From: Tricharina praecox
Lineage: Eukaryota
Direction: 5' to 3'
Assembly: GCF_024521635.1 (NCBI RefSeq)
Contig: NW_026250403.1
Coordinates: 2,232,001-2,296,000 of the forward strand
Length of the DNA: 64,000 nt
Positions within the stretch are counted from its first letter, which is position 1. Each line of letters starts with the position of its first letter. The notes beneath the pieces are model-generated. The model ran no database searches, had not been told where the DNA came from, and saw only the letters and a program-made list of their open reading frames with translations. The translations under genes and the position numbers were made by a program. Below, piece after piece: positions 1 through 64,000 of the stretch.

Positions 1-89
1 TCCTCCCTCCCCATCCTCCGCGCCCCCCTACCCCACCCCCTCCTCCCCGCCCCACCAGCGCCCTCAAGCACCAGCTAACAACCCCCCAG

Positions 90-335
90 GACCGGAACCT
101 AATCCTGCACATGACGAACGAGTTTCGCACACCCACTGCGCCCACAACCACTTCCGCCTCCCCTTCCACCGTCAGCGGCAGCAGCAGCAGCACGGCGGAA
201 CTAAAGAGCCGGTACATCGGCCTGGTGGTGATACCTGGACATGTCATTGTCAAGATTGAGCGCGAAGTTGAGGGTGACCGCGATGGCAGGAGGAGGCTGG
301 CTGCGCTGGGGATTGGGAGGGGTGGGTGGTGTTAG
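90..335 (+). CDS. 3' exon of an Sm/LSM-fold protein, probably NatC auxiliary subunit Mak31/Naa38 (5' part lies outside the window)
   Basis: Branch site GCTAAC then CAG ending at 89. The exon reads DRNLILHMTNEFR...SRYIGLVVIPGHVIVKIERE, matching Sm1-end and Sm2 motifs of Mak31/LSMD1-type proteins. Confidence 0.7.
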   Translation, partial: DRNLILHMTNEFRTPTAPTTTSASPSTVSGSSSSTAELKSRYIGLVVIPGHVIVKIEREVEGDRDGRRRLAALGIGRGGWC

Positions 336-1504
336 CGACGTGGCTTCATACGGGGCTACGGAGGTGGTTACGGGGTTGGATAGACACGGGCTTGAGAGGC
401 TCGGGAGTGGATGCTGCAGCGGGTGGTATGGATGTGCACCATACCTACTCTACATACAGACGTGACGACCGTGACGGCGATGGTAGTTACTCTACATACC
501 GGTACCGGGGGCTTGCACTCCGACTGTACACTGGCGCGGGCGCGCCAGCGGGTGGCTGTGTGCCGTTATCGGTTCCGCATGCAAACGGACTTTAATTCTA
601 CGATCTACGATCCACGGACCATAACTTCCTTCGGTATTCGGTGTTCGGTGTTCGGGCGAATGTACGGTATGTACATGCAAGAGATGTAGAGATGTAGAGA
701 CGGGGCGCGGATCGTCACGTGGGATCACTCGCGGGAGGACGGAATCGAAACGAAGTACCTACAGTGCTGGACACGGCAGAGAACTGCAGGTTTGTGGTTG
801 CCATACCTAGTCAGACAGGCCATATGTGACAGAATCGATGCTCTCTCTATCTCTCGCTGCAGAGAATCATACGGGCCAGTACATACCTCCAATGGCGAAG
901 AGCCACCCGCCGGAAGCCCGACGCCCGGTGCGAATGGCATCGCTCCAAGACCCAAACCCAGACCCGGACCCAAACGCGGGAGCACCCGCTCAAGTACTAC
1001 CCCAAGTGTACGAGCCAGGAAAAGATCCTATGGGCAAAGCCGCAGAGGTTCGGAAGGAGCAGTCGAGGAGCTTCCGGAGCTGAGCAGGCGTTTCCACTGT
1101 CCACTATCCAGCGGGATTCCGTGTATGTACATATGTGCACCGTGTCGAGCGGTGACGATACTTGTATAGTATAATAGCTTAAAATCGTTCTTTCGTTTTG
1201 GTAGAAGTAAGTATGTAGGCTGTGGCGCCGCAATGAATCGGAACTTTACGGTAGGTAGCTGGGTCTCCACCGAGACTGGGCAGGATAATCCCCCGCTGCA
1301 GAGAACAGTCCTATAGTAGAGATATGAAGCCACCCTCTCCCCGCATGCATTCGATTAACTATATCCAACCCTCCAACCTCCCCTCACCTGTGCGATGCGA
1401 TGCAACAGAACCAATCACCAAAGCAGACAACAAGTAAACAAGAACGCCTCCCAAATTCCAATCCACACCACTATGTACATGATATGCTAGAATTACATAC
1501 CACC

Positions 1505-3819
1505 CTACCCCATCAGCACCTGACAACCACAATCCTTCATCGCCTTCCTCCAATGCACCTCCCTCTCGCCCTTCCCAAACTGCATATCCAGGTGGTCCCT
1601 GACGTCCCACACCTCGCGGAGTATCCTCTCGGCAAAGCTCAGGACGCCATATGGCTCTAGATGCTGGACCCGGCGCACAAAGAAGTCCCTATGCTCCCTC
1701 GTCTCGGCGAGCGACCCGCCCACGAGCAGTGGCCAAACGATGCAGCGATCGCAGCCTATGGATCCAGTCGGTATCGTCTCTATCACCGCAACCAGCTCGC
1801 TTACGAACCCGCGGAACAGCTCCAGGTGCGGGCGAAAGCCGAGGCTGATACTCCAGATATGTATCCTAGTGGCGAGGACGAACGCGGCCGTGATGGCCTC
1901 GTGCGGCAGCAGCAGCACGCCGTACGACAGCGGCTCCGGCTCGGGCGTGCACGACGGCGACGGGTACGATATCACCGCGAGCGCGGCCGACGGCTTTGCC
2001 GGCGGCGGCGGCGGCGGCGGACTGCGCGCGCCGGTGCGCGGGGGTTGCGATGTCGGCAGGAACCGCGCGGGGTATGCTCGCACTAGGCGCTCGTCGACTT
2101 CCGTTGCCCACCGGTTCCACCATGTCATGTTTAGGCCTGGGGATTGGCTGAGCTGTTCCAGGCAGAGCGCCTCCGAGAGGAGGTAGAGCACCTCGTCTGC
2201 GACTCCAGTGAGAGATTGGAGGCGGAGGGCATGCAGCTGTTTTGGGGGGCGGGAGAGGAATTGGCGGTGGTTGGCCCACAGGCGGGGCGCGCTGCCCCGT
2301 GTGCAGGCTGCCATTATGTCCAGCCAGATTACTCGTTTGGTTTGGAACGTGCTGCTGGGGGTTTGTGAGGGGTTCTCGATGTAACCTAGTTTCACGAGCA
2401 ACTCGGCGGCGGCGCTCACGTGTATTTCCCATGACTGATGAGCAGCGTTGATCTGTACAGCACGAGAATGGCAGTCAGTAAACGGCTACTCGGCCTGGCT
2501 GGGAATGACTTGAACAGCTAAGTACCCGCTTGGACAACGACGAACCTCGAAATTTAGAACGCCCAAGATGTTGGCCAGGGTATCGCCTGTTGGTCCGGCC
2601 TCGAGCTCTTTGGTCAGCCCTTGAAAGACCAACACGTTGTACTCCGCGATCTCCGTCTGCAATCGTAACACCTCGTGGCTGGAGTTCTGAGCCCGCGCTA
2701 CGTTGGAGAGGTGTAGCAATCCGCTGTTGATGCACGCATATAGGAATGTCCTGTTCATCTGGCAGCGCGGGACCAAAACAAACTGTATGAGTCGGGAAAT
2801 CTCGGACTCGGGCATGCCGCGGTACGTGTAGGCGCACACATCATAGATGTAGTGTTTCAACAGTCGGATCTCGCGGCGGTTTTTGAAAGGGATGAAGGAG
2901 ACCAGGAACGGATCCAGCGATTGCGTGGGTATCAGTCGGTTCTCGGGCGGCGATGATAGGCGTCGGCTTAAACTGCGTTCGCTGCGCGTCTCTTCCTTTA
3001 GTGGTGACGGTGAGCGGACGGTGACTGTTGAGCTTGTTGCCGACGGTCGTCTGGCGAGTCCAATGGTCCCGGGATTGGAAGGTTCCGAACTGCTCGCGTC
3101 GAGTACCGGGAAACCCTCCTCGTCGTCTTCATCCTCCCATGCGCCGTCCTCCTCCTCATCCTCCTCATTCTCGTCCAAAGTCTGAGGCGGCTCCTGCTTC
3201 ACCTCGTCCCAGCCCTCTCCCTTATCCTCGTTCGGCTCTGCTGTAGCAGAAGCGGTGGCCACGCTGTCGCCCTCATCGTCCATTTCCACCACCACCTCCT
3301 TTTTCGCCTTCCCCTTCCCCTCCGCGCCCGTCGCCATATCCATCTTCCTCCTCCGCCTCCTCTTCCTCTTCCCCATCTGTGTCTTGATCTCAACCTTCTT
3401 CTGCCGCGCCTTCTCCGGATCCTTCATATACGCCGGTTGGGGCTCAGTCGCCTCGTCGCACTGTATCCGCAGCGCACAACACTGATTACACACAGGCCGC
3501 ACTTCGTCGCATTTCTTCTTTCGGAAGCGGCACGTCCAGCATCCTACATCGCTCGGGCCGGGGCGGGTCAACGGCGATGGCTCAACAAACGGAGAGGGGA
3601 TAGATTACCTGTGCGGCTGCGGAGATACTGCGGGGGTCCTCCTGCTGGGCCTGGCATTGCGGTGGGCGTCGGCGGCGGCGGCGGCAACGGTGGTGGTTGT
3701 GTTTGTGGGGGGAAGGGGGGGGACGGGGACGACGCGATGTTTCCCGCTCCTCCCTTGTCTCGCAGTTTGCCACTATCGTGCCGCGGCTGAGATTGATCTC
3801 GATTGCTCTCTTCCGCCAT
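1505..3819 (-). CDS. Zn(II)2Cys6 fungal transcription factor with C-terminal fungal TF domain (Pro1-like class)
   Basis: Exons 3819-3609, 3543-2546, 2452-1505. Splicing restores [33 protein letters not shown]. The C-terminus has WLDIMAA and IVWPLLVGGS motifs. Confidence 0.88.
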
Positions 3820-5058
3820 GTCTACTAAAACTACTCTGTCCAGTTGCGATGATGGGCCGTTTTAGGAAAGTAACTGCGTAGAGCGGCGTAATTATTTGGT
3901 TAGTGGCTGCCTGTCATTCATTCATCGCATTCTCCGCACGCATAAAAAGGCAACATACAGATATCGCAACCATCACTGTGCGCAGGCCAACTCCTATCCT
4001 CCGATGATCCGTTCTTTCGTTCAATGTCGGCGTATAATAGTGGAGGGGGGCGAGAGAGAGGTGTAGCAACAACAAATTCCTTAACCAGGTACTTATCTGC
4101 GGGACTAGGCAGAGCACCAGCCGCAAATCTATCGTAATGCAGCAGGCATGGATGGGCGGTGGGATCGCGGCAAGCAAATATCGGCACGCGTTAAGCCCCT
4201 CAATACTCGGCAAACCAAGTCGAAAGCCCGTATCATGTGGCCTAGGGCTGAAAAGATCTCAAAGCACAGACCCCCCTCACAGCCGGAGCCCGAGCCCGAG
4301 CCCGAGCTGGATTAATCGCCGTGAGCAACGTGAGGCCATCGGTCATATTTCGCCACTGCCAAAGAGGAGATACATCGAGATCGCTCTCTTCACCGGCATT
4401 TCATGCACGTTAAGTGGGCCCAGACCTGGGACTACGAGTGATGAATTATGTACTTCTGCAGAGCTCTTTCCGACGGCCTCTAGGGAAGTACCTATGGGCA
4501 AGTAAGTATTGAATGATGCCTATGGGGAGCAATTCAAGACGACTGAAGTAAAGGGATGTCCAGCGTCCCAGATATCACACTCTATGCGCCTATCTGCTAG
4601 CTTTTGAAACAAGCAACATCCCGAAGCCAACAGCCACCATCCACTGATCCTCGTTAGTGTGATCTAGCTCAATGGACTCTCCAGATGAACGGTTGGCACC
4701 CCCCACGACCTTTGAAGACGCTCATCGACTTGACACATCTCTAAATTGGGCTGCGGACATGACTTGTTTCTCTGATCGCCTTTTGTATGATGCAAGAAAC
4801 AGCCACTATCGATTGCCATCCATTCCCAAGTCCATTATCCCGGACCAATTGCTGAGCTGCATAAGCCGAAAGAAAGGGCGAAAAAGAAAGCGTGCCGTCA
4901 CATTCAAGTGGGTTGATTAGTTGCAGTGTTGCTCGAAATGCTTGCTTTCTGGGAAATCGTTCATGCAAAAACCAAAGACTAAAAAGACAACACCTGGAGA
5001 AACAAAAGACCCATTTTATTTTATATTCTCCATGATCAGCTCCCAAAGTACCACAAAT

Positions 5059-5831
5059 TTAGAACTTGTTGAACGACTTGACAGCCTTTCCGGTGCGGGG
5101 AAGGACACGGAGAACGTTGAAACGGACCTGTGATCACTAATTAGCTTCGAGATTGCGGGCGGGTGCGCACAGAGAGCACATACAGTCTTGCTCAGCGGCC
5201 TGCACTGTCCGACGGTCACCTGGTCACCCTCCTCAACACGGAAAGCCGGCGAAACGTGGGCCGAGATGTTCTTGTGTCTCTTCTCGTAACGGTTGTACTT
5301 GGGAACGTAGTGGAGGTAGTCCCGACGGATGACGAGAGTGCGGTGCATCTTGGTAGACACAACGGTACCGGTCAAGATACGTCCACGGATGGAGACGAGA
5401 CCAGTGAAGGGACACTTCTTGTCTATCGTGCGTGAGATCAGATTAGCAACAAGTTCAAGCCGTGCATGACTAGCCAGGTCTGAGCTATCTGGCGAGGGCT
5501 CGAGCTGGTGGATTTCAATCCACCGCTGCATAGGACACCAAAAATCGATGTCCCGAGCTCTCCTGCCCATCTCCTTCCCAGCTCTTTCATCTCCAGCTCT
5601 TCCAGCTCTTCCACCACCCAATATCCCTCCACAAGCAGACTACGGGGACAAACCAATGAAGGTGCCCTCAATGGCGGTCTTGGGGGTCTTGAAACCCAGA
5701 CCGACGTCCTTGTACCATCTCCTTCCTCCCTTTCCAACTCTGCGCTTAGCGGAGCGGACCTTCTGGGCGGTGAAGATATGCGGCTGCTTCTGGAAAGCAC
5801 GCTCGGACTGGACGGTAAGCTCGGTGGCCAT
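5059..5831 (-). CDS. RPS11: 40S ribosomal protein S11 (uS17)
   Basis: Exons 5831-5654, 5422-5184, 5127-5059. [18 protein letters not shown]...[17 protein letters not shown]...[15 protein letters not shown]. Confidence 0.97.
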
Positions 5832-6026
5832 GGCTGCGTCGGTGGTCGGTCGTTAGGGGTCGATCGTGGGTGCTGACGGGATTTGTCGTTTGGCGCGCGT
5901 TGACAGTCGTGGATTCGTATTGATTTTTGCTAAACCTAACGGCTCTGCGGGCGACGGTGCGATGGTGCGAGTGTGCGATTGTGGGATCGGTTGTGGGACT
6001 GCTCTCTTTTCGCTTAATTTCAAGAG

Positions 6027-6034
6027 TTAGGGCT
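6027..6034. promoter_or_regulatory. TTAGGGCT Tbf1-like ribosomal-protein promoter element upstream of RPS11
   Basis: Matches the TTAGGGCT(A) element known from fungal RP promoters and lies about 200 bp upstream of the RPS11 ATG. Motif match only. Confidence 0.45.
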
Positions 6035-6385
6035 CGAGAAAAGCTTGGCGGGGCGGGCCTGACATGAGCAAGCACTCGAGTATTCTGCCAAGACACTGGA
6101 TCTCAAAACCACTTTTGCGGTGGCTTTTTTTTCAGAGAGAGAAGTTGCATCGTCTCTCTATATGAACAGCTGCTGCTGAATTCTCCATGCACATTGGCGG
6201 TGTCTACTGACAACATCTCTACTCGAGTTAAAGAATTCTGGATGAGCCTGCTGAATGTGATAGATATGTGCGCGTTCACGATGCTCGTAATAGCTCACTT
6301 ACCATTCTCTATATGTTTGTGAAATATTTGTTGTGATGAGAATTCTGCGAAACTCTGAGCTTGGTGAAGGTGGGAGATGCCCTTC

Positions 6386-6577
6386 ACGCGTAGGTATCTG
6401 GGCCTGTGACATCGTTCATTGCGACCATGCTGGTTTGGCTTGGCTCCCGAAAACGTAAACAAACAACAACGACTGGCGCGACTCTCCCCCTAACTGCAGA
6501 ACCACCCCCACTAGAGGACAACTACCCCGACAGTACCTACAAAACCAACTCCACTCCGAAAGCTATCCGTTTACGCG
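6386..6577 (+). promoter_or_regulatory. Cell-cycle promoter motifs upstream of SPC105: MCB and forkhead
   Basis: ACGCGT at 6386-6391, GTAAACAA at 6455-6462 and ACGCG at 6573-6577. Motif match only. Confidence 0.4.
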
Positions 6578-6652
6578 CACTCGGATGCCAGTCGTGTCTT
6601 CACAATAAGCTACATCTTACTCGCACTCGGCAAGCGCGCAACTCTATCTACA

Positions 6653-9600
6653 ATGTCCGACCCATCTCGCCCTCGACGGTCCCGCAAATCAATCGCCTTC
6701 CAGCCTAACGCCTCTGGAAGCAACAAGAGTGCTGCCGCTCCGGCACCAGAGGCACCAGCGAAAAGCACAAGAAAGACGCGTTCGAAGTCGCTGGGTCCTG
6801 GAGGACTGGACGCGCTCAACGCTGCGGAGGGCAGGAAAGACGTGCTGAAGAGCGGCAACGGGAATGGACGGCGCGAATCTGTTGGTCCTCCTAAACTGCT
6901 ATGCCTGATAATGACCTGAGTATTCTAAAATTTGCGTAGATAGCACCTGCAGTCAGGTCCATCTTGAAACCGACATTACCAGTCTCACCGCCCAAAGAGA
7001 TACCCGCCCACAGACCTCGAACACAGCTGCGCGGTGCACCTGCCGTGCCGCCTACACCCGCTACATCTCAGCCAAGTAGTATATTCCAACCTCCACCATT
7101 GCAACCTACACAGCCTGCGGCGTCAACAATTCCTTTACGCACGGAGGAGGAACAACAGCGCAGGGCCGAAATTCTTGCGCAGCGAGCAGCTCGGCGACAG
7201 TCTATGGGCAATCGTCGCGTCTCCTTTGCGCCAGAGGCTACCCTGCACACTTGGGACGTGGTTGATTACTATCCCGGCGATGGCAGCTCGACGCCTGGTT
7301 CATCGGCAGGTGGATCATCCAGGGCTTCTACTCCCGCGAGCAATCGGCGGAGCAGCAGCGGTTCGATAGCCGACGTGCAGGCGACACCAACACCACCATC
7401 AATGGAAACTCCTTCGACACCGCAGCAGTCTGAGGATGCACCGGCAACACCGAGCACGGAGAATCAAAAACGGAATCGTCGCGCGTCCGTAGCCAAGACA
7501 CCTTCTCCGAACTTCACCAACCCCGATGAGCAAATTATGTCATCCAGTCCTTTGTCGTCAACAGCTGGGGACGAGACCGAATTCGTCGAGGATGAGGATG
7601 AGGGCAGCCACAGCGACAGCGACAGCACGGATTCCATCGACGATGATATGGCTCCTGGCGACAGGACTTTCGTTTCAAATGCTGGAGACACAACAATGGG
7701 TGAAGGTGACATGGATTTCGACGATGATGACGAGACTGTTAGACAGCCCATTTTCAAGAAGCCAATGCAGTGGACTTTCGAAGGTGCACCTGAAGACGAC
7801 GATAACGTGCTGTCCTTACCGCCAGCTGCCAAGACAGAGGCTCCGGTCGTTATTGTGGAAGAAACTGAGGAAGGCGATAAAACTATGGATGTCACTCGAG
7901 TCATTGGCGGGCTGCTCTCCACCTCCACCTCGAGCCTAGAGAAACCGAAATTCTCGTTCTCACCGAAAACGCCTGAGAAGATCGATGATGAGGACGACGA
8001 GGGCGGTGAGATGACGATGGAGATGACACGTCCTGTCGGCGGTCTTCTTGGTACTCGCCCTCCGATCCAGCAATCCCAGCCGAATGAGGAGGAAGAGGAA
8101 GATGATGAAGATGGAATGGACTTCACTCGACCTGTCGGTGGAATCCTGGGCACTGCCAACAGGGCTGCTGCAAAGCCACAACCCATGGCTGCCGACGACG
8201 AAGGCATGACCATGGATATGGATATGACACGCCCAATCGGTGGGATCTTGAGCGGCATTAGTGGTATGGCTAGCAGGCTTGGGAAGAGTATTGGATTCGG
8301 CAGGCCGCAACAACAGCCACAACAACAGCAACAGCAGCAACAACAGTCGGACGATGCGGATATGACAATGGACATGGACATGACCCGACCGATAGGTGGT
8401 ATCCTTTTGGCAGTTCAGGCTGGTAATCAGGATAGAACACGATCCTCATCACCAACCTCCGAAGTCGACATGAACGAAGATATGACCATGGAATTTACGT
8501 CTGTTCTTGGTGGAATCGTCAATCAGGCACCCAAGGAGAAGGGCCGGAGAAGAAGCTCCACCGGCACAGGACGGCGAGGAGGCTTGCTGATGGGTGGAGA
8601 TCAGTGGGCTAAAGACCAGGCGCAAAAGCACTTTTCCTATGACAAGCAGGAAGAGGAAGAGGAAGACGATATGGATATGACGATGGCCGTTGGGGGTATC
8701 CTTTCAGCCGCCGCGGCCACGAGCAAGGCAAAAGACGTCTCATCCGGTTCCCTCGCATATCCTACGCTGGATGCACCCGCCACGGAAAAATCCGTAGAAT
8801 CGGTTACATACCCAACACTGCCTGAAGTTAAGGAAGACGTTGACGACAATGAGGACTTTCCCATGGAAATGACGGTTAACGTGGGACGAATCTTGCAAGG
8901 CCAGCCAGAAGTTGCTAAGTCATCTTCGAATCTTATTCCGAAGGAGCAACCCACTGCGGAAAAGAAAGAGGAAATCATCTCTGTTCCCCCGGTCGATCGT
9001 GTGTTAAAACAGGTCGATTCACCGACGCCTCGCAACAAACGGGCTACGAGGAAGTCTACAGGTGCTGCTGCAGTCCCCACCATCACACCAAGAGTTACTC
9101 GAGGCGCTCAACGCAAGTCGTTGGAGCTTCAACTAGAATCGGTAACCAAGTCTTCTCCCGCGCAAGCCCCGACTCCTGAGGAACCATCTCCAGAGCAGCA
9201 GACAACTCTAGCTCAGACAAGGCCAGCTAGGAAGTCGAAGACGCCCCAACAGAAGCCGTCAACTCCAAAAACTGCTTCCAAGAAAAAGGCTTCCACTCCC
9301 ACGGCTCTCCAGCCTGACTTGAAAACCGAGAAATCGCTGCTGAAAACACCAAAGGCTCCTACGGAATTAGAGTCAATCCCTTCTGCTAGTTCCTCCTTCT
9401 CTCCCATCACCCCCATGCGTTTCGGTCTCCAGACTACCATTACTCCCATCCGGACACCTCTCAGGGGCGTCGGAATCAACAAACCTGGTATGGGATCTCC
9501 TGCCATTGCCGAAGCGCTGTCTCGACGCAAATCTATCGGTGAGGATGCTTTGGCATTTTCGCCTATTGCAACGCCTAGTGCTCTGCTTGCACTTTCACGA

Positions 9601-11532
9601 CAAGATAACGAGAAGAGAGAACACGAGGAGAAAGAAGCGAACAAGCGCCGGGAAGAGGCAGAGAAGAAGCTGGATCTGATGAGCAAGATTCAATTGCTCA
9701 CGCCTAGCAAGCGCGGAGGAAGAATGAGTCTTGCCGTGGGATCACTGGGTCCTGTGAAGAGGCGCTTTGAGACTACAGATGAAAGCGATAGAAAGAGACG
9801 AAAGAGTATGGATGGAATTGGTATCGTGGCTGAAGAGGAAGGGCAAAAGGAACCCATCGACTTTCAGAAGCCTCTTGTCAAGTTACCAGGAAGCGCGAAG
9901 AAACGCACTCCGAAGAAGGCTACTCCGAAAAAGTCAGTGACTCCACCGGACGAGTCCACTACTCCCTCGAAGACCCGAACAGCGCACACCAAGCCTTCTC
10001 AACCTCCTCCACAGGTCCATGCGGTGAAGTTTGGTGACGATGTTGTCATGAAAGATGAAGATGACGAGGAGGGAGAGGAGGATCCTAATGACAATAGTTG
10101 GATCCCCGAAGACCTTACACTCCATGACTTCCTCGAGATGATTGGTGTGTCGTTCCTGGACGACCTCAAAGCCACCGCAAAGCGTCGTCATACCGGTTTC
10201 CCCACCAGTCAGCGATCGTACGGTGAAGAGGCGACTTTGACGGCTCGGATCAAGGCGGGCGCCGGTACATTCCCAATGCTCAACGTATATCAACATGGCT
10301 GCCACGAATTGGACAAGTACATTGCAGATGGCAACGAGATCATGAACACCATCGAGGATATCATCCACGATGGACCTGCGGTGCTCCGAGACTACCTCAA
10401 TGCTCCGATTGATGTGAAGAACATCATGGACATCCAGTTCAGGAACAACAAAACCCATGCCCGTCTCGTGGCCAAGAAGGAGTGGTATACGTGGCGCCAG
10501 GTGCTTCTTACTGGCGTCCAGGCTATCCTGAAAGAGAACCTTGAAGGCCTCAAGTCGGATGAACAAACAGTGAAGGCGCTTTCACAAGAAGTGGCATCTC
10601 ACCTACCGGAGCTCAAGCAAGCCTGGGAACAAGCGAAATACGAACTTCAGAAGCTGGAAGAGGTGAAGCGGCGAGTTGAAGTAGACGACCAGGATGAACT
10701 TGTGGCTGCTCGATCGCAACTTTCCTCAATGTCCCAAGACATCGCAACGGCACGCGTCCAGGCAGCGGAGAAACGACAAGAGTCGGAGAACCTTGCCGCG
10801 GCGATCAAGAAGAAAGAGGCACGGAAGGCTGAGTTGGTCGCCTCTATCGAAGAGGCGGAGCGCATCAAGGAGATGAATCGCGGCTGGAGCGAGAAGGAAG
10901 TCGACACTTGGAAGTCGCGCTGCGACGACCTCGAAGCGAAACACGGATGGCGCATGTCGAAAGCCCTCGAGAACGGACTTCTGGAGATGGAATACTTGCG
11001 GGAGATCCAGCTCGTATGCGACCCGGCAGGTAATGTCGCGCCAGTGGTCAAATACATCCGGATGGCTGCCCAGAAGGCGACAGATCCCGAGCCTATTGCA
11101 GCTCTCGAGGCGGATTTTTTTATCAACGGTCTCAACTCGGTTCTTTCCAAGAAACGGGACCTCCCGGTCATACTCCAAAGCGTCGGTAGTTACTGGAAGG
11201 TAGTGCTGGGTGTGATAGACAACATTCGTCGCCTCCGGTCACGGCATTATACTGAGATTGCTATCTCCGAGGGTGGGGATTTGCAAGTCACAGCGACAGT
11301 CGTCGTGACCGAGCTGCGGAGCAAGATGGCGATTTCCTTTACAGTTGCGAAGGAGAGTCTTACATACCAGGCGGTCGACGTTCGGGTTGTCTACGGAGCG
11401 GTAGCACAGAAGGTGGTGCAGAAGATGCTATCGGACTCAGTCGACGAGTGGAAGGAGGGTGTGGCGGACGTAGTGGCGCAATGTATCGAGGGTCGAAGAA
11501 GAGGTGGTGTTGTTGTCGGTGTTAAGGGGTGA
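6653..11532 (+). CDS. SPC105: Outer kinetochore scaffold Spc105/Spc7/KNL1
   Basis: Exons 6653-6880 and 6940-11532. SILK and RRVSF PP1-docking motifs, about 8 MELT-like M[DE][MFV]T..GGIL repeats, and C-terminal coiled coil/Spc7 region (LHDFLEMIGVSFL). Confidence 0.93.
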
Positions 11533-12503
11533 ACGGTCTTTTTCATGCGGTTGTCTGTTTTGCGGTTGTCTGTTTTGCGGTTTCTTCGCTTATTGGAGTC
11601 GAGTTCAATTTTGGTTTATGGATGTCATTTCCGTTCTTTCCTTCATGATGCGGGGTTTAGTTTGGCGGGGGTTCATTGTAATTGGAAGCTTTCTTTTGGT
11701 TTACGATCACGCAAATATTTACCTTCGCATGAGTTTTAGTTGAAAAAGTACTTGTTTGTGTGGAATACGTAAGGGTGAAGCAGTTTGCGATTGACTTGAG
11801 ATAACTGGTTGACGCGATGAGGCGAATGCAGGTCTATGAGTATCCGAGGGTGGTGCAGCGGAGCGGAACTTTCGGTGTCCGGAGGTTTAGAACTGGTGAT
11901 CTCTGATGAAGGTATGTATGTGCTCGTGTGTGGAAACTCGGCAGTCATCATAGTTCGAATGAGACAGTAGTGACGGCGGATGCCGTCCTTTCGTTTACTC
12001 CGCGCGGATTTGTCGGGTTGTGACATCATCCGTCCACCCTTGCCAGGGCCGCCTGCCTGCTCCCTCGGGCCTTGCGTCATTCCCAATACCCTTGGATGTC
12101 CGCGCCTTCTCGATATCCACAACGACGATTGATGTGCGACACCTTTGTCTATCTCCACGCATCAGGCTATCGTCTGGACCTGATTCTGATATCCATTCAA
12201 AAACCTCTGCTCGTCCTCTTGTCTACTTACTACCACTTCCTTCCATATTCCAATCCGGTTCCCACACGATTTCCATCCCATACAACCACCCTGCCGCAAC
12301 GTCTCGCCACTTCACCGAATCGGCAAGCAAACAATAAAAACATCCCTACCTAACCCTACTTACCTACTTTCCCCGGATGTACGTATATGAACCTACCCGG
12401 TGCCGCTGTGCGATCTTCATCGTCTCGTCAAGCTCATCGTCGTCCTTCTCCTACAGTGCATCACAAACCTCAACGAAAATACATTAACGCATCACACCTC
12501 AAG

Positions 12504-13961
12504 ATGCATCGCACGTATTCGATGCGTCAGTCGCGTGCACCGACACAGTCGCAGATTGAGCGTCCGCCACCACCCACGAGCTCCACCAAAGTCGGGCGAT
12601 TGTTCGGCGGGGGAAGCTTCGGTTTGTTTGCCTGTCCTTTCCTTGTGCTTACTTCTTTTACCGATTGGTTTTCCTTTGTTCCTCTCCCCCCTCCAGCGAA
12701 TGCTTCTTGCTTGTCACGGAGGGGAGATGAATATGCCTGTCAAATTGGCTAACTCGGTTTGGCTGATGGAGGTAATGCAGGACACAACTTGCGCAAGTCG
12801 GTGGCCGGTGCATAGTGAGTTCTCATAGTCGTTTCCATCTCGGCCACCCGTGCTACTTGCTAACCATGGTTGTAGCGGTCCCGACCTCGCTCGGAAACTC
12901 TCGCAGCTCGTCAAGATGGAGAAGAACGTGATGCGATCGATGGAACTTGTGGGTCGCGAGCGCCGCGAGGTGGCCCGCCAGCTCTCCATCTGGGGCGAGG
13001 AGTGCGACGAGGACGTCTCCGATATTACGGATAAACTGGGAGTTCTTATTTTCGAGATCGGTGAGCTCGAGGACCAGTTCATCGATCGGTACGATCAGTA
13101 CAGAGTCACCATCAAGAGCATAAGGAATATCGAGGCGAGTGTACAACCGAGCCGTGATCGTGAGTATATCCAATACAGTGAGGCTTGAGAGGGTGAGACT
13201 AATGAGGGGAACAGGCAAGCAGAAGATTACCGACCAGATTGCCCAGCTCAAATACAAAGATCCCAACTCGCCGAAGATTGTGGTGCTGGAGCAGGAGCTT
13301 GTGCGTGCTGAGGCCGAGTCGTTGGTTGCCGAGGCCCAGCTATCGAACATCACCCGCGAGAAGATCAAGGCGGCGTTTACGTACCAGTTTGATGCCATGC
13401 GCGAGCATGCCGAGAAAGTTGCCATGATTGCAGGCTATGGAAAGCACTTGCTGGAGCTTATTGACGACACGCCTGTTACTCCCGGTGAGACGAGACCGGC
13501 TTACGACGGATACGAGGATAGCAAGAGGTACTTATATCGATTTGGTGATTCCTGGTATATTACTGACTATCCGTAGTATTATCCAAGATTGCGAGGACTC
13601 ACTTACTAACTGGGTCGAATCCCGAGCCATGGTGCGCTCCCGCCTATCTCAGCGCGGTGTCCGTCCCCGCCGAACCGGTGGCCGTGCCTCCCGCGTCCGC
13701 CAACCCATCAATCTCTCGGACCAAGACCGTCCCCTCCACGACGATGGCTGGGTTCCGGCCGATGAACACGAGCGAAAAGTGACTGGCCGTAACAGCCTAG
13801 TCCTTAACCGCGAGGATGACGACGAATACGAAGACATCACTGACGACGAGCGGCACGCACCGCGCGCCCGCCGCAGTCTGGATGATGAGCGTCACTACAA
13901 GAACGCTGCAGCCGACTCCCGCGGTCATCGCGAAGCCGATAACCTGGTTGCCGATGAATGA
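12504..13961 (+). CDS. Eisosome BAR-domain protein, Pil1/Lsp1 family (short form ending at the first TGA)
   Basis: Exons 12504-12621, 12781-12814, 12876-13159, 13215-13527, 13577-13961. MHRTYSMRQSRAPT, GPDLARKLSQLVKMEKN and LEQELVRAEAESLVAEAQLSNITR are Pil1/Lsp1 signatures. Confidence 0.92.
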
Positions 13962-14426
13962 CAGACGTCGAACGCCGGAGGCGGCATTAGCGGTGGCGAG
14001 GGCCGCAACGAAAGGGGGTATGTTATTGGAACTGGCATCAGTTCTGGTGGATTTAGAACTAGGGATTCGGGCGTGGGGGGGCTATCTAATATTGCGACTA
14101 CTGGAACTGGATATCATGATAACGATTCGACGACACCACGGAGTTTTGCTAATGACCGGAAGATGATGGAGGACAAGCGCGAGGAGTTTGAGAGGACCGA
14201 GGGAGCGGCGGCGAGGGAGAGTAGCATGGAGCGGGAGAGGGTACGTGATACCAGCGGAGCCGGAATGTTGAGAACTACTATGCGTGGAAGCCCCGCGTAC
14301 AACGAGCAGAAGGCGGAAATGGAGGGTGTTGATGATACTCGTGAGAGGGATAGCTTGACCGCGGATCATGAGCACAAGAACTTCTTGGACAAGGCGAAAG
14401 ATAAGATTATCGGTGTTGGGGTTTGA
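13962..14426 (+). CDS. Candidate in-frame C-terminal extension (154 aa) of the Pil1-family protein
   Basis: Same frame as the Pil1 last exon, with no stop from 13962 to TGA 14424-14426. Gly-rich then charged hydrophilic peptide ending EHKNFLDKAKDKIIGVGV. Confidence 0.55.
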   Translation, partial: QTSNAGGGISGGEGRNERGYVIGTGISSGGFRTRDSGVGGLSNIATTGTGYHDNDSTTPRSFANDRKMMEDKREEFERTEGAAARESSMERERVRDTSGAGMLRTTMRGSPAYNEQKAEMEGVDDTRERDSLTADHEHKNFLDKAKDKIIGVGV

Positions 14427-15552
14427 TTGATCGATTTGTTCTCTCTGTTGTCTGTCTGTCGTGTTTGTCGTTCTGTTCTGCTCTGCTCGTTCTTCGAAAT
14501 GTTTGTGATTGTACTGGACGTTGTGATGATTGTATTGTTATGTGTACTGTACGCTCGATTGTGTTATAATAGTTATGCTGTAATGAATGGTTCACTCAAC
14601 CGGGCTTTCTCCACTGTGAATACTGTCTCGTACAAGTGGATGTCACTGTCGGTACGATACGTCACTGGCCACCGGAATCGGCAGGCTTCGGCTTGAAATC
14701 ACCCCGGGACGGTAGTGGCCACGGCCAAAACAGCAAGCTTCGGGACAGTCTCACCACGGCCTCGTCGCTGGTTTCGCACAAGCCGCAGAGCTAACCGGCA
14801 AGGACTCGTCTTCTCCGGTCAGGATGGATACATACAAAACAACGCCCCTGTATATATCCAATTATACATCTCGTCATGATGTAAGTCAGTATTGAACGGT
14901 AACTTGTAAGTGCTAAGAGGGGCTGAAGCCACTACATACTCTAACTAAGCCTTGTTCACATCCACCCTGCTAGGTACATGTCGTACGTACTTCTTACTAA
15001 CATACATGTCTATGGATGTAGAATAGAGTAACCCTCCCGCACCATGTCCGCACTCTACATACTCTATCATCCCTGACCCACCGCCACGCGTTAGTTAGTT
15101 GGATACTTACGCAGCTGAACTCTGGAATTTCCCCATTCGAGGGATTTACGGACATTAACTAGAGTATGTAATTAACTAGTGGTTGCTGCAGGTGGTGGTG
15201 GGCCTGGTCAGTGGTGGTGGTGGCACTGGTGGGGCTGAGGTGGTGAAACGTCAGTGGAATTGAAGGGTGTCGTCCCGTCAAACCTGGGATTTCAGCATCG
15301 CCCGTCTCAACGCCTCCCTCCATCCCTTGCCCAGACAGCGTGCCCGCCCGGCACGGACTGAGATGCGGGACGGGACGGAGACTTGTTTGCGCTCTGGTGG
15401 GACGTCGAAGGGCCTAGGGAAAGATGAGAGGAGGGGAGGGGAGGGGACGAGGACTCGCATGGTAAGCCGTGGCTGATCCCCCAAGTAATCGCCCGTAGAG
15501 TAGCGGGGAAAAGCCCCCCCCCAAAAAAAAGCGAAGAAGTGTGTGGTGCACT

Positions 15553-15594
15553 GCCAGCCAGCCAGCCAGCCAGCCAACTGCGTGCGTGCGTCTG

Positions 15595-15629
<35 letters not shown>
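15553..15629. repeat. Compound tetranucleotide microsatellite (GCCA)n, (GCGT)n, (GCAG)n upstream of the SUR7/PalI gene
   Basis: Read directly from the sequence. Confidence 0.9.
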
Positions 15630-15794
15630 CTGGAAGGTCTTGTCAGCTTCGACGGACAACTCAGGGCTTTAAAAGATTCCCCCCTCCCACTCCCCCACAT
15701 TTACATTTCTCCCCACTACCTTTCGTATCGATTCCTTTTCCATCGACACCGACACACAGAAAAGACGAAAGACGAAAGAAAGAAATCACACGTC

Positions 15795-16883
15795 ATGGGA
15801 AAAATCGGCCGCTTCGCGTGTATCCTCACGCCCATGCTTTGTACCCTCGCCTCGCTGGTGGCAGTGGTACTTCTCCTCATCAGCGGGACGAGCAGGAAGA
15901 TGCTGCCGTCGATGTATCAGTTCAGGGTTCGTAGTTGTGTTCCCCACTCCCGTCGTTGCGTTGTACATATCCACTGACGCTGGCTGAACCCCGCAGCTCG
16001 ACGTCCGCCGCATCAACCTCCAAAGCTCTCTCGACACGATTCCGGGCTCACTCAGCGCCAACGTCAGCACGGGCGTCACACAGGCAAACGCCCAAGAGCT
16101 CGGCATGAGTGACTTCTACACGTCGCACATGTGGAACTACTGTTCGGGCAACGTCACGAACGACAACTCGTGGGACATCCAGAGGTGTACGGCGTCGAAG
16201 TCTGGGTACACTTTCGATGTCGATGCTATCGTCGCCGCGGAGGCAAAGAAGGAGATTGAATTCCCCGACAGCGTCAAGAAGGTCCAGAAGGCTATCAATA
16301 TCGTCCAGAAGCTCATGGCCGCCTGCTATGTGCTGGGCGCTGTGGCTACCGGCGCTTGCTTCATTGTCGGATGGTTTGGCCTGCTGAGTAGGTGGGGAAG
16401 TTGTATCACCACTGTTATCGCGGACGTAAGTACCTCCGGCCCCATATTCTCGCGCACGTGACTAACTCCGGGAAACAGGCGGCCTTCCTCTTCATCCTCG
16501 CCGGCTCGATCTGTAGCACGGTGCTGAGCTACAGTCTCAAGGGTGCCTTCAACAAAGCCTTCGACAGCTTCGGCGTGTCATGCACGATCGGCTCGCAATG
16601 GCAGACGACGACATGGACGGCCACGGCATTCGCGCTCGCCGCCAGCGTGTTCTGGATGATGTCGACGTGCTGCTGCTCAGGGCGCACCAGCAAGGTGATG
16701 GGCCACCGCGAGCCGAAGGGGAAGCGCGCCATGAAGGCCGAGCGCACCCCGCACACCTACGAGAGGGTTGCCAGCCCGTATATGGGCCACAACGCTGAAG
16801 AGTCCGGCCAGAGCGTGCCAATGCAGCCCTACGGTGCCCACCAGAAGCCTGGGTTTGAGCCCATGAGACATGGCCGCGTATAG
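15795..16883 (+). CDS. SUR7/PalI-family tetraspan membrane protein
   Basis: Exons 15795-15926, 15997-16425, 16479-16883. N-terminal TM helix, claudin-like FYTSHMWNYCSG...C motif and three further TM helices. Confidence 0.85.
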
Positions 16884-17350
16884 TGCGGATTATTTGTGTC
16901 TGCTGCGCTGCCGGTGAGGTGATGTGGCGGAGTGGAGTGGAGTGGTCGTTGTTTTTCGGTTTTGGGTTGGGTTGGGTCGGGTCAGCGTCCATGTTTTGGG
17001 TTGGGTTAGGGTCCATGTTTTGGGTTTATTTTCACGAATCTTCTTGCATACCATGTGTTCTACGGTACTTGTTTATATTTGCAGTTTACTAATATAGTAC
17101 GGTTGGCTTGCTGTCCACTATAAAGTATGGATTAATACCGCTTCCCGGAATGTACCGAGCAATGACGCTATGGAAAGAAGAAAACAACTGCTGGAGCCTG
17201 GAAACCAGTTCGGCTACAGAATATAAGGTTTCACGGATCACAGACCACGGACCCAAAAGCCGAGTCAAATCCTGTGTATCATTCGCTGAAATTGCGCCTA
17301 CCAGTACTCTATTGCCCTGTATAAATACGTTTCAATCACTAACCCAGCAC

Positions 17351-18302
17351 CTAACCATTATCGGCGACAGCATCTCCAGGTTCAAGGCTTACGCCATCAA
17401 TGACGCTACCATCATTGAGTCCCAGGCCCTGATCGTAGTCAAACTGGACCACGCCGTAGACCTCGCCGGTATTGATGTTTTTAAGCACGAACCGTAGCGG
17501 CTGCTGGTCCCAGTACTTGGTCATTTCGAACTTGAAGCCCAATCCGGGGATCTTGACGGAGAAATCTGCCCGCACTTTATCAGCGCCTGTTTGTCGAGGA
17601 GAGCTGCGGGGAGGGGGAAGAGGTAGAGCGGAACAAACCGCTGAAATCCATCATGCCGTTGCAGAAGTCCCACCGGTACTCGACGCCCTTGCGGAACGTA
17701 AACTCCTTCTGGTGGTAATACAGGAAATGCTTCCGCCGCTCAGCCGGAGTCCCGGGGATATCGGCGGGCATATGTTCCTCTATCACCGGAGCTTCCTCCT
17801 CCCTTTCCTCCCCCTCACCAGCCCCCTCCTCCACCCCCACCCCCTCCTCCCTGCCAGCAACCTCCCCCCTCACATCCAAAAAATTCACCGCCCCCAGCAC
17901 GCGACTATGCACCTCCGGGCAATCGGCATACGGCTCCCCCTGAATCCCCGGATCAACCCACCTGAGCGCCGCCCACGCGGCCCCAAAGAAAACCGGCAGC
18001 CTCTCGCGTATCGGCTTATCAAAGGTATTACTTATGACCAGCTCGTCGCCCGGCACGTCTTCGTGCGGCGTGAAAAAAAATTGTATGCTGAACTTGTCGC
18101 TGCGGTGCAGGGGGTGCGTGAAGTATGACGAGCCCGAAGTGGGTGGAGCGGGAGTGCCGGTCCAGCTGGCGATGTGGATGCGCACGCGGAGCGTGGAAGA
18201 GATGGGTGTGGGCGGGTGGGACGGTGGTGGGTTCGGTGCGAGGGCTGTGTGCGTGGAGCGGTTCTCGGAGGGCCCTGCGGCAAGGAGGATCTTGGGGGGC
18301 AT
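17351..18302 (-). CDS. DUF1769-family fungal protein
   Basis: Exons 18302-17639 and 17565-17351. SNTFDKPIRERLP, WVDPGIQGEPYAD and KYWDQQPLRFVLKN resemble DUF1769 from memory. Confidence 0.75.
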
Positions 18303-18631
18303 GGTGGGCGTATCGGGGAGATACGATGGTGATGGTGTTGTGGATGTCGTGCGAAGGAGCTGGAGGAATGATATAGGAGACGGGATGATATACAGATACT
18401 GATAGCGATGTCATCGCGATAACCGGGAGAGACTCAAGCTTGTTCCTGCATGAGGTAGCTGACGAGCTCGTAGATACCCCACTACGTCATCGGCGTAATT
18501 CCTGACGTTACACCAGGAAAGCTTAAACTTTAAGTGACTCTCTGTGACGCCAACCCCATTCCAACTAATTTACAGTGCGCGACAAACAAGTGACAGGAAG
18601 ACAATGAAGAAACTGAAAAATACACAATGCT

Positions 18632-20235
18632 TCACCGCCGGCCAACGAGAGCCTTCCATCCCTCCTTGCAGCCCACTTCCAGCGCCTTCAAGGCACCATA
18701 CCGCCAGCCGACACCCGCCATAACCACCAGCATCGCGCCGCCCAACATGGCCTCCTCGATGGCCATCTGCTTCTCGGCCTTCTGCAGGACCTCCGAATAC
18801 CGGTCATTCCCAAAGCTAACCATCGAATACAGCGTCTTGACGCCTAACGACGGCACCCACTTTGCGCACGCCTCTTCCACCCATTTGCGCAGTAGATAGC
18901 CCCGCTTCGTCACGCCGCTTCGCATCTCATCGTAGTTCCGCATCGCCAAGTCCACGATTGCCCATGCGTCTGGCTGCCGCTCATTGGTATACGCCTGCAG
19001 CGCGGACTTCAAGTCTTCAGGATTGGCGCGGATGTGTTTGAAGAGGATGTTGACGGACTCAAAGCCAGCGTTCATTCCCTGGCCATAGAAGGGCACCATG
19101 GCGTGCGCAGCATCGCCAATGATCACGCAGCGATCGGAGTAGTGGTACGGTCCCGTGCGGATGCTGACCAGTGGCAAGTGCTCGTTCGCGAAGTACTGGT
19201 CACAGAGGGAGTCTTCACCGAGGATGTCGAGGACATCGGCATAGTGCTCGCGGAAGAAGGCGATTAGATCTGACCGCGATTCGATGCTGTTGAAGAGGTG
19301 TTCGGGCATGAACAATGTCGATGTGAATGATTTGTCGATGGACGGGATGGCAATGAACATTTGCGTCTGCTTCGGCCAGATGTGCAGGTGGTCGGGCGAG
19401 AGCTGGAAATCGCCGGTTGTCGGGTGCGGGGGAATCGTGAATTCGCACCACATCGTGCTGATGTAGGTCTGCTCGTAGTACATCCTGGTAGCAGCCGGTC
19501 AGTTCACTCTCCTGCATGCCACACCGGAAAAACATACTTGACGTGTCGCTGCAGCTGATTCCTCACCGCGGAATGCGCACCGTCGGCACCCACTACCAAA
19601 TCCGCATACACCTTCACCGTCTCCCCCGTATCACTGCACCAGTCAGCCACCAGCCACCAGCCACACCAGCGGGCCACAGCCAGACTCACCTCTTCACAAA
19701 CTCCGCCTCGGCGCCGTCCTCCCCATCGAGCTTAAGTCGCCTCAATTTATGCCTGAAGCACAACTGCACGTTATCTCTCTCCTCGAGCGCATCCAGCAGC
19801 TGCATATTGAGCAGCGCCCTATCGGCACTCCGGATAAACCGCCCATGCACGCTATCGTAAGCCTGGGCTTCACCCTTCGTCCCAACCTCGCCAGAATGGA
19901 TCATCCGGCCGTGCATGGGTATAGTCTCCTCGAGCACCTTGTGTAGCAGCGCCGCACCCGCATCGCCAATGTTCCGTAGGCCGTTGATGCCGCGTTCGGA
20001 GAGCGCAAGGTTGATGGATTTCCCGGAGCCTAGTGCGCGGTTCTCGGGAGAGCGTAGGTCTACGGAATGCATGTTCAGCACCGCCACCCAGAGAGCAGGA
20101 GAGAAGCATAATACCGTCACGTAGCTCGTACACCGTCACGTCCCAGCCCGCGTGCGAGAAGTATAGGCCTGCTAGGGCTCCCACCGGTCCGGCGCCGATA
20201 ATTGCTACTGTCTGCGTCTTATGTGGAGATACCAT
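18632..20235 (-). CDS. BNA4: Kynurenine 3-monooxygenase (FAD-dependent)
   Basis: Four exons. IIGAGPVG, GKSINLALSERG, VGADGAHSAVR, HLHIWP, GDAAHAMVPFYGQGMNAGFE and a C-terminal TM anchor. Confidence 0.93.
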
Positions 20236-21312
20236 CTTCTATGCGTGTTGAAGCTGTGGGGTTGGACTCCAGGAAGATTGTATGTAGAGATGAGGTATGG
20301 CGAGAGCAGGTAGGCACGTGGTATGCTTTCAGAGGGTGGCTTAAGGGTAATTTTCAAAGGGTGATATCAAGTGACGTAGATATGCAAGGTGCTGAAAACG
20401 GCTGGAGTTGTTTGTACGAGTGCGAGAAGTGTCACAAAAAAGGAAGAGAAGGAGGAGGAGGAGTATGAATATGAAGAGAAGGGAAAGAAGAGAAGAAGAA
20501 GAAAACCCGAGAGCAAAAGACTTCAGGCTGGCTGGGCCCAGCCCTGCAGCGGGGGTGGGGTTCGTGTGCATCCATATCGATCGGTGACAGTGGCCACCGC
20601 CCATGGCTAAAAGGGAATAGCATTTGCCATCCCGAGAAGTTCTCGATCTCTGCGTGTGTGTGAGGATGGAGGCGGCCGCAGGTGGGTGGAGGCGAGAAAA
20701 GAAAGGCCGCGTTTTTCCGCGGGCCGCCAATGCCTCGTTTTACCGAGACAACCCGCTTAGAAATGGCACGGAAAAGTGATGATGCGATGGCCATCGCGTG
20801 GGTGTGTGCAACGGACGGGACATACCGGCGTCCTGCGTCCTTCCGCCGCCAGCGAGTCGGCTTGAAGAGGTGGCAGGTCTGATTCGTCAGGCGCATATCG
20901 ACAGCATCGCCGACTAGAGTATGTAACAGTGCCGCTGGAAACTCGTCTGCCCTCCTAAAGCTCTACTATTCTATGCATCTCCTACTCCCGTCCGCCTCAT
21001 ATCCTCCAGAGACTCACCGGTAACTCATCAGTTGGATGCTGTGAATCTATAGAGTAGCGCTGACTCTTTTCACGCTCGGCAATCACGGTATGCGCGCAAT
21101 GAGCCAGAATACGAGGGAGAGTATGTAATCAGATCCTCAAATCCTCAAATATCCCTAACCCATAGCAATTCGGTCGTTAGAGGGACCGAACGTTCCTGGT
21201 ACTTACGGTACTTAGTACACCGGGCCTCCTCATCAGACACCTGAACCTTCCCATCTGTCACTCCACCAAAAACACCATCCCCACTCCTAGGTACTGCCTC
21301 AATACAACAACC

Positions 21313-22718
21313 ATGACGATGTCTACGATGACAGTCTCCCCCACCGACCAGCCCGCCTCTCTGACCAAAAAGTTTTGCGCCGGAGTCGCCTGCGCAAATA
21401 CCGCTGGCACGCTGCAATGCCCCACCTGCCTCAAGTTGGGCAGCGCTAAGGCCTTTTTCTGCTCACAAGACTGCTTCAAACGCTCGTGGGTTAGTCCAGC
21501 ACCCTCTCCCCCACATGCGCATTTTGGTCCGCTGGCTAACCGGCCGGCTTGCGCGTTTCGCGGGTCGCCAACAGAGTGAACACAAAGCCCTGCACAAGCC
21601 CGCCTACCGTAAGACTCCCACCTTGCTCCAGTCCCTCAAAGACGCATTCAGTTCACCAACGCCGCTTCCCACGGACCCAGAGTCTGGCAGCTTCGATCCG
21701 TTCCCAGACTTCAGATATACCGGAACCCTCCGGGCCGCCTACCCTCTCTCGGCGACTAGAAAACTGCCTGAGCATATCCCCCGTCCCGACTACGCTGCCG
21801 ATGGCATTCCGAGAAGCGAATACACCACCTCCTCGCGGAAAATTACGATTTTAGATGCAAAGGGGATCGAGGGCATGCGCACTGTGTGTCGGCTTGCTCG
21901 GGAGGTGCTCGATATTGCCGCCGCTGCTGTCGCCCCCGGCGTCACCACCGACGAGATCGACGAGATTGTGCATAAAGCGTGTATAGAGCGCGATGTATTC
22001 TCCCTCCCCACTTGACACTCCCCCTCCAAAATTCGCTGACACAAACCAGAGCTACCCCTCTCCCCTAAACTACAACCACTTCCCTAAGTCCGTGTGCACA
22101 TCCGTCAACGAGATCATCTGCCACGGCATCCCCGACAGCCGCCCGCTCGTCGACGGCGACATCATCAACATCGACGTAACGCTGCACTACAAAGGCTACC
22201 ACGGCGACCTGAACGAGACGTACTACGTGGGGACGCCTTCGCCGTCGTCGATCCGCGTCGTCGAAACCGCGCGAGACTGTCTCAACGCCGCGATCGACCT
22301 GGTAAAGCCCGGCATGCTCTTCCGGGATCCCGGCAATGTTATCGAGCCCCTCGCCAAAGCCCGCGGGTGCAGCATCGTGCGCACCTACTGCGGCCACGGA
22401 ATAAACGAGCTGTTCCACTGCGCCCCCAACGTGCCCCACTACTCGAAGAATAAGGCTGTCGGCGCCGCAAAGGCCGGAATGTGCTTCTCCATCGAGCCCA
22501 TGGTAAATCTGGGCACCTGGAGGGACAAGACTTGGCCCGATCAGTGGACTAGTGCTACGGTGGATGGACAGAGGAGCGCGCAGTTCGAGCATACGCTGTT
22601 GGTCACCGAGGATGGCGTCGAGGTGTTGACCGCGAGGAAGGCGGATTCGCCGGGTGGGCCGGTGCCGATTCCCGAGGAAGAGTTGAAGGCGGTGGTGCCG
22701 AGGAAGGGTGGAGACTAG
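21313..22718 (+). CDS. MAP1: Methionine aminopeptidase type 1 with N-terminal zinc finger
   Basis: Exons 21313-21489, 21575-21994, 22050-22718. LQCPTCLK...[28 protein letters not shown] and SAQFEHT. Three in-frame Mets make the exact start uncertain. Confidence 0.95.
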
Positions 22719-22973
22719 CAGACAGATGATTGTATTTGTCGCATGCAATACAATGTATAGGCTAGGCCGGAGTTTAAGATGGTTTTATATGTGTAACATG
22801 GGATACCAGTTTTGCTACCACGATGTTGAACCGCAGTGTGGGGAATTTGTGTTATCTGTCCTGTCCTGTCCAATGCCAATATTGTGAAGCTCGAACACGC
22901 TGTAGTTCTGTTCCGCTTTTCCTGTAATAAAGGTGTTCATCGAAAGGTACTTTATTGCATCATATGACATCAC

Positions 22974-23002
22974 CCACCACCACCACCACCACCACCACCA
23001 CC
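22974..23002. repeat. (CCA)n microsatellite between convergent MAP1 and UTP4
   Basis: Read directly from the sequence. Confidence 0.9.
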
Positions 23003-23097
23003 GTGCAAACCAAACAGAAGATCACAACGCCATTATTTATCACCCAGTAGATACACCCTTGGCCAAACTTTTGTCCACGCTATAGAATATAGCATGT

Positions 23098-25890
23098 CTA
23101 ACTCTTGCCATCAAAGAACCTCGGCGGCAAGCCGACATCCCACGCCGGGCGCTCCACAATGACCATCTCCACCGCCTGCAGGCCCTGCTCGCCCCAGCCC
23201 TCACCCGCCATTTCCACCACCTCGCGCCTACCCACAGGCAAGAACCCCAATAAACTGCGGTATCTATACGAGCCCCAATACGGTTTCTGGCCCTTCTGCT
23301 TCCTGATGGGTTCCGCGGCATCACCCTCATCCTCGTCGTCGTCGCTTTCCATCAGCGCCGCAAACTCATCCTCCTCGTCCTCACTATCCTCCGCCGTCTT
23401 GAACACACCAACGAGCCCCATCGGCTGCGACATGCGGGATCCGGCACCACTGAGACTACCAACAGCGACAGGAGCCACCGCGCCGCCGCCGCCGCGCTTC
23501 CGCTTTCCGTTCCCGTCGGCCGGGATCTGCATAGTGTCGAACGAGAGCTTGTGGTCGGGCCACTGGCGCGAGAAGTCGAACATCCACACCCACGACGCGC
23601 CGAAACACCAGGCGCGCTCGGTACCCTCCCAGAACGCGCCTACCGCGCGGTCGCCAACGGCAGCGAATTCGACCGGGAGACAGTCCGGCATCGGGTTTTG
23701 TTGTGACCACTGAGTCAGACGCCCCGAGGTCGCGGAGAAGAGGTGGATTATGTGTGTGTCCGCGGGGAGGACAAGGAGCTCGGAGTCAGGCGCGGAGTCT
23801 TCGTCTTCGGCATCCTTGGTGGGGGAAGAGGTGATTTGGAGGGTGGTCGGGGCGGGGCGGAAGGAGAGGACTACCGGAGCGGCCGGGAGACGGGGGATGG
23901 AGGTGGCGATACGTGACCAAGTTCCATCTGAGAGGGAGAAGGTTGTAATGTTTCCTGCGAGGTCACCGACAGCGAGGAGACGGGATGTGCTGGAGAAGGC
24001 GGACTTGACAATAGTGTGCATGTACGTAGAGTGGGTGCCTTCGTCCTGTCGCTGCCGGGACCGCTTTTTGTTAGGGGTTTGGGTTCCGCGGGCGGGCTGC
24101 AGTTTCGTAGGAGGGAGTTTACGGTCAAGCTCGTAGACCGGGGAAGATATGCTAATGACTGGCTTTTCTCTTCGGTCAGACGGGATAGAGACCTCGAGAT
24201 TGGCCATGAGTATCCGGGAATTGGGGGTGATGATCAAGAGCCGCTTTCCGTCAGGAGTGAACTGCAAATACCGTGCGCCCTCTTCCGGCAACTCGACCTC
24301 CTCTTCATCGTCAGAGTCTTCACTATCATCCTCCGACTCGACGTTCTTGAGGGGAATTGTAGCTGGAAGGGCGATCCTCTGAACGCGGAGAACTTCTGCG
24401 CCAGGTTGCTTTGGGTTGCGCAGACAGAACAGCTTGACCTCACCGATGGTCGAAACGGCCAGAAGATACCCAGCATTACCGGGCAATGGAACGAGGTCTG
24501 CAGAGGTGATGTACTCTTCGTTCTACAAGATGTTAGCCGAATGAATATCCTCTAAGGGTATATGGAACATACACCGAGAATGATCCGGCTGAGAAGCTTG
24601 CGACCTTGATCTTCGTCGCCCAAGTTCAAGTCCGTAGGCATTACTTCCGACAGTTCTTCGACCTTCCAAATCTTAACTTCGCGTTCCCAGAAACTCATCA
24701 GTATCCGATGGTCGGGAAGAGTTGTGACGATCGGGTTCTGCGGGACCAAAGGAAGGGTGCGATGGTTCTCGGTGGTGAAGCCACGGAAGGGTATGATGAT
24801 CGGGGTCATATCGACACCTTCTCAAATGTCAGCAGATGGTTAAAGATGTCCAGAAATTGAACCTGCCTCCAGATACCACCACGCTAAATGCACCAGATTC
24901 ATACGCAGCCATAGCGCGCACGTCGTGCTTATGGAAACGTCTTCGAGCAACCTCAGCCCAACCACGGCCTTTTCCAACGACTCTAAAGAGTACAGTCTTC
25001 ATATCGGCGCCTCCACTGATCACACTGTCGCCATTTTGACCTCCGACTTCAAGAGTTAAACAATCCGCGTCATGTGCCTTCATCCTCTGCTTCAGTGTGT
25101 AATTTGTGCCGTCCCAGAAGCGTACCTCACCCCTCGAATCACCCGACACAATATCACCATTTGCCGTCACCTTCACTGCCCATACCAACACCTCCTTCCC
25201 CCTCTCTCGGTTCAGCGACATCCTCCCGGTGCTACGTCCAGACCTGATATCCCACACACGGATCTGCGAGTCCGCCATACCAGCAGCAACCGTGTATCTG
25301 TCCTTCCAGACCAGACTCAATACTCGTGACTTCGATGTACCAGCTCTCGTCAAATTCTTGACGAACGCCAACTGGCCCTTACCGCCCGCCGTACTCAACA
25401 GCTTCAGCGTCCCGTCATCAGTACCCACCACAATATTCTGCGCAAGCGCCTCATCGTTGTCCCGCTCGTCCTGGGGCACATCCGCAGCGTTTCTCCGGGG
25501 CTGCGCAGCAATAGACCAGATCGCGCCGCCATTGCAGTCCAGATGTTTCGCTGGCCGTCCAGTCGACAGGTCCCACTCAGTGACAACAGATGAGTATCCG
25601 ATGCTGAGTAGCCGCAGCTGGCCATTCCCGGTAGCGTCGTAGTCCTGAATCCAGACGAGACCCTCGATCGAGCGGTCTTTTCCGCCCTGCAGTGTGGTTT
25701 CGTGATGCCATTTTCCAGAGAGAGGATTCCAGATCTCGATGGAACCGTTGTTGCGGCCGATTGCTACACGCAGGGTTTTGGGCGGAGGAAGAGCGCTGTG
25801 CGCGACTGATGGGTGCGAGAAGGCGATTGAGGTGATGCTACTCGGCGGGTAGTCGACGAAGCGGCAGCGGTGAAGCGAGACGTGGGTCAT
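23098..25890 (-). CDS. UTP4: U3 snoRNA-associated WD40 protein Utp4
   Basis: Exons 25890-24867, 24817-24573, 24522-23098. HRCRFVDYPPSSI, AIGRNNGSIEIWNP, HKHDVRAM and C-terminal MVIVERPAWD. Confidence 0.9.
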
Positions 25891-26357
25891 GACGAGCAGT
25901 GGTAGTGGTGGTAGTGGTAGATTTGTGGCAGGTTCGCTCGCACGGCGTGAATCACCGGCGAATGACCGGTTGGTATTGGGGAAGTATTCGCAGCCGTGGT
26001 GGTTTTTGCGTTTTGCGGGATTGTCGTTGAACGATTTCTGCTGCTTTAAGTTTGCCGCTTTTTCGCTTGGTGGGATGTCGTGGTTGACCGAAGGAAACTT
26101 TTTTTTGATTTGAGCGAGGGTCAGGGTGGCTGGAGAGCTCTAGCGGGGAGGACTGGGATGCGACAGCCTAGTGCGCTGTGGCTGGAGTTCGCGTTGTTGA
26201 TTTACGCGACTGGGCATTCTCATCCATGGCTCATCACCGCCTCGCGTTTCAAACACAACAGAGTACCCAGCTGTCATCATACCACCACTCTACATTCCAA
26301 TCAATACCACGCTATCACTCAACTCTGTCAAGAACCTCAATCGCAGGGTACGAAACC

Positions 26358-26885
26358 ATGGCGTCTCACTTCTTCTCCTTCCCGGCTCCTCTGAGCTCCA
26401 CCAACACGTCAGGTAAACCACAAGAAAAGCGCAAACGCTCCTCGTCAACCGCCTTCTCCGAGTCTACGCACAGTACGCGCGACACCTCTATATCTGGACG
26501 AACGATAAAGCGCACGCGTGCACGGCCCAACGAGGAGCACATACACCAGTACACGCTCCAGAAACTCTTTGCTGCTGCGAAGGTTACGTCTACACCCTCG
26601 GGGAAGCAACTGCAGCCGGTGGTACAGACACAGACACTGCCAACACCGCCGCCGCCGCCGCCGCCACAGCCGAAGGCGGGCTTGTGGTCCTGGCTTCGGT
26701 GGGCGGGCACGGCGGCGCCCACAATTGTGCAGGAGCAGCCGGTGCTGAAGTGTGAAGACTGTGACAGGGGATTGGGACTCCAGGACGAGGAGGAGGCTAG
26801 ATGTGTGGGATGTCACAGAGTAGTGTGTGATTTCGGATGCTCGGCGAGCAATGGCGAAGGGAGAGTCTGCTTGGAGTGTCGTTGA
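26358..26885 (+). CDS. Small hypothetical protein with C-terminal 8-Cys putative zinc finger
   Basis: Intronless ORF from ATG 26358 (ACCATGG context). KRKR NLS-like motif, HQYTLQKLFAAA helix and CEDC...CVGC...VCDFGC...CLEC. Confidence 0.72.
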   Translation: MASHFFSFPAPLSSTNTSGKPQEKRKRSSSTAFSESTHSTRDTSISGRTIKRTRARPNEEHIHQYTLQKLFAAAKVTSTPSGKQLQPVVQTQTLPTPPPPPPPQPKAGLWSWLRWAGTAAPTIVQEQPVLKCEDCDRGLGLQDEEEARCVGCHRVVCDFGCSASNGEGRVCLECR

Positions 26886-27065
26886 TGGGCGGAGCTGCGG
26901 TCTGTGGATGACATGTTTTTCTGGAGTGTAGGTTTCCTTTGTCTGGGATACCCAGGACTTCTTGAGCGGTGTTTTGTAAATTGACATTTTCTTCTTTGGC
27001 TTTGCCTGTTATGTTCTGTACACACTATTCGTCGGCTCGAATATGCATCTTATCTCTCTCCTCCC

Positions 27066-28042
27066 TCACCATTCCAGATTGTACCCCAACTCTTGGCCCC
27101 CCGTCTCATCCCTCAACCTGACCAGATTCTGCATCATCCCCTCCAGCCTTCCCTCAAATCTCACATCTCTGACCCACTCCATATCATGTTGCAATATATT
27201 CCTCGCCCTCTCCACCCCCGCCTCAACAGTGCCCATACTCGCATGCAATGTCTGCCTCACCGGTTCCGTAGGATAAACCGCGCGATGCAGGATATTATTG
27301 TCATAAAACACCGTATCACTCGTCTTGAGATGGACCACAATCTCCCCTTCCAGCTTGGCTCTTGGATCCTCCGCCATCGTCCGTTGTTCCTCGTCAGTCC
27401 GCGGACGTCGGTGACTACCGGGTACAACTAGGAGACACGAGTCATCATACAGCGCGGTGTTCCACTGTGTCCCATACCTCGGCGCCTTCAGTAGCCGGAT
27501 CTCGACCTCCGTCGACGCCTCGGGCGGAATAGAGTCGCGGTGCCACGCGAGTGAGAACGCTGTTTTGGTCGGGTTGACAAGGAGGTTGAAGAGTTCTTTC
27601 ATCCCGCATGAGCACACCACATCCGACATAACGATCAAAGAGATGGTAGGTATACCAAGCTGCAGCTCCTTAGCACCACACCCCAGGATGGTGGTCACGG
27701 CGTCTAGCACCGGCTGAGAGCCGTACCACTCCGCAAATACTCGCTCGCCCAGGTCGGGGTGCATTATGTGTTGCACGCCCCATACGTCCTCCCGTACGTC
27801 CTTTGGCCAAGGCGGAAACTGTTTTCCTACCACCCGTCTGCACCATAATCAGTATACCTACCGCCTCCCACGTCGGCGGAGACGTACACATGTGGCCACC
27901 CGGCATCACTTTCATCGCGAGCCCTGGCAATGACACGTGAGGAAGCCTCGCGGAGAGGACCGAGGAGGGGAGGCGGGATGAGGTCCGGGATGATCACGTA
28001 GCCGTAAGTTTCAAGGGAGCCGAGAATCTCGTCGGGCGTCAT
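27066..28042 (-). CDS. Phytanoyl-CoA dioxygenase (PhyH)-family Fe(II)/2OG oxygenase
   Basis: Exons 28042-27888, 27837-27656, 27595-27066. GYVIIPD, WHRD, VVPGSH and ILHRA metal-binding motifs. Confidence 0.85.
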
Positions 28043-29060
28043 TGCGATGAGTTGCGAGTGAATGGTGGGGAGATGAGGGGCATACAGAATGATATACTAT
28101 CATGATCCTGGCCCCATTGCTGGAAGGGGAAGCTGGAGTTGCCTCTCCTTCGGACTCCGGGGTGTCCCATTCACCTGGGTGGTGGGATCAGCTTAAGCTT
28201 CATATCCCACGGTCACATCATCCATTGGCTTCAACATACTATCCAATCGACAGGTGGAAACTAAGATGACACCCGTCTTGTTCCAGATGCAATCCACGCA
28301 GAATCCCGGGGTGTCCAGTTGCGGCTCTGATCGCAACAGCATTGATCTATGGCTGCAGAATAGGACCCTGGACTACCTACCTACAAATACCGCTCCCGGT
28401 GCTGTCATAAGACAGGCGTGGATTGAACGGTGAACGGTGAAGTGGAGTTAGCCTACGAAGTACCCCGCTCTGGACCTCTGGTTGTCTGTTAGTGGCTGTG
28501 AATCCCCAGGAGTCAGGGTTGCAGGACGCCAGTGCGAAACAAACAGACGTTTCGCGGGCCGCATGGGGAAGGCTTATCTCGCACCAGGATTTTAATTTTT
28601 TGTTCCTTCGTTAATCGCATGCAGCCTATTTGGAGTAGGCTATGGCTATACACACTGGTCACGGCGCCAGGGTTATTGTCAACGTGCTCGGACGCTGCAG
28701 AACTTTTGATTGCGAGTGACACCTTGTGAAAGCCATAACTCTGAAATTTTACCCATGAGACAACAGTAGAAGAAACGTAACAGATCGCATAAACAGACAA
28801 GAGAGTAAAAAGAACACCCATCCCACTCCAGATCATCGGCCAACGAATAGACATCTCCAACAAATGCGTGTATGAGTAAGGAGCGGGTATTGTTGTCGAA
28901 TGATGAAAGAAAAATCACCTCTGCCCCCACTCTCACCCAGCTGGTGGCTTTATGTACAATTACATCGTTCTTTGCACCCACCCACCCAAACGTTCAGTCA
29001 TGATGTCACAACCTAAGTCCCGTTTCGAATGTGTAACATCGTCAATTACTCTCGCACCCT

Positions 29061-30244
29061 TTACGATTGTGAGCGGATGTAGGTTCCAACCACAATACAA
29101 TGGTCACGCTCGAAAGGTTCTGTAAAATCATGTTAGAAGTCTGCAAGCAACATAAAGGGGATAACGTGACATACCCAGGGTCAGCTGTTCGCTGGGCTTG
29201 ATCCTCTCATCCCTCATCTTCTTGACCTCACTCACGAACACGGCCTCGGCAGGGGCAGTAGAATCGATACAGTTGGCCTTGATGGAGACCAGAACACCAC
29301 CCTTGTCCTTCAGGAAGAGATGGCAGTTCAGTCCGACAATACGTGCCTGATCGGGCTGGGCCACATCGGCGAAAACAACATCGACCATACCAACGAGCAT
29401 GCGGTACTTCATGGGGTGACGGGCATCCTCAATGATGGGGATGACGTTCGTCCGCTTCTTGGCCATGTTGATCAGGTCGCGTCCTGAGCGGTGCGAGAAC
29501 TCGACGGCGTAGACCTGTCCGGTGGGACCGACGATGTCGGCAACGTGAGAGACCGAAGTACCAGAGGCGGCACCGAGGTACAGGACCTTCGCTCCGGGCT
29601 TGATGAAGATGTTGTCCAGACCACCAAGGATACCGGCGGCGATCTTGGAACGGAAAGGGTTCCAGACACGGTACTCAATCTTGGTTGCGACGGGCTGGCC
29701 GTTCTCGTCCGTGCCGGATGCAGGAGAGTCGACAGCAATGCGCTTCTCGCCGTAGACCGACTCGCCGGGGGTCAAGTTGCGGGTCACCAACATGTCCTCC
29801 TTGGCGCGGGCAACGAACACTCCCTCGTGACGATGCTTCTCAACAAGGGTCTTCGCACCTCCCCTCGCACCGCCCCGGGGAGCGCCGCGTCCTCCACGGG
29901 CACCGCCACGAGGGCCACCACGAGCGCCGCCGCGTCCTCCACCTTCAAGATGTTAGCCATTTATTCCACTATCATCGCTTCTGTCCAAGGCCCTCAATCA
30001 CTTTGAGGTCAAGAATACGAGCGCCTGCGCATCTGCGCAAGAGAGCGATCGCAAACTGTGAAAACCAGACAAAGTTTGAGGGCTCAATTGAGCAGCGCAG
30101 GGTTAACAACTAACCACGTCCACCACGATCACCACCTCTTGGTGTGAAGCCACCACGGCCGCCCCTCGGTGTGAAGCCGCCACGTCCGCCACGGTCACCT
30201 CCACCACGTCCACCTCTGGGAGCACCTCTGGGAGTAAAAGCCAT
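29061..30244 (-). CDS. NOP1: Fibrillarin, rRNA 2'-O-methyltransferase
   Basis: Exons 30244-30115, 29942-29175, 29119-29061. RGG/GAR N-terminus, [20 protein letters not shown] and EPFERDH. Confidence 0.97.
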
Positions 30245-30712
30245 TGTTTCGACCTAACGTAAGATCAATGACCAGGCTGTTGACGATTGGGTTTGCGAGG
30301 GCGGATAAGGCAGTGAAGTTGAGTTGCCTTGGGATTGTTGTTGTCGTTGGTGTCCTGGTGGGAAGGAAGAGATGGCTGGCTCAATTTCTTTCGTTGCCTG
30401 TCGCTAACTTTTTTTCCAGGCAGAGATTTCGGCATTGCAGGGTAACTGACTATCTTTGGAGGGCGGGACCAAGATGAGCGTAGCGCGGGGTAAGCTGGCT
30501 TGGCAGCACTTTTCACATTACCCTAAGCCCTCGGTAAATGCTGAAAGAGCAGTCTTGGTCGTAACCCCACAACCCACACACAACGAGCGAGCGTGGGATT
30601 CTGGATTCGCACAAGCGAAAATTCACCCGGCAAATCCAGTGACGACCGACGACCGACTACTAACGACCGCCTCAGAACCCCAGCAAATCCATCGCCGACA
30701 ACATCCTACACG
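30245..30712. promoter_or_regulatory. Compact bidirectional promoter region between NOP1 and RPL17
   Basis: Divergent ATGs are 468 bp apart. ACCCTAA (reverse TTAGGGT, Tbf1-like) at 30520-30526. Confidence 0.6.
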
Positions 30713-31692
30713 ATGGTCAGTTTTACCTCTCTCCCCGCTGTCGCTCGCTCGGCCGCCCGACGATGATCGAATTCTGTATTTCACGGCTCTCAAATCTCGA
30801 GGTTTCCGACTCGGAGCTCCAGCGAACACGAAATATCGAGATTGGGGAGCTGTGGGAGAGATGGATCTATCGATTGGCGGATGGGGAGAATCGCGACCAA
30901 GCTTCATGGAATCGAATTGGAGCCGTGGATGTGGAACATGGGCGCTGATGTGCGGTTTCTTTACGATAGGTCCGTTACGCCGCCAATGCCAGCAACGAGG
31001 CCAAATCGGCCAAGAGCCGTGGTTCTTTCCTCCGTGTCTCCTTCAAGAACACCCGCGAGGCTGCTCAGGCCGTCTCTGGCATGAAGCTCAACCGCGCCAT
31101 CACTTTCCTCGACAACGTCAAGGAGCACAAGGAGGCCGTTCCCATGAGGAGGTACGCTGGTGGAACTGGACGGACCGCGCAGGGTACGTTTGAACCCCGG
31201 AGGAATCGTGGAATGGGTGGAGGGAGTGGCGGACGCTTGGGTGGATAGGGGGGCAGACGATAAGGGTGGTTGATGCTGATGGGGATTGGCTCTGCAGGAA
31301 AGCACTTCGGTGTTACCCGTGCCCGTTGGCCCATCAAGTCGGCTGAGTTCTTGCTCGGTCTCCTCAAGAACGCTGAGGCCAATGCCGAAGTCAAGGGTCT
31401 CGACTGCTCCAACCTCGTTGTTTCCCACATCCAGGTCAACCAGGCTCCCAAGCAGAGGCGACGAACCTACCGTGCCCACGGTCGTGTATGTTCCACCGAT
31501 TCGCCTTCTCCCTCCGCTCTGTACTAACAGCCACAGATCAACCCCTACATGTCGAACCCTTGCCACATCGAGGTCATCGTGTCGGAGTCCGATGAGACTG
31601 TCAAGAAGGCCACCGACGAGAAGAAGCACCCCATCACCACTAGACAGCGCGCCAGGATCTTGAACCAGCAGAGGACCATCACTGCTGCGTAA
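30713..31692 (+). CDS. RPL17: 60S ribosomal protein L17 (uL22)
   Basis: Exons 30713-30715 (ATG only), 30970-31183, 31298-31485, 31537-31692. [16 protein letters not shown] and [22 protein letters not shown]. Confidence 0.97.
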
Positions 31693-32261
31693 GCGTGTTG
31701 GAATCGTTGATAAAAAAGTAAATGGCTGCGGCGCACATGGGGAAATAGATACAAATCACAATCTGTTTCCTCAACTCTTTTTTCTGTACTCGAACAATGG
31801 ATTCAAACGGGGTTTTCTGGGGCACAAGTTTTTCTTCTCTTCTTTCTCTGTTGCGTGGTTTTATCTCGGTCCAAATTTCAACTAGGGAGTTTCGGATTGC
31901 GTACAATTGTGGTTCCCCTAGGTATTCGAGGTAGATGCATGGATGGAAGAGCATCGGACATCCGAAGCGATCGCCTTCACAGTGATCCTCGTTTTAATGA
32001 TGCTTTTGCTGGATATCCGTCGGGAGAGGATGGTATGAAGATACTCTGCCGCGTGAGATGTTACCCATGTCTGTAAAGCAGGTACATATAGCCATAAGCA
32101 CGGGTACTTACTTGTCTAAGTACTAGGACTTCATAAGCATTTGGCGACATACTCCCGTGACAGACACTCGTCACACGACAAGAAGTGTCTTGATTAACCA
32201 TTCCCGATCCACCTGCACCGTCACATGTCTAAAGTCCAAAACAGCGCCCACAACAGCGCCC

Positions 32262-32304
32262 GCGATTCTCATGATGGGTTGGCGATTCTCATGATAGGTT
32301 GGCG
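32262..32304. repeat. 20-nt tandem duplication GCGATTCTCATGAT(G/A)GGTTG upstream of the OSH gene
   Basis: Two full copies plus a partial third, preceded by a duplicated AACAGCGCCC. Confidence 0.85.
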
Positions 32305-32566
32305 AAGTGCCTGGGCGCAACGCCATCTATCGGCGCTACCGGAATAGAGTAAGGCAGGTAATAGGGTACCGCAGTAACTACTGAGAAGCAAGCTGGCTGG
32401 CTAACTGCCACCCTCCATCCCAAGACCCCACCAAGAGAAAGAGAGATAGATCTCTATCTCCCCTACACACCCATATCCTCAATATTCCCAGTATCCAACT
32501 TTACGCCCAGTTCTAGTTCTCAGTACAGCAAAAAGGTTCCCGTTTATCCTCGTTTCCGAACACAAA

Positions 32567-35500
32567 ATGGCAGACTCACCACCATCTGTCGGGTATTCTG
32601 ACCCCTCCCTTCCTCCCTTAACGAAGGGCTAACCTTACCTTCTTCTCACACGAAGTGATGGCAGCAGCCCCAAACATAAACATCAAAAGGATGGTAAACA
32701 TAGTCGTTCCAAGTCCGCCATGGTCAGCTCGTTGCTTTCCGTGGGCTCCTCGTCGAAATCATCCTCCGGGTCACGAATACACTCTCGATCAAACTCCGTC
32801 GCCCCTTCTTCTACCTCGTCGCAGCAACAGCTTAACGACCCTACCGCCATCACCGCTTCGAGTTCGACAGTGAATATCAAGCCGCCGTCCCGTGCTAGTA
32901 CCATCAGTAGCACCCTACTGCCCATGATCGACGGCAACGAGAGTGGGGGTAGCTCGCTTACCGGGTCCGGCGTTCTTGTCGGCGGCGGCGTAGGTGCGGC
33001 GAAGACGGTTGAGGAAACAGTGCGGACGTTCCGGTTGTATGAAGCGCTGCGAAATGGCGATACCACTGCGATACTGAAGGCCATACGGGACAACACCGTG
33101 GATGATCCCAACCGGCGGACCTCCATGAGCTCGTTGTCCGGTGGCGGGGGAGTGGACGTCAACAAGTCCTCAATCTTACACCTGGCGGTACAGTGCGCCG
33201 AGTTGCCCGTTATCGAGTATATACTTTCGACTACGACTTCGCACCCCGAAGGTTCTGGCGCTCCCCTGCACAAGCCGTACCTGGACATCAACGGACGAGA
33301 CCTGACAAATGGCAACACGCCTCTCCACATCGCGGCACAGCTGGGACGGGCCGAGGTCGTAACCCTCCTCCTCAGACAACCCGACATCAATGACTCTGTT
33401 CACAACTACGCGAACCGTACTCCCTTGGAGATGGCGCGCAACCCGCAGATACATCAGATGCTACAACTGGCACGGAGTATGTACCTCGAGGACAAGATCG
33501 ACACACTACACAACCTCATGAACACGCAGCAATACGAGCAGCTCCAGGAACTCCTAGATAACCCCCGCGTTCGGGGGCTACTGGATCTCAATACCCTCGA
33601 GCCGCCGGATGCTCATGGCTCCACGCTGCTGCACGAGGCGGCGAAGAGGAAGGATACAAAGCTTATCCAGCTGCTATTAATGCACGGCGCTGACCCGTTC
33701 CGAAGGGACCACAAGGGTAAGCTACCGCAAGATGTCACAAAAGATGAGAAAACTCGCGGGATCCTTAAGAAAAGTCCTGCGGCGGTTGCGGCGGCAAGGG
33801 GGATTGAGGAGAGGGCTGTGCTTGGTTCTGCAGCGGAACATGCGCCGCCCGGACATCAGGGTGGTGCTGGTGGGGAGGGAACACTGGGGAGTAAGGAGAC
33901 GAGGGAGATGAAAGGGTACCTGAAAAAGTGGACGAACTATACCGGCGGTTACAAGTTGCGGTGGTTCGTGCTCGAGGATGGCGTTTTGAGTTATTACAAG
34001 AATCAGGGTATTTTTTCACGAATTCGGTGATGGTGTCGTGCTAATGGGACATAGAGGACATTGGTTCGGCATGTCGGGGCGCCATCAACATGCGGATAGC
34101 GAAGCTCCACATCGATCCGCAGGACAAACAGCGTTTCGAAATTCACGGAAAAGGCAGTGTTAAGTACCACCTGAAGGCGAATCACATCGTCGAGGCAAAA
34201 CGGTGGTACTGGACTCTCAACAACGCTATCCAGCAAGCCAAAGACGAAGCTCGACTGGAGGAGCGGCGAAAGCGCCAGGAGAACGAAGTGATGGACAGAC
34301 TCAGAGAGCAAGTACATGCAGAAGAATCAGCAGCAGAGAGCGATGCTGTTAGCGGCGCAGAACGCGGACGGCAAGGAAGCATTGCAGCGTCTGAGCATCT
34401 CCCCGCTCCGGTCAGTAAGCGTGTCAGTGTTAGGCAGAGCGCACGGGCAAGTGTTCGCGCGAGTAGCGGCGCATATGCCGGATTTAGCGATAATTACCAG
34501 TCCGATGCCGGTCCATATCCTCCCAGGTCTTACTCGGCACATACAGATGGCGATCTGGGCGACGACGAGGAGGATGCGAACGACGTCAACGACGATTCGT
34601 CGTCTCACGGCCCCGCTGATCCACCAACTACGGACGCCTTGAACCTTGCTGCGAATTCTGCCAGGTTGCAGCTTGACCTATTGTCGCAGGTCGCTTTGGC
34701 ATTACAATTCGAACACGCGAATAATCCCGACCTTAAGCTTGGCGACTCGTCTTGTATTGCTGCAATGGCAAGCTACGAATCCGCCGTTGACAGTTTGAAG
34801 CAGCTTATTGGAGATCTGCTGAGCATGAGTAAAGAGCGGGATGCCTATTGGCGATACCGGATGGAGAAGGAGGTGTCATTGCGCCGGCTGTGGGAGGAAA
34901 ACATGACCAAGTTGGCGGAGGAGCAGGAGGCACTCGAGGGCCAAGTTGTGGGTGAGCGCGAGCGAAGAAAGAAGACGAAGCGGGCGCTCAAGCGGGTACT
35001 GCGGAAGGATAGCGGGAGGACAACCGGACACGGTGGTGCGGTTATCCATGACATCGAGGAAGGCGGTGTTGAAACGCTTGACGAGAAGCTGCAGCGGCTA
35101 AAGCTTGACCGTCAAGGTTCCGCGAGGAGAATCGAGGAATCCTCCGACGATGCGTTGAGTGAGAGCGATGAGGACGATCAATTCTTCGATGCGATAGATT
35201 CCGGGGAGATGGAGGTGTTCTCGGAGATGCCATCCAATGTGCCAGCCAGGGGTGATGGCGAGCTCGAGGAGGAGGAGGAGGAAATCGGGGAGGTTGAGGA
35301 CGTCGGCGGAGATCCGCGAAAGATGAAGCTGGTTGCCGTCAAGAGGAGCTATGTCGGTTATGAAGATCCACCGCGTCAGAAACTGTCCATGGACGCCGAT
35401 GATAGACCCAAGATCTCTCTCTGGGTGAGAATCCTCTCTTCGGTGCAAATTGACTATCAAAGGCTGATATTCTCCAGGGTATTTTGAAATCAATGATTGG

Positions 35501-36650
35501 CAAAGACATGACCAAGATGACGCTGCCCGTATCCTTCAACGAGCCCACATCTTTGCTGCAGAGAGTAGCAGAAGACATGGAATACACCGACCTCTTGGAC
35601 CAAGCCGCGGACCGCCCCGATCCCGCCGAGCGAATGGTCTACGTTGCGGCCTTCGCAGCATCCGAATACTCGTCGACCATCGGCCGAGTCGCAAAACCCT
35701 TTAACCCACTCCTCGGTGAAACCTTCGAATACTGCCGTCCCGACAAAAACTTCCGATTCTTCGTTGAGCAAGTATCCCACCACCCACCCATCGGTGCCGC
35801 CTACGGTGAAGCCGAGAAATGGGATTACTGGGGTGAGTCCGCGGTCAAGAGCAAGTTCTACGGCAAATCTTTCGACATCAATCCCCTGGGCACCTGGTTC
35901 CTTCGTCTCCGCCCCGTCACCGGTGGCGAGGAACTCTACACCTGGAAGAAGATCAACACGTCCGTAGTCGGCATCATCACCGGCTCGCCCACAATCGACA
36001 ACTACGGACTGATGGAGATAACCAACTGGACTATGGGGGTGAAGTGTCTGCTGGACTTCAAGCAGCGCGGCTGGCGCGCCGCAAACGCATACGAGGTTAA
36101 GGGCCGCGTTGTCGACGGCGACGGCACACAGATGTGGTCCGTCGGCGGGCGATGGAACGACAAGCTGTATGCGCGGCTCTCGCCCGGTTTCGACGCGAAC
36201 ATCTCGCCGCCGCCGACGAACACCTCGGCCGCCACGACGGTGACGCACGCGGCCAACCCCAGCGCCGCATTCCTGCTGTGGGAGAACCACCCGCGCCCGC
36301 CGCTGCCCTTCTCGCTAACGCCCTTCGCGATCACGCTCAACGCACTCCCGGACTCGCTGCGCCCCCACCTGTGTCCGACCGATACCCGGCTGCGCCCCGA
36401 CCAGCGCGCCATGGAGGAGGGAGAGTACGATTTTGCCGCTACGGAGAAGCACAGGCTCGAGGAGAAGCAGCGCGCGCAGCGTAGACAGAATGAGGAGCAT
36501 GGTGTGGCGCATGAGCCTCGCTGGTTCGCAAAGAAGACCTGCGAAATCACCGGTGAGGAGTTCTGGCAGTTTACTGACGAGTATTGGGAGATGCGCCATA
36601 AGGTCTCGACTGGTAAGGGCGGGTGGGAGAAGGTGCAGGATATCTTTTAG
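32567..36650 (+). CDS. Oxysterol-binding protein, Osh1/Osh2 type (ankyrin, PH, FFAT, OSBP domains)
   Basis: Exons 32567-32592, 32656-34007, 34055-35424, 35478-36650. [40 protein letters not shown] and EQVSHHPP. Confidence 0.95.
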
Positions 36651-37206
36651 TCTGGCTGGAGCGGAGCGGGATAGAGGGAGTACATAAGTTAATGAGGGAA
36701 GGGGGAGGGAGTAAACACAAATTCCCCCACATGCTCGCTCAGTAATCACTCATTGTAGATCGTAGGGAAATGATGTTATCCAAAGATGCAAAATCATATT
36801 CGAATATTCCTCCACTAGAGTACCATCCAGCTATTCCACCATCCATTTTTTCCAATTCTGCCTCCGCCCCCTCGTCTCATCACTCTCCAAGTCCAAGACA
36901 CCCCTTCCACCTCCTCCACCCTCCTCTACCCGTGCCTCCTACTCACCACGCACCACGCACCCCAACCAGAAAACTAAAATACAATATCCCACCCTCCCTC
37001 GCCATCATCCCCCTCCTCTCACTGCAACCGCAAAGAAACCCCCAACAAACCAACCCCCAGCAACCCCAATGCAACCCAACCCAATCCGCAATCCCCAATC
37101 CCCTCCTCAGCAGCCAGCAACCCCGCCAAAAAAAGATGAAAAAAGTCGAAAATAAAGCGCAACCCAGCACACGTTCAATGTGGACTACAAAAACAATAAA
37201 AGATAC

Positions 37207-37250
37207 AGAACAAGAGAACAAGAGAACAAGAGAACAAGAGAACAAGAACA
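37207..37250. repeat. (AGAACAAG)n octamer repeat in the convergent OSH/RhoGAP intergenic region
   Basis: About 5 copies read directly. Confidence 0.85.
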
Positions 37251-37729
37251 CCCCGCCTCTATAATGATAATGGTATGTGGTATGTGGTAATGGCGCTTAA
37301 AAACAGTGAGTGAATCGTAAGCTTCATGAAATAAAGGTGTGTAAGGTGGTAAGGTGTAAGTAAGGGTGCGGGAATGGAGGAAGTAATTCGTTTCATGCAT
37401 GTCATGATGAAAAGAATAAAGAGGAAGGAAGGGAAAGAAAGTGGTAAAGGAAATAAAATAATGCGCCCCCGCACCAGGCAAAAGAATGGAGAGAATCGAA
37501 GTGTAAAAGAAGAAGAGAAGGATAAAAGGATAAAAAAAATGAATGAATAAGAATGAAGACTGGCTGCTGCTATGCAATAATGATATCAAAAAGGCCCCGA
37601 CGACGCCGGAAGAGTAGGGAAAAAAAATGACGACGCGAAAAAAACGCACACAAAAACAAACCATCGATATCAATCAAGACGCAATATAAAAAAAAAACAC
37701 ACACAAACGCCTACTTTTTCACCCGTCGC

Positions 37730-40700
37730 TCAACTCATGCTGTACCGGTGTGCATGGCCCCTAGAAAACGTGCCACCAGATGTAGCCCCGCCGGCAACGC
37801 TGACCTGCCGAGGCTTCATCCCTCGCTCGCGAAGCTGCTTCTCGGCCCACTCAGCGCGGTTGCGCCAGACTTTCAACTCCTCTTGTGTCTCGCGCACGAG
37901 CTGGCTGAGGGTACTAGCGCTGGCCATACTCTTTGCGAGCTCGAGTTCGCGACGCGTCTGCAGCGCCTCCTCGTTCTTGGCGTCGACGAGCTTCTGCAGC
38001 CGTCTTATCTCCGCATACAGCGCCGAGTTTCCGCGCAGCTTCCGCGGCGAGGGCGTCTCGCCTTCGATGTCGAATAGGAATCGATCCTCTAAGTCTGCTT
38101 CGAGGGATGTTACGCGCGGATTTCGGTTGGGCGTGGAGGGTTGCAGTGGCACACCGAGCGGCCTCGATAGCGAGTCGGAATCGGGGGATGCTCGTGCAGT
38201 CGGCAATGGCTTGGCGCCTTTGATGTTGAGCTTGATCTCGCCCTGAGAATTGGGCTTGGTCAAGGTCAACGCCGGGCTCTCAATCGATCCGGTCCGGGCC
38301 TTGAGGTTCTTGTCAGGAGTTTTGTCCTTATCCTCAAAGATGGAGAATGAGGATCCCCTTGCCTTCTTTTTAAAGCTAAGGGGCTTAGGCGTGATGGGAC
38401 GCTGGTCTTCCTCCACCACGCCAGCCATAATATCTTGCGGCGGAGACATCTCCGGGACGGGCGAGATCACTCTACGTCCAAACGTCGTCCTGCGGTCCAA
38501 ATGACCCAGCATTTCTGGCGCGCTTACCGAATCTTGATCTTCATCCACAGTGGAAGGAGCGGGCGATGGCGGCGACTCCTCAAATGCGGGTGCCAATACT
38601 ATCGGCCCGCGGTGGTAGGGTCTAATTGCTGCTTGCGGGGTCATTTCCATTGGCGGCGTGGCGGCTCCGAACAACTCAATGTGTCCTCCCTGAGAGCCCA
38701 ACGACATCGATCTCCTAGAGCCGACAGAGCCACCAGACACCTGGGATGCTGAGCGCTGGAGCTCTGCGGGAAACTGCTGCGATACCTCTGCGTGCATGGC
38801 AGGCTCCCTGTACTTGACTTGATACCGCTGCACTGGCGTTCCGGGTGGGGAGGGGGCAAGCTGTTGCCAGTTTGGCGTCTCATCCGTGCCGAAGGCTTTC
38901 CAGTTAGGCGTATCTGTGGGCGAAGTGAGGGCTTTCCAGTTAGGTGTCCCGGACGGCGACGCAACGGCATTCCAGTTAGGCGTATCTTCGGGTGACGTAA
39001 GGGCTTTCCAGTTCGGTGTCTCTTCGGTCGTTGAGAGAGCTTTCCAGTTGGGTGTTTCCTGGGCAGTATTCCAGTTGAGCGCTCCCTCGGTGGTAGGAGT
39101 CTTGCAGATGGGAGTAGGGATGGGCTCGGGAGCGTCGAGAACCCTCCAATTGGGCGAGGCCTCGGGAGATCCCGTCTCGGTAGGGTGCTGCAGTGCACGA
39201 AGCGGCGTCATATCGAGGGGTCGAACCGGCGGCATCTCAACTATCGGTGGCATCTCGGTCCGGAAAGTCCTTTCAACCATGAAGGGGCCTTGAACCGGTG
39301 CATCGTCATTGTCGCCATTCTCGGAGGGAGAAGTCGAGAAGTGCATCAAATCTGGCAGCGCGGACTGCGATCCGTTAAAGTACGGAGTGGTGAACGAGAG
39401 ATCCGGGATGCGGCCTGCACTGAGGCGGTTTTGGTACTCGACTCCGGGCTGCTCGTGAAAGGAATTGCGTTCATGGAAGGACGTGCGCTCATGGAAGGAA
39501 GTGCGCTCCTGGAAAGAAGTGCGACTGCCTCGCCGGGTGCTGCTTCTCACGGTACCTTTCTGGCTTCGCTCCAAGCCCTGGGGAGACCGCTTCGATTCTG
39601 CGCGGATGGATCTGTTCGGGTCCTCATACATGTACTTGAAATCCGCCTGGGACTGCGCGTCGGCCGGAAGATCGTACGCCTGTGCTGTAGCACCAAGCGT
39701 ATTGATCCGCTTCATCTGGTAGCAGATGTCTTCCCAGTTGTCGATAAGCATCTGGCAAACCATCGCCGCACGCTTCGTTTTTTCGAGCTGTTTCTTGCTA
39801 TATCCGAGGTCAAACCCTCTGGACCTACTGCTGCCCTTTCCTAGTCTCGAGCTATTCTTCGCACTCGGTCCGACAGACGCAAGCACCAAGAGACCACCGC
39901 GATCCTCCAGATCCTCGGTAAGGATGTGGTCCGACTTGTCGCCCAGAAGCAGCGGTCCGAAAACTATGCCCAGGGCATCATCCTTCAATTGTGCGAATAT
40001 CTCATGCGGGTCCCTGACTTTGGAAGCCACATCTTGATCCGACGCCAAGCTGATAGCCCGCAAAAGCCCGAACACAGCGCAGATGAGCGAGATGCGGAAG
40101 TGGAGGTTGATGGACGAAATAGCAAGGGCGACCATGCGTGGTTTGACGTTTTTAGTTATGTCATCGCCGAGCGAAGGGTCGGGGTAAACGAAGCGGTGAA
40201 TATTGTACAAGGCCTGGAAAACCGCAGGGGATCCTAGAAGTCCGCCAGGCAGTCCGTGCAGAAGCTTTCTGAAGAGGTGCGCGACATCGTGGATCGAGTA
40301 GTTAATGTGGCTAGGCAGTCTTGCGAGGGCGGTAGTTGCAACGACAGCTCCATTGTTATTCTCTTCCAACTGTTTCTGATAGTGGTCGTACAGCGCGTAC
40401 ACTGTGTTCACATTCCCCGAGATCCTGAAGATACCAGGAGTTCTCAGGCCTTTGCGAAGCGAAAAATCACCGTCAGTCTCACTCACTCACTCATTGGCTC
40501 ACTCACCCCCTCACTCGGACGTTCAGGACATACCGTTGTTCAACAGAAAAGACGCTGCCGCATGAATGCAAGTAGGAATGAGCAAGTCTCCAGGCGAAAG
40601 TCCAAGCGGCAAATTGAGAATCGCCACTCCACCCAGCCGAATCATATCTTCGAGATGCATTCCCTTTAGCGAGTCTCGCTTCCCCTTTCCAATCGCCGCC

Positions 40701-41521
40701 AAGTCGCTAACTTCGTTGTTTCTCCTCCTCGAAAGGGTCAGCTTCATGTTTCCATGGAGCTTCGACACATCCATCGACGACGGCGTCCGTCGCAGCAACC
40801 TATTCCACAGCTTATTCCCCCTCATCGTCGGCGGCGTCGATTCCCCGGAGCTGACATTCTGCGACGCACTGGACACGGACACGGACGTGGGATCGGCCTT
40901 GAAGTCTTTCGGAAACGGCTGAATCCCATGCTTCTTCGCCAACTTGTCAAACTGCTGGGTGAACTCATTCGCCTCACGTTCGTTTCCAGTGCCCATGATC
41001 GACTCCATAAACAAGCGATTGCTGACGCCGCTCCAGGCGGAGCTGATGGTTGCGCTGCGCGAAATAGTGTTTGTGCGCGGATACGCCGACGAGCCACTCT
41101 TAGAGACCGTTCCGGAACCGCTCGTACCTCCACCACTAGTACTGTGCGCAGCAGCCGTGATAGTTCCATGGGGCGGGCCAACTATGGTCCCGCCGCCATT
41201 CACGGATGCCGCCTCGGCACTGTCCATCGGAAACGGGTACGCCGTCCGGTTCTTCATGGTGTTACCCTTCGCTCCTCGGAAGGAAGGGAACATATTGCTC
41301 GCCGCTGCGGGATCGGTGAACAAGTCGCCAAAGAGGCTTCCTCTTCGCGGCGCAGGCGCCGAGCCATCCGCATGGCGCGTCGAGTGTGGTCGTGTGAGCG
41401 AGCTCTTGCCCTTCGAGAAGGTCGACGGCCGTGAGGGTTCGTATCCGCTGTCTGTGAAAGCTGCGAGCGAGGGGCGAGACCGACGGGATGTGCGTGAACG
41501 GGGCGGTATCGAGGACTCCAT
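37730..41521 (-). CDS. RhoGAP-domain protein with long disordered tail and C-terminal coiled coil
   Basis: Exons 41521-40534 and 40449-37730. PGIFRISG arginine finger, HDVAHLFRKLLHGLPGGLL and LGIVFGPLL. An in-frame TAA directly precedes the ATG. Confidence 0.85.
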
Positions 41522-42388
41522 TTAGGAGGTGTATGGGGGTATCACAACTATAAAAACCTACAACAGAAACACACACAGGTCAGTCAATTGCTTTTTTATT
41601 TTCGCTTTCTGAGACGGTGGAATAGGGATTCTTCATGTGTGCACACAACAAACTTACAAGACAAGAAGAAAAAAAAGGATTAAAAAATTGTAATTACAAG
41701 AATTTAAAAACCACGCTCAACAACGCCGTCATAAAATGCAATAATTTCACAGCCGTTGCTATTCTTCTTGCCTCGGGGTTTTGTTCTTTTTTTTTGACTG
41801 GCGTTTTTCTGGCGTAGTTTGCTGTGTGGTGATGGCGATGGCGATGGGGGGGTGGGAAGGGGAAGTGATAGAATGGGAATTGGTGGTGGGTTAGTAAAAG
41901 AAGGTGTGGTGGGTTGAAGGGGGGGTGGCAGTGTTAGAGAAGGCAAACGAGCGAGTGTTGATTTATTAAAGGAATGACACGGGTAGGTGGTGGAGACAGT
42001 GGTGGGTGGTGGTGGTAGTGAAGAAAGAGTGTTGTGTGTGCCGTGAGGGCGTGTGTGGTGTGTGAGGGTGTAAGGTGTAAACAAAAACAACCCCCTTCCT
42101 TACTCTACTTACTCCTTCCTCCCCCCGGGCCTTCGCTAGCCTTGTCTCTCTTCTCGCACCCCCCTCCGCCCACCCTACTCTAACCCAGCCCAAGCCCAAG
42201 CGACCAGTTCCAGCTAACCGCCACACAGACCGATCATAACAATCTCATCAAACGAACCCGTGAAATTGGATTCTACGTACGTGGCTATTCTTACAGCCGT
42301 TAAACCCAAGACTCAAGTGCTCTCCTCCCTAGTCCGTCAGCCTCCGGAGTCCGAGGCAGTCCCTCCCACCTAGCATCATCACCATCAA

Positions 42389-42439
42389 TTCACCTTCACC
42401 TTCACCTTCACCTTCACCTTCACCTTCACCTTCACCTTC
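42389..42439. repeat. (CACCTT)n hexamer microsatellite
   Basis: About 8 copies read directly. Confidence 0.9.
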
Positions 42440-44668
42440 ATCCGCAGCACCGCGCAACCATCCTCCCCTCTTCCCCACTTCTCTATCTAGTCTACCTACC
42501 ACATCGCGTCGCGTGCGATGCCCACCCATACACCATACCTATACGGTACTCTACATACCACACCGCAGGCGCGGCGTGCAGTAAGACTGCGAATTCAAAA
42601 CACACCGAATCGAGCGCTCTGCCAATCGCCTTCTCCAGATCCCCCCCCCAGCTGCAGGCTGGTATGATACGGTATGTAGAGTATCGAGGAGTAGTTAACG
42701 CGACTGCACGTGCAGGATCTGAAACTCGAAACGAGTTCTTGCTACTCTATGTATGGATTCCCCCCACTCCAGGCAACCGAGTGGAGTGGGAACTGTGGAG
42801 TGCATTGTGTATCACTCGCGACTGTAGACTGTATGTAGAGTAGAGCAGATCGGGAGAACAGATCGGGAGAGCAAAAACCGTCCCAACTTCCAAGCTCGTC
42901 TCAACTTCCAAGCTCGTCCGCAGAAGCACGAAGCCACGGAGATCTGGGTTTATACAAGATGCACAAGATGCACGAAAGCAGAGAGATCAGGCTTGGCTCC
43001 ACACTCTAGTACGCGGTACGTAACCAGATGCATGATATCTATATGAAGTACTCGGGTGTAAGCGTAAGTGCTGCCTCATCAGGTTTTCCCCTATACAACT
43101 TAGCGTTTTTCCCCATACCACTTAGTCACAACCACTCACTCATTTCATTGTATCTGGCATAGTGCCCTCCTGATATAGACTAGTGCTTATAATTCGTAAT
43201 GGAGATGAGGCACCACTTATTGGCAGCTCCTGGTACGTCAATTCAGACTTCTGCACCCCGCCGCCGCAATTGAGGCTTTCCATACTGAAGATATGAAGCC
43301 GTTCTTGATTACGAATATTGAGATACTTATTGTCAGATCAAGTATGTGCTTCCGTGAGTGATTCTACTCACATACCATACCCTCCATGGAATACCTACCT
43401 TGGTATTCTAGAAGCACAACCAAAACAACAACCAAAACAACAACCAAAACAATAACAACAACAAAGGCCCATAACCATAACAAAGTCAAAGCCGCAATGC
43501 CGCAATGCCGCAATGCACATATCACAACAAGCTAGAGTAAGCATATCAGGCAGAATCCCGACCTGCGCAGTTGCAAACGGAGCAAGTAGTGAGCAGTGAG
43601 CACGGTATGGTATACGGTAGATAATAATAAATCATCGAGTAGAAAGAACGAAGCCTGATTCCTGAAGGCACAGAATCGATAGAGTAGGTGGCCCTCTCAC
43701 ATTCCCCAGTCCAGCCCAATCCCCCCTCCCTCCGCCACTGCATGCTCCACCACCCCCCCCCTCCACCCCATCCCACCAGCCAGTCACCCGTTCCGAACCG
43801 AACCCGAATTCCGTCGTGATACATTTCAAACTTCAAAGGCACCAACCAACCATCCATCCATCCATCTCATCATACACAGGCCAAGCAAACAAGCAGGTCG
43901 AATCACTCCCGATCGTCATACCCCATACTCGCTCGAGGCCATACCCATTCCCATACCCATTCCCATACCGGATCCCATATATCCTCCCAGTCCTCCAGTC
44001 CTCCAGCCCTGTCGCATACCATACCTCCCACCTCCCCTCCCTCCCGAGTCCCGATTCTCGATTCCGTTGCAATTTAACCAGCCGTCACCATCCATCACCA
44101 CCCCCCCCGCATCTGCCAGCCAGCCACAAGGGAGAGAGAGAGAGAGATAGAAGGGACTACCAAGTAAACTTCGATAATCGATCGATCCATCCACCGAACC
44201 AAACACCGTGAAAAGAAGAAGAAATCAAAAGGACAAGAAAAAAGGAAAAAAGAAAAAAGAAAACTCGTAGACCATTGATGAGAAACATGAAAAATTTCAG
44301 CCCTGTCAAATCGCTTTCCCGACCCAATCCCAATAGCTCATCACCCAGCAGACAAACCCCACGCAGTGCAGTGCAAACGATGAAGAAAAAAGAAAAAAAG
44401 GCAGAAAAGCAGGTAAGAAGGTAGAGGTAAGCAGGTAAGCAAAACAAAAAAAGCAAGAATGCCATAAAGACACAGCGGGATGCAGAACGTCAACGAACGA
44501 AAGCGAGTATCATGTGGAGAAAAGAACGGGAAAAAAAGCTGTGCCACCAAAGCCCGCGAAAACGATCAAAACAACCGTCAGACAGCGTCGCCAAATCATC
44601 AACATCTCCCATAGCCTTCTCCATTCCGTATCCCATCGAATTAACATTACCGCATTTCTGCGTTGGTT

Positions 44669-46862
44669 TTACTGCGTTTTGGCAATGGCAACAGAACCAT
44701 CCGCGCCTTCTAACAGATTTGCCGACCTCCGTGCGAGGAAGATCACCTCTGCCTCGCCATCGTCACCTTCATCGTCAGAGTCTACCGCCTTGTTCGCGAT
44801 CTCGCGGATCATCGATACGATCTCCGTGGACTGACTGATCAGCGCCTTTAGCTTGGCGTCCTCCGATTCGAGCAGTTGGAGGAGGGTCCAGATGGCGATG
44901 TGCTGGAATGTCGGGTCATTGCTCTCGAGGAATCGCTTGAGGTAACCGTGAATACCGCCCGCAGGCTTCTGCCAGTCTTGAACGAACATCGAGTAATCGC
45001 CAACTGCAGTCACATTAGCACGGAATTCGGGGCGTTGGATTGCCGAGGAGTGTCGGCCCACCTTTTGAAGACAGGTTTCCAAGGGCAGCAGCGCTGTTTC
45101 CTTGCACCTCGATACTCTCCGAAGCGGTCAGAGGAATCAACACGTCGAACACACCGAGGCTCAGTAGATGCGCCTTCAGATCGTCGCTCAATGCCAGAAC
45201 CGCGATGGCGGCGGTCATCTCGGATTGAACGCTCAGAGGCACGTCCAAAACCAGCTGCTTGCATTTCTGGACCGCACCCGCCTCCAGCACCAATTCCTTG
45301 TTCTTGTCCGAACTGGCGGCAAGATTCCGCAGCGTCGAGATGGCGTGGCACTGAATCTCCTCGTTGTCCGTCGACCCGAGCAAATCAACCAACGGCCTCA
45401 AAAATCCGGCCTCGATTATGGGTGACTCGTTGAGGGGGTGTATTGAGATGTTGCGGATGCAGGCGACGGCGGACAAGATCAGAGGAAGGAAAGTGGACTG
45501 AAGCAGCCGGAGGAGCGGCGGCAGGCCCTTGGCACGAACAATCTCCAACTGGTATTTCTCATCCGACGCCAGGTTTCGTAGCGCCAACGCCGCTTGACAC
45601 TGGACCTTGGGGCTCGAGGAATCCATCAGGTGGACGAGAGAGAAAACGAGTTTTGGCTCAGTCGCCACGAGCTTTTTCCGGTTGTTACAGTCGACGGCGA
45701 TATTGCTGAGGGCGGTGGTACAGTAGTACTGGACATCGACATCGTGGGACGAGAGGAGGGAAACGAGAACGGGGATGGCACCCGCGTTGACGAGCTGTTG
45801 TCGATTGTCATCTGCAGGGTTAACCGGTCAGCAAGCAGTCGCCAAAACAAACAAAAAAAGTGAGAGAAATCTCTGCAAAGTACGGGTGAATATGCCTATG
45901 TACCGGAATGTGTCATATTCAACAGAGCCCCAGTAGCATTACGCTGGACCCTCATATCCTTTGATTTCGCCAGTCTGGTCAGAGGACCGAGGGCTCCTGA
46001 CCTCGCAATCTTCGCCTTGTTGTCCTCGTGGGTCGCCAGGTTGGTGATGCATCCAACGGCATTGCACTGCACCTCGACGTTCGGCGACATCATCTGACGG
46101 ATCAGAGGTGCCAAACCACCCAACAGTACAATCGCAACCTTGTTTTCGGCTATTTCTTCTCGTTAGCCCCCCAGTTCTGCTTGCGCGTCTCCGACTCGAA
46201 TACGTACTATTGACAGCGAGGTTGCCGAGCGCTGCACTAGCGGCCCGCTGCACCTCGAGATCTGGGTTTTGCAGGAGAAACAAGATGGGCTCCAACGTAT
46301 CGCGATCGACCTCCCGAACATCTACACGTCCACATCGGTCAGCAACTATGAAACATACGACCCGAACCGTCATGAGTCGAGCCGGGAGTGGTTAGGGGAC
46401 CGACCTCGTTCGGTGATCTCGGCGAAAGTCAAGCTCGCGCTTCGCTGTAGGTCGACATTGTCGGAGTATACCAGCGTACTGAGCGCTCGTAGAGGCTCCC
46501 CGCTGAAGAAGTCGACTTCGGACCGCTGTTACGAAGGTTAGCCGAGTCGATCGAACAAAGCGAAGGAGGTTTTCGTTCGCGGTGGAGAAATATTGGGGGG
46601 GTGGGGGTATGTGGGATGACGTGCGTTCTCGAGATATTGTAGCAGATCCGACACCGCTTCTCGCTCACTGTCCTGTAAGACGGGTTCATAGAGTCCACCG
46701 TCGCGCGACCGGCCTACACGTAGAGATATAAGTTAGAGTTTTTTTCTTTTCATCTTTTTCATTTTCACGGGTCGCGCCCGTTGGTTATCGTCGGATGACG
46801 GGGTAGCGTGCGGCGTGCTTACCTTTGCAGCATGACGAACACGATGACCCGCAGTTCCCCAT
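44669..46862 (-). CDS. VAC8: Vacuolar armadillo-repeat protein Vac8
   Basis: Seven exons. N-terminal [13 protein letters not shown] acylation motif, DFFSGEPL and ARM repeats ([39 protein letters not shown]). Confidence 0.95.
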
Positions 46863-46948
46863 CTGTGAATAGTTTTTCTGTCGCCTGACAGGAGCGGGTA
46901 GGTACTAGAGGTGGAGAAAGGTGGATGAGGTGGGGAGCAATAGTATAT

Positions 46949-47008
46949 GTGGTGGTGGTGTTGGTGGTGGTGGTGGTGGTGGTGGTGGTGGTGGTGGTGG
47001 TGGTGGTG
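46949..47008. repeat. (GGT)n microsatellite just upstream of VAC8
   Basis: About 20 units with one interruption. Confidence 0.92.
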
Positions 47009-47436
47009 TAGTAGTAGTGGTAGTAAGAGTAGGAGTAGTCAGAGTAGCAGTGCTTGGTGGCTGGCTGGTGGCTGGTGATAGCCTTTTTCGGGGGTCGGGT
47101 CGGGTCAGACAACCGCACGACAGAGGATGTGGGATCGAATGCGATGGGTGTATCGAGTGTTTGGCGAACGATAGGCAGGAGTTGCCCGTCCGTCGTTCGT
47201 GGCTATTATTATTCTCTTTAACGGTCTGGGGGATGTTTTCGTTAAAGAGGGCGAGGGAGTAGGGTGGGAGGTAGGAGAAGAAGAACTGAGGAGGAACGAG
47301 GTGGAGTGAGGGAGGAGAAGTTGAGGTAGGAGCAGGAGGAGGAGTCGAGGTAGTGAGATGCGACTGGTTGGTTGGGTGCTGAGCTGTTCACGAGGTGGGG
47401 AGCGCAGTAGTAAATAACAGTAGGGTCGGCCGTTAA

Positions 47437-47474
47437 GGTGGTGGTGGTGGTGGTGGTGGTGGTGGTGGTGGTGG
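47437..47474. repeat. (GGT)n microsatellite
   Basis: About 12 units read directly. Confidence 0.92.
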
Positions 47475-48887
47475 AGTTTGGCCGTTGTTGGTTGGCGCCG
47501 GACGTTGGCTGCTGTTCGTCGTCGAGTCAAGCCAAGTCCAGTGCAGTCAAGTCAAGGCCAGTGCAGTCAAGTCAAGCCAAACTCCGCGTTCGACGTCGCG
47601 CGCGGTCGATCGGTCACTTTTCTCCTCCGTCGTCCTCTTAAAGATCGTCTCTCTCGCTCCCTCTCCGCTAATAGTTTTGCTCTCTTTCTATCGCCGTCTT
47701 TTTCTTTTCTTCGCTCCGTCCGCGGTGGTTTCACGGGAGTCTGGCCGTACGATGTATCACTCGTCTACGCGTGTCTGAGCCCAAGCCCAAGTCCAGTTCA
47801 GTCCGTCCTCTTCCGTCGCCGGTCCAGCGCTCGCTTCCCTCGCTCGCGACTCTGCCTCCCTCCCTCGCACTTTCTAGGGGGGCGGGTTGACTGGCTGGCG
47901 GACGATCTCAAGACCACGCACGTTGGCAACGAATGCGCTAAACTCCGAAAGGAGGCAGGCAAGGTATGTAAACTAAACACGGAGAAAATCGACAATATGA
48001 TTGTCGTTCTTCACGGGGCACGCATACATCATATGAAGAAGCTTCGATGCAAACAACGACCTGCATGGAGCGGAGCGCGCTGTCGGTCGGTCTGTCGAAC
48101 ATGGCGCGGTAAATAGATTTGTTCGAACCCTGAACGAACCGCCGACGACAGCAACGCAAGAGAAACATCCGCCCGTTGGTTACGTGGAGTATCCGTACTA
48201 TATAATACTCTACTGCTATTAGAGGATCCGCCGCACGGAAAGCGGCTTCAGATGCCCTCCCCTCCTCCCCTCCTCCCCCTCTCTCTCCCTCCCTCCCCTC
48301 CGCCTCATCATCACCAGCATCATCATTATTGCCTTTATCTTTCCGAGCCGAACCCTACCTTCCGGAGCACGACTTGCACGCCAAAGTAGTTAGAGCAACG
48401 TGAATCTAGAGACAGAACGTGCTGCGCTCTTGCAGGAAGCCCGGGCCCTGTGATAACGAATGGGAGCGGCCCCAAGTCTTGCCGCCGCCGCCCGCAGAGG
48501 GTGACTCGCTCTGCTCTATCTACTCACATAGCATATCTAAGCACCTGCCTGGCCTGCGTATGAACTACTTAGCGACTGCGATATCTGCCTTCCCGCCGTC
48601 GTCCTCGTCTGAAAATACGGAGACCGTTGGAGCAACGCCATTCCTCCTCTTCTTTCTCATCCACCACCGCGTCGTCCGGTGGCCTGCCAGAGACGATGCA
48701 CGTTGACCGAATGATAGGCAGCACCGCGCCCGAACAACTCACCGGCCGGCTACTCGCTGCCTGCCTGCTTGCTTGCTTTCTGCTAGCCAGAGTAAAAAAA
48801 ATAAACTCATCACCTCACCTCACCGCAAAAAAAAAGAAATCAGATAAAAGAAATAAAAAATCTTGACCGTTGCAACCTCGACTCCTC

Positions 48888-48924
48888 GAGAGAGAGAGAG
48901 AGAGAGGGAGAGAGAGAGAGAGAG
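48888..48924. repeat. (GA)n microsatellite
   Basis: Read directly from the sequence. Confidence 0.9.
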
Positions 48925-49070
48925 CATGTGGGTGTGGGTATTGGTGTGGATGTGTGATGTGTGATGTGTGAGTGTGCGCGGCGGCGTGACCCTGCATCCT
49001 TCGTCACACTCGTATATGTACGCTACACTTATGCTATGTATCGTACAGCTTGCGCTACCTGGAGAGGAGA

Positions 49071-49130
49071 GGGGAGCAGAGGGGAGCAGAGGGGAGCAGA
49101 GGGGAGCAGAGGGGAGCAGAGGGGAGCAGA
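49071..49130. repeat. (GGGGAGCAGA)6 minisatellite
   Basis: Six perfect 10-nt units. Confidence 0.92.
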
Positions 49131-51848
49131 GGCGGTGGCGGCCAGAGCGGTGCGGCGACTGGGCCCCGCACATCTACTCTACATATCGAGGTACGTTCAT
49201 AGTACTGTGCAGCCGTCTGTCGTGATGGCAGCGCTGCCCAAGTACTATATACCGTGGTACCTAGAGCATCAGCAGAGCAGCGAAGAGTACCGTACAGTAG
49301 GCCCGTGAAACATCAGCGCCCCGTCCCCCGTTTCCCTCTCCGCCTACACACCTACTCTCCTCCTCTCCACGAAAACCCGCCACCTCCAGTTCAACACCCG
49401 CATTCGCGAAAACCGTTAGAGTCCCCCCCTCCCCCCCCTCTCTGCTCTAGTCGACCCCACCCCGCCCCGACGCGAGCGAACGAGCGAACGAACGAACCAG
49501 CGAAATGTGTGGACCCTTTCGATTCCAGCGTCATCGTGCATAAGCCCCAAAATCCAAAATCCAATTCGACGCCGCTGCGGTCCTGTCGATTCGTGCACTC
49601 AGTGAGGGGGGGGTTGACGACTACCTATGTAGAGAAGAAGCGCTGGAGATCTGGAGCAGAGCGGAGGAATGGAATAGCATAACCTACGTAGAGCAGCCGC
49701 TATGAAGTGGAGTAGGTACTTGGGTTCTGAGACCGCGTCGGAGTTAGAGTAGCAAGGGCGGGCGCGCGGGCGAGATCTCGTGATGCGATGCGGTGTGGAG
49801 AAACGTCCACCGCCCGCAGTCTCGCAGTCGAGAGTCGAGGCTCTCGCCTCTGGCCCCTCGCGTCACGCAATGCACCCAGCAGTCTCAAACACTATATACT
49901 CTATCCATATGCGCCGGCGTTATTTCTACCTCAGCACCTCAGCACCTCAGCACCTCAGCTCGTACGATCGGATCCTAATTTCCAGCTACTGGTACTGGTA
50001 ACTGGACTGGATTGCCGGGAGCGCTCTCGCGCTCTCGCTTCACCGATGCAATGCCATGACGTTGTGAAGATATAACTATCGAATTCGAAAAGCAAGGCCT
50101 GAAGGCTGGCGCGACGAGCGGTCTGGGTCCATTGGTCCAGACTCCTAGACTCCAGTCCGAACACATAGATTCTTTAGATGGACGCGTAGCGCCGCAGGCA
50201 GGGGGATGATGGATCTGCTCCACATACCAACCCAGCTGCCATGTAGAGTAGGTACGCAGGTATGTACGAGGTGGGTATAAGAGGATGGTACTGCCGAGCG
50301 GGCTGCACCCTGCCATCCATTACATGTGTAGAGTAGGTATGCACGGATTATCTGCAACCAGCGCGGCGGCAGCCATGGGGAGATGGGAAGGAAGGAAGAA
50401 AGTGAAGTTCCCATCTGTAACCGCCGCCGCCACAATGGCTGGCCGCGGCGCAGAGTGATGCGCCATGGCCCATAGCCCATGGAGCCCTGCAAATTGCAAT
50501 CACAGGCAGATGGGATGAGTGATATATCGTGCGGCTGCAGCATGTGTGACCTGGGCCCTGGGCATTGGGCCTTGGTTCTTGGGCCCTGGGGGAGGGGGGA
50601 ACTGCGCACGGGAATACGGTATGTGGGTAGGTATATAAATCGGACGGTCGGAAGTGCATGCCTGAAACGTAAAACTGAGAAAATCAAAACACGATTGTGG
50701 TTGGCGGAAGCGTGCAAACCTGAGGGATGGAAAGCCTTCCTTTGCAAGGTCATGGCATGATGGGAGGCCGCCCCTTGTGGCGCATTGACAGCGGGAAGTG
50801 GCGCTTCCGGAGTCCGGAAAAGGTCCGATTTCACGAATCATCACCGTGCACAATGCGTCGATACGGTCGACTACATGCAATCTTTGTCAGCAGCTACCTA
50901 CCTACCCGCTCTGTCTGTGTCCTTGCCAGAAAAATTGGATGCTCGTGCCATGCTCCCCGTATGTACATGGCAGTCATAGGAAGTGATGGAAAACCAATGG
51001 ACGTGCTATCATTCTATGGTAGGTCGGTAAACCTGCCTATGTAACATGTGTAAGTTCCTCTTTCCGCCGGTAGGTATGTGATAACCAGCGGCGGATGTGC
51101 TATGTGATCGGCCAAGTCGCGGGGAGTAAGCCTGCAGAGGGGAAGAGGCAGAATCATGAATGATATCGTGTGATTGCCCTTGCTATGTATATTCCTGACA
51201 TGAAGCGAGCTTACTTGTTCCCCACTTCCCATATCTATCTATGATACCGGTATCTCCCCACCTCCAGCGTCCATATAGGTAGACGGTAGTTAACTACACC
51301 CAGAAGAAACAAAAACGGAATGAAGAAATGAGGAAATGAGGAAATGAAACTGTGCTGCAGTGCTGCAAATTGCAATCAATGGAAGACGCTTTGGAGGGAA
51401 TATAAGGGTAAGGGTACATAAGGGTAAAATGGCAGCGGCGCAGTACCTATATGCAATAAGTGTAAAGAAGTAGAAGAAGAAGTAGAAGAAGTAGAAGTAG
51501 AAGCCGTTACAGAAGAATACCGATAGAAAGAATGGAAAGAACAGTAAAAAAAAGGGTCGTAGATAAAGTAAGAAGTAGTAAAAGCAACATATTTGTTCGT
51601 ACTCATTCTCCCTCCCTATTCCTCCGCCCCCTTTCTCTGACTCCGCCCCCGAGCGACTCCACCTCCCCTCGTCAAAAGGAAGACACATACACAAACAAGG
51701 CAAAAAATATGAACCTATCTACTCCCCAGCCGCCGCTGCCGCCACTACCTGCACACCGCTCACCGCCATCCAGCCAACCAATCAAACAAACCAGGAAACA
51801 AAAACAGGCCGAGAGAAGAAAGTAAGGAAATAACAATGACAAATCGCT

Positions 51849-54800
51849 CTACCGACTTCTGTCAAAGAACCACGAACTTCTCTTGTTCTGCTGGCCCTCC
51901 TGCTGCGCCGAGCTGCCCACGGTCCCTGATAGGACGGGGACGGTCGCCGCATCGCCGCCGGGGGTTGTGGCGCCGCCGCCTCCTCCCCGTAGTGGCTTGG
52001 CGATTCGGCTGCCCTGGAAGCTGAACTGAGCGGGTCCGCCGAGCCCCTTGGTGCCAATCTTCGCAGCTTCCAGCCGGTCCTTGACAGCAGTAAGCTGAGT
52101 CTCGAAACTGTGGGATTGTCAGCGGGGAAGCCTTATAGTTACACAGCGAAGGAGAGCAGCGGCATACCGATGGTTCGCCGCCGTTAACTTCTCCTGAGAG
52201 TCCTGAAGGAGACTCTCCAAGCTTTGGATCCGCTCATTACGAGCGATGAGTTTTCTCTCAGCGATAGCAACCTCTTTCTTCAGTCCAGAGTTTTGTTCCA
52301 CCAATTGCCTCTGAACGTGCGTCAGCTGCTCAAGATTCCGCTCCAGGAAAGCCATCTTCTTCTGTTGGGCACGGCTGTTCGACGATCGTAAGACGTTGTG
52401 ATACTGTTCCCTCGTCTCATCCAGGGAAATCTCCAGTTCCACCACCTAACAAGTATATAAAGTAAGCAAAATGTTTTCATGCTTCCAGAAGAAAGAAGTC
52501 CTACCCGTTCACACCGATTCTGCAGATCCCGCATCAAGCTCTTCTTCATCTGGTCGAAATCGGCAATTTGCTGAGCAATGGTCTTGCCATTGGGCAGCGC
52601 TCCATTGGCACCAGCCTTAGCCCTTCTTTGCAGGTCCTCAGCGTTGGCCTTCAGTTTCTCGTTCTCTTCAGTCTTCTTCGCGATCTCCGCCTTGAGATCC
52701 TCCAGCATCTGAGTCTCGACGTCCCTCTTGTTCTTGTATGTCTCCTCTAACTTGGCCTTAACCTCGGCAGTGCCGGCCTCGCCGACGGCACCCTCGAGAA
52801 CGGCCGCGTACTCCTTCTCCAAGACGAGAAGTCGCTTCTCAAGCTCCTCCTTCTTCCGGAAAGCCGCCTCCTGCTCCTCGGTTCGCTCGTTGAGAGAGAG
52901 CTCGGCTTGCCGAATGATTCCTTGCGTCTCCAAAAGCTTGGCACGGAGCTCCTTGAGGTCGTCCGCGGAGATCTCGTCGCCAGTACCGGAGTGCTCCATA
53001 AGGTAATCCAGTCGCTCTATGACTTCGCGAATCATCCGCTCATTGTCGGAGAACACCTCACCACCTAGGTCGAATCCAGCCATCATCTTGGCCATTTTTT
53101 CGGCCTTCTTCTTCTCCTTTTCATCGAGTTGTGCGGATGCATCTTTAGTTTGCATCTTGACATCTAGCAGTTGCTGCTTGATCTCATCCAGCTCCGCAGT
53201 CAGCTCGGCATTCGCCTCCTTCAAACCATCCATGGTGATTTGCGCCTCCTTGCTCTCGAACGAAACCTTCTCGAGTTGCATCTTGAGCTCATTGACGTCT
53301 GTCGAAAGTCTCTCGTTGTCCTTGCCCATCTTCGAGTCATGCTCCCGGAGGAACGCCAACTCTTCCCGGACTTCTTTCAACGCCTTCTCCGCCGCGGCAA
53401 GCTGTGACTCCTTGTCCGACAACTGGTCCTGGAACTCATTTTCCCTTCGCAAGAACTCGTCCCTTTCATCCTTCTCGATCGTAACCGGAGTTGGTGCTCT
53501 GGTGCCTTCCGCTCTGCTGTCCGGCCGCGATGGTGTCGGTGACTCTCGTTCGGCAACCATCCGGGAGGGCGTGTCTGGTCTTCTAGGCCTGGCATCGGGT
53601 TTTCCGGAAGTCTCTAGCTTTAACGAGGGAATCCACTTCTCCTTTGGCACCTTGTCGCCAGCTCTCCAGCTGACAACCTCGCTCTCCAGATTTGTAATGT
53701 ACTGGGTATATGTGAGATTTTGCTTCTGCGCCTTGCCGAGCAGAGACTTGAGTTCCGCAGGTGATAGCTCAGCGTTGACTTTCGCTTTGTTCTTGATAGA
53801 CTTGGCGCGCATACCGAAGCGCAACGTCGAGAGCGTCTCGTCATCGTTGTATGACGAGGGAGAGCAATTGATGATGAGCGTTGTCCGGGAGTTACCTCCA
53901 AGCGACTCCTGAAGAATTCTGGTGAGCTTGGAGTCACGGTACGGAACATATGCTGATTTGCCGTCCGTTAAACTGTTGATGACCATTCCTAGAGCTGATA
54001 GCGATTTGTTGATCTTCTTCGCTTCTTCCAACGTCTGTCCGGATGCACCGGTCTTTCCAACCTTCTCGGAACCTGCCAGATCGACAAGGTACAGCGATCC
54101 GGTCTTCAAGGACCCAGATTCTACGTTCTTCTGATTGATCGTGACCACAAAAATCGAGTGAGACCGCGATGACTCTTGGTTCATGTTCGTGGCTGCCACT
54201 GCTCGCTGCGAACCTCCCCGTCTCATGACTTCGTACACCTCACCTACACTCGAGACATAGATCTCTAGCAGACCCTTGACGTACACACCCCGGTTCTTGT
54301 CCTCGTGGATCGGCAGGTTGTCATTGGCGGGATTGAGAAGATCGCGGACGCGCTCCATGTAGATTTCCATGTAAGACACCCTCACGGTGTACTCAATGTT
54401 CGATGGAGATTGTAGGATGGACTCGAAGATTTGTGCAACTATCCGAGGAATAATACCCCTCGTGTCTTCGTTCTCGATATCGCCAGCTCCCATCATGGTA
54501 AAGGACTTTCCAGCTCCGGTTTGACCGTACGCAAAGACAGTTCCATTGTAGCCGTTCAAGATATCGTCGACCGTGGGCTTGATGGAAAAGTCGAAGATGT
54601 CCTTCTGCTTGGATTTCATATCGAACACTCGGTCGAACGTGAAGGTGGACGATTCTTTGGTCTGGGCAAGCCACCCACTCAGTACGCTTATCCGCAGCGG
54701 CAGCAATGCAAGACTCGCCAAAGAGGAATAGTACCTTGAGCTCGCAGGTGTCATCGGACATGAAATGAACAATCGGTTCACCACCTTCGCGTATTTCCAT

Positions 54801-55014
54801 CGAGTTCTGCGGTCGAAACCGAGCCACCACTACAGTTGAACACCTGAGGTAAGCATTTGTTTCGTCGGCAACTTGCATAAAAGCAAACAAGCTCCAATGC
54901 AACATACCCTTGATGGTGTTGTAGCTTCCGGTTCCACCACCGCTCCTAGCATGTCGGTCAGCTTTCAATTCCATCGAGAAACACACGGCAATTCTAACAA
55001 TATACTTACGCCAT
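51849..55014 (-). CDS. Conventional kinesin heavy chain (kinesin-1)
   Basis: Six coding exons (55014-55010, 54945-54908, 54829-54735, 54661 to about 52506, 52445 to about 52168, about 52108-51849). VVARFRP, AYGQTGAGKS, SSRSH, LVDLAGSE and the tail RIAKPLRGG autoinhibitory motif. Confidence 0.96.
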
Positions 55015-56203
55015 GATTGCTGCTGTACTAAACGGACGTGCGGGTGGTCTGTGTGGATGTCGCTATCGCCGGCACTGGACGGCGGAGGGGACTCGGGGGT
55101 TCGCTCGGGAGTGACCGTGTCAGGGGAGGAGGGGCCTGATAGCTGGACTGCGGTGATGTGTGAACCGCACGGAGTGTTTCGTAGAGACCGTGTTGAGATG
55201 GAATCGGACGGGTAGCCGCGACGGTACAAGTATGGACACCGACTCGACTCGGGGGAGGGGTGGTGGTGCTCGGTGTCCGATGGGGGGGAGTGTGGAGTGG
55301 GGCGCGCGCGAGAACTCCGTGTGGCCGCGTTGGGAGCGGTGATGAAGTCGTTGAAGTGGGAACTGTGGAGGGGTGGCTTGGAGCCCACGTCCGGCGGTGG
55401 TGATGGTTTCGGTTGAATGAGATCCCTTGGAGGTTGTCTGAAGCGGAAATGCTGTGTCCTCTGTTTGGCGATGGTCCTGCAAGTTCCCACTTGGGTAATT
55501 TTCCAAGTCCACAGGGTCTCTGTCGTTAGTAATCACTCTAAGTCCGCCGGATAGGTATTCCCAAAATATCACTCTGCACTCTTCTCTACCTATCTCTACC
55601 AACCTTAACAAGTGGTCCGGTCCAATCGGATTTGTGGACGGTTGGAATGTTGATGAATTTTGTTGGGCAGCTCCCTGATAGCTACTCCATACCGAACTCT
55701 GCAGCTGAAAGGTGCCCACCCAAGTTTGCTCTTTATTTTTTGACGAAAGGGCCAGCTTTGGAAACTCGCTCGCTACTCTGGCTCAGATTTGTTTGACAAC
55801 TCATCAAAGCAAAAGAAGTATAAATATTACAGCCATCAAAAATTGATCGTTCTAGGTGTTGCATACTGGCAAAGGAGAATGACAAAGGGTAACAAAGATC
55901 CATGCCCAAACCAAGTAAGGTGCTTGAGGAAAGAGGCAGACGAAACGAGCGCACACAAAGAAGAAACGAAAAAGCGTTCGGACGAAACGTCACGGACGAA
56001 AAGCCGTACGCCACCGACCCCACAAGCAACCATACCAATCCCAAATGCTGACCGACAGCCTCGCCCTTCGCGAGGCAAAGAGAAAATAAATTGTTGAACC
56101 GTCGGGGAAAGACAGAAAGAGTAATATATTGTTTGTCAACACATCAGAAGTCGTGGTTTACATCCCCTCCGGCCTCAGTGGAACCGCCGTTCGCTAGGTG
56201 AAC

Positions 56204-56902
56204 TTAGCCCTCCCAGCTCTTCTCAACGGTCTCCCTCACTCTCTTAGTATACTCCCTTCTGTTCTCCTTGTAAAGATTGCTGGCTTCGACGTTGGCAGGA
56301 CTCGCAGTGTTCGGGTCGTTCAACAAACTTGGCACCCAGTCAGCCCATCGGTTCCGTCCTGACATTAGATGAGGCACTAATTCACCTCTGTATACTCGTC
56401 AGAATCGCTGCGACATCGTAAGTCGGACTCCAGCGATTCTGCAGGATATCGAGACACAGCTCCCCGGTGGCGTAAACGTTCGGGTGGAACATCTGCGAGA
56501 TGAACTTGACGCCCGGGGGCTTGTTTGGATACTGCTCTTCAAAGTGCATCACCAAGCGGAAGGTACCATCTTCGAAGGGAGTATCGGCAGGTCCGATGAT
56601 GACAGCGTTCCTAAGTCAAGCGGGTTGCCATTAGTAACGTACAACGGCAAAGACGGCCCTACAGAGTATCGTACCATGTCATGACATTGTCGCTAATGGG
56701 AGAAGCACTGACACCAGCTGGCGGGTCGGTCTGCATACGCTGGAAGGACAAGAGTCAGTTATGCTTCGCATAGTAAACAAGGTTGAACGCCACACGTGAC
56801 ACTCGGAGCTACCGGGAGCTCGCAAAGCGTGGGGAAACGGAACGCAGAGAGAAGACTAACCTTGAAGTCGCGCATCAGACGGCGGCGAGCGGAGGTAGAC
56901 AT
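56204..56902 (-). CDS. RAD6: Ubiquitin-conjugating enzyme E2 Rad6/Ubc2
   Basis: Four exons. [48 protein letters not shown] and [10 protein letters not shown]. No acidic tail. Confidence 0.95.
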
Positions 56903-57674
56903 GATGGCGATGGGTCGTTGCCAGCAGTGGCGTAGGTGCCGGAGTGAGTTCGGTACAACTGTTTGGTTCGGGGAGCGCTTCACGATAACGGAGGGGAGTG
57001 AGCTTGTCGGAGGCTAACAGCGAGAGGGGAAGGAAGGAGGGAAGGCTGGGGCTGAACAAGTATGGCGCAAAAGCACTCCAGAGTTTGCAGGGGTACGAGG
57101 ATTAATCAGCACCGCGCTAGGCGCCGATGACGGAGGACAAGACGCCACCGGAACCTCCCGACAGCGGGCTCGGGATCAGGATCACGAAAGCATAGTTGAG
57201 GGTCAGGTGCTTCTGGCTACATCGTAAGAAGACACCTCCCGACAGAACTAGAGTATTTAGACAGGAGTGTCCCGCCCTGCCGAAAATCGCAGGCAGTCCA
57301 CCGATCGTTCGTACATGGCGAAGAGCTGTCGGCGTGGGTCGCCTCGTGCTGGCCTATGGGATTGTTTCACAGTCAGGGCCACAGGTGAACTGTTGGGCTG
57401 TTTCCACAAAAGCAACAACTCAAACAGACCAAGTCTCACCGTTCTCAGAGCTTCTGGATATCGCCACAATGTCGGGCGAAAGGGCGTGTTGCTCGTTGCT
57501 GAGCACCACCAGCCCCCACCTCGGCTATCCGCGGGGAGGACCCGCATCACATGCCATGCCACAGCTCAGCTCCGAACTTGAGATGATGAGACAAATAGGA
57601 TTTCAACACGCTTCCTTCCTCCACATCCGCTTTGGATCTCTCCTTCATCCGAACTCCCAACCTCCTAAACAGCC

Positions 57675-59001
57675 ATGTCGTTCGTTTCAAGAGCCTTACG
57701 GGCCAACAATATCGCCCTTACCGCAGTACCGTCTCGCCGCCTGAGCTCCTCTGCCGCCTGCTGGGCAAACGATGCCTACATTCTGTCAGCGGCACGAACC
57801 GCCACTGGAAAAGTTAATCTCCACGCCTGTTATGGTTTTGTGGTGGTATCTAACAAGATTGCAGTTCAACGGCGGCTTCAAAGACGTCCCTGCGCCCGTC
57901 CTCGGTAGCCATGTGGTAAAGGCGGCGCTACAACGTTCCGGCGTCCCAGCGGAGCGAGTGACCGACCTCTACTTCGGCAATGTCCTCCAGGGTGGCGTTG
58001 GCCAATCGCCGGCACGGCAAGTTGTGATGTTCTCTGGACTGCCAGAGACCACAGAAGCCGTGACCATCAACAAAGTTTGCGCATCTGGGCTCAAGGCAGT
58101 CGTGTTCGCTGCCCAAAACATCCAGCTCGGGCTGTCGGACGTGATGGTGGCGGGAGGAATGGAGAGCATGAGCCGAGTTCCACACTACTTGAGCCGGAAT
58201 GCACCGCCATTTGGACACCAAAAGCTTGAGGATGGTTTGATCAAGGACGGACTGTGGGACGTGTACGACCAGATCCACATGGGCAACTGCGCGGAGAACA
58301 CCGCCAAGAAGCTGAACATCAGCCGAGAGGCGCAGGACGCATACGCCATCGAGTCCTACCGCCGTGCAAAGGCTGCCTGGGAACGGGGCCAGTTCAAAGC
58401 CGAGATCGTCCCAGTTAAGGTGCCCTCGCGGAAAGGCGAAGTCGTGGTTGAGATCGACGAGGAGTACGAGGCCGTCAATATCTCCAAAATTCCCACACTG
58501 AAGCCAGCATTCCAGAAGGAGGGGGGCACCGTGACTGCCGCTAACTCCAGCACTTTCTCCGATGGTGCCTCCGCCCTCGTTCTCGGGTCTCAGGATATTG
58601 CTCAGGAATACGGTGGCAGCAAAGACGGAGTTTTGGCACGGATCGTGGGTTACGCCGACGCAGCTACGAAGCCAATTGATTTCCCGCTTGCACCTACTCT
58701 TGCCATCCCACTGGCGCTTTCGAGAGCTGGCCTCGAGACGAAAGATATCGCCAAATGGGAGATCAACGAAGCGTTTGCGGCGGTGAGCAAGGCAATCGGG
58801 CAAATTCTGGACTTGGATGCTGAGAAGGTCAACGTTAATGGTGGTGCGATTGCATTGGGGCATGCTCTGGGAAGCTCCGGAAGTCGAATCCTGACGAGTT
58901 TGTTGTACACCTTGAAGCCTGGCGAGTTTGGAGTGGCAGCTATCTGCAATGGTGGAGGTGGTTCAACTGCGGTGGTGGTACAAAGGATTGACCATGTGTG
59001 A
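57675..59001 (+). CDS. Acetyl-CoA C-acetyltransferase (thiolase II), probably mitochondrial
   Basis: Exons 57675-57812 and 57865-59001. Arg/Ser-rich presequence, [20 protein letters not shown] and ICNGGGG. Confidence 0.93.
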
Positions 59002-59593
59002 GTACGAACGGGAGCGTGGTGTGGCTTGTAAAAGTCGTCGGTTGGTGTACATCCATAAAGCGGTTGCCTTTCTTCTTTTAGGACGAAGAGTGGAATGAGA
59101 TGCACATTCTTCTTTTGCAAACTCTGGTTCAATACTGTTGATAAATCATACAATGGTGGTGCGTGAATTCGAATTCGTTCTGTTTGTGAGGTGGCCACAG
59201 CAGGCCCCATAGCGGCGGTGGAGTTTTCTTGGTTTCATTATTTTGCATTCGACTGTGACCGATCACGACAACGTAGTGATGAGCCTTTATATTCTCTATT
59301 TAATTATCATTGCATTCGACCCTGTTCGATGCGGCAGATACTACGCAGCGATGAACCAATCTCAGCCGGATACTTCAATTTTCACTCCTAAGAGTGACAT
59401 TTTATGAGCATAACACCTCGTGGTTCGACCGAACTTGTTCCTCGTCCTTGGATCTGTGCTAGCATTGCCAAAGTCGGACAGTGTCCAAGTATGTCAGTGC
59501 TACTACGGCTTCCGGATGCAACCTGCTTCTGACTTCACTACATCTCACTCATCTCGATCACTAATTAGTCCCACATTGATAGTGTCTCTATTT

Positions 59594-59900
59594 ACGCGAC
59601 GTACCGTCTTGGCGCGTGTTGGGGTGTTGTCGCGCGCTCACCCAAAAACTTAGGAACACGCAAAACAACAACAGCTTACGCCTTACGATTACCCAAGCGT
59701 CCGCAACGTCAAATGTCCTCCTAAACATCACTTGTCCGAGTACCTCAAGAATCCCGTTCTCGTCTGTCCCTACCAGTCCAAGTCGACACGAGCCCTTCGC
59801 ATTCGAACCCATTTCCAACGCGTCCCCTAGAGACCCCCGAACGTTCCCACCATCCACCTCGAACCCACCTCTAGATCCAAGAACACAGTTCAACGCGAAA
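59594..59900 (+). promoter_or_regulatory. Cluster of MCB-like elements upstream of CDC45
   Basis: ACGCGA 59594, CGCGT 59613, CGCGCG near 59631, ACGCGT 59818 and ACGCGAAA 59893. Consistent with MBF control of replication genes. Confidence 0.55.
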
Positions 59901-59999
59901 CATCACTCGCCAGAGCAGAAGAATCCATACTCGCAATTCTGGATTCGATAGGCGGAAGTCAAGCCAGTGCAATACACGCCACACCCTTACTTCTCCCTA

Positions 60000-62583
60000 A
60001 TGTACATTCCACGCTCCCTTTTCTCGTCCGCCTACGCCCACTTGAAAGAGAACGCAAACCCTTCGACAACCTCGGTTTTGATCCTGTGCGCCCTCGACAC
60101 CGATTCCCTATGTGCAGCACGCATCCTCGCATCCCTCCTGAAGCGAGACTACATTCTGCACCAGATCAAGCCGGTAGCCGGGTATCAAGACCTCGAGAAG
60201 GTGAATGAGAAGTTGGTCAAAGGCAACGATGAATTGAAGTTTATTGTGTGTCTGGGGTTGGGGGGATTGGTTGATATGTCGGCATTTCTGGAACTTACGA
60301 GAGAAGATGGTTTAGAGTGCTGGGTCATAGACGGACGGAGGCCGTGGAATTTGTACAATGTCTATGCTGGTGGGAAGGAGGGCGATGAAGACGTTGCTGC
60401 TAGAGGTGGAAAGGTTACGGGCGGTCGTCATGGCGTTGGCGAGAGTGTTGGCGGGATCAAGTGCTTTGACGACGGTGATATTGCGGAGGAGATGCAACGG
60501 GAGCGAGACGCGTTCAAGGTCTTGATCGATATGCCGGAGATAGATGATGACAGCGACAGCGACGAGGACGACGACGATGACAACGAAGAGACAGTGGTTA
60601 GTGATGGCGAGGAAGGAGAGGGCGGCGTCGATCTCGACCTACACAGTAGCCAGAATAGCGGCCGTAAACGGAAGAGTTCCAACGATCCGATGGAAGATAG
60701 CGAAGACGAGGATGGTGCAGCCAGATCACGACGGCCACGGATAGACAGCGATGCGGGGGTAATTGTTTGTCTCCTCCTTTTCCTCCGCGGGCGGTAACTG
60801 ATGCATGATAGTCTTCCGGCACCTCCACTCCTGTACTTCACAAACATACCCTCCTCTCGCATGCGTCCTCTCGCCCCATGGGATCGTCGCCCCCACCACT
60901 AGGCGGTGGCAGTGATCTCGTTCCTACTTCACCATCACAGCATCTCCCATCGGAACCGCAGCTACCACTCCCTGGAGTATCAGCTGCAACTCTCCGCCGT
61001 AAACTTCGCCGATTACGACGGAAACATGAGTCGACAATCGTGGCATATTATTCACAGGGAACCTGGTACGGCGAACCTGTTTCGAGTCTTCTTTACTCCC
61101 TCGCTGCCGATTTGGGCCGTGAAGACAACGACATCCTTTGGCTCTCCATTGTCGGAGTGTGTGCCGGTGAAACATACGGCCGCACTATAAACTCTGGGCC
61201 TCCTCGAATTGCCGGTGGTGGATGGGGTGCCGATACTCGTGAGGATCAGATACGCGGCATTCTGAAGGATGAAGTTCGCCGGTTGAACCCACCTGATCTG
61301 AATGGATCTTCAGCTATGGGCTCCGGAAACGCCAATGGTGTTTCGGGAGTCACAGCCCTGCAGACGACGGCACGATCACCTTCCGACACGAGCATACGTA
61401 TCAGCCCGGAATATCGGTTCATGCTGATCAGGCACTGGTCGCTATACGATTCTATGTTGCATTCGTCGTATCTCGGGACGAAGCTACACATCTGGTCCGA
61501 AAGTGGACGGAAGCGGCTCCACAAACTGTTGGCAAAGATGGGTTTCAGCCTCAGCCAGTGTAAGCAGAGCTACACACACATGGACATGGATCTTAAACGG
61601 ACATTAAAGGAGAAGCTCGAGCGATACGCACCGCTCTACGGTCTGGATGGTGTCGTGAAAGAAGGGTTCGTGCGCTGCTGGGGATGGCGGGGATGTCTCA
61701 GCGCGGCAGATGTTGCGTACGTCGTTGGCGGAATCCTCGAAGTCGGGAAGGGCAAGAAGGCGGGACAGAAGAGTGGCTTGGTTGATCCTAATGAAGAAAT
61801 CAGCGAAGAAGCGGGCCGTCTAGAGGAAGAAAAGGAAGTTGAGGAGTGGATCACCAACTTCTGGGATGCCTACGATTCTTTGACCAAGTAAGTTTTCTCA
61901 CTCTTACACGCCGACCACACCACTAACGGGTGCCCAATAGTGTTGAGCAACTCAAATCAGCCCTTCCCATCGCCATGAACCTTCATCGAGCCATCTTACG
62001 CACCGGAACGGCGCTAATCGAGAAGCGTCAAATCCGCTTGTTGAAAGCCTTTCGCCTTGCGGTCGTAAAAGAGGGCCCTGATCTCGCAGTGTTTACACAT
62101 CCTAACGCACTCTCGAAGCTGGCACTCTGGATATCAGAAGCCATTCTGGAGCAGGAACGTGAAGCTTCGAAGAAGAAGCATTTGCCGCTTGTTGTTGCCT
62201 CGCTGAACGAGCGGAGGGGCGTCTATGTCGTCGTCGGAACCGCTCTCGGATCGCATGTCGCCAATACCCTCAAAATCCAGAAGAAGAAAGAGGAGGCCGC
62301 CAAACAAGCCGAGAAGGATGAAACACGGCGGAAGCTCGAAGAGGAGGGTCTTGACGACGAAGAGGAGGAGGAAGAGGACGACAGTGACGATGACAGCGAC
62401 GACGAGCATGAAATGGAGCGGAAGGGCGGAAGGAATCGTTTCGGTATTGCTTTCCAAGACGTGGCCACTTCCACCCAGGCACGTATCCGGATCGACAGCT
62501 TCGAATCGACGGTAGTTGAGGTCAAGCGAGACGATCTTGCGGGCTTCCTCGAGTCGCTTTCCCTTAACCTGAATCTCCAGTGA
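60000..62583 (+). CDS. CDC45: DNA replication initiation factor Cdc45
   Basis: Exons 60000-60758, 60812-61887, 61941-62583. ALDTDSLCA, IDGRRPWNLYN, LIRHWSLYDSM, LLAKMG and NRFGIAFQ. Confidence 0.95.
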
Positions 62584-64000
62584 GCTTTCTGGTTCGATTT
62601 CGCTGGAGTGGTGTCATAGCAGACTGGACTTCTCTTCTTTCTTCCCCCATTTCTCTTCTTGTGTATACTTACTTTCTTACCCGTCTTATTGTATGTGTTG
62701 AATGATACTGGTAGCTTCGTTTTTGGGCCCTTTTGTATGTGTCTGGGCTGTAGGGTTAAGAGGGCTTTCCTGTTATATCACTTGGGTTCTTTTTGTCCTT
62801 TCATTTTGTTTTTGCATGGTAAGAGCGGAGCGGGAACTGTTGGAATGGGTATTATAAAACATGAACTGTACTTGTACTCTATCACTAGTTTTTGGTTGCC
62901 TTGTTTTTTATCTTTCTCATGCTGCTCCTTCTTGTTGGATTACACTATTCTACTGCTGCTTCTCTCTATCTGTCTCTCCCTGTCTCCGTCTCAGCATTGT
63001 ACTCGTACTCCTATCAGTCCTAGCATAGGACGCGTTGTCTTTTGACGAATCTAGAAGTGCAGTTCGACCCCTCAATTTGATCCCCCGTTTTGCCACGTTC
63101 TGTACGACACTTCCCACATTCTGGACCGCAGGCGGGGAGAGATGAGGCAGAGGAGATGAGGGACCAGTACATACCGCAGCAATAGCTCTGGCACACGAGT
63201 CACGAGGCCAAGTCCTATTGCCGAAATTCTCATGGCTGGTGGCAGTGGCGTTTTTTTACAGATCCTTTGTTTGGAACCGCCCTGGGATGGGGGTGGAAGG
63301 GGGGGAAACAACTCCCGACGGTTTGGATCCCTTTTCCACAGTATCTACACCACCCGTAACTTCGGCAATCCGTATCACCGAGTCGGTTTTCGATCTCCCT
63401 CCCCCCATCACTCCCTCAACCGACGACAGGCATCCATCCATTCATCCACTATATTTTTTTACGCGTGGGGGGAGCTGAGTAAACCACGATGAGCTCAAAA
63501 GTAGAAGACATAGACCCGCAAAGCTACCGAGGCCACGCGATCCTCGACACCGACTACTCCCAGCGAGTTCTCTTCCCCGTAGAGCCCTCATCAACCATCG
63601 GCATTCCTCCGGCGCAGTTATTTCTCCTTTCTCCAGAGCCTGATCTCCCACGGATCCACCGCGCCAGGAGTATCCAAGGCACTGAGCCATCAGAGGGCAC
63701 GTGGATTTATGAGCCACGGTTTCGCGGCTTCGTGGAATGGAGGGCAGAAGATGAAAGTTGGTTTGAGGCACGGTGCTCGACCGAGACGTTGCGAGAGGAT
63801 GGGAGCGGGGGTGGGAATGAGGAATGGCTCTCAAGAACGATTGCGATGCCGGCAATACCACCAGCGGCGCATCAGACGGGGAGGCAAAAGGCAGTGCTGG
63901 GGATGCCACACCCGGGAATACCGGTCAAGCTCCCCAGGGGATCTGGGAGTGCGGCCAGTGGAGATACTGGTACCGGCAGTCGGCTGAGAATACCTCCGCC

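Follow-up and report, generated by a model that had tools for sequence, protein, structure and literature searches.

An in-frame coding extension behind the conserved UGA stop codon of a Pezizales Pil1 eisosome gene suggests stop codon readthrough

The Pil1 gene and the open frame behind its stop codon

The window analysed here is a stretch of 64,000 nucleotides from Tricharina praecox, and positions are counted from its first letter. On the forward strand it contains at 12504-13958 the coding sequence of a Pil1-family (eisosome BAR-domain) protein, whose 380 codons are distributed over five exons (12504-12621, 12772-12814, 12876-13159, 13215-13527 and 13577-13958, or 13961 with the stop codon). 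The joints between these exons, taken from the RNA contigs of X4, X5 and X7, are of the GT..AG type, and the exons translate in frame into 380 amino acids with one terminal stop, the TGA at 13959-13961. A further intron at 12379-12456 (joint 12378/12457, GT..AG, seen in X5, X7 and X4, i.e. three of the four runs) lies in the 5' untranslated region of the same mRNA. The Pfam profile PF13805 recognizes both exon 3 (E = 4e-47, 161.4 bits) and exon 4 (E = 5e-52, 177.5 bits) far above its cut-off of 27, and the two exons jointly span profile positions 52-249 of 265. The last exon shows 59-90% identity to proteins named Pil1 or Lsp1 from Geopyxis, Ascodesmis, Pyronema, Rhizina and Tuber, and proteins of Wilcoxina and Trichophaea fall within the 90% cluster of P0012, the intron-less Pil1 of a relative. 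In this Pezizales (Pyronemataceae-like) fungus it is the main eisosome gene of the Pil1 type, and the protein encoded up to the stop is a full-length member of the Pil1/Lsp1 (PilA/PilB) family of eisosome core proteins. The annotated Pezizales orthologues terminate at the same place as the TGA here; the extension described below is, in contrast, absent from every annotated family member retrieved.

The last exon ends with the codons GAT GAA TGA (13953-13961) and is followed by CAG ACG TCG AAC, so that A occupies -1 and -2 of the TGA, +4 is a C and the triplet +4 to +6 reads CAG. Behind it the same frame stays open for 154 codons (13962-14423, forward strand) up to a second TGA at 14424-14426, and only past this point does the sequence turn into a T-rich, true 3' untranslated region (14427-14600). 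These features, the letters around the first stop, the length of the open frame and the late onset of the T-rich sequence, are all as the preliminary description of this DNA had given them. Frame 0 of the extension contains no stop in the window, whereas the other two frames contain 3 and 17; over the three loci compared below, the control frames have 3-5 and 14-17. When the extension was shuffled by mononucleotides, frame 0 remained open in 1 of 20000 cases in the window, and in 1-2 of 20000 per locus over the three loci. The open frame is therefore more than chance would provide. None of its first 67 codons is an ATG.

The extension in the transcript

The RNA data consist of assembled contigs from four runs (X4, X5, X6 and X7) of unknown tissue, and contigs of this kind hide rare spliced or edited forms. 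Colinear contigs run across the TGA in three of the four runs (X4, X5 and X6), which stem from three studies, and they have no other letter at 13959-13961; among the pieces listed for X7, none bridges the stop (13872 and 13983). Depth in X4 is uniform from the coding sequence (about 2944) through the stop (3037) to the distal extension (2803), and beyond about 14600 it drops from about 2800 to 10.6. The abundant Pil1 mRNA ends at about 14590-14600, the X4 contig ending at 14590 and that of X5 at 14600. Given that colinear contigs cross the stop and that the abundant mRNA ends only there, the extension sits on the same mRNA as Pil1. Polyadenylation before about 14000, which the preliminary description had raised as an objection to a coding extension, does not agree with this 3' end.

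Conservation in related loci and proteins

The DNA comparison covered three loci, namely the window and two related metagenome loci (L001 and L002) that were confirmed out of 443 pattern matches in a metagenome scan. Both related loci have the end of Pil1 (...LVADE or ...LVAEE), a TGA and a same-frame reading frame of 149 or 144 codons, whose peptides are 63% and 42% identical to that of the window. The extensions of 154, 149 and 144 codons contain no stops, their length differences are all in frame, and at the place of the second stop L001 has TGA and L002 TAA. The broken orthologous reading frames that the preliminary description had considered were accordingly not encountered in either locus. 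Twelve columns across the first stop (13956-13967, forward strand; codons GAA, TGA, CAG and ACG) do not vary between the window, L001 and L002, and these bases, GAATGACAGACG, form the longest invariant run of the 240-nt alignment around the stop. TGA itself is kept in all three DNA loci, and all 11 of the orthologous proteins that were fetched terminate at the matching position (there were 13 matches in total, of which the two weakest were left out). As the RNA contigs bridge the stop unchanged, both related loci have TGA and the 11 orthologues end there, the TGA is neither an assembly error nor a private allele, which disposes of the sequencing error or strain-specific nonsense mutation that had also been contemplated.

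The extension has a dN/dS of 0.31-0.47 versus 0.03-0.07 in the Pil1 tail before the stop, so that the constraint on it is much weaker than on that tail. The shared layout has persisted even though the comparison with L002 is close to saturated at synonymous sites (dS about 1.4 for the extension, more than 4 for the Pil1 tail). Its pN/pS is 0.53-0.64, with at most 1 of 2000 bootstraps reaching 1, as compared to 0.64-1.35 in the shifted frames, the low value of 0.64 coming from a control frame of the closest pair. This pattern moderately supports the view that the extension evolves as coding sequence. Searches with phmmer recovered homologues of it with E down to 1.9e-22. Its homologues are 42-68% identical, and at the peptide level they include sequences with 43-68% identity from at least four further lineages (P0005, P0006, P0007 and P0011). 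In one relative the intron-less Pil1 (P0012) and the extension reading frame (P0011) were each found in just one Logan contig, 1879 nt long, a size that fits the spliced Pil1 mRNA of the window (about 1908 nt); this transcript-sized contig shows what we read as the same arrangement of Pil1 and extension. A search for fused Pil1-extension proteins found none among 2081 candidates, a result of little weight since the same search missed P0009 (see below), and a Pil1 domain was found in none of seven representative extension homologues.

Motifs and predicted form of the extension

Three conserved regions stand out in the extension. The N-terminal motifs VIGTG ... R.RDSGV (14022-14075) include R32, D35 and S36, which are invariant in a seven-sequence alignment. 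The most conserved motif, TMR.SP.Y..QKA (14277-14315), has invariant T106, M107, R108, P111, Y113, Q116 and K117, and a basic motif of the form F/I-L-x-K-A-K-D-K-I (14382-14414), with invariant A145 and K146, lies near the C-terminus; all are on the forward strand. Depending on the locus, the first in-frame methionine is residue 68, 57 or 42, and in all three the N-terminal motifs precede it. The AlphaFold2 model of the extension has a mean pLDDT of 50.4 and places a low-confidence helix (residues 141-150, pLDDT about 50-59) over the basic motif. The tail is Gly/Ser/Thr- and charge-rich and probably disordered. No Pfam family was detected in the extension (P0001), in the last exon read through into it (P0002), in P0005 or in P0009; a PDB profile search with the extension returned a sole match with E = 0.9, and in the ESM Atlas its best score was 0.83, below the lead level of 0.9. 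No PTS1-like tripeptide stands at the end of the extension. The TMR.SP.Y..QKA motif is also found near the C-terminus of P0009, an unrelated protein of 896 amino acids that ends with the same C-terminal module.

Alternative routes to the extension

The observation that CAG follows the TGA admits a minor alternative splice with this CAG as its acceptor, which would remove the stop in frame and swap or extend the C-terminus. The TGACAG is conserved, the AG at 13963-13964 could serve as a phase-0 acceptor, and rare isoforms are dropped by contigs. However, the joints seen in the four runs are those of five ordinary introns only, and single contigs are colinear over both 13778/13779 and 13964/13965 (X4 13688-14267 and X6 13764-14008). 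The specific intron of the preliminary description (13779-13964) fares no better: its 13778/13965 joint occurs in none of the four runs, and its donor GTGACT is replaced by ATGACC in L001, with loss of the GT, and by GTTACC in L002. The five phase-0 GTs that are common to the three loci belong to Val codons and make poor donors (GTCGAA, GTCCGT, GTCCGC, GTTCCG and GTTGCC), and we regard splicing as improbable. A-to-I editing of UGA to UGG during sexual development would confine the long form to fruiting bodies. Editing is reported in Pezizales (PMC11156358, PMC5381528), stop-loss editing is described as common in fungi (PMC11156358), and the examples given from Fusarium, Neurospora, Sordaria and Pyronema (PMC11156358, PMC5381528) likewise provide a C-terminally extended isoform from one filamentous-ascomycete gene. 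In the window the UGA also falls into the 9-nt loop of a predicted hairpin, a structure that L001 and L002 do not share. According to the account in PMC11156358, though, the fungal preference is strongly for U at -1, and hence for UAG, the form of the known sites. Here a G precedes the A in a conserved UGA, and the stop is TGA and never TAG in all three loci. This disfavours editing, the second route proposed in the preliminary description. Individual editing sites, moreover, are reported in PMC5381528 to be seldom shared by different species. The four runs list no A>G at 13961, a weak point with contigs of unknown tissue. We thus consider editing distinctly improbable.

A different class of explanation dispenses with the continuity of the two frames. 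The downstream reading frame might be translated on its own, by reinitiation, from a non-AUG start or from a minor internal transcript, yielding a separate hydrophilic protein, about 150 amino acids long, that is co-expressed with Pil1. The second codon after the stop, ACG, is a possible non-AUG start and is conserved in the three loci, and gene callers list the extension family as small stand-alone reading frames, of which P0005 and P0007 start with a methionine shortly before the VIGTG motif. Moreover, the unrelated P0009 ends with the same C-terminal module, which may therefore exist independently of Pil1. Yet scanning ribosomes would have a 1.1-kb reading frame ahead of the extension, the ACG is in a weak context (C at -3), and the frame is that of Pil1, open from the stop itself in all three loci. 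The methionine starts of the database reading frames are choices of gene callers: P0008 and P0003 are the L002 and L001 frames cut at an internal methionine, and the start of P0010 aligns with a GTG in the window. The conserved part cannot be made from an AUG of the extension's own, because its motifs precede the first in-frame methionine in the three loci; likewise, a separate transcript starting near Met 14163 cannot account for the conserved sequence that lies upstream of it. The uniform X4 depth over the coding sequence and the extension also speaks against a separate unit, and we judge independent translation to be unlikely. Alternatively, the extension could remain untranslated as an element of the untranslated region or the relic of a once-longer Pil1, kept open by chance or by constraint at the RNA level. 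Its constraint is indeed weak as compared to the coding sequence, it has no match in Pfam, PDB or Rfam, and its model is disordered (pLDDT 50). Against this stand the frame that is open in three of three loci, as opposed to 1-2 of 20000 shuffles, the differences in length (154, 149 and 144 codons) that are all in frame, the peptide homologues in at least four further lineages and the stops in the control frames (3-5 and 14-17). We find an untranslated extension extremely improbable.

Readthrough of the Pil1 stop codon

Taken together, these observations make selected readthrough of the conserved UGA the reading that we consider rather likely; it would yield a long isoform of Pil1 whose disordered tail bears conserved motifs. 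Of the three routes that the preliminary description had offered, readthrough fits best, with the conserved context AA-UGA-CAG-ACG, and we infer that it is used in preference to another mode of decoding. An A at -1 and -2 stimulates readthrough. UGA followed by C is described as a leaky context, and the motif CARNBA as stimulating readthrough in yeast (PMC4132726); CAGACG fits this motif at five of six positions, its last base being G and not A. The context is not UGA CUA, which is presented as the strongest known readthrough motif of fungi and animals (PMC4207609). Local folds near the stop in the three loci differ in shape and are not significant (z-scores of -1.19, +0.59 and -1.93). In the alifold consensus the stop region pairs with the VIGTG codons, all pairs being invariant with a covariation term of +1.45, so that a stimulatory structure is unsupported. 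We also considered that the UGA might encode selenocysteine; there are no Rfam matches with E up to 1 in 13700-14800, and no SECIS element was found in the 3' untranslated region. Ascomycota are not known to possess the selenocysteine machinery.

Under the readthrough model most ribosomes would terminate at the UGA and release the Pil1 protein of 380 amino acids, and a minority would insert an amino acid at the UGA by means of a near-cognate tRNA and translate a further 154 codons. The long product, of about 535 amino acids, would combine the BAR-domain scaffold with the Gly/Ser/Thr- and charge-rich tail and its short conserved motifs (VIGTG, RDSGV, TMR.SP.Y..QKA and the basic KAKDKI end). It may join the eisosomes, where its tail might serve in docking or regulation. 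A share of Pil1 is thus probably made with a long extra tail. The core proposal of the preliminary description, that a hidden coding extension behind the Pil1 stop would give a longer isoform, stands at the level of sequence and RNA contigs, in view of the stop, frame and peptide conserved in both related loci, the location on the Pil1 mRNA and the motifs before the first methionine.

Relationship to known recoding systems and implications

The arrangement resembles the UGA-CUA readthrough that adds a peroxisomal signal in fungi and animals (Stiebler et al. 2014, PMC4207609) and the readthrough of mammalian OPRL1, OPRK1, MAPK10 and AQP4 (Loughran et al. 2014, PMC4132726). As those cases are described, a conserved UGA-C is followed by an in-frame reading frame with a coding signature, so that one mRNA provides two C-termini. 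It differs from both in the 3' context, which is CAG ACG and not CUA(G), in the size of the extension, with about 150 codons and several motifs as opposed to a short targeting signal, and in being known here from sequence and RNA contigs. The presence of CAG directly 3' of the stop is shared with the contexts UAG/UGA-CARYYA of plant viruses and CARNBA of yeast, as given in PMC4132726, and CAGACG fits the CARNB portion of the latter. The distinctions are a last base of G rather than A and the setting in a cellular fungal gene, not a virus. Our literature search turned up no report that connects readthrough with Pil1 or with eisosomes.

Eisosomes are a well-studied domain of the plasma membrane, and Pil1 is their main building block. 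If readthrough occurs, the recoded isoform with its 150-residue tail would be an unrecognised component in a whole fungal order, one to which truffles and ectomycorrhizal species belong. Its tail would likewise rank among the few long, motif-bearing readthrough extensions of fungi, as the documented cases that we found add short peroxisomal signals. Because standard annotation files such coding sequence as 3' untranslated region, the proteomics databases for these fungi would miss the extension. We put forward, only tentatively and as a possibility that we rate below even, that across Pezizales regulated readthrough of the UGA yields two forms of the core eisosome scaffold from a single mRNA. 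In the minor, long form the conserved, disordered tail, with its S-P motif and basic helical end, would sit on the furrow lattice as a tunable docking or phospho-regulatory arm. Since the same tail module ends the unrelated 896-aa protein, recoding would in that case share a domain between genes.

The Pil1 gene and its stop codon

The window encodes a member of the Pil1/Lsp1 eisosome family in five exons, with matches to PF13805 (Pfam) in exon 3 (E 4e-47) and exon 4 (E 5e-52). The coding sequence comprises 380 codons, with the 3' end GAT GAA TGA (13953-13961). Its introns were set by RNA contigs, and include one in the 5' untranslated region (forward strand, 12379-12456, 78 nt, GT..AG; three of the four RNA runs); exon 2 starts at 12772 on the same strand. 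Intron 2 has two candidate acceptors 9 nt apart (12772-12781), of which the RNA contigs of runs X4, X5 and X7 choose 12772, adding the residues G-N-A to Pil1. P0012, a transcript-derived protein of a relative, is without these residues, and an insert of comparable kind, G-N-T, is present in P0018, the orthologue from Pyronema.

Contigs from three RNA libraries, each of a different study, bridge the stop (X4, 13688-14267; X5, 13867-14600; X6, 13764-14008), and none of the five letter differences listed lies at 13959-13961. Searching proteins with the last exon returned 13 matches, and all of the best 11, which were compared leaving out the two weakest, stop at a matching acidic C-terminus (-LVADE, -LVADD, -LVAAED, -LVTED and similar). 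These include Pil1- or Lsp1-named proteins of Geopyxis, Ascodesmis, Pyronema, Rhizina and Tuber, and the 90%-identity cluster around the closest match holds proteins of Wilcoxina mikolae and Trichophaea hybrida, which places the source fungus in the Pezizales, with a Pyronemataceae-like character. The bridging contigs and the shared terminus indicate that the TGA is a real stop rather than an assembly error or strain-specific allele.

At 13284 and 13318 the X4 contigs have 255-nt loose ends that resemble a divergent version of this part of Pil1, probably because the isolate expresses a second paralogue of Pil1/Lsp1. Strain variants are also seen in metatranscriptome contigs, which lack 3 nt in frame at 13818, within the acidic stretch (X6), or 3 nt at 12497 in the 5' untranslated region (X7).

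An open frame within the Pil1 transcript

Directly 3' of the stop the Pil1 frame runs on through 154 codons that start at 13962 and are closed by a second TGA (14424-14426), and T-rich sequence starts 3' of the latter, just where the preliminary description had placed this extension. The open frame exceeds chance: its 462 nt hold no stop in frame 0, whereas the two alternative frames have 3 and 17, and of 20000 shuffles that preserve composition only 1 keeps frame 0 open. Past the second TGA this frame is again free of stops for 89 codons (14427-14696), beyond the mRNA end near 14600; we take this stretch as chance because it is T-rich and unalignable with L002, a related metagenome locus.

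We regard X4 as clean RNA of an isolate because its depth over intron 2 is zero. Its contig depth is 2944 over exons 3-5, 3037 in the stop-crossing contig, 2803 over 14299-14590 and 10.6 beyond that, and the X5 contig has its 3' end at 14600. As X4 depth runs level through the extension and the contigs end at 14590 and 14600, the extension is an integral part of the abundant Pil1 mRNA (1908 nt spliced, counted from 12300, or ~1.9 kb); the mRNA end before about 14000 that had been named as a potential refutation is not seen. The intron-less Pil1 (P0012) and extension ORF (P0011) of a relative each come from just one Logan contig, 1879 nt long, which fits their lying on one transcript contig. 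Summed X4 depth reaches 8878 at 14214-14300 (about 3000 on both sides), and the contigs listed break between 14267 and 14299, over TMRGSP, the most conserved motif; possible causes are a variant and a paralogous transcript that has this motif too, for example from a P0009-like gene.

Conservation and coding character of the extension

Scanning 1.84 billion representatives in full with phmmer yielded seven matches at E up to 0.001. Five are short ORF calls (93-140 aa, 44-68% identity), which are uninformative on the true start because they begin where the gene caller found one; another is the 896-aa protein P0009, in which only a C-terminal module is common. The tandem-repeat protein P0004 (1078 aa), matching via 16 repeats, was regarded as uninformative. 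A word-index search added two near relatives. A metagenome scan confirmed two loci, L001 and L002, out of 443 pattern matches; P0003 and P0008 are their respective ORFs, each cut at an internal Met. Both loci share with the window a Pil1 last exon ending in LVADE or LVAEE, the TGA, Q-T and the same-frame ORF, and a second stop, so that the stop position and the extension are conserved, a check that the preliminary description had proposed. The ORF has 149 codons in L001 (63% identical to that of the window) and 144 in L002 (42%). The 12 bases spanning the stop, GAATGACAGACG, are invariant in all three loci and form the longest invariant run of the 240-nt alignment.

Pairwise dN/dS is 0.31-0.47 in the extension versus 0.03-0.07 in the Pil1 tail immediately before the stop. 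The extension has a pN/pS of 0.53-0.64, and no more than 1 in 2000 codon bootstraps reaches 1; shifted frames give 0.64-1.35, and because one of these controls, in the closest pair, matches the low value of the real frame, the substitution ratio by itself counts only as moderate evidence. Stronger evidence for coding is that the frame stays open at near-saturated synonymous divergence with in-frame length changes only, and that peptide motifs are kept in seven lineages, with R32, D35, S36, T58, P59, E90, T106-R108, P111, Y113, Q116, K117, G122, A145 and K146 invariant. It is almost certain that the extension is genuine coding sequence bound to the frame of Pil1. Metatranscriptome contigs carry two C>T variants in it, at 14082 (synonymous, Leu) and 14115 (His to Tyr); P0010, a database relative, likewise has Tyr at the latter residue.

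Proposed decoding of the stop codon

Readthrough of the conserved UGA is the best-supported route to the extension, and we consider it rather probable. Published work names a C directly 3' of the stop as the special context for readthrough of UGA, and reports that CARNBA hexamers boost readthrough in yeast (PMC4132726). The conserved CAGACG behind the Pil1 stop agrees with the latter at five of six positions; no conserved stimulatory RNA structure around the stop was supported among the three sequences compared. The stop is also preceded by two adenines, which can favour readthrough.

The other two routes of the preliminary description, an alternative intron (13779-13964) and A-to-I editing of UGA to UGG, fared less well. 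Splicing may give a rare long isoform by removing the stop, but splice joints in the four RNA runs define five ordinary introns only (these being contigs, which could miss a rare isoform), with no joint from 13779; the proposed donor there reads ATGACC in L001, and each of the five GTs in phase 0 that the three loci share is a valine codon with poor donor sequence. Editing is disfavoured: fungal A-to-I editing is described as strongly preferring U at -1, hence UAG (PMC11156358), whereas G precedes the A at the Pil1 stop and all three loci keep the TGA. Conservation of single editing sites across species is reported to be rare (PMC5381528), and the hairpin loop that is predicted around the window's stop has no counterpart in L001 and L002. 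The main rival that is left is a downstream ORF translated by itself, via reinitiation or initiation at a conserved ACG. An AUG of its own cannot make the conserved part because the VIGTG and RDSGV motifs, beginning at residue 19-21 of an ORF open right from the stop codon, precede the first in-frame Met (residue 68, 57 and 42 in the three loci), and separate translation leaves unexplained why the frame is shared and why the ORF is open from the stop onward. For selenocysteine decoding, no SECIS-like Rfam match was found.

On the readthrough reading, the extension would belong to the known class of conserved readthrough extensions, and it stands out by its length, host protein and conservation across an order of fungi. 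Full-text searches combining Pil1 or eisosomes with stop-codon readthrough, which covered neither subscription papers nor supplementary tables, returned only unrelated papers as judged by their listings.

Nature of the tail

The extension is rich in G, R, E, T, S and D (hydrophobic 19%, net charge -4), and no relatives were found in Pfam, PDB or Atlas. Its AlphaFold2 model has a mean pLDDT of 50.4 with three low-confidence helices (63-83, 111-121 and 141-150), and it is best described as a probably disordered tail with short conserved motifs. The long isoform would co-assemble with normal Pil1 and show the tail on the eisosome lattice.

P0009 is a long, Gly/Thr/Ser-rich protein on a Logan contig of 16991 nt, with no Pfam family. 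The core motif and basic C-terminal motif of the extension recur at its end (62% identity over 47 residues), in the common module ARESSMER...MRTTMRGSPEY.EQKA...KKGIFERAADKM. It further carries several R-x-Y-T-I-G-D/E-G repeats, reminiscent of G-Y-V-I-G-T-G in the extension.
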